Assembly (NCBI GenBank): GCA_051362555.1 | Contig: CM120640.1 | Coordinates: 55,778,788 to 55,842,787 of the forward strand | DNA length: 64,000 nt | Direction: 5' to 3' | DNA from: Lingula anatina | Taxonomy: Eukaryota; Animalia; Brachiopoda | Part shown: positions 1 to 64,000 of the stretch, in pieces | Layout: each line of letters starts with the position of its first letter | Position numbering within the stretch: the stretch's first letter is position 1 | Notes under the pieces: generated by a model | The model's database searches: none | The model's input: only the letters and a program-made list of their open reading frames with translations | Told to the model about the DNA's origin: nothing | Translations under genes and position numbers: made by a program

Positions 1-112
1 ATCCCTGACAAATTAATTGGTCAACACATTTTAGCTCATGAACCACTGAAATCTAAAACACGTCTTACTACATAGCTGATGTACACATTTATTTCCTATA
101 CCCAATTCTTAC

Positions 113-198
113 CTCCAAACATGAGGGATGAACCCAGGGCATCTTTCTTCACATATAAGGCAGGGCTGTCCTTCATCTACTTCATTGATGACAACTCC
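113..198 (-). CDS. Internal coding exon of a Prickle/Testin/LMCD1 (PET-LIM family) gene, N-terminal Cys-rich domain; gene continues off the left edge
   Basis: Minus-strand exon bounded by tttttccctag| and |gtaaga. It encodes GVVINEVDEGQPCLICEERCPGFIPHVWR, matching the G-x-P-C-x2-C-x3-C-x-G-F-x2-H-x-W-R motif of Prickle3/Testin. Phase 0 start, phase 2 end. Confidence 0.85.
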
Positions 199-758
199 CT
201 AGGGAAAAAGACAAGAAATAAAACTTTAAACACCACAGCACTATTAATGATTTCAGTAATGAGAAAGTTTCTACCTCACATTAGGCCAGGTGGGAGAACT
301 GAATATTTGCTTGTCATGCTTGGAAAATCATCAAAATATTACTGAAATGAAGCTGTAGTTATATTTTGAAATGAAACAGTATTATCATTATTCAGTATAT
401 AATCAAATAATACCATGCAGTAATTTTTTTCAAGAAAAAAAGGAAAAGTTCTGGAAAAATAGGCAAAATAATTTTTTCTGTGTATTCAGCTTCTCATTTA
501 CAGCAAGATGTAACTAGAAGCACATACGAATGTTGACCTGGAATGACCAACCAGGACCTTATATCAGAGGGGATGGTAACCACTGTGTCAACATGTCTCT
601 ACGCTATCAACACATTTGATGGACATAACCTTGAACTAAAAAAAAAAAAGATGATGGGCCATGTTCAGGATGGTCCAAAAACATTGTTGGCTTCAAATGT
701 GTTACAAGATGACAAATTTAAACTAATTTACAAAGAAACTGCATGACTTGAATTTCAG

Positions 759-785
759 TCTCTCTCTCTCTCTCTCTCTCTCTCT
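759..785. repeat. (TC)n microsatellite
   Basis: Seen directly. Confidence 0.95.
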
Positions 786-1196
786 GTACATCTTCATCAA
801 TCAGTAATTTAGACATCTAACTCACAGATGGATCCATGTGAGTTTATTGTAAAGCAATCTTTAAATATCTTATAACTATTGAAATGTTCAGCAAAAATTC
901 TTAAACATGGCTTTACAGTTAACACAACACCACTCCATTTGCTTTTCTCCATTTGGGTCAGAAATATTCAGATCCTGGATCCAGTTTATCAGAAAACAAG
1001 GATAGCACACTTCAATAAAAAAAAAGTTAAAATCACATTAGAAATTCTTAAAATGTGACATTTCTGTATTCAAAAAATAAGAATCTGGCTTTTAACCATA
1101 TTACATATGTTTTAAAAAGATTATGTTATTATTGGAACCAATTAGCAATTACCAAATTTGACTAAATAACATCACCACAAGCAAACTAGTTGCATT

Positions 1197-1455
1197 GACT
1201 GCATTCACATTCAAACATCATACCAGTTGGATTGATCCAATTCTGCAAGGGATTCTTGCTAAATTGCATTCAGTGTTATCAGTTTTATTGTCTGACACAC
1301 CTCCCTGAGTAGCTAATTAAATAGTTAATTACCCCCTACCAACTTGAGAAGGCATGTCAGACATTTATAGTAAGCCAATTACAGTGATTGCACTTAGGGA
1401 GAATCTCCAGTAGAGTTGGATCGGTCCAGCTGGTATGATGGGTTTATCTGAACAC
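1197..1455. mobile_element. Fold-back MITE (family with ttaattaccccct core), degenerate copy
   Basis: Inverted arms catcataccagttggattgatccaa / ttggatcggtccagctggtatgatg around a central gttaattaccccct. The same core occurs near 35945, 37142 and 57270. Confidence 0.7.
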
Positions 1456-3555
1456 TCCCATTGAAGTGGATAATCATTCTTAGTATTATTAGCATCACAT
1501 TCAGTGGGTGCTTGCAAAAATACCACTAAGTGTGTGCTCTAGAAGTCTTCCACAGATAGGAACTGCCTTATCAGAACTAGACATTCATTGTATTTTCATG
1601 CAGCTCAATGTGCTATATAATGTAAACACTTCAGTGTACATGTACTATTTTCTGGATCCTCAGCCCACCTGTATGCTTTTGTGTACATTTGTTTTGTATA
1701 TGTGAGTGAACAAAAACGGTTTCCACAATTAACTTCATATTTGTAGTGTAAAATAACATTTGTAAGTTCAAACTGCTTAATTTTTAGTAATCCATTCCAA
1801 AGAAAAAAAAATTTAATTGAATTTGGGATATTTCCAATATAACATCTGTAACTTTACATTGTACCTAAAGGAGTAAAAAAAATATTATTATGCAATTAAG
1901 AAAAGCAAAGTAAAGCTATTTTGCCCTACTCTATATTCATGCCTTTTTACAACAAAACAGTACAGTGCTTGGTGGAATTTCAGTACAATCTCAAATCTTT
2001 TCATCTAATAATAAAGATTAGATTAATATCTTATTGTTGTAAATGGCAAAGCAAGGAGTTACCAGTATAACACCTTGGGCAAACTGAACTGTTGATAGAC
2101 CAATGCCCATTATGGTATACCTGACAAAGTTATAAGCAGAAAAATATAGCCGGCAAGAATGAAGTAAGGGAAAATTACAGGAAAGTCCTGAAAACCATCC
2201 ACATCAAGACAGGGGGCCAGTCTCGGCAGAAGTGATGGTGCCATGTTCTGCTAGTGCTAGACATAGAAATATTGGAGGTAAAAACTTTTTCAATATTAAG
2301 CTGTTGACTGAAGAAAAAATTACTTCATTCTTATAACATAAAACAACTGATGAAATTCTTTTCTGATAGTTGACAAGAACAATTCACACAGAACTTTGAG
2401 AATCAGGGTACCTACATATGATACCATAATAACTGCAGGCAATTTTCTATTCTTCAGCTCAAGTGCAACTGAGAAGATAATTGGTAGGTTGATTGTATGG
2501 CACAATATCAATCACTTGTTCTAAAATGAGTGGAAAAATGACTTTGGTGTAAAAATATACTTTTAAAAATTAGGACATGTTATGTACGCAGAGCACATCT
2601 TATGAAGTCACAATGCAGGCATGATTCAGTTTTCAAACAGCATGTTTTCAGTCAACAGTCAAAAAAAAAAAAAAATCCTATCCTATCCTATGCAAACAAA
2701 AGTATCCAAACTTGGATTTGCCAAAAGCCATAAGGACTATGTTTCAACAAATTTCTGTGCCATTTTTATCATGACCTAAGTTTGTAATGAGGCCAAGGTG
2801 TTTCATGACTTGAACATTTTCTTTTTGAGAATTTTTTTTTTGCTCAGTTTTAAATGTCAGCTGTGGCAGGTAATCTGGGCAGTATGCAGGATGCATTTTA
2901 ATGTTCAACTCCATACTATTTACTTCAATACATTTGCATACACAGATGCTAATAATTTGCCCATAAAAAATTAAGTAGTCAGGGGCATAAACCATACATG
3001 GTCATAAATTGTTAAAGATGTGAAAAATGATGAGATAATCTGGCCTTTCATCAAACCTTGACCATGTATTTATGACCAGAGAGAGGACACCATTATTAGA
3101 GTTCTTTGTTTCTAGTTCCCTACAACTAACAGCATTAATATATTAAATAATTTGGCACTATAAGCATTACCTATGTAAATAATCATGTTAGGACAGTAGT
3201 GAGAGAAGTCAACTGAGCAACTGTACAGTTTCTATCATAACTTACATTAGCACTTCAAATTTTGTTTTTTGTTTAATAAGGTCTCTTATAATGTATATAA
3301 TCTAAAAATATCCACTTTAGTGGGATTTGAATCTTATCTGTAGACTATAATATATTTTTATAAACATAGTAAATTGTTTATGTACTGAGTATGTAAGTGA
3401 CTCATGTTGTTCCTAGAAACATAATAAGATGACAAACTTCATGATTTTTTAAATACTGAAACCATTACTTGCAACACATACATGGCACCAATGTTCAAAC
3501 CAATGGTCTCTGCAATTCTAGCTGTCTATTGTCGCATTTACGGAAAAAGAATGGA

Positions 3556-3820
3556 TGATCTGCGGACTAACTGAACCGTTGACTAAATATGGCTGACCTC
3601 GCATAAAAGCAAGCCTCACAAATCCCCTGTTGGTCTCCCCACCCCCACACACATCATTAAACAGAATAAATCTCAACTTTAATTGCTATGCCCCTGCAGT
3701 GGGGGCATGAGTGGTGGCGGGAGACCATCAAGGAATTAGTTGGCATTGCTTTTAAGTGGGTCGGCTATATTTAGTCCACAGACCTGTTAGTCAGTGGATC
3801 AACTAGTTCTGAATGTGCTC
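3556..3820. mobile_element. Fold-back MITE-like inverted-repeat element
   Basis: Nested inverted arms: gactaaatatggctgacc / ggtcggctatatttagtc, taaaagcaa / ttgctttta, tggtctccc / gggagacca. Confidence 0.6.
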
Positions 3821-6800
3821 TAGTAAGAGAATAACATAATGTGAGTGCATTTAGTTTCCTTAAAACTGTTTCCAACTCTCTTCAGATGGACAAATTAAAC
3901 CTTTAAAAGTTTTTTTTAACTTTGTTAAATTTATGAGACTTTTAAAAATGAAAAACAGGCTGAATGCAATTTAAAATGTAAAAGACGTCTGGATTATACA
4001 TAAATGATAAATGACTATCTGTGGCATTTGTGTTGAGGCCTAGATACTATAATCACTCATTTACCACTGAAAATGTCTTCACCTTTCTCAAAAAAATAAT
4101 CACTTTATTTATCATATTATTCACAAGTAAGTTAAGATGTCCCCCACAGTCACTACAGTCTACATAGGCTTATCATGAGTCTGCATCTGCCTGCAAACTG
4201 TTGGGACTACTATTTATAGCTACAAAGGGATCTTGCTACTGTAAGTAAAAGTGCTTTTGGTTTTATTATACATGTTAATTTTGACGGTAACATTTATATA
4301 TGTGTTTCATAGTAGGCGTTATTGGAAAACCATTATGTAAGGTCGCTGAAATCGATTTATAGATAAGATTTAAAGAAATAACTGACTTATGAATATCAGA
4401 AGCAACCTTGTTCCACAAGTTCGACTATTTTTTAATCATAAAATCCTTACTATGATAAGAAGTTACAATTTATTTCCTCAATTAGCATAAACTTCATGTT
4501 GTTTAAAACAACTGTGCACCCCAGCTGTACTTCACATCCTTAAATAATTACACTGACATAGGAACAATCATTTACACCTTAATGCATCCTATAATTAGTA
4601 ATCAAATGGTCCAAAGACATCACTTCAGACTAACAAAAAGTTTTAATTTCAGCAAAAAAAAAAAAAAAATTCTCACCTGTCTTGCCATTACTTAACCTCC
4701 AATCTCTTTTCCACAACTCATAGGAGTAATTTTTTTCCTTTCTTCTTCATAAGGAGATAAGTCCAAAATCACCTTAAAGTTAACAAGGAACTACGTACAC
4801 ATTGGTAAGTGAACTATGTTATGGACTTAAATGTTTTCTAAGTGAAGGTCTGCCTTCCAACTGTGTTGATTCAACCAGGAAAGAACATATGACTACATGG
4901 AGAGGCCAACCATCACAAGTTCTCTAATCACACATGCGGTCCAACAACATTCACCACCCATATGTATGGGACCTCATCATTCTTAAAAACATGCGGTTAA
5001 CAAATGAGGCCAACAAGAATTAAAAATTGATAAATCTTTGCTAGAAATAAGTCAAGTCCCTAGACAATCTAACTTGGTGTTGTTGCTTTTATGTATGCCT
5101 GAATATTTAGCATAAATCACCTGGAATTGGCAAAATAGCCCATAACTTGGAAGCAAAGTATCCCACAGGACTTGATTATTTTTTTTACTGTGACCTATCC
5201 CTTCCAATGCTGCACTTGCATTACCTAGCATGATAAGCAGCTTTATTATTACTGTCACTAAATCATTCTGCTACTTTACTATTCTGCTGGGAATTAAGAA
5301 AAAGAACAAATGGATTCCAATCTTTCGTCCAGACAAACCACCAATGACGTAGTCCTTCCTGTTTTAATGAAATTAAGAAGCAATTGATGGAGTCTGCAAG
5401 CAGATAATGTGGCGCATCATGCATTCTGCTTCTATGTCCTTCTAATGACCACAGATACCATCACATGTACTGGGAATATTGTATATATTGAATACTTTTT
5501 TCTAAAAGTAGGAGATTGCAACACTAATATTTAAGACACTAATTTAGCATTAACATCAATATAATTGGAGTCAGCTGCCATGCAAGCATGTTGTTTGATG
5601 GCCTGTGCAGTCTTATGCGCTTACATGTACTTAATGTGTTTTGCTGCTTGGTCACATTACAGGTCTGGACTAAAAATAGACATAAAAAAGAAAAACACTG
5701 TCTCGTTTTCTTGCAGCATGTCTTCTAGCTAAATACTTTCATGTATAATAATATAATGAAAATATCATACAAGTCACATAACAGAATAATTTGTTTTTTC
5801 ACTACAAAAGATGGTAACTATGTTACTTTAATTTGTGCAAGTTCTATTGCTCTGGGTATTCATTGATGAGCAATTCAAAAAGAAAATGAGAAATGATTAT
5901 TATATTTGGTTTGAAAATTATGCACCATCACTTGTATCCAAAGTTTCAATGAATGAACATTTAATGCTTTTGTAATACAGAAAACATAATTTGAAGGCGC
6001 TCTTCACTGACTACATGGAATTATTACTTATGAAGATACCAGTATGCTTTACTGATTGTAACTGTCACAATACAAAAAATTCAGATGATGGAGATTTTGT
6101 TATCCACATGAATGCCATGCAATCTGACTGGTATGTAAAACTTTCATGTAGACTTTATAATAGATCAATTGTAATGGGAAAAAAGAAATCCTCTTTATTG
6201 TCTGGGTGACACCTTTCTTTTCTGACTGACTTTGTTAAAGCTCAAACCAAAGAATTGCTTTGAAAAAATCATAACTCAGTAGGTAGTGTTATTATGTTGC
6301 ACTGCATGTATTCTATTCACCAGTGATAAAATCTGTAATCTATTATCAATGAAATGACTTTAGATGCATGTTTTTATAGCCTACTCTGTTTTGCTAGTCT
6401 CACACATAATTGCTGCTAGTATAAATTTGATTCTCTTTACACATGTATTGAAAAGTGACATAAATGTGTAATGCAGCACAACGGTTTACCAAAGAACAGA
6501 AAAAAATGTCATACCATTAAAATTTGATCTTTTGGCAGTACATTGTATTTCAGGTGAAAGATCTTGATACAGGTTATATGCATGCACGTATATTGTCAAA
6601 GTCAGTTGAACTCTAAGGTTAAGTTGATAGCTTTGGTGTCATACCACAATGACAAAGTAAAATGAGTGTTGGTGAAAAACCAGGCCCTTCCTACTTCAAT
6701 AAATCATCTCATCCCTAAAACCTTGTAGACTGTTGCCTATCCCTACAGCTTGCAAGAAATACTAGTAATTTGTCCACTTGTAGAACTATTGCTAATCTAC

Positions 6801-7970
6801 TGTTTTTTCTTAGAAGTATACTAGTTAAAACTACGTATATTTCAACATTTCGAAATTGTAACATTTTCAAAATCTAAATCACTGTTTTAACAAATATACA
6901 TTTCCCTGTTGAAAATTATAATTGTTTATGGTAATTACACATGCACGGCACTTTTTTGAGGTACTTTCACCAGCATGCTTTGTTCTGACTATATTCCTCA
7001 CCCACCCCAAAATTCTCTTATGGTTACCTTTAAGATATCACCAAAAAATCGATACATAATTATGCCAATGGTTTCCTTAACAGTCTATTCATTATATTTG
7101 TATCAATCCTGTGAGCTATAAAAAGACTAAAGAACTAACATCAGGGCACTTCACAGAACTCACACGCGTTGTTTAAACACATGGGCAAATACAATTACAC
7201 ACATCTAACATATGTTAGCCACTTTGGCGTTACCAAGAAACACAGAAAATATCTCAAGTATGATACATATAATGAATTCCTACATCTATTAATAGGTCTA
7301 CTAATGATTCTAAGCAATCGTGTCAAATTTTCATTTGCTTTATGATATCTATGTTTCAATAAAATGATGGAAGAGTTACAATGAAGCTGCCAAAGAAAAC
7401 ATATACTAGTACAATAAAATAATCATCACATTTGGTTTTAAAAATGATTTACATTTCTTTCTATTTCATCGAATTTACCTCAGCCATAAGTCGTGTAAAG
7501 CAAAAAACTTGAGATAAGTGCCTTGTTGTAACCCATATACCTGACAGCTCCAGGCAGTGGCTGTCAGTATGTCTTTTTAGCATTGACTCAACATCAAACT
7601 TGACATATATTACACAACTTAATGTAGTTATTTCTGCTTGTAGATAGAAATTACCAATGCTTTCTTTCTTTCTTTCCAACATACTCAAAAATACTGAACA
7701 TGGAAAATTAAACCTGATATAATAAAGGGAGTATATGCATGAACAAAGTAGATGTAGCAATGATATTTACAATGAAAATTTCTTGAAAAACAAAAAAAAA
7801 AAAATTAATGGAATAAATATATATTGTTTCATCCAAACAAAATCTACTACATCAAACACTATGGGCATAAAACACTGCCCTTATCACTCAAAATCACTCT
7901 ACACAACCATAAACATAATTCACATCTACCAGAAGTGCCCACATACACTGATATATAAACATGAATTTAC

Positions 7971-8018
7971 CTGTATATGATTATTGTTATTTATAGAATA
8001 TTTCCCGACATCACCCAT
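7971..8018 (-). CDS. Probable first coding exon of the Prickle/Testin-like gene (MGDVGKYSINNNNHIQ)
   Basis: ATG in gaaATGG context, 16 codons, ends CAG|gtaaat in phase 0, compatible with the acceptor at 198. A GC-richer leader lies upstream, with a TATTTAAA box near 8590 on the minus strand. Confidence 0.55.
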
Positions 8019-8559
8019 TTCCAAAGTAGTCTGCTGCAGTGTTTTTATTTTATCTACTTTTCAAAATATTTTCTTTGGTACTGTTTCTGTCCTCAGCAGT
8101 ATCAAATGTATCCTAATGTATTTACATGCAGGTAAATACTCCCTTCATCTTACTCGGTATAATCCATCAAAAAATCCACTCCTCTTTAAAAATCTTTAGT
8201 CACAAAATCCTTTGTAAAAAATGACTGTCATACAATCTTTGTCCATCAAAAGGCCTCTCCAACAGAATTAGTCAGATATGATACAGAGGGCACACTTCAC
8301 TTCCAAAGCTCTGCTGGCTGTATTGATTGCACAAGGGTCCTCAAGCATGTAAATGTACTGTGTGTTGCCTGCCCAGTGGCAATTTTTTTTTAATGTCCAA
8401 AGCCGGCTTCTTATGGATGCACGTGCACCTACAAGTACAACTGGCACGTCCCTTCTTACCAGGGCAAAGAACAGGTCCTGTTGTCACACTGCTGAAGGCC
8501 TCAATAACTTATCTCTCTGCATGCTTGTCACACAAAGGCAGTCATCTGAGACAGCTCCT

Positions 8560-8600
8560 GCATATCAAATGACTCAACGCTGGCATTTAAATAGAGCTCG
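8560..8600 (-). promoter_or_regulatory. Candidate core promoter (TATTTAAA box, adjacent AP-1 site TGACTCA) for the Prickle/Testin-like gene
   Basis: Minus strand reads CTATTTAAAT at 8594-8585; tgactca at 8570-8576; about 550 bp upstream of the ATG at 8018. Confidence 0.3.
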
Positions 8601-11108
8601 AGCTCATGTGTCTAATCTCATTCATGAAAAAAGCTACATCCCAGGTATGCTGGTTTTAGGGATAGGCAACCACAGCAATTGTGCACTTTTTGTTTTATAC
8701 AAACCATGTTACAGATGGACCAACAAACTTAAATATAGAATATATCACTTGCTTTTTTTTTCTATTACTGAAAATTGGTATTAAGTTCAATTGCTTTGTC
8801 TTAGTTTTTTACCACATTTTTTTTCTCATTTCCTTTACTTACATTTTTATTACACAGGGTAGGTAACTTTTCCAAGAAAAATCAATGTTTTACTCCCAGT
8901 TAAGTCATCAGACACACTTATTCGTACATGAATAGTGTACAGGTTGAAGAGGACTTTTTATGACATTTTAATGGTCTCTGTGATTCTGGCTACATTGAAA
9001 TTAGAAATAAAACAATAAATGTGAGCCAAAACAAAAACAAGAATTTTGGGAGAATTTTAAAAGTCTAACTGTGTAAACTGTTCATTAACCTTAAAATTTA
9101 GGAATGAATTTGATGAAGTTATACATATTGATATTTTAAAATTATGTATAAATTGTTTATCACTTTTTAGCACAATTTTTCTCAAAAAAAAAAAAAATAA
9201 TAAAGAAGGGTAAGAGGATACAGCAAATTAATCAAGGTATATCAAAATTGTAATTAGATGAGTGAAATTATGCAGGCATACTAGAATTCTGATAACAATT
9301 GTTTTACTTTGGAGCTACTTCATGAACTAATATTAAGACAAAAAGTTAAACACTGATCTATTGTCAGTGCCCCTTGTTCCTTCTAATTGATGCTAACACA
9401 CAGACTATATTTCATACTGTGACTTAAAGCATGATGTCTGGTAATAAGTATAGGTCAGACAGTAGAGCTACAATGGAAGATTGTTTTTTGTACTTTTTTT
9501 TTCACCTGAGGCATTTCTTAAAGTTCAATAAGGGGTAAAATAAATGTTTACACCTAAAGAAATATGCAGCGACCTGACACATTAGATAAGGCAATCCATA
9601 TTATTTAGCTCAAGTGAAAATGTACAACAAACATCTATTCACAGCAACCCAATATAACGGAAAAATCAAGAAACATGATGCATTAAAATATGACTCATAG
9701 AATAAGAGATACTGAAGTGGTCTTTAATAATTATGTTTAAATTAAACTTCAATTCTTATTTAAATCCAAAGATAAGAGATTTTTGTAATATTCTGGATCA
9801 CATTCTGCTCAGTCAATGGCTAACATGGTAATCTGCATTAACCACAAGTAAAATAAGCACAAGACTGCTATTGAGATTTTGGCTTTTTATGTTATCAGAT
9901 TATCATGTTGGACAGAAATTGAGGCCAGTAAACATACTTTCTTGGTACACTTTAACATTATTATAGAGAGAAAAACAAGACCTTATTTCACCTCTGTACT
10001 TAGTGACACTATCACAACATTATCCCATGAGAAACAGCACTAGCTCATTAGATTGCCAACAACTCTCCAATCTTTTCTTCAATCTATAAGCTGCCTATAT
10101 CAATGGAGTCTGAAAGCAATCATTCCCTGGAGATCTCATGGTGTGATTGTGACTTCATCTCCTCTACCACAATGCATAATGAATTCCAGCCCAACTGACC
10201 ATGTCAAGACAAGTACAGAAGTCACACATATCCTAGAACACTATTTATAGACAACAGTTTCTCTTTTATATTTCAACATTTCATCAGTTTGGTAGGTGAC
10301 AGAGATTGAAAACTCTTGTCACAAACTACTATAAAAATTATCACTAAATGAAATATTTCCCTTGGCATGTCCAATTATTCCATGGAAATGATAAGTTTTT
10401 GTTCAGTTTGTGACAAAAGAGTGTTTGACATAAGTCCCTCTTTTAATCCTCAAAAATTATATAGCCATCTCCAAGTCCACTCATGAAATGCATCACACAC
10501 ACACACACACATACACACAGGTTTGTGAGTGGAATTCTTTTAGAATTTTTACGTAACAAAATACTATCTAACAAGACTCAAAAGACTCCAAAGCTGTCAT
10601 TTATCAGGATGATACAAAATAGTTGATAGCTTTGTACAATAAATGCATAGGCTTTTAAAATTGCAGTTTGATATATATCAACCACTGTGACACTATTTTA
10701 TATCATGTAAAAAATATAAGAGGCCCAGAATTCTCCTTATAAAACAACTAAATTTTGGGCTTAGCTTTAATATCAGCTAAATTTGGATAACTGACGGTGT
10801 AAGGGGAATTTTTGGCTATTGGTCTGAGAATGTTTTTTTCACAAACCAGTGGTTGACAAATTGGTACGTCTTAAAACGGTTGCCATTACCACTGTGAGAA
10901 AAATTTAGACTGAAGATGCCTAGAATTTAATTTTAATGGCTTTGTTTCAAGCTGCCCCCCCCCCCCCCAAAAAAAAAAACTTTATGAAACACAATTCATC
11001 AGAACAAAGTGGAAAGTTGCTGATCTTGACTTTCAGACCTAAAATTTTGGTGAACTAACACATGAATGATAATAATGTAGTACCTGATCCAGTTTTTCAA
11101 TGAAATAA

Positions 11109-11353
11109 ACTAGAAAAGCACTCCGAGAGTGCAGACGTCAGCCAAGGCAGCGATTATTGATTATTATTGATTATTGATTGATTATTCATCTGAATCACCA
11201 CTAAAAACTAATCACTTCTATGTTAACCCATTTCCCACCTACCCTTAAAAATTTCATCAAAATCGATCCATAACTTTTTGAGTTATGTTGATGACAAACA
11301 AACAAACAGACAGACAGGCAGAGGTGAAAACATAACCTCCTTGGTGGAAGTAA
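11109..11353 (-). mobile_element. Non-autonomous Helentron-type element (HINE), family A, one core unit
   Basis: One end actag plus hairpin gcactc-cga-gagtgc and degenerate subTIR (gccaagg); other end aacctccttggtggaagtaa; (CAAA)/(GACA) microsatellite near that end. This is the DINE-1/HINE architecture. Confidence 0.75.
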
Positions 11354-11410
11354 TTAACTATCCATCTACAACATATATCTTGTATTATTATAATCTTTAC
11401 ATACTTCTTA

Positions 11411-11927
11411 ACTAGAAAAGCACTCCGAGAGCGCAGACCTCCGCCAAGGCAGCAGTTTTTGATTATTATTGATTATTGATCTGGATCACCACCAAAAATA
11501 ATCATATCTAAGTTAACCCATTTCTGACCTACCCTGAAAATTTCATCAAAATCTGTATATAACTTTTGAAGTAATGTTGATGATTGATTTTTGACTAATG
11601 ATTAATGATTATTGATTGATTATTGATCCGGATCACCACCAAAAACTAATCACTTCTAAGTTAACCCATTTCTGATCTACCCTGAAAATTTCATCAAAAT
11701 CTGGCCATAACTTCTGAAGTTATGTTGATGATTGATTTTTGATTATTGATTATTGATTGGTTATTGATCCGGATCACCACCAAAAACTAATCATCTCTTC
11801 CTTGGCCTACTTCTGACCTACCCTAAAAATTTCATCAAAATCGGTCCATTACTTTTTGAGTTATGTTGATGACAAACAAACAGATAGACAAACAGGGATG
11901 AAAACATAACCTCCTTGGTGGAGGTAA
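11411..11927 (-). mobile_element. HINE family A copy with three internal tandem core units
   Basis: Same termini (actagaaaagcactccgagagcgcagacctccgccaagg ... ccttggtggaggtaa). The unit ggatcaccaccaaaaa...aaatttcatcaaaat repeats three times. Confidence 0.8.
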
Positions 11928-12101
11928 TTAATTTGAAGATCAGGTATAAATTCTCATTTAAGTAGACTACTCATGATTTAGCTTGCATCAAAATGAACAG
12001 AAAGATTTGATTTCAAAATTAATACCAATTTTGACTTGTGGAAATCTTTGGTGAAACTTTTCCCTGGCTAAGTCTGCTATATCCTTATCAGGCATAGACT
12101 T

Positions 12102-12103
<2 letters not shown>

Positions 12104-12154
<51 letters not shown>
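12104..12154. repeat. Poly-T tract (~50 nt)
   Basis: Seen directly. Confidence 0.9.
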
Positions 12155-12155
<1 letters not shown>

Positions 12156-13472
12156 AAATAGGCCCCAGTTAAATATACTTTACCTCTGCATTTTGAACGA
12201 TAATCTGAGGAATGTTGTAAGTATTCATGTCATGGCTTGTCCCAAACATAGTATTATCAGTTAGGAGGAAGTCAAGAGCTCCATTGTGTTTATTTGGCAC
12301 AATTCCCAGGGACATTGTCATAGTGTTGATACAGTGAAGCAGTTACCCCTGAAGTCAAAACATAGAAATTAAATCAAATGTCTCTATAGCAACAGTAACT
12401 CCTTAATTTCCACATGCTGCACTAAACATACACTGCACATATTATGCAGATACTCTCGTTCTACTATTTTTTAAATTTTTTACCTCACCAACATGACATT
12501 AATAACAGGTACAGTACACATGCTCTCTATACATCTGAATCTGAAAGAATACATTCTTGATGAGTGAACTCTTCTGATAGTTCTAATTTGTATTGATGAA
12601 CAGCGAAACGTAATTTAGGCTTTCAAGACTTACCTGATACCTAAAGTATACTGACATGCACAAGCTCATAAAGCTTTGGGATTATAAGTAATTACTCTTT
12701 CAAAATCATTTACCTAAAGTGTCAAATTTATGTCAGCAGTGTTCTACAAATAAATATACCCATAAACCCCATTTGACAATCTGCAGATAAATTCACATGA
12801 CAAAACACAATTTGCTGTATTCATAACCATATGAACCAAAGGAGTGGGGCTGCCTATTTATCTGTTTTTCACTACTAGTACAGTAACATTATTTATTGTA
12901 CATTTATTACCTGACGTCCTTTCCGTATTTTCTTTTGGACATATATCATATAGAATTCCCATTAGGTCAAGACCTAGATGACTCTTAATCCTATATAGCA
13001 TCAGCGCATGTCTTAGGGACATAAACCGCAATATGGAAAAGACATCCCAAAGTATAGCTTAAAACTCTTGTCTCACTTATATTACCAAACTGCATTAAGG
13101 CAGAAACAGTTTTTCCGTCAATATGTCAACAACTGATAACAGCTATCAGCAACCACTTCTGTGATCCTTTTATCTGCTTTGAAATTAAGATCTTTTCTCT
13201 TGACATTCTGATAGAGATTTGTCAAGTGCATATTCCTTTGATAGACAATACTTACTATTCAATAAAAGTATACTAGTACATTGCAGTACAAAATCAATCT
13301 TAGCTTTTACAACCTATAAATACTTACAGATCTATACAAACATCCAGTACTAAGATCAGACTGATCTTGAATGTATCATCACTAAAGCACTATAAAAGTC
13401 CTCTGATTTAAGATGGAAAATAAAACATTGATTCTTTGCATTTAATAAGAGTGTTAAAATCAACATATATAA

Positions 13473-16400
13473 ACTAGCGGATCAGAGAGGCGATACCGCC
13501 TCCGGATATAGTACCACCAGCTGGAGTAAGCGCATTCGTATGGAAAACCCCCCAAAAAAGGGACACCACCACCAGTCTTGTGCTTGACAAGCTCTATAAA
13601 ATGCAATCAACAAGAGTTCTCAAAATATGCAAAAAAAATTAACTAAAAATGGTACAATCAAGCAGATTTTCAAATTGACCTGTATTTTCCTAACATTGAT
13701 CACTCCTGTAATTCTCTAGACAATAGACCTATTGGTTTTCCTTGAAATGTGTTGTCAGTGCTGCAAATATGCTGACAAAAGAAAAAACCTAGGGGCAACA
13801 CTGGGCATATCTCTGCTAGTTTTGAAGATATGAGGTACAAGAAAATATGCAAAGCTCAGTTCATGGTGAACAAGGCAGCAAAGCTGTCAAATGTACAGAC
13901 AAAAAACAGGAAATAACTATGCACAAAATAGGCTACTGTCAATTCTGATGCAAAAGTACATTATGTTAAACTGCAAATTCAACATCAAATTCTAATTATG
14001 CTCAACAGGTAATACCAATGTAAGTAAAATGTGTAACAAGCATAAGGCTTCAGGCCCATGGGAGTTCAAGTTCACACTTTGAAAATGTATAACTTCCAGA
14101 AAAAGAAGCCAATTAGACTGCTTTTCCAACTCAGGCTGCATTTTAGTCCTGTATTTCGTTTTTGAAAGTATGGCAATTATAAGTAACACGGTTTTCCCAT
14201 AATGGTCATCATGGCAGCAGCACCCAAAATTGTGTTTTCTTCTATTCTGATGCAATATTACATAATGGTTAACAGCATAATGACCATCAATTTTTAATAA
14301 TAAAACATATGTATCATGGATTTTCAGAAAATATGACTAGCATGGGTCTTCAAGCCCGTGGAACTTCAAAATCACACCTTGAAAATGCCAATATGTGAAA
14401 AATTAAATTTTCACAAAAAAACTGTTTAACTGGCAGTAAGAATTACCAAACAGCCAAAAAGTAAAACTGCCTTCCACTTATCCCACTTACAATGAAAGTG
14501 CACAGCGCCGGCGACAGCGACGGCGATTACAGACGTAGGTGATGGCAATATGTACAGACACATCTGTACATATTTACTGTACTATTTGAGAACAGTAAGT
14601 GACATGGTTTTTCTTAAATGGTCATCATGGGAGCAGTGCCCAAAATAGGATTTTTTCAAATTTTGATGCAATATTACATAATGTTTAACAGCATAATGAC
14701 CATCAATTTTTAATAATAAAATATTAGTATCATGGATATTCAGAAAATGTGACTAGCAAAGGTCTTCAGGCCCATGGAACTTCAAAGTCACAACTTGAAA
14801 ATGCCAAAATGTAAACAAGACCACACTGTTCTGAAATGTTTTTTTCCCATTTTTAACAATTTTTAACATAAAACAAAATTAACAGTGTACTGCCATTTTT
14901 ATATGATCAACTAAGAAAATTGATGAGATGGGAAAAATATCAATAGAGCAGTGTTAAATGTCCAATTTCTTCCATTCTGAGATTCTGAACATAGTGAATG
15001 ATTGAATCTGACAAACTGCAATGATATGAGTTTATTTCCATTTTTGAAACTTTATTACACAATACACGATAACAAGTTTACCATCATTTTTACAACATCA
15101 ACTAACAATGTTGTTAAGATGCAGGAAATGTCAAACAAACACTTTCATGTATCTTATTAATTAAATAATGAAACTGTTAACATGCCTACTAAGAATTGAA
15201 TCTGAGGAAATGTGAAAAAACAGCATAACTTCTAAAATAATGGCCCGATTATGCTGATTTTTTAACTCAACCTGCGTTTTAGCAGGATTGATCACTCCTG
15301 TGAGTTTAATGACAATTGGCCTGTCTGTTTTTCTTATATTGTGTTTACAGTGTTGCATATATGCTGAAAAGTGAAAAAAAAAGCATAACTACTAAAATAG
15401 TGGCCCGATCATGCCGATTTTCGAACTTGACCTGCGTTTTAGTAAGATCAATTACTCCTGTGAGTTTCATGACAACAGGCCTATCGGTTTTCCTTGGAAT
15501 GTGTTTACAGTGTTGCAAATATGCTGAAAAGTGAAAAAACAGCATAATTTCTACAAAAATGGCTCGATCATGCTGATTTTCGAACTTGACCCCGTTTTAT
15601 GAATATTCATCAGCTCTGTAAATATATAGCCAAAAAGTAAAACTGCCTTCCACTTATCGTGTTTATAAGGAAAGTGCACAGCGCCGGCGACGGCAACGAT
15701 ATATATACCCCCCCCGCAGGTGATGGCAATATGTACAGACACATCTGTGTCTGTACATAAAAAGTAGGTCAAAGGTCAATTTCAATGTTGCAGTATATGA
15801 CTTCCTATTCAAGGTCAATAGTAATCATGGGCATTTCTTTGCCAATTTTGGAGAATTAAAGGGCCAGAAAACATGCAAAATGCAGTTCATCATAAAATAA
15901 GGTCAAATTTCAGGGTCACAGTTAGATTGCCAGTATATATGACTTCCTAATCAAGTTCAATAGTAACTATTGAATATAGTTTATCTTTGCCAGTTTTCGA
16001 GATATAAAGATCAGAAAATTTGCAAAAAGCAGTTTATGGTGAAAAGTAGGTCAAAGGTCAATTTTAAGGTCACAGTTAGATTGCCAGTATATGATTTCCT
16101 GTTTAACTTTAATAGTAACTATGGACCTGTCTCTGCCAGTTTTGGAGACAAAAGGGAAGAAAAATTTGCAAAGTTCAGTTCATCATGAAAATTAGGTCAA
16201 AGGTCAATTTCAGGGTCACAGTTAGATAGCCAGTATATGACTTCCTATTCAAGTTAAATAGTAACTATGTGCACAGTTTTGAAAGTATAAGCATTAAAAA
16301 AGTTGCAAAGTTCATTTTATGGTTAATTGTAGGTCAAAGGTCAATTTTAAGGTCACAGTTACATTGCCAGTATATGATTTCCTGTTTAACTTTAATAGTA

Positions 16401-17795
16401 ACTATGTACCTATCTCTGCCAGTTTTGGAGACAAAAGGGAAGGAAAATTTGTAAAGTTCAGTTCATCATGAAAATTAGGTCAAAGGTCAATTTCAGGGTC
16501 ACAGTTAGATAGCCAGTATATGACTTCCTATTCAAGTTTAATAGTAACTATGTGCACATCTTTGCCAGTTTTGGAGATATAAAGATCAGAAAATTCGCAA
16601 AGTGCAGTTTATCATGAAAAAAGGTCAAAGGTCAATTTCAAGGTCACAGTAAGATTGCCAGTATATGACTTCCTAATCAAGTTCAATAGTAACTATATAC
16701 ATTTCTTTGCCAGTTTTGAGGATATAAGGGACTTAAATGTTGCAAAGTTCAGTTCATGGTGAAAAGTAGGTCAAAGGTCAATTCCAAGCTCACAGTTTAA
16801 TTGCCAGTATATGACTTCCTATTCAATTTCAATAGTAACTATGGACCTATCTTTGCCAGTTTTGGAGATATAAAGGAATCAATGTTACAATTTTGGAGTT
16901 ACCATAATGTGCTATAAATTTCCTGTAAAAAAATTAATTGAAATAAAGAAAAGGTCATTTCGGTTGAAATTCTTGAAATGGGAGGTGCTCAGAAGTTCCA
17001 GATATTCAAATTTCATAAAATAATGTCATTTTTGACCAGAAGTTGTCTGCCTCGCCAAGCCTTATGTTTAATTTTCCAGGGGTTCAAAATTTATTATACA
17101 TTATCCGTATTGCACATTTTGCTTTTACCACCACAATTTTTGATACAGCATAACTCGTAAACAGTATGGAAATAAAAAAAAAACGGAGACCACGTACAGT
17201 GTTGGGCTTGACATGCTCTACAAAATGCAAAAAAGAATGGGTCTCTAACATTAACGGTTCCCGAATTAGAGACAGTTTTCAGTTTCGGTATCTTACGGCT
17301 GCTACTCCCGTGAAAATGCACTGATTGACCCCAAACTCACTGAGATGAAAGATGACCTGAAGGGTAACACCTTCCAATAATATTATAGGTTAGTTTCTGA
17401 ACATCAGTGCAAAAAATTTTATTTCGTAAATAAAGGTCAAAGGTCAAATCCAAGGGTATATTTGAAATCTCCACATATGACTTTTGGTCAGCAGTCTGTA
17501 GAAATTTTTCCCATAATTCCTTCAGTAGGGTAGATAATTAGCATTTAATTTTGCCATTTTTGGACAAGGGTGCATTGCAATGAGGGCCACACCTAGACCC
17601 CAGCACTGACAAAGCCAAAATTTTACGTGGAACGAGTTGAGATTATAGGTGACCTAAATCCAAGAGATGGGCACGCAGGCCCTTACCGTCTAGGAGGAGA
17701 AGCGGTAACGGTAACATGGCAGCGGAGCCGGCGGAACGATCCGGACGGGACTAAAACCATGTGTACCGCCAGCGCCTACGCTGGTGGTACAATAA
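13473..17795 (-). mobile_element. Large (4.3 kb) non-autonomous Helentron/HINE, family B, with internal repeat arrays
   Basis: Left end actag, hairpin gaggcg-atac-cgcctc, subTIR gtaccaccagc; right end palindrome gtaccgccagcg-ccta-cgctggtggtac then aataa. Several internally repeated modules and no long ORF. Confidence 0.75.
15760..16885. repeat. ~146-bp tandem satellite (~8 monomers) inside the HINE
   Basis: Anchor aggtcaaaggtcaatt at 15766, 16048, 16194, 16331, 16477, 16622, 16768, with a variant near 15900. Each is followed by gccagtatatga...aatagtaactat. Confidence 0.9.
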
Positions 17796-19748
17796 TATAT
17801 TTCCACATTTAATTTGCAAAGTGAAAACAAAACTCATCCTCTTACCATACTCTCTTGATATTTATGAAAGCTATCCACAGATAAAATCAATCTTAGTTGT
17901 TACAATTTATGTGTCCTTACAGATCTATACAAACATGCAATACTAATTCAAATTATCAGATTACATGAACCGGTACATACTGCTCATACACGGATGCCAT
18001 TAATTAACACCTTATCATAAATCAAGGTAAAAATTATATGCACAAATAGTTCAAAATATTCCTTTACTTGAAAAAGTGTTAAATAGCCACTGTCAAAAAT
18101 ATATTGTGTATATTATTATCATATTGAAAATCATATTATTATTATTTGAAAATGTTCATACTTGTACACATTACATCAGCTGCATACAGGCAGACACATG
18201 TACATGACTAAATTTCCTCTATGTAGCAGACTTCCATTGAGCCATTATATCAAGGCTAGCACAAATAATATCTGACCAACATGGGCAAAGTTGTAATGAT
18301 TTAGGTTCAAGCTAGGGTATGGGTGAAAAAAAATAATGAAGTATGACTTTCAAAACCATATTGGTGTCCATCCAGGCATACGGCAATACAGAGTATTGTA
18401 ACGCATACTGCTATCTTATGAGTCAGCGTAAAAACTTTTTACATATGCCACAACTCAAGGTTTACATTGAAATATAACAAATTATCATAATGGCATCAAA
18501 AAGGCATCAAAAAGCCATCAAATGTTCCCCATATGCCTGGAGTCACAAAGAAATGCTTGCAAAGAGCATTTTCTGTAAAATGCTGTAGAAGATGAGGAAT
18601 TACACTGTTGTGACTAGTTGTTATCAAAAACTAGCAAACATTCGGAAGCTAAGGTCATTCAAATTAGTTAAATTTGAATGACCTTAGCTTCCGAATTCTA
18701 GCCAATGAACAATTTGTTATCAAAAGGTTTGTCAGGAAGTGATAAATTAAAATTTGATTTTTGGTGACAAAAGTCCCATTCCCACACAGCATGGTAATTG
18801 GAATTCTAATGCGTGTATCTAAATTCATTTTTTTGGCTTCACAGACCAAGAAACAAAATCACAATTCACCTTGCCAGATCTCACTGGCAACTCTATTGAC
18901 GCTTGCTTGGGGAGTCACAGTATGTCCTGGTGAACAGGGGCATTTGTTTCCAGTCTCTATACAAGTAACAATCATGCTTTTGCTTTTGCTTTCAATAATC
19001 ACGATATTGCATATGCATCTATCAAACTATGGTGTAAAATTATTCAAATGTTTGATGATACATTAATGAAACAAGCATACATACATGAGATAAATAGTTA
19101 CAAGTTGCTGACACCTTATGTTCCACCCACAGTATTGTAACGATTTTTCATAGCCTTAAAATTCATGGTAAAATTGCTGCAGTAAGCTGTAGCCTTTTGT
19201 TTACATTCTTGTGTGTGTTGAACTTTGAACCTTAAGTTGGAATGGCTTGTAAGTGGTATCAGTTTACTAAAGAGGTGATTGTGGTGTCCAGTAGAGGGGT
19301 TGGCGGTCAACCATTCAAGGCCGTCCACTTTTCCTCTGCCTGCCAGTCAAAGTAGCAGTGAACCATTCAAGGCCGTCCACTTTTGAAACGTATAAATACA
19401 GCTGCTCTACGCAGTGTTGGTCAGTTAGAGTTCAGTTAGAGTTACTGTAGAGTATAGTGGCAGTACTCAGTGAGAGTATAGTGTCAGACTTAGTTTCACA
19501 ACTTAGTTTGAATCAGTTTCGCAATATAGTTCCAGTTAGTTTATTGTAGCTGAGTTGCAGTTGTTTAAATTAGAAGTACAGCAGTACAGCAAGAATAGAG
19601 ACAGTGTTTAGTAAAAGATACAGAAACATGTACATTTGTGTTGAAAGTTATTCGTAGAAATAAAGTTTACAAAACAGAGACCTTGTTTTGTTGGTGGCAG
19701 CGAAGTAAGAGAACCGTACACTGGTGGCAGAAAAAGAAGACCTCTACA
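17111..19748 (+). repeat. Segmental duplication copy 1 (flank + LTR), repeated at 24270-26907
   Basis: Constant offset of 7159 bp and matching ORF-track entries. The only difference I noticed is G19294 vs T26453. Confidence 0.95.
19136..19748 (+). mobile_element. Gypsy LTR (613 bp, TG...CA), 5' LTR
   Basis: Starts tgtaac after GTAT and ends ctctaca. Contains TATAAATA (19391), AATAAA (19659) and a 24-bp direct repeat. Followed by PBS-like TGGTGGCAAGCGCTGGGAT, resembling the complement of a tRNA-Leu 3' end. Confidence 0.9.
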
Positions 19749-19818
19749 CTGGTGGCAAGCGCTGGGATACAGACTTTAACACGCCAAGAGAAAAGCTCAA
19801 GAAATCAAGAAATTCAAA

Positions 19819-20946
19819 ATGCCTCCTAAAAAGGACAACAGATCTGACCAGGAGGATGTGAGAAACCTGGAGGAACAATTAGAAGAAGCCTGCAGAGCTC
19901 TTGAAGCTGAAAAAGAAAATTCTACTCACAGATTACAAAATGCTGTAGAAGAAGCAGAGGCAGAGAAAGAAAGATTAATTAGAAAAGCAAAAGAAAATGC
20001 GGACATCTTAGAGGCACGTGCTGAGGCTGCAGAACAGAGAGTCAGAGCCCTAGAGCGACAGAAAGAGACAGAAATAGAACACAGAGCCCAGAATGAACGC
20101 ATATCAGAAACAATAACCCCTACACTTACCCCATTTCACAGAATTAACGGCCGTAGTAACTTTGAAGTTCCTTTGCCCAGACAGACTCTCTTTAGTGGAA
20201 AAGAATCCTGGGAGGGTTTCATTGAACCATTCAAAGCACTAAGCCAGACTTGTGAATGGAGTGAGTCTGAGAAACTGTTTAGATTATGTAACAGTCTGCG
20301 TGGTGAGGCTGCTGATTTCGCCTTTGTGCAGTTGTCAGCAGAAGTGGTAAATTCCTACCCTCTGCTACAGAGGGCATTGCAAAACCGATTTCAAGAAAAG
20401 CGTACTACAAGCTCCTATCTATCAGAGCTAGAGAATAGAAAGCTTAGTTCAAGAGAGAAATTGCCAGAGTACATCTCCGATATTAGAAAGTTGGTGTTAA
20501 AAGGTTACCCCACGGCTGACTGCACCACCCGTGAGACCATTGCATTGCGCCATTTCATAAAAGGGTTGCCAGACCATCAAGCCGCCGTGGCAGTGGGCAT
20601 GAAAACGCCCAAAAATCTAGACGAAGCAAGGGAGGCCCTTGAAATGTACAACAGTCTAAGAGAAGAGGCAGTGAAAAGACCAAGTGTTAGGGCAGCAAAT
20701 CCTGAGGCTGTTGTAACAGAAAGTCAGCTACACCAGCTTGAAAAGAAGTTTGACAAGAAGTTAGATGAAATTAAAGACTTGATAATGAAAGAGAAAGCAA
20801 AAGACACGAAAAGTCCTCCACCACCCAAGTCAGAAAATTGGAAAAACAACATAGAGTGTTTCAAGTGCCATAGATATGGGCATCTGGCAAGAGAATGCAA
20901 GGCACCTGTGAAAGAGGCTCCGCATGTAAACAACCAGGGAAACTGA
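19819..20946 (+). CDS. gag: Gypsy Gag (N-terminal coiled coil, capsid-like region, CCHC zinc knuckle)
   Basis: 375-aa intact ORF with CFKCHRYGHLAREC knuckle; ends ...CAG GGA AAC TGA at a slippery site. Confidence 0.92.
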   Translation: MPPKKDNRSDQEDVRNLEEQLEEACRALEAEKENSTHRLQNAVEEAEAEKERLIRKAKENADILEARAEAAEQRVRALERQKETEIEHRAQNERISETITPTLTPFHRINGRSNFEVPLPRQTLFSGKESWEGFIEPFKALSQTCEWSESEKLFRLCNSLRGEAADFAFVQLSAEVVNSYPLLQRALQNRFQEKRTTSSYLSELENRKLSSREKLPEYISDIRKLVLKGYPTADCTTRETIALRHFIKGLPDHQAAVAVGMKTPKNLDEAREALEMYNSLREEAVKRPSVRAANPEAVVTESQLHQLEKKFDKKLDEIKDLIMKEKAKDTKSPPPPKSENWKNNIECFKCHRYGHLARECKAPVKEAPHVNNQGN

Positions 20947-23078
20947 GAAGGGGCATTCCAGCCGGCCAGAATGAACCCCTAAAAACACCTGTTGACAGTG
21001 ACATTGAAACCGTCAGTTGTAGAAATGCTAGTGTTTCTTGGCCAGTGAAGATTCAGGGCCAAGAAGTGAACTTTATTGTAGACACTGGTGCGTCAAAAAC
21101 AATTATATCTACCCACATTTATGAACGAATTCCCCATGATTTTAGACCTGAACTGAAAAAGACTCATAGAAAATTGCAGTTGCAGGTTGCGGACAGTAGA
21201 AACATTGAAATTGAAGGCCATGTAGAAATAAGTTTTCAGTCTGGCGAAGAAATGTTTGTATGGGACATGCTTGTAGCAAAAATAAAGGACGATGGTTTGT
21301 TAGGAATGGACTTCCTGTGCTATCATGATTTTTCACTGGGTGTGAACGGACTGAAACTTAATGGGAAGAGAGTGCCCTGTTTGGTTGAGAGGGAACCAAA
21401 GCATGCCTTTAGAGTGACAGTGACTAATGACGTTATTATTCCTGCAAACAGTGAGTTGATCATAGAAGGGACAGTTGATTTTAGCAAAATAAAATCAGGA
21501 TTGGGACTGGTAGAGGAAATTCCAGAGAAGTCAAGTGATTTTCTGATCGGACACGTGCTAGTTGATCCTTTCAGAAGAGACAATAAAATACCTTTGAGAC
21601 TCCTTAACCCCTCTAATGAAGACATTTCACTTTTGAAAGACACCTGCGTTGCTCATTTACATGAAGTAGACCATGTGATTGGTGATAAACTTGAAGATAG
21701 CCTTTCTGTGCCCATCTTACGAGCAGACTTAACCCTTCATAGCCCAGAATTGCCTGAGTGCCTGGCTGACCTCTATAAACAGTCAGGTGAGAATTTGACT
21801 GACTTTGAAAGATGTGAATTAAAGAAACTCCTGCAGAAGCACAGTGATGTTTTTGCCAAGTCTTCCAGTGACATGGGTCACACATCTGTCGTAAAGCATA
21901 AGATTGTCACTGGTGATGCAAGACCCATAAAACAGCAGCCCAGAAGACCCCCTAGAGCGTTTGCTGGGGAAGAAGAGAAAATAATTCAGGAACAGCTCCA
22001 AAATGGTGTTATTAGAGAGTCCACCTCACCTTGGTCAGCTCCACTAGTTTATGTCAAGAAAAAGGATGGAACAACAAGACCCTGTGTTGACTATAGACGC
22101 TTAAATGATGTAACAGTGAAAGATGCTTACCCTCTTCCTCGAATAAATGACTGTTTAGACTCTCTTGGTGGCTCAATTTTCTTTTCAATAGCTGATTGCC
22201 AGAGCGGGTATTATCAAATCGAGGTAGCAGAAGAAGATAAGCCAAAGACTGCATTTGTGACCAGAAATGGTTTATACGAATACAATGTTATGCCTTTTGG
22301 TCTTTCCAACTCTCCTTCAACCTTCGAACGGTGCATGGAACTGATTTTCCGTGGTTTGCAGTGGCAGACAGTGTTGATTTACCTTGATGACATTATTGTG
22401 TTTGGTAAATCGTTTGAAGAGCACTATAAGAGACTTGACGAGGTTTTTAATCGTCTTGGAAAAGCAGGGCTAAAACTGAAGCCAAGCAAATGCAGGTTGT
22501 TTCAAACTGAAGTTCAGTTTTTGGGACATGTAGTGACTCAAGATGGCGTTAAACCAGATCCTGAGAAGGTAGACTGTATAAAGAAATGGCCAGTTCCCAG
22601 GAATCTGACTGATGTACGTAGTTTTCTAGGACTGTGTTCGTATTATCGTAGATTTATTAGAGGATTTTCAACAAGAGCTGCTCCAATTAATCATCTGCTC
22701 CAGGCCGGCCAGGCGTTTACTTGGACAGACTCTTGTCAGACAGCATTTGAGGACCTCAAAAGTGCCCTTACAGGTAATGAGGTAATGGCGTATCCGAGAG
22801 ACGAAGGATTGTATATTCTCGACACTGATGCTTCAGCCACGGGCATTGGTGCCGTTTTATCTCAGTTACAGTGGTGTGAGAAGACCCAGAAAGAAATAGA
22901 GAAACCAGTCGCGTATGCAAGTAAGTCATTGACGAAAACTCAACGCCGTTACTGCGTGACTAGAAAAGAACTGCTTGCCGTTGTTACCTTTGTTCAACAA
23001 TTCAGACACCATTTATTGGGTAGACAGTTTTTGGTACGAAGCGATCACAGTGCCCTCCGATGGGTTATGTCCTTTTAG
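20895..23078 (+). CDS. pol: Gypsy Pol: aspartic protease, reverse transcriptase, RNase H (reached by -1 frameshift; ends at a premature TAG)
   Basis: FIVDTGAS protease motif; RT motifs CVDYRRLN, MPFGLSNSP, YLDDII; RNase H motifs LDTDAS, ELLAV, SDHSAL. Confidence 0.95.
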   Translation: MQGTCERGSACKQPGKLRRGIPAGQNEPLKTPVDSDIETVSCRNASVSWPVKIQGQEVNFIVDTGASKTIISTHIYERIPHDFRPELKKTHRKLQLQVADSRNIEIEGHVEISFQSGEEMFVWDMLVAKIKDDGLLGMDFLCYHDFSLGVNGLKLNGKRVPCLVEREPKHAFRVTVTNDVIIPANSELIIEGTVDFSKIKSGLGLVEEIPEKSSDFLIGHVLVDPFRRDNKIPLRLLNPSNEDISLLKDTCVAHLHEVDHVIGDKLEDSLSVPILRADLTLHSPELPECLADLYKQSGENLTDFERCELKKLLQKHSDVFAKSSSDMGHTSVVKHKIVTGDARPIKQQPRRPPRAFAGEEEKIIQEQLQNGVIRESTSPWSAPLVYVKKKDGTTRPCVDYRRLNDVTVKDAYPLPRINDCLDSLGGSIFFSIADCQSGYYQIEVAEEDKPKTAFVTRNGLYEYNVMPFGLSNSPSTFERCMELIFRGLQWQTVLIYLDDIIVFGKSFEEHYKRLDEVFNRLGKAGLKLKPSKCRLFQTEVQFLGHVVTQDGVKPDPEKVDCIKKWPVPRNLTDVRSFLGLCSYYRRFIRGFSTRAAPINHLLQAGQAFTWTDSCQTAFEDLKSALTGNEVMAYPRDEGLYILDTDASATGIGAVLSQLQWCEKTQKEIEKPVAYASKSLTKTQRRYCVTRKELLAVVTFVQQFRHHLLGRQFLVRSDHSALRWVMSF

Positions 23079-24269
23079 GAGCCCAATGATCAGATGGCCA
23101 GATGGCTGGAAGTGCTATCACAGTTTGATTTTAAAATAGAACACCGAGCAGGGGCCAGACACGGTAACGCAGATGCAATATCGAGATTTCCATGCGACCC
23201 AGATGAGTGTACATGCTATGATGGGGAGTCCATTTTAAGCAAATTGCCATGCGAGGGTTGCGTACAGTGTAAGAAGAAACATGAACAATGGTCCAGATAT
23301 CTGGAAGAAGAAGTCGTCCCTTTAGTAACCAGAAGAATGACAGAAAACCGAAAGAAAGAACCAAAATCAGACAATGGAGTCTGTGGCAGTGGTCAAGTAT
23401 CGGGAAACCAAGGAAAATGTCCAGTAAAACGTGTGTATACAGCAGCTTGTTCAGTTTTATTGACAGGCCTTTACACCCTACTGACATTGTTCTTTGTAAT
23501 CCTGAGCTGGGTGACCATGAAATTCAAGTGTATCTTTAAGGAAGTTAGAGCACTTTCTCTTCGAAGGATGAGAGTTTCCAAGAAAAGGGAAGTGCTGCCT
23601 AGAGAAAACTTGACATTCAAGGATCAAGATTTTTCTCATGGTGATGAAGATACAGATCTCAGTGAATCTGAGAGTGACAGAGATAGACTTCCAGCCGAGT
23701 GGCTGGGCAGTTACACTGTGAATGAATTGTTTAATTTGCAGTGTAAAGACCCTGAGTTGAAGACTGTGCTGGACTGGAAGGAACAGTCATCACAGAGACC
23801 AGAAAGAGATAAAGTGGCCGCAGAAAGTCCTGCAGTGCGACAGTTATGGTTGCTTTGGGACCAACTTGTGCTGCAGGAGGGCATTTTATATAAGAGATGG
23901 GAAACGTTAGATAAGACAGGTTCCTTTTTACAGATATTGGTTCCGAAAGAGATGAGGAATGAGGTGATGAAGGGCGTACATGACAAAGTCACGTCAGGTC
24001 ACCTCGGTGTCAAGAAAACAGTGAGCAAGTTGAAAAGACACTTCTACTGGTACAAGATGAAAGAAAGTGTGAGAGATTACATAAGAAGATGTGCTATTTG
24101 TGGTGGGAGAAAAAGACCACGGTCGAGACCTAAGGCTCCTTTGATAAGATATGCTGTAGGCGCTCCCATGGACAGAGTGGCAACAGACATCTTAGGACCT
24201 TTTCCAGTCAGTGAAAGAGGCAATAAATATATTCTTTTAGCAATGGACCAGTTTTCCAAATGGGTGGAG
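23079..24269 (+). pseudogene. pol: Continuation of Pol in the same frame after the TAG: end of RNase H, Cys-rich linker, hydrophobic insert, integrase HHCC and first catalytic Asp; truncated
   Basis: Same frame as 20895. Motifs ARWLEVL, HGNADAISR, H-x6-H...C-x2-C (HDKVTSGH...CAIC) and VATDILGP, then a break at KWVEC into duplicated flank sequence. Confidence 0.9.
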
Positions 24270-26907
24270 TGCACATTTTGCTTTTACCACCACAATTTTT
24301 GATACAGCATAACTCGTAAACAGTATGGAAATAAAAAAAAAACGGAGACCACGTACAGTGTTGGGCTTGACATGCTCTACAAAATGCAAAAAAGAATGGG
24401 TCTCTAACATTAACGGTTCCCGAATTAGAGACAGTTTTCAGTTTCGGTATCTTACGGCTGCTACTCCCGTGAAAATGCACTGATTGACCCCAAACTCACT
24501 GAGATGAAAGATGACCTGAAGGGTAACACCTTCCAATAATATTATAGGTTAGTTTCTGAACATCAGTGCAAAAAATTTTATTTCGTAAATAAAGGTCAAA
24601 GGTCAAATCCAAGGGTATATTTGAAATCTCCACATATGACTTTTGGTCAGCAGTCTGTAGAAATTTTTCCCATAATTCCTTCAGTAGGGTAGATAATTAG
24701 CATTTAATTTTGCCATTTTTGGACAAGGGTGCATTGCAATGAGGGCCACACCTAGACCCCAGCACTGACAAAGCCAAAATTTTACGTGGAACGAGTTGAG
24801 ATTATAGGTGACCTAAATCCAAGAGATGGGCACGCAGGCCCTTACCGTCTAGGAGGAGAAGCGGTAACGGTAACATGGCAGCGGAGCCGGCGGAACGATC
24901 CGGACGGGACTAAAACCATGTGTACCGCCAGCGCCTACGCTGGTGGTACAATAATATATTTCCACATTTAATTTGCAAAGTGAAAACAAAACTCATCCTC
25001 TTACCATACTCTCTTGATATTTATGAAAGCTATCCACAGATAAAATCAATCTTAGTTGTTACAATTTATGTGTCCTTACAGATCTATACAAACATGCAAT
25101 ACTAATTCAAATTATCAGATTACATGAACCGGTACATACTGCTCATACACGGATGCCATTAATTAACACCTTATCATAAATCAAGGTAAAAATTATATGC
25201 ACAAATAGTTCAAAATATTCCTTTACTTGAAAAAGTGTTAAATAGCCACTGTCAAAAATATATTGTGTATATTATTATCATATTGAAAATCATATTATTA
25301 TTATTTGAAAATGTTCATACTTGTACACATTACATCAGCTGCATACAGGCAGACACATGTACATGACTAAATTTCCTCTATGTAGCAGACTTCCATTGAG
25401 CCATTATATCAAGGCTAGCACAAATAATATCTGACCAACATGGGCAAAGTTGTAATGATTTAGGTTCAAGCTAGGGTATGGGTGAAAAAAAATAATGAAG
25501 TATGACTTTCAAAACCATATTGGTGTCCATCCAGGCATACGGCAATACAGAGTATTGTAACGCATACTGCTATCTTATGAGTCAGCGTAAAAACTTTTTA
25601 CATATGCCACAACTCAAGGTTTACATTGAAATATAACAAATTATCATAATGGCATCAAAAAGGCATCAAAAAGCCATCAAATGTTCCCCATATGCCTGGA
25701 GTCACAAAGAAATGCTTGCAAAGAGCATTTTCTGTAAAATGCTGTAGAAGATGAGGAATTACACTGTTGTGACTAGTTGTTATCAAAAACTAGCAAACAT
25801 TCGGAAGCTAAGGTCATTCAAATTAGTTAAATTTGAATGACCTTAGCTTCCGAATTCTAGCCAATGAACAATTTGTTATCAAAAGGTTTGTCAGGAAGTG
25901 ATAAATTAAAATTTGATTTTTGGTGACAAAAGTCCCATTCCCACACAGCATGGTAATTGGAATTCTAATGCGTGTATCTAAATTCATTTTTTTGGCTTCA
26001 CAGACCAAGAAACAAAATCACAATTCACCTTGCCAGATCTCACTGGCAACTCTATTGACGCTTGCTTGGGGAGTCACAGTATGTCCTGGTGAACAGGGGC
26101 ATTTGTTTCCAGTCTCTATACAAGTAACAATCATGCTTTTGCTTTTGCTTTCAATAATCACGATATTGCATATGCATCTATCAAACTATGGTGTAAAATT
26201 ATTCAAATGTTTGATGATACATTAATGAAACAAGCATACATACATGAGATAAATAGTTACAAGTTGCTGACACCTTATGTTCCACCCACAGTATTGTAAC
26301 GATTTTTCATAGCCTTAAAATTCATGGTAAAATTGCTGCAGTAAGCTGTAGCCTTTTGTTTACATTCTTGTGTGTGTTGAACTTTGAACCTTAAGTTGGA
26401 ATGGCTTGTAAGTGGTATCAGTTTACTAAAGAGGTGATTGTGGTGTCCAGTATAGGGGTTGGCGGTCAACCATTCAAGGCCGTCCACTTTTCCTCTGCCT
26501 GCCAGTCAAAGTAGCAGTGAACCATTCAAGGCCGTCCACTTTTGAAACGTATAAATACAGCTGCTCTACGCAGTGTTGGTCAGTTAGAGTTCAGTTAGAG
26601 TTACTGTAGAGTATAGTGGCAGTACTCAGTGAGAGTATAGTGTCAGACTTAGTTTCACAACTTAGTTTGAATCAGTTTCGCAATATAGTTCCAGTTAGTT
26701 TATTGTAGCTGAGTTGCAGTTGTTTAAATTAGAAGTACAGCAGTACAGCAAGAATAGAGACAGTGTTTAGTAAAAGATACAGAAACATGTACATTTGTGT
26801 TGAAAGTTATTCGTAGAAATAAAGTTTACAAAACAGAGACCTTGTTTTGTTGGTGGCAGCGAAGTAAGAGAACCGTACACTGGTGGCAGAAAAAGAAGAC
26901 CTCTACA
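24270..26907 (+). repeat. Segmental duplication copy 2 (HINE end, unique flank, LTR)
   Basis: Matches 17111-19748; junction ...tgggtggag|tgcacattttgc. Confidence 0.95.
26295..26907 (+). mobile_element. Gypsy LTR in solo-LTR configuration (GTAT on both sides)
   Basis: GTAT at 26291-26294 and 26908-26911; 613 bp; one visible SNP versus the first LTR. Confidence 0.9.
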
Positions 26908-26911
26908 GTAT

Positions 26912-28326
26912 GTCATGGTCTGAGGGGATCCGAAAACTCCTTTTCGCATTTGGCCTTCACCACAATTTTCAAACAAAGACAAACTGACCACTTTACCCAA
27001 ATATGCAATAGCAAACTTCAAGCCAACAGTAAACTGTCTCTCTTCCGTATACTTAACCAAAAGTGTGAAAGGGCAACTTATGTTGATAAAATAACAAATT
27101 ACGACACTTTGTCAACCCTTGCTAAACTACATCTTAGTGACCATAAACTCCACATCGAAACTGGGCGGCACACCAGGCCAAAAACTGTCGCCTGTGCACC
27201 CAAGGGGTAATTGAAGATGAATACCATTTTATATTCCAATGCCCAATGTACAAAGCAGACCGAGTCACCTTTTTTAGTAAAAACCTCAATCCTAAAAGCT
27301 GATACAAGGTCACCAGACAGTCAATTATGCCATGTATTTAACAGTGCCAACAAAGATATTTTAGTATCCCTCTCCAACTTTTTAATAAAATCATCCAAGA
27401 AAAGAAATGAAGTGGTTGCTCTGCTTGGTAACTCTTAGCATATCCCTTAAAATGTCAGTGTATGGTTCCACTGTTGTGAGAAGAGACTCAGCAGTGGGAC
27501 TGAACATGGCACAATATTTATATCTGTGTAACTTATTTAGCTATCTATGTCTTATGTAATTGTCATAAACTGTAATTATCTATGTCATCAAACTGGCTTT
27601 AAACAGCCATGTAAACAACTATATAACTGTAGTTCTCCCTTCCTTTAAAGGTACATACGAACCGAGCATCGTTGGAGCGTGGATTCCCAGTAACACATGT
27701 AAACCACTTCTACTAGTTTCTTATACGACTCAAATAAATTCGACATGCCAAGGGATAAACTGAATAGATCACTCGATCAGCCATAAAAGAGTTTTAGACT
27801 GCTCCTTTCTTTAAATTTTTGGTCGGAAATTTAACTTACTTTCGTGACCTACTTTTCTGTCCCATTGACATACAGCATAGAATGTTAGCAGAAAAATCTG
27901 TTCAAACATAATTTTCGGGTAAAATTAAACAATGCCTTTTGGTAATTCTCTTAGTTATACTACTTGAAACTATATGCTGGCATTTGGTCGGTTTTTGTGA
28001 CAAAAAATTGACTTTGTATGCATCTTTAAGTTTGAACATATCCTTTCCCTGTTTGTGTAACATATGCTTGTTCCCATATGTTTATAGTATGTTTATGGTA
28101 AATTTATAATCAGACCAAGGTTTATTTCACTGCTTAGATAGAATATTTTATGGGTAAATTTACTAGTACATATATAAAGATTATTTTTTCATTCACATAA
28201 TTACCAATTAGAGAAATGGTAATGCACCAATTGTATTGTATCTTCATTAATATATCATATATTGTACAAGGTCATGACAATCTATGTACCAGTACAGAAA
28301 TAAATTGAAAATTGAAATTGAATTGA
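26912..28326 (+). mobile_element. 5'-truncated, decayed LINE 3' end (clade uncertain)
   Basis: Frameshifted remnant ...SKLSLFR...LHLSDHKLHIETGRH...IEDEYHF(x)FQCPMY, typical of the C-terminal Cys/His region of invertebrate LINE ORF2. Ends aataaattgaaaattgaaattgaattga (short-repeat tail). Confidence 0.7.
27649..28025. mobile_element. Kolobok-like MITE inserted in the LINE 3' UTR
   Basis: TTAA on both sides (27645-27648, 28026-28029); imperfect TIR AGGTACATAC / AGATGCATAC starting with two purines. Confidence 0.6.
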
Positions 28327-28944
28327 TATTCTTGCTGCTGTATAAAATATGTCCCTTGAAATTTTACAAACTTGAGACCGCATGTTGTGTTTCCTTTTAC
28401 TTTTGACTAGACGTATACCGGGAACTACACATATGCTAAACAATTGCATCCCAATTAGAGATTTTATACTACAGTAAAAAGTTTACATCTATAGAATCAT
28501 ACTCATTAGGTGGATTTATTTGAATTGCAATCTGGCGTCACCACTGCCATCGCACTTAAGGCTTCACATCTGTAGAATCACAATTTGGCCCAAATCGTGA
28601 TTCAAAGTGCTTTTTGTGAACATGGTTATTGATTCATGTCATGTATCTGTTAGAAAAATGAATAAAAAATTATTTATTCTAAGTATTCTTAATGGACAAT
28701 ATTTAACTCTTAAACTTAAAATTGTATATTATTAAAGGGGTAACAACTGTTCATTTTGGCCAAAAAATGAATTTCCGTGGGGTAAACAGCAATTTCCCCA
28801 TACAGTGATACTTATCAATGGTTAATGAATCCATTTCTACATTCAAAGTTAATCCCTGGTTTTTTTCCTAAAAAGTTTTTTTTTTTTTTTTTTGTAATAA
28901 TCTCTTAAGACCTTCACAATAGCAGATTAACTAGTGGACAAAAA

Positions 28945-29311
28945 TGGACACCACCTTCAGTGTTGCGCTTGACATGTCCTATAAAATCTATTTGAAATCT
29001 CCACATGACTTTCGGTCAGCCATCTGTAGAAATTTTTCCCATAATTCCTTTAGTTTGGGAAATATTTAGCATTTAATTTTGCAAATTTTGGACAAGGGTG
29101 CATTTTGCGATGAGCACCACACCTAGAGCCCAGCACCAACAAAGCCCAAAATTTACGTGGATCGAGTTGAGATTATATGTGACCTAAATCTAAGAGATGG
29201 GTACACAGGATCTTGTAGTCTAGGAGGAGAAGCGGTAACGGTGACTTGGCAACAGAGCCGGCGGAACATGCAGGTTATGTACCACCAGCACCTACACTGG
29301 TGGTACAATAA
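28945..29311 (-). mobile_element. Internally deleted, diverged copy of HINE family B
   Basis: Similar to 13560-13605 and 17460-17795; ends gtaccaccagc-acctac-actggtggtacaataa. Confidence 0.75.
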
Positions 29312-29719
29312 CATTTTAAGAGACCAGTCATCCTATATGTCTCCTAATGCATACCAACAAGCAACAATAAAAGACCAAGACAAGTTTGATCTTTAAAACA
29401 TGGGTGCTGATGGCCAATTTTATTTACAAGTCTCTTTATTAGAACGACTGATGCAATTTAGTAGGTAACCTTGAATAATATTGAAAAAGTATAAATAAAG
29501 CTTCTGTTTTCCCTTTATTTTACTCTACAGTAATGATAATATGAATATGAACAATACAAGTAAAATGAAAGTCCTACAACACAAGCATGTCTTGCTGAAC
29601 CCCTAAATGGTGGTGCACACATAAATCAGACCTTGATGAGAAGCGGTAATTAAAACTACTGTACAAAAACCAACCCTGGGCCCACACTTGCTAGATCCTA
29701 GAAGTTGACAAAGTGCACA

Positions 29720-32700
29720 TTATTTGTTAAATATAATGCCAGGCACCAAATTGGATAGGACAGAACACAACATAATTATTTTATCAGCACTTGATATAGC
29801 TGCTTCCTCACTCTCATCTTTTATCGGCCATTCCACGAAAAGGGGTACAATTCCAAAACAAGAAATGCAGTGATATGAACTTTGCAAAACTGGAAAACTT
29901 TTTATATTATTTTGATGAAGAGGTATTCAGAGAGTAGTAGAAGAATTTTAACCCACACCATTACTGTATTTAAAGAAATATGCACGTGTAAACATGGTAC
30001 AGTATTTTTTCGTTACGGAGGTTAGGTAACATCTAAATTAGCTTATATTTCAATCATGCCAAAGGTCACAGGCTCCATATTTGATTCAATTATTAAGATT
30101 TTGTATGTATTCAAAATATTATTGCCCATTTAAGATTTCTCTTCAATTATAGAAAATGCGGTGCAAACACATTGATAATAAGTGGCTCGTTTTCTATAAA
30201 TACAAAGCCTGAGATATTCCAATTTAAATATTTTATTAATCATTGGGGACAGACTTTCTTTTTTATCATTCTATTTGTTTATGAACAAAGTGCAATCAAT
30301 CTATTATGATATGAGCATTGATCAATGAGCACACACATATCCAATGTTCAAATGAAAAATGAGTAATTTCGTAACGGAGGTTAGGTCATTAATAGCCATC
30401 ATATTTGTTTTGATATTTCTTAGCTTAAAGTAGACTTTAAGAGGCTGAATTCGGAATTTGTAGTATTACAGATACGACAAACGTTACATAATAACAAAAC
30501 ATTAAACCTACGTGTACATGATCGCAGCTATAGGCAGTAAAAAACAACACAATACCCGAGAAAGTTGATGTATACAATCAAGTAGGCCGACAATAGACAC
30601 GTGTTTGCGGATAATTGTCCATTTAAAGTTATTGGAAGCATCTAGAAGATGTTAAAAACTATTATGTGCTACTGAAACAGTAAAATAGGGCCTAATAACC
30701 CCGCAGTTCTACCTGATAAATACAAGCGTTGCTTCAATGCTTAATATATTTCGCCATATGTCTCCCGCGAAAATAATGTCTGCTACATGTACGCTAGTAC
30801 TGATGTCAGCTAGTACCATTTTTATTGCTAAGACAGTCCTGAAAACTCCTCATTTCGCTTAAAATCAGAATGATAAGTTCAAACAGGCATCGTCAAGTGA
30901 CAAATGGAAATCAATTTGAAAAAACAAATCACGATTTACCCCCGATTTTATAGCAAACTCGAGTAAAAACTTAAATGGTTAGCTTACCTAGATAGAATTA
31001 TCAGCTATATATGTATATTTTATATCTATATTAATACGGGGTAATGTCTTTAACAGCAAGCCGTATGAATGCATACTACATCAGAACATAGAAGTAGAAC
31101 TACTTCTATGATCAGAACTAACTCACAAAACCACAGAAATAACGTATTGAAGTATTAACAGTCATTTTTATAACAATTAACTTATTTCCGTAATGGAGGT
31201 TAGCATAACGGATGCAAGGTGACACGCACTCTTTTTCAATTTTTATCCTCGGGATAACTTTGCATAACTATTGAATGAATTTTTTAGGAAGAAGTTGGTC
31301 CTTGCTTAACAAAAATGTTGTTTTTAACTTTCTAAAACAACATTTTCTTCAAATTTGGTCCGTTACTGAGGTTAGGCTCTTAAATGCGACACCCCGACTT
31401 TTGTGAGTTAACATTCTCTATGATGGAACGCAACATTCAAAATTAACAAATAGCACTGTTTTATTAAACTTCATGTATTAAGAGTTTGAAAAATGCACAG
31501 GAAGGCCATTTAAGAGCATTTTCTTTTATTCTTACACTGAGTTAAAAAAGCGTTACGGAGGTTAGGGGTTACTGAGCGACATTGATTAAACTATCACAGT
31601 GACGTAACTAACCAACAAATTCGACAGAGAACACCATGTATGATAAAAAGAAACATGAATTCAAATTAGTTGAGCACTAAAAACACTAAAATACGGGAAA
31701 ATATAAACTTTTTCTTGTGGCAAATCAGCTATAATACCGAAGCGACACGTCGAAATCGTGCTTTTTGCGGCATATAGACCCCCGGGATTCCCGTCAAAGC
31801 AAGTGGTACTATATCAATTGTTGTTTTTTAAGTAGAACACATCGGGTCCTGCTAAAAAAGGCTAAAAAAAGCTAAATTGCAGATGCTTTTACTACTGAAA
31901 ATAAGCTGCGACAGGTATTATTCAGAATTGTACCCTTTTTCGTGGAATGGCTGTTATGCTCTGTACACACTGAAGCAGTACTGTGACCTTTAACATAGTA
32001 AACCTAATTTTTAACAAACCAATCACTCTTTCTACACGCATCCTAACTGAGGAAACACTTCTTGGCTTTTCCACTTCTCTAGCACATAATTGCTTTTTCT
32101 CTTTAGTAAATGCTTGCGTTTCAAGGTGAGAACTACACTTTGATGCAAAGTCATCTTGTAACAGATGATATTTGCTGCTAAATTCTGAATTGCGTACAAT
32201 TTTAACTTTGGAAGCTCTGTCGGCCCAAGCTTTGGAAATAAAGTTAACAGAACCACATAGATTGCAAGAAATAAAAAATCCCATTGCAGTGTGTTTTTTG
32301 TCATTGCTATAAACCTGGGCACGAGCTAGGAGGTTTTTGGGGGATTCAATCAAGACTTCAAAACAGTCTATAAGTGTGGGAATTTCCTTTTGAACACTGA
32401 AAATTCTATCCCTATCACTTCATTTTATCATGAAACCTAGCTTATTATACATAAAATCCATCCACCTCCAGAAAATGTCAATGACTTTTGATTGTGGTAT
32501 ACCCTTCACATGTGCCAGAAACCCTAAGGTTTAATTATGACGCAACTTGAACTTCAAAAGTGTCAAAAACAGCTGTTCTTTTAAGGGTAGACTTGAACCT
32601 ATCAATCCTGGCTGTAAAAACACACTAATTAAAGTCAAAATCTGCATGAACATTGTCCATGAAAGTCCAGTCATCAACTGGCAAGCACTGTCATTACCTT

Positions 32701-33827
32701 TGACAGAGGATGTGGTAAATGAAGTAAGTGTCAGTAATTTGTCCATACTCTGAATCCTTGCATGTGGATCATATCTCTCTCTTCTAAGATTTTCAATTTC
32801 TATGTATAGTTCTGCTCTTTCCACAGTGGCTTATCCATGGGCTTGGCCTCATCCTGGACAGGTATTCCTGAAGAAACAGTAGTATTGGTGAGAATAATTG
32901 GATTTAAAAAAATTCACACTGTAGAAAAATACAACAACTTAACTCAAACCATATATATATACTTACTCTAAGCTTCATGACATCTGGGCAATGGTGTCGT
33001 TCACATACATGTACCTTCTTCACCTTCTTCAGAAGTGGACGTACTGGTTGTGGGGACAGAAGAGGTATCATCTTCATCTAGAGGCTGTGAGCATTCTGTC
33101 TGATCTTGTTTACAGCTCTTCCTTAGCCTTGTCTCAATAACTGAAAGAAAACATCACAAGTCAGAAGGGAGTATGGGGTATATTTGATATTAAAATTAAA
33201 AATAGCCTTATGTATTTCACAGTAATAATATGATTAATAGATATAGATCTTTGTAACAACACAACAGAAATGCAGGTATAATTCAAATATAACAGTCATA
33301 ATGGATAAATACTAGAACAGGAATACATTTGCATAAGTAGAAATCCAAAACCACTGATAATACACCTAAGAGGGAGTCTTACTCATATGCTGGACAATAC
33401 AAGTAGACCAAACAGAATTGCCTTGATTTTCAATTTGAATAGATATATGTTAACCTATGAAATATTGCATATATACCTAGTGTATTTGAACCTTATTTTT
33501 ATTTCCAAGAATAAATTTATCTTAAAAAAGCCCACGTGTTGTTATAACCTGCTTACATTTGTAGCACGTGCATAACGCCCCAAGATAACAGCAGATTTGT
33601 CTTCAGTCTTTTCTTTGTGGGGGAATATTGAACAGATGTAATCTGGGTGGCTGGCATCTCAGGCTTTCACTCCTGTGCAGAAAAAAAACTGTGACATATG
33701 CATGACCTATTGCTCGCAACCATTTTTCCTTTCTTTCTTCATCTTTGGGAATAGCACAAATTTTCCTTTATGGATTTTTAGCACTGTTGGCAGTACAATC
33801 TGGTACACAGCAAAATTTCACCTTCAT
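29720..33827 (-). pseudogene. Decayed spliced THAP + HTH + DDE transposase gene (ISL2EU / PIF-Harbinger-like, DDE_Tnp_4 type), interrupted by a TIR element
   Basis: THAP exon 33827-33557 (MKVKFCCVPDC...PKDEERKEKWLRAI...HPDYICSIF, donor gtaagc); HTH region (MTGLSW...LKEQLFLTLLKFKLRHN); DDE core IDCFEVLIESPKNLLARAQVYS...RMRVERVIGLLK; C-terminus KDESEEAAISSADKIIMLCSVLSNLVPGIIFNK* at 29720-29824. Stops and frameshifts are present. Confidence 0.85.
29825..31953. mobile_element. Non-autonomous TIR DNA transposon, 29-bp TIRs, 4-bp TTAT TSD (Sola-like, tentative)
   Basis: Left CGGCCATTCCACGAAAAGGGGTACAATTC, right (rc) CAGCCATTCCACGAAAAAGGGTACAATTC; TTAT at 29821-29824 and 31954-31957. The internal motif cgttacggaggttagg recurs about five times. 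Confidence 0.85.
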
Positions 33828-35403
33828 TGGTGTATGAGTGAGTCAAAGATAAACTAGTATAAACCCTTTTATACTAGTATCCCAGCCCAAAACTTGCCTG
33901 TCACATTTGCCAGCAGTGGAATGTCAACTGAAATTAGTACAATTGGCACCTTCCTTGATAAAATCAATTGCTTCCTGAGAGTGTTCTACTTGAGGGGTGA
34001 ATATAAGGCTCATCCAGGTAGGCATAGTGGCTTTGTAATTTACTGCGGTAAGATTCCCGATCACAGATAATGATCAGCAGTTAAGGCTGTCTTTCTCTTA
34101 ATCATGTGCGCAGCAGCCATAATTACAAAGGCCTTGAAAGGAAATAAACCAGGCATATAGCTCAACCTCACTGACACAAGTGGTCAAGCACTGTGAAATA
34201 TGATGTCATCAGACAAGGTCTGACGACATTTACATACTAGTCAATGCAATCTGCCATGTTTTCCTATCTTCGGCGTTGTGGTCGGGCCGGTCTATGAGAA
34301 TTTTTTACTTCTAGGTAAGATAAAGATTCATAGTGGATGTGCAAACTGGTCTTCATTTTACATGACCACAACGCCGAACCAACTTCAAAACTTTCTTCTC
34401 GGTATGCTTTCTTGCCTCTGGAGAAGGAAGAGTTTCATAAAGAACCGTAATTGGTTTGATAGACTGGAGAATACCATGGCTTTAAAATTTATTTCCCTGA
34501 CATATTAAAGACGATCTGAGGACGGAATAAATAATTATCAAAAACTTCCGAGGATATGGCCCCTGGTGTCTTTTGGCATGTCTTGGTAAAGCACGCCGCC
34601 TATGACATAGCTGTATATTGATTGCAAGATTCGGTGCAATCATAAAATTGTGCTATAAAGGTAGATGCCTTTGGAATTTCCCAGCCGTTTTGCAACCTCA
34701 ATTTCTCATGGAAAAAATTATAAAAACTAAGTTCTAAGTGGAAAGACAACTTGGTAGGTTTAAAAGTGTACTACTGGTGCTATTTTGACGGTGTTTGATA
34801 CTTACGTTAGTACTACAATCTACATGTACAGGTACGTGTATGGGTATGACAGCAGTGTAACATTAATTTTAGGTGCTAACCAATCCTATCTTTTACTTTT
34901 TGGTCTGCTCGGTTAGCCAGTTTTCACTAGCCGTGTGTGCGTGTCTTTTTCCAGTGATATGTGCATGCTTGGTGCTTTACCCTGGGGTCCTTTCTGCATC
35001 CTGTTTCTTTACAAGTAGTCGACATACATGTACTGTATCTACAGAGGCAAGGCACCTACTAGTACACAGCACCCTGGTGCTACCATAAAAAGGCTTGCAC
35101 ACATGACCAGCAGAAATGGGTTAACCATGCATGCACAGCATTATCTGTGGAAAAGTGAACGACTCCTAGAGCATTGTGACATTTGTACAGTTGCAGATTT
35201 TATTAATAGCATGCACTGCATTTATGGTGAGTTGCTGTGCAAGGGAGATATGTAATACTTATATTAGTTTTATTACTCTTCCCAAACTTGTCACACAATT
35301 TCTTATCTTGAAAATATTTTCATTCCCACAAATAACAACTAAACAAAAAAAAAACTTTTCGATTTCTTTTATAGCATTAAGCTGCCTGTCTTGTAGTGTT
35401 AGT

Positions 35404-35562
35404 CAGGGGCAGATCCAGAGGTATTTTTTTGACAGTCTTCCAAATTATCTTTGTTGATCCATTCTCCAATTTTTGACCATCTTCCGACAGAAAAAATAGA
35501 TACCTGTCAGTAAAAATATGAATATTTGACCGTCCTCCTGAAGACCCAGAAGACAGCCCCTG
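35404..35562 (+). mobile_element. CAGGGGC-ended MITE, 5-bp TSD TTAGT
   Basis: caggggcagatccag...gcccctg flanked by ttagt on both sides; inverted homolog at 36396-36563. Confidence 0.8.
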
Positions 35563-35840
35563 TTAGTGGTGTCCAGTGACTGGGCTTTTTGCACCTTCAT
35601 AACCATGAGACATTTTATTAAAAAAAGATGCTGCAGATCAACTTTGTGCCTTCCAATTTTATACCATTAGATAGTGATGTATATTAAACATGTAAAATTA
35701 TACCAAGGGTAATGGTAAGAGTTTCTATGATAGCTTATTATAATTTGACAAGTTTGGTCATATGCAACAACATGGGGCTTGTGAGATAGCTATACATTAT
35801 ATACTAGGCCAAAAAAAGAAACAAGTTTTGTTATATCTAT

Positions 35841-36066
35841 GGGTGTATTCCCAGAGATTTAGATCAATCCAGGGATTTAGATTTAGATCGACCTAACTCC
35901 CTGGGGGTTCACGCTAAATTGCAGTCAGCCGAGCGCGCACCATAGTTAATTACCCCCCTACAGCTTTCAGTAGGCGGGACAGACGCTTAAGCCGGCTAAG
36001 CTGACAGTAATCTAGTGAGACTCCCCACAGGGATAGATCGGTCTAAAATTTATGGAAATGGGATCT
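35841..36066. mobile_element. Fold-back MITE (ttaattacccc core family)
   Basis: Closely similar to 57207-57390; inverted arms tagatcgaccta / tagatcggtcta. Confidence 0.75.
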
Positions 36067-36395
36067 ATGGTTTAAATATATTTTTTCATGCAATAATGTA
36101 GCCTAAAGGGTAGTATATTGCTCCGTAATGTGTATGCCCTCCTCTGACTGCAATGCAGGCAAGTGCCCTCCCCCTCATAGACTTTACGATACCTCGAGTG
36201 CAGACCTAAGTTGTCCTTCTCCATTCTTTTACCAGTACAGCTCTTAACTCTATAGCTGGTGGTTTTGGTCTACCCAAGTCAATGGTCTACCCAGTTCACC
36301 CCAGGGATGCTCAATAGGACACATGTCTGGTCTAAAGTAGAAGAGTCTGGATATGCCCCTGCTGCAGGTATGCTTGTACTATCCTGCTGGCGGTA

Positions 36396-36563
36396 CAGGG
36401 GCAGATTGAGGCCGTCTTCTGGGTCTTCCAGAAGACGGTCAGATTTTCAAGTTTACATTGACGGGTATCTATTTTTTTCTGTCAGAAGACAGTCAAAAAT
36501 TGAGGATGGATTAACAAAGATAATTTGGAAGACTGTCAGAAAATATCTCTGGATCCGCCCCTG
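36396..36563 (-). mobile_element. CAGGGGC-ended MITE, 5-bp TSD CGGTA
   Basis: caggggc...ctggatccgcccctg flanked by cggta on both sides; reverse-complement homolog of 35404-35562. Confidence 0.8.
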
Positions 36564-37044
36564 CGGTATGGGGATGGGTGTTGCGTTGCGTTGCTGGAGC
36601 AAGCGAAGGGTAAGGTGTTGATCCATGAATGGCACAACAGCTGTCCTTAGGACTTAATCTATGTAACGCTGGCCAGTCAGACTTCCAGCAATAACCAAGA
36701 GTTCTGTCTGGAAGTTGCCACTTATGTCGACCCAAAACATAACACTATGCCAATGGCCAATGGCACTATCCCTGTCCAGAGCAGAGAGCCTTTGTATGAT
36801 GTCAGCATCGAATTCAATCTCCTAAACTTGGTTTAGGATTCCACTGTCCACTAGCATTGATTGTGGACAACTGAACTACGCAAGACTTTTGTCCCAATTT
36901 GTGTTATGAGATATCTGAAAATCTAAAGTCAGCCATGGTCTGGAATTACCGATGTTTATCAGTACTCTACTGTAGAGCTGAGTTAGTGGTCTGTCACTGC
37001 ATACAGTGACCAGACTAAGACTGGCTTCCCATACTCTATCCAAC

Positions 37045-37230
37045 TGACAGGATCAATCCATCTGGGCAGGGTTTCTTGCTAAATTGCTTTTGTCTTAAGC
37101 GGCTTAGATGTCTGGCACACCTACTGAAGCTACTAAACAATAATTGATTACCCCCTAGCAGCTTCAGTAGGCGTGACAGACATCTAAACCGTTTAAGTAG
37201 ATTGCAATTTAGTGAGAATCCCCTGAAGCG
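37045..37230. mobile_element. Fold-back MITE (attaccccct core family), diverged
   Basis: Arms ctaaattgc...tagatgtctg...cctactgaagct / agcttcagtagg...cagacatcta...gcaatttag. Confidence 0.7.
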
Positions 37231-37573
37231 CTGTGGTCAAAACTAAAACTTACCTTTTATTTATTTATTTATTTTATTTATTTTTTTTTTGGGGGGGGGG
37301 GGGCTAGTATACTCGCAACTTCTCCATACTTTTGTAAGCTTTATTTATTTGTTTGTTTGTTTGTTTTTTTGTTTGTTTGTTTGTTTTTAATGCACATTAA
37401 CAATAGTCACAATTTCACACTTTTATCTTCTTATTTCAGAATGCCATTTTGTGTTTGAAAATCATCCTGGACACCCTGTTAACATCGAGCCTGATAGATA
37501 TCACAGGAATTATTGAAACAGTATAAAGTTACAACAACAAGACATACAAAACGAACTTTCTGATTCTGCAATC

Positions 37574-37768
37574 ATGAAGAATTTGAAAAAACCCAATGTA
37601 GCACGAGAACTTACAAAGCGCTTCTTTTCAGTTGTGCCATCATTTACAGACATCTTTGATGAAGAAACCTTTTACATTGTGGCTATCCTAGTAGTCATAT
37701 TGTCCATTGTGCTAGTAATTATACTGTCTCGAAAAGTGACCATTAAGGATGCTGGTCACCTAGATTAA
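37574..37768 (+). CDS. Small single-pass membrane protein (64 aa), uncharacterised
   Basis: ATG in atcATG context, in an exon opening after a strong acceptor (ttcttatttcag|37440). VPSFTDIFDEETFY precedes a ~20-aa hydrophobic helix and SRKVTIK. It resembles a short invertebrate protein family from memory, not verified. Confidence 0.7.
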   Translation: MKNLKKPNVARELTKRFFSVVPSFTDIFDEETFYIVAILVVILSIVLVIILSRKVTIKDAGHLD

Positions 37769-40700
37769 TGTATTAGATGTATTTTCAAGACCATTTTATC
37801 TATTAATTGTATTTAATGATATTCATGTACTAGTAGTTATGTTTAGTTGATGTCATATTGCATGCTGGAATGTTTTTGTTTGATTTAAGGTGTAGTTTTT
37901 GTAACAATAATCTTGTCATTCTTTATTTTTTGCCACATGTTCATACAGAATTTACTGTAAATCCAGTGTTTATTTGACCAAGGAGTTATAACAGAAGGAG
38001 ATTACACGCAAGCCTTTCTATTGTCCGATGTCTGTTACGGTGGGCGGAGCTAGCAACGGGGGGCCTCCGGTCTCAAGGTTTCGTCTGCGTCGCTCTCCTC
38101 AGCTTGGAGATAAATTTCATATGCGTTATTTCGCGTTAGAATTCGAGATCAGTAATGTCAAAGCGCCGCTGTATGCTGACGATTTTTTTTCACAGGTAAT
38201 TATTTGGACGATGTGCTGGAAGGGAACGATATCATAGAAAGCGATTATAAGGTGGTGACTGAGGATGGTCGCCATGAGCTTTTTTTAGTCGGTGATAGAT
38301 GGCTTTTTTATGGCACAACCCGGTGAAAAATCACCAAGGAGAAGTCAAAAGAAAACGTCCCAACTGTGGTTTGTGAAAATGACATTCAAGTGAACGTCTG
38401 TCCTCACTGCCAAAGGACATAATATTAATACATTAACGTTTGGAACCTCCTGCCCTTGGGTCCCATAAACATATACATTGTGACAGTGCCTACGCTTTGT
38501 GTCTGGTTTTAAATTTCTTAAAGTATTTTTTCTCTCACTCGGTATAATTCTAATATTATAATGCATTTAATTAAAATTTTAATCCAAGGTTGAGGCAATG
38601 CCACGACACGTCAGTTTACTGAATACTCGTTATAAATTTCTTTATCTTGGAAATTTCCCTTTTTTTCAGGATTATTTGACACGTACAAAATCTGTTCATA
38701 TTTGTCGGTAAACAAGTGCACAGTGCTATACATAAAGAATAATTTTTATTCATTCATAAATATATTTATGTACAAAATATATCAGAAATTTTAGTATTCA
38801 CTGAGCTCTTTAAAGTGAAACAAATAAAGATGAGAATATTGAATTTCAAACTATTATTTACTATATTAACTTAAAATATCTTTTAAGTCAACTCTATACT
38901 CAAGCACTCTATACTCTATACTCATGAAAGTAGCATCTGTGAGTAAAACCATTTTATTATATCAATAGAAGAACAAAAACAAAAATTTTACACATAAGCA
39001 GTAATAAATGAAGTCATAAGAATGATTAAGTTGCTACAGTTTTCCAGTTTTATGCAGTCTATGATGGCATTTTTTTCAACCGTGCAAGTAGAAATAATTA
39101 TATTCTTTTTTATCTGACTTGCTGATACCAGTCTGTGCCAGATGCTATTCCACTTACAGGCCAGCAAGGTCTGAGAATCTAATGGGCCGAATGAAAAAAA
39201 AAATCCAAGAAGATAAAGTGGTTAATTCTTACAAATAGGATAAAAAACATGGGATTTTCAAAAGGTTATTATAGATCAAGACAACACTTAGTAAGAACAT
39301 TTATAAAATGTAACAGCTGAAAAAATTAACTGGTAAGTAAGCAGTAAGTGACTGCTTTAAAGAAATTTCACTGAAACAGAAATTTCACTGGCAATCAGGT
39401 AGACTGTTATACCATGGCACTCAACAATTTATATATAGGTTTTGAATTTTTTTCCACGTAACAGTAACATAAAATTTATGTCCACTTTTGCAATGTATAG
39501 AGTCAGTTAGGTGACTGAAAATATTTTAAAATGTCATAAAGGAGCACTCTGTTGGCCAGTCTTATCCAGTTTCTTCTCCAAAAAGGACAACTCAAGTGAG
39601 AATTTCTTCAGGGCCTTTTCTTCTGCCTTGCTAATGCCATGCCACTCAGAAAAGAGAGAAACCTGTAGGTTAGAAAAAAAACATAATAATAGCATTATGA
39701 ACTACTAGTAGCCATGTAGACATTATGGAATTACGCAGTGAAGTTTAATATGTCTTGTTATGACTTGACTGAAATAATGTTCACCACATAAAAGATATTT
39801 TACAACTAAATTTATATAGAACATCAAGATTCATGATCACAAGCTAATAACCCCAAGAAATTGAAAGAAATTGTACTTATTACAAGAAATTATTTAAATC
39901 CGCCCTGGTTCCTACTCTTCTGACAGGACAAAAAGGGGATTTCAGAGAGGCTGGTTGCTAAAAGGAAAATGCCCAAGGTTGTTGTATTTTGAAAAAAAAA
40001 TTAAAAAGGGTACTGTTGTTAGTGAATGTTTAATGCATCTTAGGCATTATGACAAAAGTAACTTACCCCAGACACACTGACCTCCTTTTTTCATTGACAT
40101 ATTTTAATTTTTTCCAGCCTGACCATAATTCATATATTCAATGCAGCCTTCTCCCATATCTATAATAGAAAAAAAAACTTGAGTAGTGTTAAGATATGCA
40201 TGTCAAATTCATTATCAATTTTGAGAGAATTTCTGTTTCAACACTACAAGATGAAATATTTAATTTCAAGTAATGAATAAACCTTAATAGAGTTCTATTC
40301 TATTGTAACCACCAAGGCAAAGCTTCTTTCTTAAAATGAACTGAAACATCCAAGCTTGCCACCTAACATGCCAAAGTAGTGAAGTATAATATAAGTAGAG
40401 AAGCAAGTACCCCTTAATTATAGAGGTGTCTTACACAATAAGGTGTGTCTTACACACCTTGACTCAAAGAGAGATGTGTAGTGAGATAACAGGTAAAGTA
40501 ATTGGTGGAGCCTAGGTGAACTTAAAACCTTAAGACTTTAAATTAAGAAGCACCAGTATTCATGTGTGTTCTTTTTTCAAAGGTTTAATATGAATTAAAA
40601 CATATATATGTAAAAAGAAGACTAAATAAGTTAAAAATAACTATACCAAAGACACTGTGAAGTCAAACTTCCTGTTAGACCGCCATGATGGAAAATGCTG

Positions 40701-41769
40701 GGTGGAGGCAAAATTTTCCAGTCAAAAAAACTGAGCACTTTACTTTAACAACAAAGTTACCACTCCAAAGCCACCCACCATGGTGAGAAGAAAAATGATG
40801 ACCAACTGTCATGATAAGTCTTTTTAGATTTAAACATGAAAAAGGTAAAGGCCAAAATGGTACATTTACCCATAACACTAGAGTAAAAAATTGGTATTCT
40901 GAACAAATCAGGTTATTTTTTTTCAAGAAATATTGGAGCAGTATCCATGCAATATATACCACGCCACGACCAAGATGTTCAAGAATCTAAACACACCAAA
41001 TTTTTTTATAATCTTGCATTTGAAAAGTACAAAAAGCGGTAAGGCTTTTGGCCGTAACAAGCGCAACACTTTTTGATCGGAACTCATGAAAATTGTCAAT
41101 TGTCGTATCCAAGCTAGACCACATGTAAAATCGCAAAAATAAACAATACTGCTCAAGCAAGTGTGTTGCACACATAATAATTAGTTAAATTTTATGACTG
41201 TCATGTGACACAAGTTTCAAAAAGTAGGAGGAAAATGTCTTTTGGAGTAATTTTTTTTCGAAATATTAACAAGATGGCGACTTAAGCATCTGCTTGTTAT
41301 TCGGCTACTGAAAGTGCACCTAAGTTTTATTCTTTGCTATTGCCACAAATTACTTAACAATTGTAACTGTATAAAGACCAAACTTTCTTCATCTGATACT
41401 ATAATTATAGGCACTTGTTATGAGTGGGAAATATTTTTCGTGCAATATTTATTCTCCACACACCACCTCGCGAGATCAACGTGTAGCTGGACACTTACAC
41501 AGTGAGACCCTACGACATAAAAGTTGCAATTTATCTTCATATTTCGTGTAGTTATGCATTTAAAAGCACTTACCTGTTTTTTGAAAACCTTGTCCAACGT
41601 ACTATCATATAAATTCTGTATTTCTCTCATTTTTTAGAAACTTGGGACTCCGTTTCTGTTTCTGTCCTCAAAAATCAACAGACGAAGGCACAGATACTAA
41701 CAAACGAGATTTAAACGAGAGTAATTAAGCGTAACAGAGATAGACATCCATTGTTCTCTGGGTTCTATT

Positions 41770-41820
41770 CATTCCGACCAATGAGAGACCGTAATACGGG
41801 CTCCGCCCCCACGCGTGTAA
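41770..41820. promoter_or_regulatory. Promoter elements (CCAAT box, GC box) between ABCB9-like and a divergent spliced transcript
   Basis: CCAAT at 41778, ggctccgcccc near 41800, local CpG enrichment, about 200 bp upstream of the ABCB9-like ATG. Confidence 0.5.
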
Positions 41821-41989
41821 TCTCCTTCTGTTATAACTCCTTGATTTGACCCACTGTGCATTGAATGTAAAAATTGTGTTTGGTTTTATAAGGTGCATTT
41901 ACAGCTTGTACCACAGGTACGGGTGTTAATTGACAGATATTCATACTGTGGGTATAGTCATATTAATAGATTCAAGCCAAGCATATAAA

Positions 41990-44900
41990 ATGTCTTTCAA
42001 CAGCAAGAAAGCCAAATGTCTCCTATTTATAACAGTTATTTTTCCTGTGGTTGACGTGTGTGTAACCACTGTGCTTTACTCACATGGCACTGGTTTTAAA
42101 GAACACTTCACCCAAGGGTTTTATGCCTACTCTGTGTTTACATCATTATTTGATGTTTGGTCACTCAGCATTTTAAGAGCAACATTGTTACTTGGACTGG
42201 TAATAGGGGTAATGTGCAATCCAAAGAAAGGGGTACAGCGAGCCAAAAAAGTAGTGCGTGTAATTGCAGTTATTACTGTTATCTTATGGGTCTGTCAAAT
42301 TATAAAATTGTTGCTATTTTCGGATGCTGTTTCTGACTTGAGGAAACCTTGGTTCTGGGCATTGTTCTGTTGGACACTTATTGCATCCGTTCTCATGTTT
42401 GTTCTGTGGTGGCAAGTGGCAGAACTGAAAGTTATATCAAAGAAGAAGTATCATGGGATCAATTCCACTATTGGTGAAAGAGAAAGTCTTATAAATGCCA
42501 ATACTACCCTTAGTAGCGGAAGTGAAGATAGTGAGGATGAAGAGAAAGAGCACCATAATGGTAATCGACATAAGAAAAAGAAGAAAAAAGCCTCAAGAAC
42601 TACAAGCATTTTCCGCTTACTGAAGCTGTCCAAAGATGACTGGCCTTTTATTTTGGCTGGCTTCTTTTTCCTGCTATGTGCAGCTGGAGGTAGGTTTTAT
42701 AATCAGCAGGTGATGGTGCATTTTGACATGCCATATGTTATACCCAAACTAGTCCACACCACACCACAAGTGTATTCCCCCAATGGCCATATTAACATAG
42801 CAGCAATTTAAGTACAAGCAATTTAATTCTTGTTTTCTGTGAAGATGGGTCTAAAGGGAGCATACACATCGAGAAGAGCCGAGGTCTAGTAAGGCCACGA
42901 CCTAAATATGGTGGACCTACATGAAAGGAAGACCGCCAATCCTGTTAATCCTTCCCACACGTCGTCCCTGCAGTAGAGAGACCATTACAGGATTGGCAGT
43001 CTTCCTTTCATGTAGGTCTGTCATATTTAGGTTGTGGCCTTAGTAGACCTCTTCTCTTCTCGATGTGAATGCACCCTTAAACTTGGTACAACTCGCCTGA
43101 GAATGCCATCTGATTACCTCAAGCTCACCAATGTAATGGCAGATGTTTTGTAAGGGATAACTATTGAGTGGTTAGATTTGCCTACCCTCTTCCAGGGTGA
43201 CAGATTTATTTTTCACAGATATTCACAGATATGTGTCTAGATAAATAGACAGTCATTTTGGTCTGATTCAGCCAAAAATGCCCACAATAATAACTGCGGG
43301 CCTGGTAGAGGGTAAGATTTCCCCTTTTTTGTGGGATAATTGTTTTCAGATGGTCAACTTCCATTGATGTAACCAAGTTGAGTTGAACTACCCTCTTCCA
43401 GGGCGATAGATTGATTTTTCACGGATATTCACAGATATGTCTCTAGATAAATAGACAGTCATTTGGCTATGGATTTTTCCATCTTTCCCTATATAATCTG
43501 CCACCCTGGTGGGGGGTAGAGCTGAACCAGCTTCACTGGAAACTAGCCTTGAATTTGCCCTCTGCTCTAATCAACCATGATTTATATGGGCAACACTACA
43601 GAGGAGGGCTCTACAGAGACATGATGCTTTGTTTCGCACTAAGTGTGGTGTAATTTCAAGATTAAAGATTTTAGTAAATATCATTGTTTAATTGACATTG
43701 ACTCTGCTTAATATGTTACTTATTTTGACAATTTCCTGTTACTACTCCAGCTGAAGTATTCCTACCATACTACACTGGCCAGGTGATAGATGGTATTGTC
43801 ATTGAGCAGTCATATGAAAAGTTCACCAATGCCATCATTATAATGTCAGCAATATCACTAACAGCGTAAGTTAACAATGCATTTGATAGAGACACAGTTA
43901 TTTGACACAGTGACCTTCCTTGTGAAGTACAAGTTTTTTCAAAGTTAATGTAGCATTTCCTCATATTGCAGACTTAAAAAAATATTATAAACAGAGCTAC
44001 TTGATGTGATATAGACTAAACTTCAGTTTGGAGCAAGATATCAGATTGGAAGATGTTTTTATTAATGTCATATAAAAATAATTAATTCCACTTCTTGTGC
44101 TGTTCCAGTGGTTTTGCAGCAGGGTCGAGAGGATGTCTGCTTTTACTTGCCATGAACAGACTTGGGCTCAGGGTGCGAAACTTGCTGTTTGGTGCCATCA
44201 TGAAGCAGGAGACTGGCTTCTTTGATAAGATACAAACCGGTAAGGTTACACATTTGCCCTCCTGCCTCCCCCCTCCCCCCTCCCCCAGGCCCCAACTACA
44301 GTTATTCAGCCATTGATATCTATTGCAGTTGCACAAGTTGGCAAGGAATGGTTAAATGTAAAAAAAAAAAAAACGGTGAAAAAGCTATTTACAGCTTTTT
44401 GTAACTGAACTGTTTACAGAATTTAATTTCAAGTTGGCATACATATTCAGTTGTTTCTTGCTTTTTTAAAAACAGTGAACCCAAGTTTGGTTTATTTGTT
44501 GTGCATGATTTGTTAAATTTCAGCATGATGTCAGCTTGATTAAAAGAAATACCAATGTTGTTCTTTTATCATTTATTCCAGGTGAAATCACCTCCAGATT
44601 AACATCTGATGCCACAACCATGAGTGAGTCAGTAGGATTGAACATCAACATATTCCTTAGAAGTCTAGTGAAGGCTAGTAAGTTTATGTGTCTCATGTGA
44701 GGTTATGTGAAATATGAATTTCACCATGTTCATGATCAGTCATTGAACTGAGATACTAAATACAGTGTGACCAAAGATGAAAATGTCTTGAAGGTTTGGG
44801 TCAGTTTATAAATTTTGTATTTATAAGTGATAATAAATGCAGGCATGATCCAATTTATAGGAATTTTACTGCAGAGTGGCCATCGTGGAACAATTCCTCC

Positions 44901-46905
44901 ATTGGTGTGAACCAGTCCCCCTTACCCCCCTCATACAGTGGCTTGGGATCTGTCCAATTGAAAGGCTCCTGAAGGGGACAGTTTATCTTCCACCATTCCT
45001 TTGTCTTGGGGTCATCTGCAATGGCTTGCCAGTCTGCCTCAAAGTTTTTTCCTAATGAATTAAATTGAGCACCAAATGTATGAGTGTTTTTGAAGTTATG
45101 TTTAATCTTGCACCCTGTAGTATGAGATACATGTAAGACTGTGTGGCCCTGAAAATCTTTCATTAAATTTGTACAAAGGCAATCATTTTCTTGAAAAAAA
45201 AAGACTTAGATTTATGTCAGAAATGGTGAATATTGAAAAGATTGAAGATTGATATTTGTTAGTAGAATGTGGCAGGTTATACATACCAATATACTCCAGG
45301 TAAGCAAAGAGGAGACCAGTCTCCTTGTGATAATAAATGGAGTAATTTCGAATATTGCTCTTAGTCAGCCTGTCCAGTACCTGAGGACATAATACATAGC
45401 ATGTTAACTCATCCAGCAAGAACACCCATCTTTTTAATCTAGTTTTTCTTTACGTCTCCCTCTGTATCTGCATTTCTGCGTGACATGTATGTCAATTAGA
45501 AGAGAAGCTTGATAACTACATGTACATGTATAAAGTCAAAGCATTAAATTGACCAGTTTGTATATTTTGGAGAAAAAAGTAATAATGTGTTGTAAAAATG
45601 TTTGTGATGGGCAATTCCATGTTCACTGAATCGTATGCAGAAAAATTTACTTTCAAAGTATTTGGTTAATAATATATTGAGTAACCATCTGTTTTTAAGT
45701 GGAAATTAATGCATGCATGAATAATGTAAAGAGACAGGCACTGAGGCAGACATTCACAGCTTATATAAAATATACATGCTAATGAGTAAAGGCGTCAAGG
45801 CCTGGGCTTTAACTGTTGTTATTAACCCAGTTTTTAGAGCACTTCTGATTCATGGTAAATGCACTACAGGTAAAGACAAGGCAGTCTTCAAGTCTTAAAG
45901 CAATTCAGTATATTCTGTTGTGTTAAGAGCTATTGTCCTCATCACAAAAGCATCTTACCTCAGGCCAGACTTTGGCATGAAGTTCCTTATATTTGGCATA
46001 ACACTCAGGCTTCAGCTTGATAACTGAGCCATATCTTTTAGAAGGAGTGGTGTCACTGGTAGTAGCCATGTTGCAGTGGGCGGTTTGTGACCTATAAAAC
46101 TTGCATTCTCTATTTACTACTTTCTTATCTAGCCCCAGAGGTTCAATAGTGCAAACTGTTTCTAGGTCTGTTATTTGCATAGATGATCTATTTTGAGGTC
46201 ACTATACATATACAAGTAACCTGAAAATGCAAAACAATTTGCATCCCATAACCTTTCAAAGCTGTGATTTGTTTTACTCATTTTGACTTATTATATGTCT
46301 GTCTTTTAAAGAGAACCGTTTATTACCCCCTTGGGAGTATTTATATGCTTATTTTTTAATGTGTTGTTAGTCATTTATTGATAAAATTACACAGCCTATT
46401 TGTGCCTGTAAATATAGAAATTGTGGCAGGTGAATAAATACAAAGTAATATATTTTTTTCTCTCATTTCCAGTTGGAACTTGCGTTTTTATGTTTAAGTT
46501 GTCTTGGCAGCTTACCCTAGTGACGTTCATTGGTCTTCCTATCATCATTGGTTTCTCCACCCTTTATGGCGAATACTATGAGGTAAAAACTTAGATGTTA
46601 TATACTGATAACACTGGATATTTTAATTTATCATTTTACAGGTACTGTCTTGGCTTTGCATAAATCAAACACCAAGATAGATATACATCATAAAAAGTCT
46701 TCCACATTTCTCATTTTGTTTGAAGTCAGAAAATCTATTTTACATTATATATATATATCTAATGGGGAATAATTTCCAAAATTCTACAGTAGTACTATAT
46801 TACAACCTTGATAGAGGCCTGTCTGAATGACTCTTAAGTTTCATTTAGGATTGCTTGGGTCATATGAATGGCTAAAATACAGATCAATTTTGTAAAATTG
46901 GCCTG

Positions 46906-46967
<62 letters not shown>

Positions 46968-49900
46968 TTTTGTTTGTTTGTTTGTTTGTTTGTTTTCAGA
47001 ATATGTTGCCCCAAAAATCTAAATGCAGGATGCTGGTAGTTGTTAATTTTGTCTTTTACATGTACCGGGGTATGTGAATTTAGATTATTGGGCCAACCTA
47101 GGCTGCATTCACATGAAAAATCTATTTTCTAAAAATCTATATGCGGTATCTTGGGATCACGGTCTGTGCCCTGAATACCCCATGGCGTAATTACAGGCAG
47201 CGCGAACCAGTTACTTCCAAAGCTGTAATTATTTCTTGCCGCTGCCAGTAATTACGCCGCGGGGTATTCAGGGCACAGACCGTGATCACAAGATACCACA
47301 AATAGAATTTTAGAAAATACATTTTTCCTGTGAACGCAGCCCTATTGTGTACAGTCATTTCATGAGTTTATATTCCTTTTGGTTACTCTCATAAGAATGT
47401 CCCATGGGTCAGGAATTGTTCAGTATTCAAATCATATAATGCAACCCTTTTTTCTCTTTTTTCAGAAACTGTCAAAGGAAATCCAGGACACTCTAGCCAT
47501 TGCCAACAACGTGGCTGAAGAGACATGTTCATCAATGAAGACAGTTCGCAGCTTTGCAAACGAGACTGCAGAGGTCCAAAGATACAAAGACAAACTTCAG
47601 GATTCCTACAAGTTGTACAAAAAGGAGGCTCTGGCTTATGGTGCTTTTATGTGGTGCAATGAGGTAGGATGAATGTTATGCAATTGGTACTTGATATACA
47701 TATATCCACCTCATGAAGCGATTGATCTGCACATGATGAAGTAAAACATTAATGGGGGCTCTGAATGATTTAAGCATCAATAAGTGTTTTAAGCTCGACT
47801 TGATATATATATATTTTTATTAAGAATTTCATCTTAGTTAACTTTATTGATAAATCACATTTGCATGTTAATCTCAGTAATGAATACCCAAAATAGTGAC
47901 ACATACACATACATATCTATCTCTAATTATTCCCTTCTAATTTTCAGGTCTTTGAACTGTCTTTGACTGTAGCTACCCTTTACTATGGTGGTCATCTTGT
48001 CCTGAATAAAACCATGACTGGTGGCAACTTGGTGTCCTTCATCTTGTATCAGCTGGAGCTTGGTGACTGCTTTGAGGTAAGACACCATTGTACGTTTTTA
48101 TAATGGCTGATTTATAACATCTTCGATAAATGACGGGAGGGGAAAGGGGCAATTAATAATCAGATTTTTATTAAACATTGTAAAACACATGAAAAGCACA
48201 AATACACTTCCTTGCCCACTCAAGAACAGACACATGTTAGACTTCTATTTTCAATTGCTTTGTTTCTCAATATATTTGTACTTGCATTGACTGATTCTAC
48301 CACAGGAAATGGGTGAAGTATTCACTGGTCTAATGCAGGCAGTTGGTGCATCAGAGAAAGTGATGGAATACATGTATCGTGAACCTAAAATCCAGAATGA
48401 TGGCTCACATATTCCAGGCCAACTTGATGGTCATATTGAGTTTTGTCAGGCCACATTTACATATCCTGCTAGACCAGATGAGCCTGCATTGAAGGTAAAT
48501 TAATTGATACATGTACAAGTTTTAATCTGTTCTCTTTTTCAGTCTATAGGAAATGTTTTCACATCTTTGATGCAAGCTGTGGGTGCTTCTCATAAAGTAT
48601 TTGAGTATATGGACCGCAAACCTGAAGTTATAAATGATGGTACATGTGCACCTGCCCACTTGAATGGGCTCCTGCAGTTCAGACAAGTTCATTTCAGTTA
48701 TCCAACCAGGCCAGATGAAAAAGCATTGAAGGTAATTGCAATTGGAGTGTGCTGCCAGCTTCCAAGTTTTCAGCTTCATGTGCAGCAGTATGGATGTTGC
48801 TTCACGTGCAGTATGGATTTGTGTTTTTATTTATTGTTTTATTGTTATACTTCAGTTTCTTTTTTGCTGCTTTATTTTCCTGTATCTATATTTTATTATA
48901 GTTGTAGCTTTGAATTGTATATGTCTGTCACCAAGGAATGATTCAGTGAAAGAATTAATTAATCAGTGATGCCTGCATGTTCACTGTTTTGCTGTTTAAG
49001 GGTTGCTGATTGCCTAAATCTTGTTTGAATTAATAAGGCTTGTATTATAGAATTATAAATGTTAGTACTGATTACATTTGAAGAAATAATGTCTCATTCC
49101 ATATGATTGCTGTTTTAAAATTAGTTCCTCCATATTGTTTAATCAATGTTTTGTGTATGTTGCTCAATGCAATCTGTTTCTCACAGCAGATCACCAGAAT
49201 AGAATTACCTTTGCGCAGCTTGTATGATGCTTGTTGCTGGTAGCGGTTATTAAAAATTTATGTTGTTTGCAGATGTTATCCAGGCAAAAGGCTTATAGTC
49301 AGTAATTTTGCTTGGTTTGGAATCATCAGTTGCTTGATTTACTTCTACTTAATTGCTAAACAGAAAAAATATAGTTTAAAATCAGTTTGTATCTACATTT
49401 CAAACACAGTTACACCTTATTACTTAAAAAAATTAAGTACCTGATTTCATGAACTTCATCTCTTTTATTACACACAGGGCACCATTTTTAGGGATATGAG
49501 AAATGAAAACTGTTTGATTTTAGTGAGTGATAACCTTAAATGTCAAATTTATGCAAAAAAAATGTGATATTATGTTAATTTTTTCCCTTTTCAAAGAAGT
49601 ATGTTAGACTTACAATATTACCATTCCTCTATGTAGGATGTTTCATTTCAAGTCAAACCAGGAGAAGTTGTGGCTCTTGTAGGACCAAGTGGTGGTGGCA
49701 AAAGTTCCTGTGTAAACTTATTGGAGCATTTCTATGAGACACAGTCTGGTGAAGTACTTTTGGATGGCATTCCAGTCAAACAGTATGATCACAAGTATCT
49801 GCACAGAAAGGTCAGTAGATAAAGAAGTATGCTTTTAATCACTTGCACCACACCAAATGCCATTGTAGTTGAAGATGGACCAGTTAAATTTTATTAATTT

Positions 49901-51433
49901 GTTCATTTAAGGGCCTTTCTGCTTTAGTTCAATGAAGGTCACTCTTATTGCTTTGGGCCAATTTAGGCCAGTGGGTATAAAGGATTACTGGGCAGACTGA
50001 TAAGGTGAAGTGGATTTGGAAAGATGTTGGCTTAAACTGTGCCTGGAATAAATATCATCAGCTGGATGCCCAACATATTACTAGTAGATATTTCATTCTG
50101 AAAATTTTAAGATGTCAAAGATTATCATGGCATTAACAGCAAAGAAATACCTGGTGCTGTCCTTAGACATTTTAAAGTGAAATATGTTGAATATGTGTAA
50201 ATCATTCTCCATGTATTTTTTTTAATAATTGCTTAATTTTCCATCTTAACAATAGATAGCTCTAGTTGGACAGGAACCAGTGCTGTATGCTAGGTCTATC
50301 AGAGAGAACATTGCTTATGGAATGGAAGAGGAGTGCAGTATAGAAGAAGTACAACTTGCTGCCAAGAAAGCCAATGCACATCAGTTTATATTAGAGATGA
50401 AAGATGGATATGAAACTCAAGCAGGAGAGAAAGGACTCCAGTTGTCAGGTAAAAGGGTTGTTTGTTTGTGTGTTTGTTTGTTTGGTCTGTTAGGTGTTGG
50501 AACACCTGTGTTTTCAGTTACAATTCTTTCATACAGAAGAATTGGCATTTTGTTATTATTTCCTTTATCATAATTTCTTTTGGCATATGTGTATATTGCA
50601 TGTGCATGAAGCAATTATGTACAACTGCAAATTACTTGAAGATATGCCCTTAATATGTTTCTAGAACTATTTTAGAAACTTTATCTTTATTAATTATGAA
50701 ATATTATAAACCATGCATAAGATTAATTGTGACCTTTTATGTATGAAAATACAGAATATTTCTTCCAGCCTTTTAAATATTTTATCACAATTATGTAACC
50801 TATTTTTCTTTATATTTCTAGGTGGTCAGAAACAAAGAATAGCCATAGCTAGAGCATTGCTACGTGATCCCAAAGTTCTGCTGTTGGATGAAGCCACCAG
50901 TGCATTGGATGCTGAATCTGAACATGTGGTAAGACTTCATGAATCAACTGAATTCTTTTCTTTTTGATGATTAATTAAAATGTTTTTAGTTAGTTAGTCA
51001 TGTGATATTAACACCTCATTTTGTTGGTTTGAAGGATAATTTTTTAGATAATTATTAAGAAATTTTGGTCGATAGCTAATGATAACTGTCTTGTCATTTT
51101 TCTCTGTAGGTCCAACAAGCCATTTACAACAACCTTCACAATCATACTGTGATCATAGTGGCCCATCGCCTCAGCACAGTGGAGAAAGCTAACCGTATAG
51201 TGGTCATAGACAAGGGCACTGTGGTGGAAGAAGGCACACACAAGGACTTGTTAGCTGCAGGTGGACTGTATACTAAACTGGTGCAGAGACAGATAATGGG
51301 ATTCGATGATTTTGCAAATGAAAACAAGGCTAAGTCTGACACTGTCAAGATTAACAAGAAACGTAGATCATCATCCAGTAGCAGTGACAGTTCTAGCAGT
51401 GCATCAGTTGGATCCCCATTACGGAAACTCTGA
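41990..51433 (+). CDS. ABCB9: ABCB9/TAP-like (TAPL) half ABC peptide transporter, ~821 aa, 12 coding exons
   Basis: GT-AG exons 41990-42689, 43751-43865, 44109-44239, 44582-44677, 46473-46582, 47466-47663, 47948-48076, [48306-48494 or 48543-48731], 49637-49810, 50256-50448, 50822-50928, 51110-51433 join in frame (2466 nt). N-terminal TMD0, [14 protein letters not shown], Walker [10 protein letters not shown]-loop QEP, signature LSGGQKQR, Walker [13 protein letters not shown]-loop AHRLSTV. Confidence 0.93.
42855..43077. mobile_element. PIF/Harbinger-type fold-back MITE in ABCB9 intron 1, TAA TSD
   Basis: ~95-bp inverted arms (agggagcatacacatcgagaagag... / ...ctcttctcgatgtgaatgcaccct); taa on both sides. 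Confidence 0.85.
43180..43520. repeat. Partially duplicated MITE-like element
   Basis: ~80-bp direct repeat (ctaccctcttccaggg...gacagtcattt at 43182 and 43388) and an inverted end aatctgccaccctggtggggggtag. Confidence 0.6.
44855..46069 (-). CDS. rhaM: L-rhamnose mutarotase (RhaM/YiiL, DUF718) family protein, 133 aa, 3 exons, nested antisense in ABCB9 coding intron 4
   Basis: Exons 46069-45959, 45380-45287, 45051-44855 with GT-AG junctions give 402 nt in frame: [99 protein letters not shown]...[19 protein letters not shown]. Family motifs Y-x3-H-x2-VWPE, NYSI, LFAY, WW and MEExFH are present. Confidence 0.9.
46908..46995. repeat. (TG)n followed by (TTTG)n microsatellite
   Basis: Seen directly. 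Confidence 0.95.
47101..47341. mobile_element. PIF/Harbinger-type fold-back MITE in ABCB9 intron 5, CTA TSD
   Basis: ggctgcattcaca...tgtgaacgcagcc termini, ~100-bp inverted arms, cta on both sides. Confidence 0.85.
48306..48494 (+). CDS. ABCB9: ABCB9-like exon 8a (alternative)
   Basis: cacag|...|gtaaat, 189 nt, phase 0-0, [19 protein letters not shown]...[11 protein letters not shown]. Confidence 0.88.
48543..48731 (+). CDS. ABCB9: ABCB9-like exon 8b (alternative paralog of 8a)
   Basis: tttttcag|...|gtaatt, 189 nt, phase 0-0, [19 protein letters not shown]...[11 protein letters not shown]. Confidence 0.88.
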
Positions 51434-51591
51434 TGTTCCTCTTCGTTGGGATATGTTATTTTTTGTTTTCTACTTACTCTTTGAAGGAGAATAATTTTTG
51501 AGAATTAATTTGCAATACTCATTTTATAACATGTCTAAGTGAATTCAAATGCTATTGATATAGGATGGTAAGGAAATAATTATGTTTTTAT

Positions 51592-51595
51592 TTAC

Positions 51596-51642
<47 letters not shown>

Positions 51643-51645
51643 TTA
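51592..51645. repeat. (TTTA)n microsatellite
   Basis: Seen directly. Confidence 0.9.
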
Positions 51646-51767
51646 TTAAAATTGAAAAGGTAATGGGAGAGGCCTAAAGTGCTGTCTGTTTACAGATGTT
51701 TATCTGAACACAGTGCATGCATGTCTCTCCTTCTTACAATCATTCCAAGTTACACTAACTTACAAAG

Positions 51768-51995
51768 CAGTGGCGGGTTTAGGGGGGGGGTCAGGGGGTC
51801 CTTTGATTTCTGGGAAAAAATTAGAACTTTGACTAGCTGAATCATAGTTCAAAACCGTACCAAATGGCAATGTTCGCCCTCTAAAATATCAAAAATTTTC
51901 CAGACCCTACAGCAGGCCCTGAACCCCATGCCAAGGGGGTGTTGGCTTTCACATTTGCTGACCCCCCCTTTCAAATAATCCTGGATCCGCCCCTG
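51768..51995. mobile_element. CAG(G/T)GGCGG-ended MITE, 5-bp TSD CAAAG
   Basis: cagtggcgggtttagg ... cctggatccgcccctg, flanked by caaag on both sides. Confidence 0.75.
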
Positions 51996-52264
51996 CAAAG
52001 TCACAACAAGAATGTGTCATGGCAGTTCTAACAGCTGATTATTCTATGGAATTAGCATATTAAGAGTTTTCTTACAGTAATTTTGTACCAAGATATTCAG
52101 TAATGCATTTATATGTTTATTCAGAAAAAAGCTTTTAATTACGTACTATATTCAAACAGAACTGATTTATCACAAGCATTGCTTTATTTGTTATATCTTA
52201 TGACAGGGATGTTATCTTCCTGGAATGGTAGTAGGGTTCATGGAACATATATCATTATTATTTT

Positions 52265-52689
52265 AATCACCTCTGCCAAGGTGGTTATGTTTTCACCCCT
52301 GTTTGTTTGTTTGTTTGCCTGTCTGTTTGTCATCAACATAACTCAAAAAGTTAAGTATGAATTTCGATGGAATTTTCAGGGTAAGTCAGAAATGGGTTAA
52401 CTTAGATGTGATTAGTTTTTGGTGGTGATCTGGATCAATAATCAGTCAATAATCTAAAATCAAAAAACTAAGTTATGGACCGATTTTAATGAACTGTCAG
52501 AACTGTCAGAAGTGGACCAAGGAACCGATGATTAGTTTTTGGTGGTGATCCGGATCAGTAATCAATAAATAATCAACAATCAAAAAAAAGGATAAATCAT
52601 TATAGAATGAAAATTTAGGGGTGAAACGGCATTGGATGGATACTTTGCTGCCTTGGTGGAGGTCTGCACTCTCTGGGTGCTTTTCTAGT
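52265..52689 (+). mobile_element. HINE family A copy (opposite orientation, ~2 core units)
   Basis: Reverse complement of the 11.1-11.9 kb elements: acctctgccaagg...(TTTG)n...ccttggtggaggtctgcactctctgggtgcttttctagt. Confidence 0.8.
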
Positions 52690-53080
52690 TATTATTGTAA
52701 TACATGGCATAAACCTGGTCGGTGATGATACTTGAGATAATACTTACATTGGCATAATATGATTATTATAAGTTCCTATCTTATTCATATTCAATATATG
52801 TGATACTCAAGAAACTTTTATTGATAAATTCCCAATTTTAGGACTCTTTTGTTCTAAACATATCAAAGCAATGAACTAATTCAATTCACAGCATTGCAAG
52901 GATGACTATATTAATCTAGATCATTGTTTTGAAATAGATATCACTTGGTTCACCTGTTTGTTTTTCTCTTTCGTAAAGGAAAAAATTGTGAAACTTTTGT
53001 ATAACATTTCCAAAGGCATATTTCTCGAAGTACAAAAAAATAAAAACTTTGTAATGTTTCTCACAATGTACATTCATTCG

Positions 53081-53111
<31 letters not shown>

Positions 53112-54770
53112 ATATTAATTATAATATTTATTTAGCCAGTGACGTAATCCGAAATTGTTATGCTGTTACCAAAGTAGAAGGATATCTTACTTAAAAACAG
53201 AGCAAAAAGTATAATAATTTATGCTTGTAGTTAAAAAAGAGAAACTGAACTGAACGCATAAAGACTTTTTGAAACATCTTGCTCCCCCAGAAAATTGTGT
53301 AATTACTAGGAAAAATTTAAAACGCGCATGGACAGCCTACATTCTGGTACACTTCCATCTCTTTCCACCTACTCAGCACGAGGAGTTACACGATGATAAA
53401 AGAGCTGTGACGACTGGTGTCTGTTTCATGATTTGAAATTTCTATTATAAAACTACTTATGATAGTTCCACAGAATAGCAGTTTGGCTTGACTAAAGCTG
53501 CAGCTTGCCTTAAAACCTGTGCTGGTATCATTTTCTACGTTTTTAATAAGTGGTTCTGTCAATTTGGCTTTCAGTCATTCAAAAATTGTTGTTTTGGCTT
53601 GAATGTGTTGAAGTCATCGGTGCCGTACCTATTATTTAAATATAAAATATGGATTTGAAAATAAACACATATTATTAGCAAACTTCGCGAAAACATTGCG
53701 AGGCGGTGAAGTGAAAGGCAATTGTTTTAATAGTTTAACTGATCAGCAAAGCAAGAAATGACATTAAAGAATTTGAAGAGTCTTGCAAAAGTAATTAAAA
53801 TTGAGCAGCAGAAAATAATGATTACCTAATTTTGTTCATACTTGATTTTATTGCTTCAAAAAGAACCATTAATCATTTCCCCCTTTTCTTGCTCGTTATC
53901 ATGCAGCAACAAGAAACAAGAAATCCATTACATCTGGCCTTTGGTGGGTGACAAATGTAAGATATATGTACTGAGGACTTGGCAAAGAGATGCAGTCTAA
54001 CGTATTCTATACCAGAAGCACCAACTTTTTGGTGGAGTAGAAAAAGGTAGGCATTAAATGTTTTAGATTTTTTTACTACTTAGAATATATATTTGAATCA
54101 TATTTGTCAATTTTTTCGATTTATCTAGTTATTAAAATTATTTTCATCATTATTTTTTGTCATGACGTTTGTTACCTTAAGAACATTTCAAAATTTTCTT
54201 TTTTATTGGCTACAACTAAGGTATTGTACTATATATATATATTCAAGCATTACATCACTGAGAGAGTTTTTCTCATTTTACGCTTAAATTGTTTGGTGGT
54301 ATGTCAGATTTCAATAAGGAATTTTGTTTGAAATTGAAGATTCGCTGAGGGCAGGGCACAATTCAAACAAAGTGCAGTTTAACGTTTGAATATAAGATCT
54401 GATATGAAACAAACTAAACTTTTTGTAGAGAATTTTGACATACCGTCTCGTGGTCCCGTAGATTTTACACAGCAGTTATTTTTATTGCCGTTCAAATCGT
54501 ATCGTAAACCGCTTTGACAGATTTGAAACTCCCAAAAATCGAACATCCCATTTTACCCCAAAAATCCATCCCATAACTCCAGTTATGAGATCACGCAATA
54601 AAACTATCGGAAAATTGAAAATGTGAGAAAGCGTGAAAATGTGGTATCAAGCATTTGCCCTAACGGTGGTTGTGAATAAAAAAAAAAGATGTAAATAAAA
54701 AGAATGGGTCTTAAAAACAATGCGTGACGCATCAACCTAAAAGAAAGGTGTCTTTTTCTTTTTCAGTATC

Positions 54771-54943
54771 ATGGTCAAATGGAAAAATCTTGCTGTGGCC
54801 TTGCTGGTGTTACTTTTGTGGTTTTCTTCTGCGGCTGTTGGGAAAAAAATAGGTTTTGTAAAATTTGCGAAGTATACTTTCAAACTATTTAAGTCTAATA
54901 ACAAATTTCTGTCTTAATCATGTTTTACATATAGTGACCATTC

Positions 54944-54974
<31 letters not shown>

Positions 54975-57900
54975 CTTTGGTCTCTGTATTCTCCTTTAAA
55001 AAATACTCTTGCTAAAATGATGGGATATTTTGAAAATAACAGATATTATTATTATTTCAAATTCGCCGTGATAAATGTCACAAAACCTTTGATATAGCTG
55101 GCTATAACATGACCATTATACACTTTGTGAACCGTGTATATACATGTATAACAAATCTGACCAGAATGGCAGGCAACGTGCACACTTATGGCCTAGCCAC
55201 TGGTGTTTGAGGTTGCCACTCAATTTTGTCCCGTGACAATGCCCAGACTAACTGTAAAAGCCAGAGGGAGCGCTTCGTACCTTTTGTGGATGTGTCGCAA
55301 ACAAAACGAAATTGCCGTTCGCGTTGGAATCACTGAATAAGCAGTAGGTAAGACCATCCACATCCATCTTTATCCTGCAAAGCATCAGCACTTCTTGCAC
55401 CTGAGTTTCAGGACACTGTAAAGCTAGCTTGTTCACTATTCATACCTTTTCATGGAATAGCTTTTCAGCTTTGCTGATATGGGTTATATATGATATCAAA
55501 ATCGAGCTGGCAAAACTGAAATCTAGAACCTACGGTACTGATTCCTGGCATAAGTGAAGAAATACTTCTACTTGATCGCTTTTCATCCAACTTCAACAGA
55601 TGAATAACTGTCGCTACGAATGAATCTGACAACTTCATTACAAATTGCGTCTTTGGAGGCTTGTCTGGTTTTCTGATGAAGAAAGATTCCTTCTTCAGTG
55701 TAGTTAGCAAATTCAAGTTGCTGAAGACTGAGGTAGGAACTGTTGTGTACGTTGCTGGTAATGTCCACTTTTGGTTTGCTATTCTTCAGCGTTTCACGTT
55801 GAAGGTCGAATCTTGTAAATGCCTGATCGAGACAAAGTATACATAATCTTGAATTTGAATTGAAATAAACTTGAATTGAATTTGAAAAAGAAGTCGGTGA
55901 ACAAACAGTTGTAACCTCCAATTCGTTGCGTCGCCAGTGTAACAGAACTAATGAGATGGTTAAACAAAACATTTTGTCTCAGTTTTGATTTCTTGAATTT
56001 ACAGATACAAAATTCTGGTAAAATACTTAATCATTTAAGCAAGACTGTATTTGTCCTAAAGGCACGCAACAGGCTTTTAAGAAATTGCATGACTATACCT
56101 GTTTAATATTCAACAAATTCACACGAACGGTCACAATCACCTGTGTACTAAACACTTTCTCTAAAACTTACGGCTGTCTTGTCATAAAATCTTTGTATTT
56201 TTATTTGGCTTCCCCTCAAAATTAACATCCTTATATGATTATCTTTTTGGACATTTTGAACTTAAAATTGTATATTCGTCTTTTATTTCATTCCAATCTT
56301 CACGAAGGACTGGAAGTTTCTTTCTGTCTATCAAAATCAGACATGTTTTCCATTCGTTTACTTTAAATTTGAAAAGTAGCTAAACAAGATAGACGATTTA
56401 ATAAAGCCATATTTTGTACTGAATCTATTTTTCCTTAGGTCCTTGTGTGTGCATGGCGTACGGAGACCCCCACTTTCAGACCTGTGACGGACTGAAGTTT
56501 GAATTCCAAGGTGGTAAACATTGTTCTCTAGATTGATCCGCCTGACACTTTATATAACTGCTGCATCATCTGGACCAATAAAGAAAACAATTGGAGACAT
56601 TTCACTGTTTTCAAAAAGAGACATTGCTACAAGTCTAGTATCAAATTGACCGTAAAGTTCAATTTTTGTGTGATTGAGCTTAAATTCGTTATATAATAGA
56701 GTATTTCATACAGATATATAGTTACATTATATTTTCTTTGCTGAAGCAAACCAAATCCCCCAAGTCATGCAAGTTAAGACAATTCACTTTTAAAAATATA
56801 ATCTTAATAGTTTTTTTCTTAATTGCGTAAACCATACTTAACAATTTATAAATCAAAACAAATGGATCGACCGTCACAACCGTTACCCGTTAGTTAAGAC
56901 ATACATACTGTTGTAAAAACCCGAAGTTTGGACCTATGGCAACGTCGACTAAAGCAAAGGTAATAGGCCTACACAAATTTCTTTCCAGGGACATGTTCAT
57001 ACAATATGATGTCTTCGTGCAACTTAATCCCAGGCATAGACGACGATCTGGTCACCTTCAGCGTGACTATTAAGAACAGTGAGGCAGAGTCAGGAGAACA
57101 GACTACCTCTGTTCACGAAATCATTATCCAGTTCAATGGTATCTTAATCATCATGGCGTCCCATGGCGGAGTGACGGTGCGTTGATTAGATATGCCATAA
57201 AATACTCTAGATCGACCTATTTCCCTGGGGGTTCACGCTAAATTGCTGTCAGCCGACCGCGCACAGAAGTTAATTACCCCCTTGCAGCTTTTAGTAGGCG
57301 AGACAGACATTTAAGCCGGCTAAGCTGACAGTAATCTAGTGAGACTCCCCACGGGGATAGATCGATCTAAAATCTGTGGGAATGGGGTCTTACGGCGCGC
57401 GCTCGGCTGACAGCAATTTAGCGTAAACCCCCAGGGAGTTAGGTCGATCCAGATGGATCTATCTAAATCTCTGGGAATGCAGTCTAAGAGGGGCGGGACT
57501 AGGCGGGACAGACATTGAAGCTGGTTAAGAAGGTGTTCACAGTCCATGATCTATGTCCCGTTTAACTTCTAGAAAAAATTTTTAAATTTTTTTTCTATTT
57601 TTATTGAAAAGGGTTTTTTTATCATTTTCAATTTAGGTTAATGACGCATCTATTTCTATGAGCTCCGGACCCAATGTTTTCAATGGGTACAATATAACAC
57701 GTATTGTAGATGGACAGATAAATAGACTGGAAACTGACTTCGGGCTGGCTGTTTTGGTCAAGCTGCCGATAGCTGGAAATAAGCATAGAATAAGAGTCAA
57801 AATCCACAGGTAAATGATCGTCATTTTGATTTCATAATGTAAACATAAAGTATTTTATATTGTAATATCAATAAAATTTCACTCTGTCTCTCCTCATGCA

Positions 57901-58748
57901 AACATTTAGCTGTTCGTCTTGGTGTCTGTCTGTTTTACTGTAAGGCACGCAAACATTTGTGCAAAAGGTTGAATTAACTCAGAGGACAAAATGACGAAGG
58001 TGTTCAAAGCTCGGCATTTAAAAACGGCGTAGAAGGAAACAGGAAACTCGTCTGTTATGCCAATTTACTTCTAACACAAGTGTGGATGCTGAGCTGGGTA
58101 ACCTTTAAATCCACCTTCAACTCTAGTTAGTTTAATTATCACACACACACACACACACACAAACACACACATGCGATCATTCATTCGTGGAAACGAATTA
58201 TCAAATTGAATTAAAATATATTGCATTTTGGGTTATTCGTCAGAAAGAAATGTAATCTAATTTGAGATGATGAATTTTAATCATGGCCTTATCTTCTAGT
58301 TAAAGTTAACCAGATACACTGATCTCTTGAGAACACACTACCACGTTATGATATTTCTGTCACAAATTGATCCAGCACTTCCAGCACTTGTGGCACACTA
58401 ACTGTTGAGAATTGCCGTGTACAATTAGTCTATATCCAGCCGTATTGAATACTGGAAAATGATAGCTAATCCATATATCTTAAAATCAGTAATTATGATA
58501 ATGATAGACCATGGGACCATGACATCAATTTTTTTCTACTAGGCGTTATCGTAAAAAAGTGTGCGGTCTGTGCGGCAACTATGACGGAAGAATGGGCAAC
58601 GACATGCGCACTGCAAATGGGACAAACTTGAAAAGACTTTCCAGAAAAAACCGCGTGAAAGCTTTTGCTGAACTAGGCAAAAGTCATATGGTCCAATCAT
58701 TTATTGAAGAACCGTAAGTGCCGTACATATTTGTTGGTTCAGCTTTCT

Positions 58749-58802
<54 letters not shown>

Positions 58803-58890
58803 CCTATATATATATATCGAGCCTTTAAATGGGTAAAACGGCTGTAGGGCAATATAGAACGGAAGCAGTGACCGGGTACCGGGGTATGGT

Positions 58891-58927
<37 letters not shown>

Positions 58928-59453
58928 TGCTTTATGTTTGTAGATTGCAAAAGCTGATCGCTGTTTAGTCTCTGCCAGAAGATACATTTAAGTCAGTACT
59001 CTTTTTAGATGCGAGGACGTCATACCCACTTTGCACGAGCATCTGAAACTTGAAAATATGATTCATGAGGTGGATCCAACTGCTTGCCAGGGGGTTGATT
59101 CTACATTGCTTGCTCAAGCCGAGTATTTATGTCAAATCCGTAAAAGGAGGAGTCCTGTCAAAAGGATTTTCAGCCGTTGCCTTCGTCAACTGAGGAACCC
59201 AGTGCATCACATCAATGTAACGGAATTTGAAGATGGTTGCGTCAGTGCCTTTTGTTCGGGGTTGACGAGATCAAAAAGAAACGCCCAGCGACAGGTCTGT
59301 TATTTCGTCCAGGCCCTAGGGGAGGTATGCAGAGATATACAACGGAGATCTGAGGGTTGGTGTGAAGTGCTGAATTGCCCTGCTAAGCCAGAATTGGGAT
59401 GTCATAAATGGGAACCATATTTGGCTCGGTACGCCGGAATACCATTTGTTTGA
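54771..59453 (+). CDS. Secreted VWD + C8 domain protein (FCGBP/zonadhesin/mucin-like module), ~376 aa, 6 coding exons
   Basis: Exons 54771-54852 (signal peptide MVKWKNLAVALLVLLLWFSSAAVG; weak donor), 56439-56510 or 56513 (CMAYGDPHFQTCDG...FQG), 56989-57176 (TCSY), 57637-57809, 58543-58713 (VCGLCGNYDG), 59009-59453 (C8-like Cys pattern) are phase-compatible. Confidence 0.85.
57207..57485. mobile_element. Fold-back MITE (ttaattaccccct core) plus an adjacent inverted half copy, in a VWD gene intron
   Basis: 57207-57390 matches 35885-36066; 57395-57485 is the reverse complement of the left arm. Confidence 0.75.
58753..58924. repeat. (TA)n and (CA)n microsatellites
   Basis: Seen at 58753-58817 and 58894-58924. 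Confidence 0.9.
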
Positions 59454-60681
59454 GCCCCACTCGTCTGAGCCTTTTGAAATGCCGACCACTGAAGTATCCG
59501 ATTCACATAATGCAGTGTATAAGGTGTATGCAGTTTCGATCTTGGTGGAATATTCTTTCAAATAGTTATTTATCGTTATTATGTCGTATAAACATGTAGC
59601 TTGTGTATGTACATGTTCACATAGATCGATATGGACATTATTTTATATCGGTATGCCAATTCAACATTACATAAAGTGTTTGACGCTGGAAAACAACTCA
59701 TTATACAAGGATTAAATTCTTCAATACCAAAAGAGTATAATTCATGTTGCAAAAGAAAAAGAACGTTGAGGGAACATTATACGCGTACTATGCATGTGCT
59801 ACGGGTTAGGTCCTAAGCATGTCTGCATGTATTCCTTCTTTTTGGTGCAATAACACTTGAACTGAAGGGTTAATTTTCAGCTGGCTAATTTCCTTTAAAG
59901 TGTGGTGCAGTATATTTAATTTTGTCATATTTAAAATGTTTAATAAATGTTGCTTTGTTTAAACATGTAGAGTTACTCAGTATCTCTCGATGTCAAATGT
60001 TTTTGACGTAATAACTGAAGGTATTTCACGCAATATAGTGGATGGGTGTGGGCCATCACTAAGACAAGGACTTCATTTTAAACAGGGTTTTCTGTTTTTC
60101 AAGTGTTCCAAAATATGTTACATGTAAATGTATGTGCTACGATGTTACAATGAAGGGGGGGGGGGTCTATCAAAGCGGGCAAACGCCACTGTTACGTGAA
60201 ATAGATAGGTTCACTGGAGGGTGAACGCCAGTATTGGTTCTCTGGCTATCATCACACCTTTCTAATTAAAAAACTTAACCAACAATGACGATATTGATTG
60301 AAGCAGGAAATAAACATGTTTTTCCTACTAATTAAGCAAAAGTTTGACCCTTTAAATAAGATTGTTAGTTGAACTTAAACACTACTGTATGTTTGACACC
60401 GTTATTTGTAGCGTGCATGTATATGAATGTTTATGCCTAATTTGTCTATGTTCAATAGAGATAACCGATTAACCTGACTGCACTCTCAAAAAAGTTTCAT
60501 AGCTCTATCCTGCAGTATTAAGTTAAACATTTGTTAATATTCCATTTTGAAAAGTTTTAAACACAAAATAACGTATTAATTAAAAAAAACATTTCAAGCG
60601 CCATTTCAAGACTCATCAGAGGGTAAATGAAATACATGTTTTGCATTTTACAGAAACGGTTTTCATTGAACAAGGTGGCTA

Positions 60682-61740
60682 CAGGGGGGTGACATAAGAA
60701 TATTGCACCACCTGTGTGAATAGTGCGCTTTGTGACATGGGGAACCCATTCGCAAAAAGTGATTTGTGGTTTGTTGTTCGCGTAACCAGTAATGAATTTT
60801 TATCCGTGTGCACTGTGAGGGGTAGCAACGAGGGTGCAAGCCCCCTCTGACTGACAAGTTCCTGCCATGGAGAAGCTACGGAAGCTCACAAACGAAGAAA
60901 GAAAATAAATTGTTCCTCTGGGGGATATAAATGTCTCTCAGATAGCCGCCAGATACGGTGTTTCTGGTCAGACTGTATATAGGGTGATGCCCATCAGTCA
61001 CCACAAAGTGGCCGCCCGAAGAAGACCAGTGCCAGAGACACCAGGTGTCTTTTATGCTGTCAAGGCTTAAGAGATTTGAATCTTGCAGCGAATCAGCTTT
61101 TCAGTGGTCCCGTAATTTGAAGGTTGAGGTTAGCAAAATAACTGTTTAAAGAAAGTTCCATGCTTCAGGAATTCACACCAGGGTTGCCAGGCGAAAACTG
61201 CTCATCACATTGGTAAACAAACGAAGAAGAGTGACATGGGGTGAAAGAACCATTGCATGGACCCTAGATCCATTTATGGCGCCATTTTGTGTTGCTGAGC
61301 AATTCATTTTCCAATATGATAACGCCACATTCCACAGGCTCAGGTCTGTACAAGAGTGGTTTTACCATTATGGCATCAACAGGGTGGACTGGCTTGCCCA
61401 ATCACCAGTCATAAACCCCAATGAAAACCTGTGGAATCAGAATGGAAATACAAACGTACATGTAGCCCACAGAATATTGCTGAAGATTACTGAACCGTTA
61501 TCAATCTCCAGAAGGATAGTGGTCATATTGAGATCACTTGGCTGTCTTACAAAATACATGTATGAATACTGAGATATATATGTAAGGTTATATAAGGACA
61601 ACACATTGGACTGTGAACCTGAAGTAAAGATAGTAACTTGACATTGCCAGTTTTCAATAAAATACTATTTGAAAAACTAAACAAACCCAGCTGTTTTTCA
61701 TCTTCAAGCAAAATGGTGCAAAACTTTTGTCACCCCTCTG
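60682..61740 (+). mobile_element. Tc1/mariner element relic with internally deleted, decayed transposase
   Basis: TA on both sides; imperfect TIRs caggggggtgacataag...tgcacca / tggtgca...ttttgtcacccctctg. Remnants FQYDNATFH and WLAQSPVINPNENLW correspond to the Tc1 motifs QQDNAPxH and WPxxSPDLNPIENLW. Confidence 0.88.
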
Positions 61741-62735
61741 TACATGGTGCACACATTTTCATCGTTTTAGCATTTTCTTTTTTAAAGGTCTTAATAAGAA
61801 AAGATAAGTAGCTTTGCAGGATATGAAGGCATAAAAATTTATCTTTACTGCCTTTTCAAACGCGTTTAGTACCAAGTAAAATATTAACAGTACGTGCATG
61901 GTATCCCAACATACATGTATCAATACACTAAAAATGCTCACAAGACAATGCTCTTTGTGTAAAAATAAATCATCTTCTGTAGGCTGTTATGAGATTTATT
62001 ACTTGAATACCCTTTTTCAATATGTAAATAAAAGGTCAGTAAATTCAACTGTTGCTTTTCTTCATATATCACATATTGCAGTACTTATGATCCCCCCCCC
62101 CCCAAAAAAAAAAAGTGGCTATCGTCCCCATTATTTCTAAGGCGTTAGTAAATAACATACATGTACAGGAATACAGGGTGTGTGGTGATTAGTGCAAGCA
62201 ATGTCCTCGTAAAATGCAACAAAATAATGATTTCCTCTTTCCGTCTTCTCTTAAGATAACGAATTTCTGGTATATAAAAGTGGCAGTCATATTTATGGAA
62301 CATTTGGTTTTTATCACCAGCATTTTATATCTTCATGAAACTATTGTTAACATCCTGAAATCAGGAGTAAGTTGTCACTACCTAAAGAGAAAAAATGTTG
62401 AATACCACAACTTTTACATACTGTTTGGTCTATGTCATTGCAATTAACCTGTTGTTTTCTCTAGCATACAGTTTTTCTGCATATAAACGGTAACGTTATA
62501 CATAGAGAAATGAGTTGTAGTAATTATTATGGCAGTTATTCATACACTGTTCAAATATTAAAATAATCATTAACAGCAATGTTTTGAGACAGCATGTATG
62601 TATCAATATCCCACCTGAAAATGTACAACTATTCGATGGTGAAAATAATCCATGTTATGGCAAGAAGATAATTTTTTCTGCTAAATCATGTTTACTAATA
62701 GAAACCATTCATATCGCTTATGAATATTATTTGAA

Positions 62736-62739
<4 letters not shown>

Positions 62740-62802
<63 letters not shown>
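62740..62802. repeat. (TA)n microsatellite
   Basis: Seen directly. Confidence 0.95.
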
Positions 62803-62805
<3 letters not shown>

Positions 62806-63717
62806 TAAGGTCGTAGGAGGGTTTAGCCCGTCTTTGTTTGGATTCAAATTGCTAATCATTAAGTAAAATAGAGATGGTCACCCAGTGATTCCATGTACAT
62901 AGGATGAAAGGGTTAAATCGTGCAACAAGAAGGTTATGGTGTACGTATTCATACGAATGGATCGGGACATTATCATTTTTTCAATTTTCTTTGCATTGAT
63001 ATCTAATCAAAAACGAAGAGTATCGTGTTTTGGGTGCGGGTTTTACGTCCCAAAATGTTCAACACAGACGGTAAATATAGCCAGTGAATACATGGAAAAT
63101 TGTTAATATAAAATGCGATGATTGAAATGAAACAGATTGACATCTCTTATTTATGACCATATGCGAGAGAACATATCAGAGATGAATTGGCATGTTGATC
63201 AGCCTATTAACCGACGTGTGACGGGTGTGGAACATAATTACGTACGTTTACAGAGAGTTCGTAGAAATCTGATGAGAAAAAACGTATCTCCCTGGCGTCA
63301 TCGATGGTTTTCTAGTCAGTTGAATTGTCTTGTACTTGCAGACCATAACTTTATCAAATCCAGTTTGAAAGTTTTCCAAAAGACAAGTTCAATGTTTCGG
63401 TGTTATTGCGTGTATGTTTTATGATTGCTTTCTTCATTTGTATAGAGGCTAGTAAAGGGATAAAAGGAATTCTTCCAACTGCAATTGGTATGCATGAGTA
63501 GAAAAGGACGTAAGGCGCCTTTCATTTACAAGTCAATAAAAATGAGAAAAAAAGGGAAATTCTTAACAAATTAATCCCTACAAGCGGCCTCTTAATGACT
63601 CGCCTGTTCACTAATGAGTTGACAATCCTACACCGTTTAAAAATTTATCAAAAATATGCGCACTTACAGCCTACTCTATTTAATCTGAAATACATCGCAT
63701 TTTTTGTCAGACTTAAG

Positions 63718-63750
63718 GTTTCAGTTGTCGGGTGTGAACATCAGACCGAG
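63718..63750 (+). other. Possible short non-coding first exon of a downstream gene
   Basis: tatttaa ~40 bp upstream, Inr-like tcagtt, consensus donor GAG|gtaagt at 63750, acceptor ttttggtttcag at 63860. Confidence 0.3.
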
Positions 63751-64000
63751 GTAAGTTATTCATAATTTGTTCTCTTTAGTGTTAATTAAGTGTTCAAAAT
63801 GAAAAGAAAGATTGCATACCATAACTTAATGTCAGCACACTTGTGAATTTTTGGTTTCAGATATACGAGGGTACCTCAATTTCACACCTGTAGTTAAGAA
63901 ACTATCTACAGTTGAGTTAAAAGTGTCCTAAAATTTATGATAAAATATCTAAAAGAATAAACCAGTTTCGTAAATAAATGAAATAAAGTAGTATTTGTAG

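Follow-up and report, generated by a model that had tools for sequence, protein, structure and literature searches.

A FucM-branch mutarotase gene, probably for L-fucose, lies antisense within an ABCB9 intron of the brachiopod Lingula anatina

The window described here, a stretch of 64,000 nt from Lingula anatina, carries an ABCB9/TAPL-like gene on its plus strand and, within that gene on the minus strand, a gene for a sugar mutarotase. The features of the locus are:

41990..51433, plus strand: ABCB9/TAPL-like host gene of 12 coding exons (821 aa), with exons 8a and 8b as alternatives
44582..44677, plus strand: coding exon 4 of ABCB9, which the mutarotase 3' UTR probably overlaps
44678..46472, plus strand: ABCB9 intron 4, 1795 nt, GT..AG, 4 reads in run X7; contains the mutarotase CDS
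45959..46069, minus strand: mutarotase coding exon 1, 111 nt, residues 1-37 with Y27 and H31; phase-0 donor, junction reads
45381..45958, minus strand: mutarotase intron 1, 578 nt, after residue 37, phase 0; junction in RNA reads
45287..45380, minus strand: mutarotase coding exon 2, 94 nt, residues 38-69 with Y50
45052..45286, minus strand: mutarotase intron 2, 235 nt, inside G69, phase 1; junction in RNA reads
44855..45051, minus strand: mutarotase coding exon 3, 197 nt with stop, residues 69-133 with W88, W89, Q96, W115 and F116
44546..44854, minus strand: mutarotase 3' UTR, about 300 nt, probably reaching over ABCB9 exon 4 in antisense; its lower end is placed only approximately, by the last 91-nt bin that has reads
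44572..44577, minus strand: likely polyadenylation signal AATAAA, the first on this strand past the stop, just outside host exon 4

The original prediction was of a complete, three-exon ORF of 133 aa with canonical splice sites, and this was confirmed: the minus-strand exons have GT/AG ends and join into an open frame, the window translation of which is 100% identical to XP_013401176.1 of L. anatina. Exon 3 also encodes an insert typical of eukaryotic homologs and the C-terminal tail. A second Lingula copy (paralog) sits on a different contig. The host isoforms agree with the L. anatina RefSeq ABCB9 in 818 of 821 positions. The existence of the mutarotase gene was already known from RefSeq and a published tree (PMC13390645, Fig. 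S6).

Transcription was followed in four of nine listed RNA runs (X1, X4, X5 and X7), using 6-25% of each. Spliced reads crossed intron 1 in X4 (6), X7 (22) and X5 (2) and intron 2 in X7 (17) and X5 (2), with none across intron 2 in X4 and none across either in X1; in the stranded runs both junctions are opposite in strand to ABCB9, as predicted. The host joint 44677>46473 was seen in X7 and had no reads in X1, X4 or X5. Host and mutarotase are both expressed in X4, X5 and X7; in X1, where there were only 11 reads in all, host reads were present and none lay over mutarotase exons 1 and 3. The further claim that the gene is antisense within ABCB9 intron 4 holds for the coding sequence, which is wholly inside the intron, but probably not for the 3' UTR, which appears to reach over exon 4 (2-3 stranded reads, one run). 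These are minus-strand-RNA reads of the stranded run X4 over 44673 (3) and 44604 (2), both within host exon 4; X5 gave no such reads in this exon. Read depth is zero at 44455-44545 in all four runs, and, judging from this end of read depth, the AATAAA at 44572-44577 is likely to be the polyadenylation signal in use. The mutarotase is likely to be both nested in ABCB9 and exon-overlapping, rather than a wholly intronic transcript.

Nine of the ten coding variants are synonymous, an excess with P 5e-6 against all single changes and 3e-4 against transitions only. The mutarotase is a real, spliced and expressed gene of the host genome under codon-level constraint. Contamination, which the original prediction had also argued against, and a pseudogene are rejected on the spliceosomal introns, the junction reads and the synonymous variants.

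Assignment to the rhaM family was also borne out. Over its full length the protein reaches 100.5 bits with Pfam PF05336 (gathering cut-off 23.4), covering model positions 1-104 of 105, and each exon matches separately and in colinear order (positions 1-26, 27-55 and 58-104). No other Pfam family was found at E up to 0.01, and there was no match to PF05025 (RbsD_FucU). The predicted structure (pLDDT 91.5) has a RhaM-type alpha+beta fold, and its four best structural matches are all RhaM/DUF718 members. Mutarotases of this family are homodimers with an active site of Tyr, His, Tyr and Trp-Trp; as originally noted, Y27, H31, Y50, W88 and W89 correspond in the alignment to Y18, H22, Y41, W76 and W77 of E. 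coli RhaM. The protein is an intact, intron-containing member of the RhaM/DUF718 (PF05336) family. The rhaM clusters of the ESM Atlas are mostly fungal, which says nothing on the range of the family.

The name L-rhamnose mutarotase, in contrast, was not supported. Because the five active-site residues occur in both branches, RhaM as well as FucM, they do not tell which sugar is used. Against the RhaM equivalog model TIGR02625 the score was 60.9 bits, under the cut-off of 99.6 (scored on P0001, which is 1 of 133 residues off the window protein), whereas two bacterial RhaM controls scored 121-123 bits. The best solved relative by both sequence and fold is the L-fucose mutarotase FucM of Acidovorax avenae (7BYU, 7BYW): in the PDB sequence search it matched at E 2.6e-27, compared with 1.8e-10 to 8.1e-9 for RhaM entries (YiiL, 1.8e-10), and Foldseek with the model gave E 3.9e-11 and 46% identity for 7BYU, against 1.7e-7 and 25% for 1X8D. 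Similarly, VIA gave Z 17.7, rmsd 1.7 and 108 aligned residues for 7BYU, and Z 14.1, rmsd 1.8 and 104 aligned for YiiL. Identity to E. coli RhaM is 33% over just 79 residues; to FucM it is 46-47% over the full fold. Proteins of the RhaM/YiiL/RhaU group (TIGR02625; 1X8D, 2QLW, 6HHN) have the same Pfam family, fold (Z 13.3-14.1) and active-site equivalents, but are 25-29% identical to the Lingula protein in structural alignments. The window protein is thus on the FucM branch, nearer FucM than RhaM by sequence and fold.

Lingula and FucM have in common the Tyr/His/Tyr/Trp-Trp core and a C-terminal P-x-Q ... W ... MEE-x-FH segment. The Lingula protein departs from FucM in an insert of 7 residues ahead of the last strand, a short tail at the C-terminus, F116 where FucM has Trp, two introns and the lack of an operon context. 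Q96 aligns with the FucM glutamine (Q in 119 of 123 aligned rows), and F116, next to W115, aligns with a FucM Trp, the Lingula protein being the sole F among the 123 rows and all others W; E. coli RhaM is without equivalents of Q96 and W115-116. Gln87 and Trp99 of FucM reportedly recognise fucose, as Watanabe is said to have found in 2020; we take Q96 to be the counterpart of this Gln87 and F116 to occupy the position of Trp99. To our knowledge, the FucM branch has only one characterised member. Judged from these comparisons, the sugar is likely to be L-fucose rather than L-rhamnose.

Bacterial gene neighbourhoods give a mixed picture of the branch. They were read around seven plasmid matches, chosen one per genus from the best 18 among 242 records, and around the matches found in six of 301 genomes of one phylum; one ORF was kept per overlap, so that some genes are missed. 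A search of genome contigs with a single protein gave one locus. Among named neighbours, L-fuconate dehydratase recurs most often: it is annotated no more than 8 kb away in four of the seven close plasmid matches (L004, L005, L007 and L045), and rha isomerase, kinase or aldolase genes occur in none of the seven; around annotated RhaM controls, rha genes adjoin in four of four. However, a URO-D-fold/MtaA-like methyltransferase gene adjoins all four close Bacteroidota matches, no fucosidase was among the ORFs scanned near these four, and L003 adjoins genes for altronate dehydratase and mannonate oxidoreductase. A uniform association of the FucM branch with fucose does not hold.

On balance, we lean towards a FucM-branch L-fucose mutarotase of Lingula under purifying selection, with both introns derived from the cnidarian-bilaterian ancestor and placed within ABCB9 by chance. 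Such an enzyme would interconvert alpha- and beta-L-fucose, the H31/Y27 pair opening the sugar ring as in YiiL and FucM. No hydrophobic leader is seen by inspection, and the protein would be cytosolic. Fucokinase is a route of fucose salvage; fucose freed by lysosomal alpha-fucosidases could be converted by the mutarotase to beta-L-fucose for fucose dehydrogenase or for fucokinase salvage. PMC13406643 describes fucose dehydrogenase as beta-specific, release of fucose by lysosomes and fucose as a normal animal sugar. The Lingula enzyme would do the job of the unrelated FUOM in mammals. FUOM and E. coli FucU have the same predicted reaction, L-fucose anomer exchange, and the same predicted place in salvage or breakdown (PMC13406643), but belong to a different Pfam family, PF05025 (PMC10481521), and would be analogs rather than homologs of the Lingula mutarotase.

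The same gene and history could instead serve another L-fucose-like sugar as main substrate (L-galactose, D-arabinose or, from algal food, an O-methylated deoxyhexose), or have relaxed specificity. We regard this as unlikely, although it would accommodate the F116 found in 1 of 123 rows at an otherwise invariant W, the insert of 7-10 residues beside this site in eukaryote-type proteins and the methyltransferase-like neighbours of the Bacteroidota matches. Furthermore, L003 and L045 adjoin altronate dehydratase and aldo/keto reductase genes, which we take to be an L-galactose-type route. However, the W is kept in the Lingula paralog and in coral proteins, the one branch member that is both solved and named is a mutarotase of L-fucose, fuconate dehydratase adjoins four of the seven plasmid loci, more than any other named neighbour, and fucose is normal in animals.

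It is distinctly unlikely that the enzyme is a true L-rhamnose mutarotase handling rhamnose of digested bacteria or algae. The Pfam name, the five retained residues, the coral homologs called L-rhamnose mutarotase-like in databases and one AU test that did not reject a RhaM branch joined beside Lingula (below) would suit such a role, but database names are only family-level, and the TIGR02625 score, the short alignment to E. coli RhaM and the absence of rha genes near the seven plasmid matches all argue against it. Among the plasmid matches, a close group (72-120 bits) is also set apart from rhaM-named genes, which mostly score 50-56 bits, with one such record at 92. Animal proteins that databases call 'L-rhamnose mutarotase' probably carry the wrong name; they belong to the FucM branch.

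As to origin, the original prediction had offered either an ancient, patchily retained gene or a domesticated transfer, to be examined by a phylogeny with bacterial, fungal and metazoan homologs. Homologs were found in cnidarians, Owenia, tunicates, the fungus Gonapodya, Diplonema and protists. The careful tree has 44 rows (68 of 112 left out by choice) and 110 of 299 columns kept, and a quick tree was also made; the bacteria in the rows were picked by similarity to the query, and FucM, Ciona and Phallusia are absent. The window protein groups with those of cnidarians, Owenia, Gonapodya and Diplonema in a clade of eukaryote type (99/96). An insert is common to all eukaryote-type proteins and missing from the bacterial rows, and the clade persists with most insert columns dropped. 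Six RhaM rows form their own clade (100/100), which excludes the window protein and is separated by a branch of about 2.8 changes per column; in the trees the window protein and the fuconate-cluster proteins L004-L007 lie on one side. Two coral-type genomic loci, L014 and L020, share both introns with Lingula, in residue as well as in phase, and L014 clusters with named corals and an anemone (97/94). From this intron identity and the eukaryote-type clade, it is likely that the gene descends from the cnidarian-bilaterian ancestor and was lost many times, and the first of the two predicted origins fits best. A recent bacterial transfer special to the Lingula lineage was not supported, given the breadth of the homologs, the 99/96 clade and the introns common to the coral-type loci.

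Still less probable than a rhamnose enzyme is repeated horizontal transfer from bacteria or protists, separately to cnidarians, lophotrochozoans and tunicates, with the Lingula copy late. The distribution is very patchy, and PMC13390645 (section 12) leaves both loss and transfer standing. In the best tree the named animals do not form a single clade, and five protist-type rows join Owenia (97/91). Moreover, AU tests of three alternative topologies gave p 0.071, 0.060 and 0.243, the last for Lingula outside the other eukaryote-type rows; the p of 0.060 is for the RhaM branch beside Lingula, a test that only moves this long branch. The intron pattern also differs in L021 and L022, which have a single intron after residue 90, as does a member of the Phallusia cluster. 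Against this, two of two introns agree in site and phase between Lingula and the coral-type loci, which would need two parallel gains or animal-to-animal DNA transfer, and the eukaryote-only insert and single eukaryote-type clade point the same way. The tunicate copy may have a separate history, given its intron after residue 90, and transfer may still account for the tunicate and protist copies.

In its available part, PMC13390645 describes Ciona KY21.Chr2.1425 as a 'rhamnose/fucose mutarotase' with cnidarian, Owenia and Lingula homologs, the same animal group as the window protein; Fig. S6 includes XP_013401176, other Lingula accessions, Owenia, cnidarians and Diplonema. This text names the Ciona group rhamnose mutarotase, leaves loss versus transfer undecided and makes no use of intron positions, the FucM branch or ABCB9 nesting. 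Intron sites are a simple test of that choice, and favour ancient inheritance for the Lingula-cnidarian pair. More tentatively, early animals may have had a second, FUOM-unrelated L-fucose mutarotase from a eukaryote-specific subfamily of the FucM branch, with two introns in the cnidarian-bilaterian ancestor, that survived in anthozoans, brachiopods and oweniids, perhaps also in tunicates, and was elsewhere lost or displaced by FUOM. If so, a published possible horizontal transfer would become the differential loss, long ago, of one enzyme of an analogous pair. Membership of the FucM branch would mean that some invertebrates have a fucose mutarotase with no relation to FUOM. A literature search, mostly outside subscription papers, returned no publication on Lingula, transfer and mutarotase together, none joining ABCB9 and the mutarotase, and no invertebrate functional study among the matches listed.

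Finally, the link to ABCB9 function that the original prediction had raised was not supported. Co-regulation of the two genes for lysosomal food handling, or regulation of ABCB9 exon 4 by the antisense UTR, is the least probable reading: the UTR overlap, the joint expression in three runs and the lysosomal release of fucose would fit it, but tblastn gave no ABCB9 match in 20 loci around eukaryote-type homologs (a weak test, the loci being only 1-10 kb long), the Lingula paralog is on another contig, X1 has host reads without mutarotase exon 1 or 3 reads (among its 11), and the database name of ABCB9 is that of an oligopeptide transporter, for peptides and not sugars. The placement of the L-fucose mutarotase that we favour in intron 4 would instead be chance, and the nesting a curiosity unless it is conserved. 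The 3' UTR overlap with exon 4 could allow sense-antisense pairing. As both old introns are retained, the gene would have moved as DNA and not as a retrocopy.

The mutarotase is a genuine, expressed gene that databases already list, and the intact three-exon gene of the original prediction is borne out by its exons, Pfam rhaM matches, a RefSeq record and RNA reads.

Mutarotase coding exons (GT/AG intron ends) and the first AATAAA past the stop
46069-45959, minus strand: coding exon 1
45380-45287, minus strand: coding exon 2
45051-44855, minus strand: coding exon 3
44572-44577, minus strand: AATAAA, from the sequence

Joined, the three minus-strand exons encode 133 aa; each separately matches Pfam rhaM, in model order, and the protein is 100% identical to P0122, RefSeq XP_013401176.1 of the brachiopod Lingula anatina. 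The gene itself is already known: the available text of PMC13390645 describes the mutarotase family from tunicates, cnidarians and a small number of spiralians, with XP_013401176 among the entries of Fig. S6, and does not choose between loss and transfer. Our literature search returned nothing on Lingula, transfer and mutarotase together, nor on ABCB9 with mutarotase. As far as such searches reach, three things are new: the assignment to the FucM branch, the evidence from introns and the overlap of the UTR with the host.

Four of the nine listed RNA runs were aligned, once each, and read numbers are small. Intron 1 was spanned by 22 junction reads in run X7, six in X4, two in X5 and none in X1, and intron 2 by 17, none, two and none, respectively. 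In the stranded runs X4 and X5 the mutarotase exons are read in the direction opposite to the ABCB9 exons, and four X7 reads show the ABCB9 intron that holds the mutarotase removed by splicing. Nine of 10 read variants within the CDS were synonymous (P 5e-6 when compared with every single change, 3e-4 when compared with transitions alone). The CDS is nested in the ABCB9 intron, as predicted, but the transcript is probably not wholly intronic, its 3' UTR likely extending over exon 4 of the host. Minus-strand-RNA reads from X4, in small numbers, carry the transcript beyond the host donor site into ABCB9 exon 4 (three at 44673, two at 44604); X5 gave none at these two positions. Read depth is 0 at 44455-44545.

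A second Lingula protein, P0001, equals the window protein at 132/133 residues and lies on a 92,969-base contig of the RefSeq assembly together with an ABCB9 copy, P0311 (555/556 residues equal over the aligned part); the pair is probably the other allele, or an allelic duplicate, of the window genes. The paralog P0002 (74% identical, third contig) keeps W where the window protein has F116. Its long hydrophobic N-terminal stretch suggests that it is possibly a membrane-anchored or luminal mutarotase.

The five residues cited in the original prediction do align with E. coli RhaM, but all branches of the family have them. Tests that do discriminate point away from RhaM. On P0001 the RhaM model TIGR02625 scored 60.9 bits, short of its 99.6-bit cut-off, and a PDB sequence search placed the Acidovorax avenae L-fucose mutarotase, FucM, at E 2.6e-27 and RhaM entries at 1.8e-10 or weaker. 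The predicted structure (pLDDT 91.5) has FucM (7BYU) as its closest fold match (Foldseek E 3.9e-11); in structural alignment with VIA, the model gave Z 17.7 and rmsd 1.7 over 108 residues with 7BYU, and Z 14.1 with YiiL. In a 44-row tree, a branch with 100/100 support and about 2.8 changes per column sets off the six RhaM rows. The rhamnose label is not supported, and a FucM-type (L-fucose) mutarotase is more likely than a RhaM-type one. Family, fold as modelled and conserved core are demonstrated.

FucM is said, in the work of Watanabe in 2020, to be active only on L-fucose, with Gln87 and Trp99 recognising that sugar. In the PDB search alignment these fall on Q96 and F116 of the window protein; Q occupies the first position in 119/123 aligned relatives and W the second in 122/123 aligned rows, the window protein being the sole exception. 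The substrate is probably, if far from securely, L-fucose; a related sugar, or relaxed use, is rather unlikely.

L-rhamnose is improbable as substrate. None of seven close plasmid hits (one per genus, chosen from the best 18 of 242 records) has a rha isomerase, kinase or aldolase beside it; rha genes were present in 4/4 annotated RhaM control loci, two further controls being unannotated. An annotated L-fuconate dehydratase lies within 8 kb in four of the seven plasmid loci (L004, L005, L007, L045), two (L006, L046) have a similar cluster with the dehydratase not in view, and the neighbours in one (L003) are an altronate dehydratase and a mannonate oxidoreductase. In a one-phylum (Bacteroidota) sample, 6/301 genomes matched. 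The two weak matches are true RhaM beside rhamnosidase pieces; in all four close loci (L001, L040, L041, L042) a URO-D-fold, MtaA/CmuA-like protein adjoins the FucM-like gene, a hint that O-methylated sugars may be what the pathway handles. Of these four, one also has a FucP-like permease nearby, scoring under the cut-off, and one an enolase-family enzyme. Judged by these neighbourhoods, the FucM branch leans to fucose, though not uniformly.

The Lingula enzyme is presumably cytosolic and would use H31 and Y27 to open the ring of its sugar, as the equivalent pair does in YiiL and FucM. In mammals, as outlined in the available part of PMC13406643, lysosomal fucosidases release fucose, FUOM balances its anomers, and it is the beta form that fucose dehydrogenase uses; in bacteria with a non-phosphorylating route, FucM acts at the same first step (PMC11199699, available part). 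By analogy, the Lingula enzyme would occupy the mutarotation step held elsewhere by FUOM or FucM. FUOM is a member of another family, PF05025 (PMC10481521, available part), so the Lingula enzyme would be its analog, alike in predicted step.

As to origin, the original prediction allowed either an ancient, patchily retained gene or a transfer; an ancient gene is more likely than a new transfer, and gene structure is the strongest evidence. Corals and anemones, Owenia, Phallusia, Diplonema and the fungus Gonapodya all have named homologs, and marine eukaryote transcripts supply others. Eukaryote-type homologs have in common an insert near residues 102-113, which bacterial rows lack, and form a clade (99/96 in the 44-row tree; 96 SH-aLRT in a 112-row quick tree). 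Among 20 loci from a metagenome scan, the coral-type genomic loci L014 and L020 hold the whole gene and carry both Lingula introns, each matching in residue and in phase: the first, of phase 0, follows residue 37, and the second, of phase 1, lies inside G69. L014 clusters with named cnidarians (97/94). Descent from the cnidarian-bilaterian ancestor would predict such a match. Less in keeping with a simple history, L021 and L022 have a single intron after residue 90, a site found also in the multi-intron, non-animal-type locus L031, and protist-type rows group with Owenia (97/91). AU test p values were 0.071 for animals as one clade, 0.060 for Lingula joined with RhaM and 0.243 for the other eukaryote-type rows without Lingula. 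Several predicted proteins (P0158, P0202, P0108) end at the after-residue-90 site, one of them in the Phallusia cluster. P0004 of Owenia fusiformis is predicted to have a tandem pair of mutarotase domains, of which the first is truncated; it is a fusion or else the product of two gene models joined together.

The host gene, with 821 aa encoded by 12 exons, finds its best PDB match in ABCB9, and its two forms equal RefSeq ABCB9 isoforms at 818/821 residues. The proposed functional link with the mutarotase finds no support. ABCB9 is an oligopeptide transporter, paralog P0002 lies on a separate contig, and ABCB9 protein had no match in 20/20 loci around eukaryote-type homologs, though these loci are short (1-10 kb); in Lingula, host exons flank the mutarotase CDS at distances of no more than about 180 and 400 bases. 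We found no tie beyond position and UTR overlap, and the position carries no sign of a functional link. Because both old introns are kept, the mutarotase gene would have to have moved as DNA.

ABCB9 exon 8 is a tandem duplicate, its copies 63 codons each, 37/63 residues identical and 48 nt apart, encoding the linker between membrane domain and ATP-binding domain; so short a gap suggests mutually exclusive splicing.

48306-48494, plus strand: ABCB9 exon 8a (RefSeq isoform X2)
48543-48731, plus strand: ABCB9 exon 8b (RefSeq isoform X1)

Just upstream of ABCB9, a CCAAT and a GC-rich box seen by eye (41780-41810) are possibly its promoter. Mobile-element sequences were also found in the window.

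19780-24302, plus strand: LTR-retrotransposon-like element (gag-like frame with zinc knuckle, protease, reverse transcriptase, RNase H)
31922-32419, minus strand, and 61150-61572, plus strand: transposase fragments by domain matches (DDE_Tnp_4; weak Tc3-type HTH)

The LTR-retrotransposon-like element has direct repeats from 17111 and 24270, 7159 bases apart and identical over the 300 nt compared.
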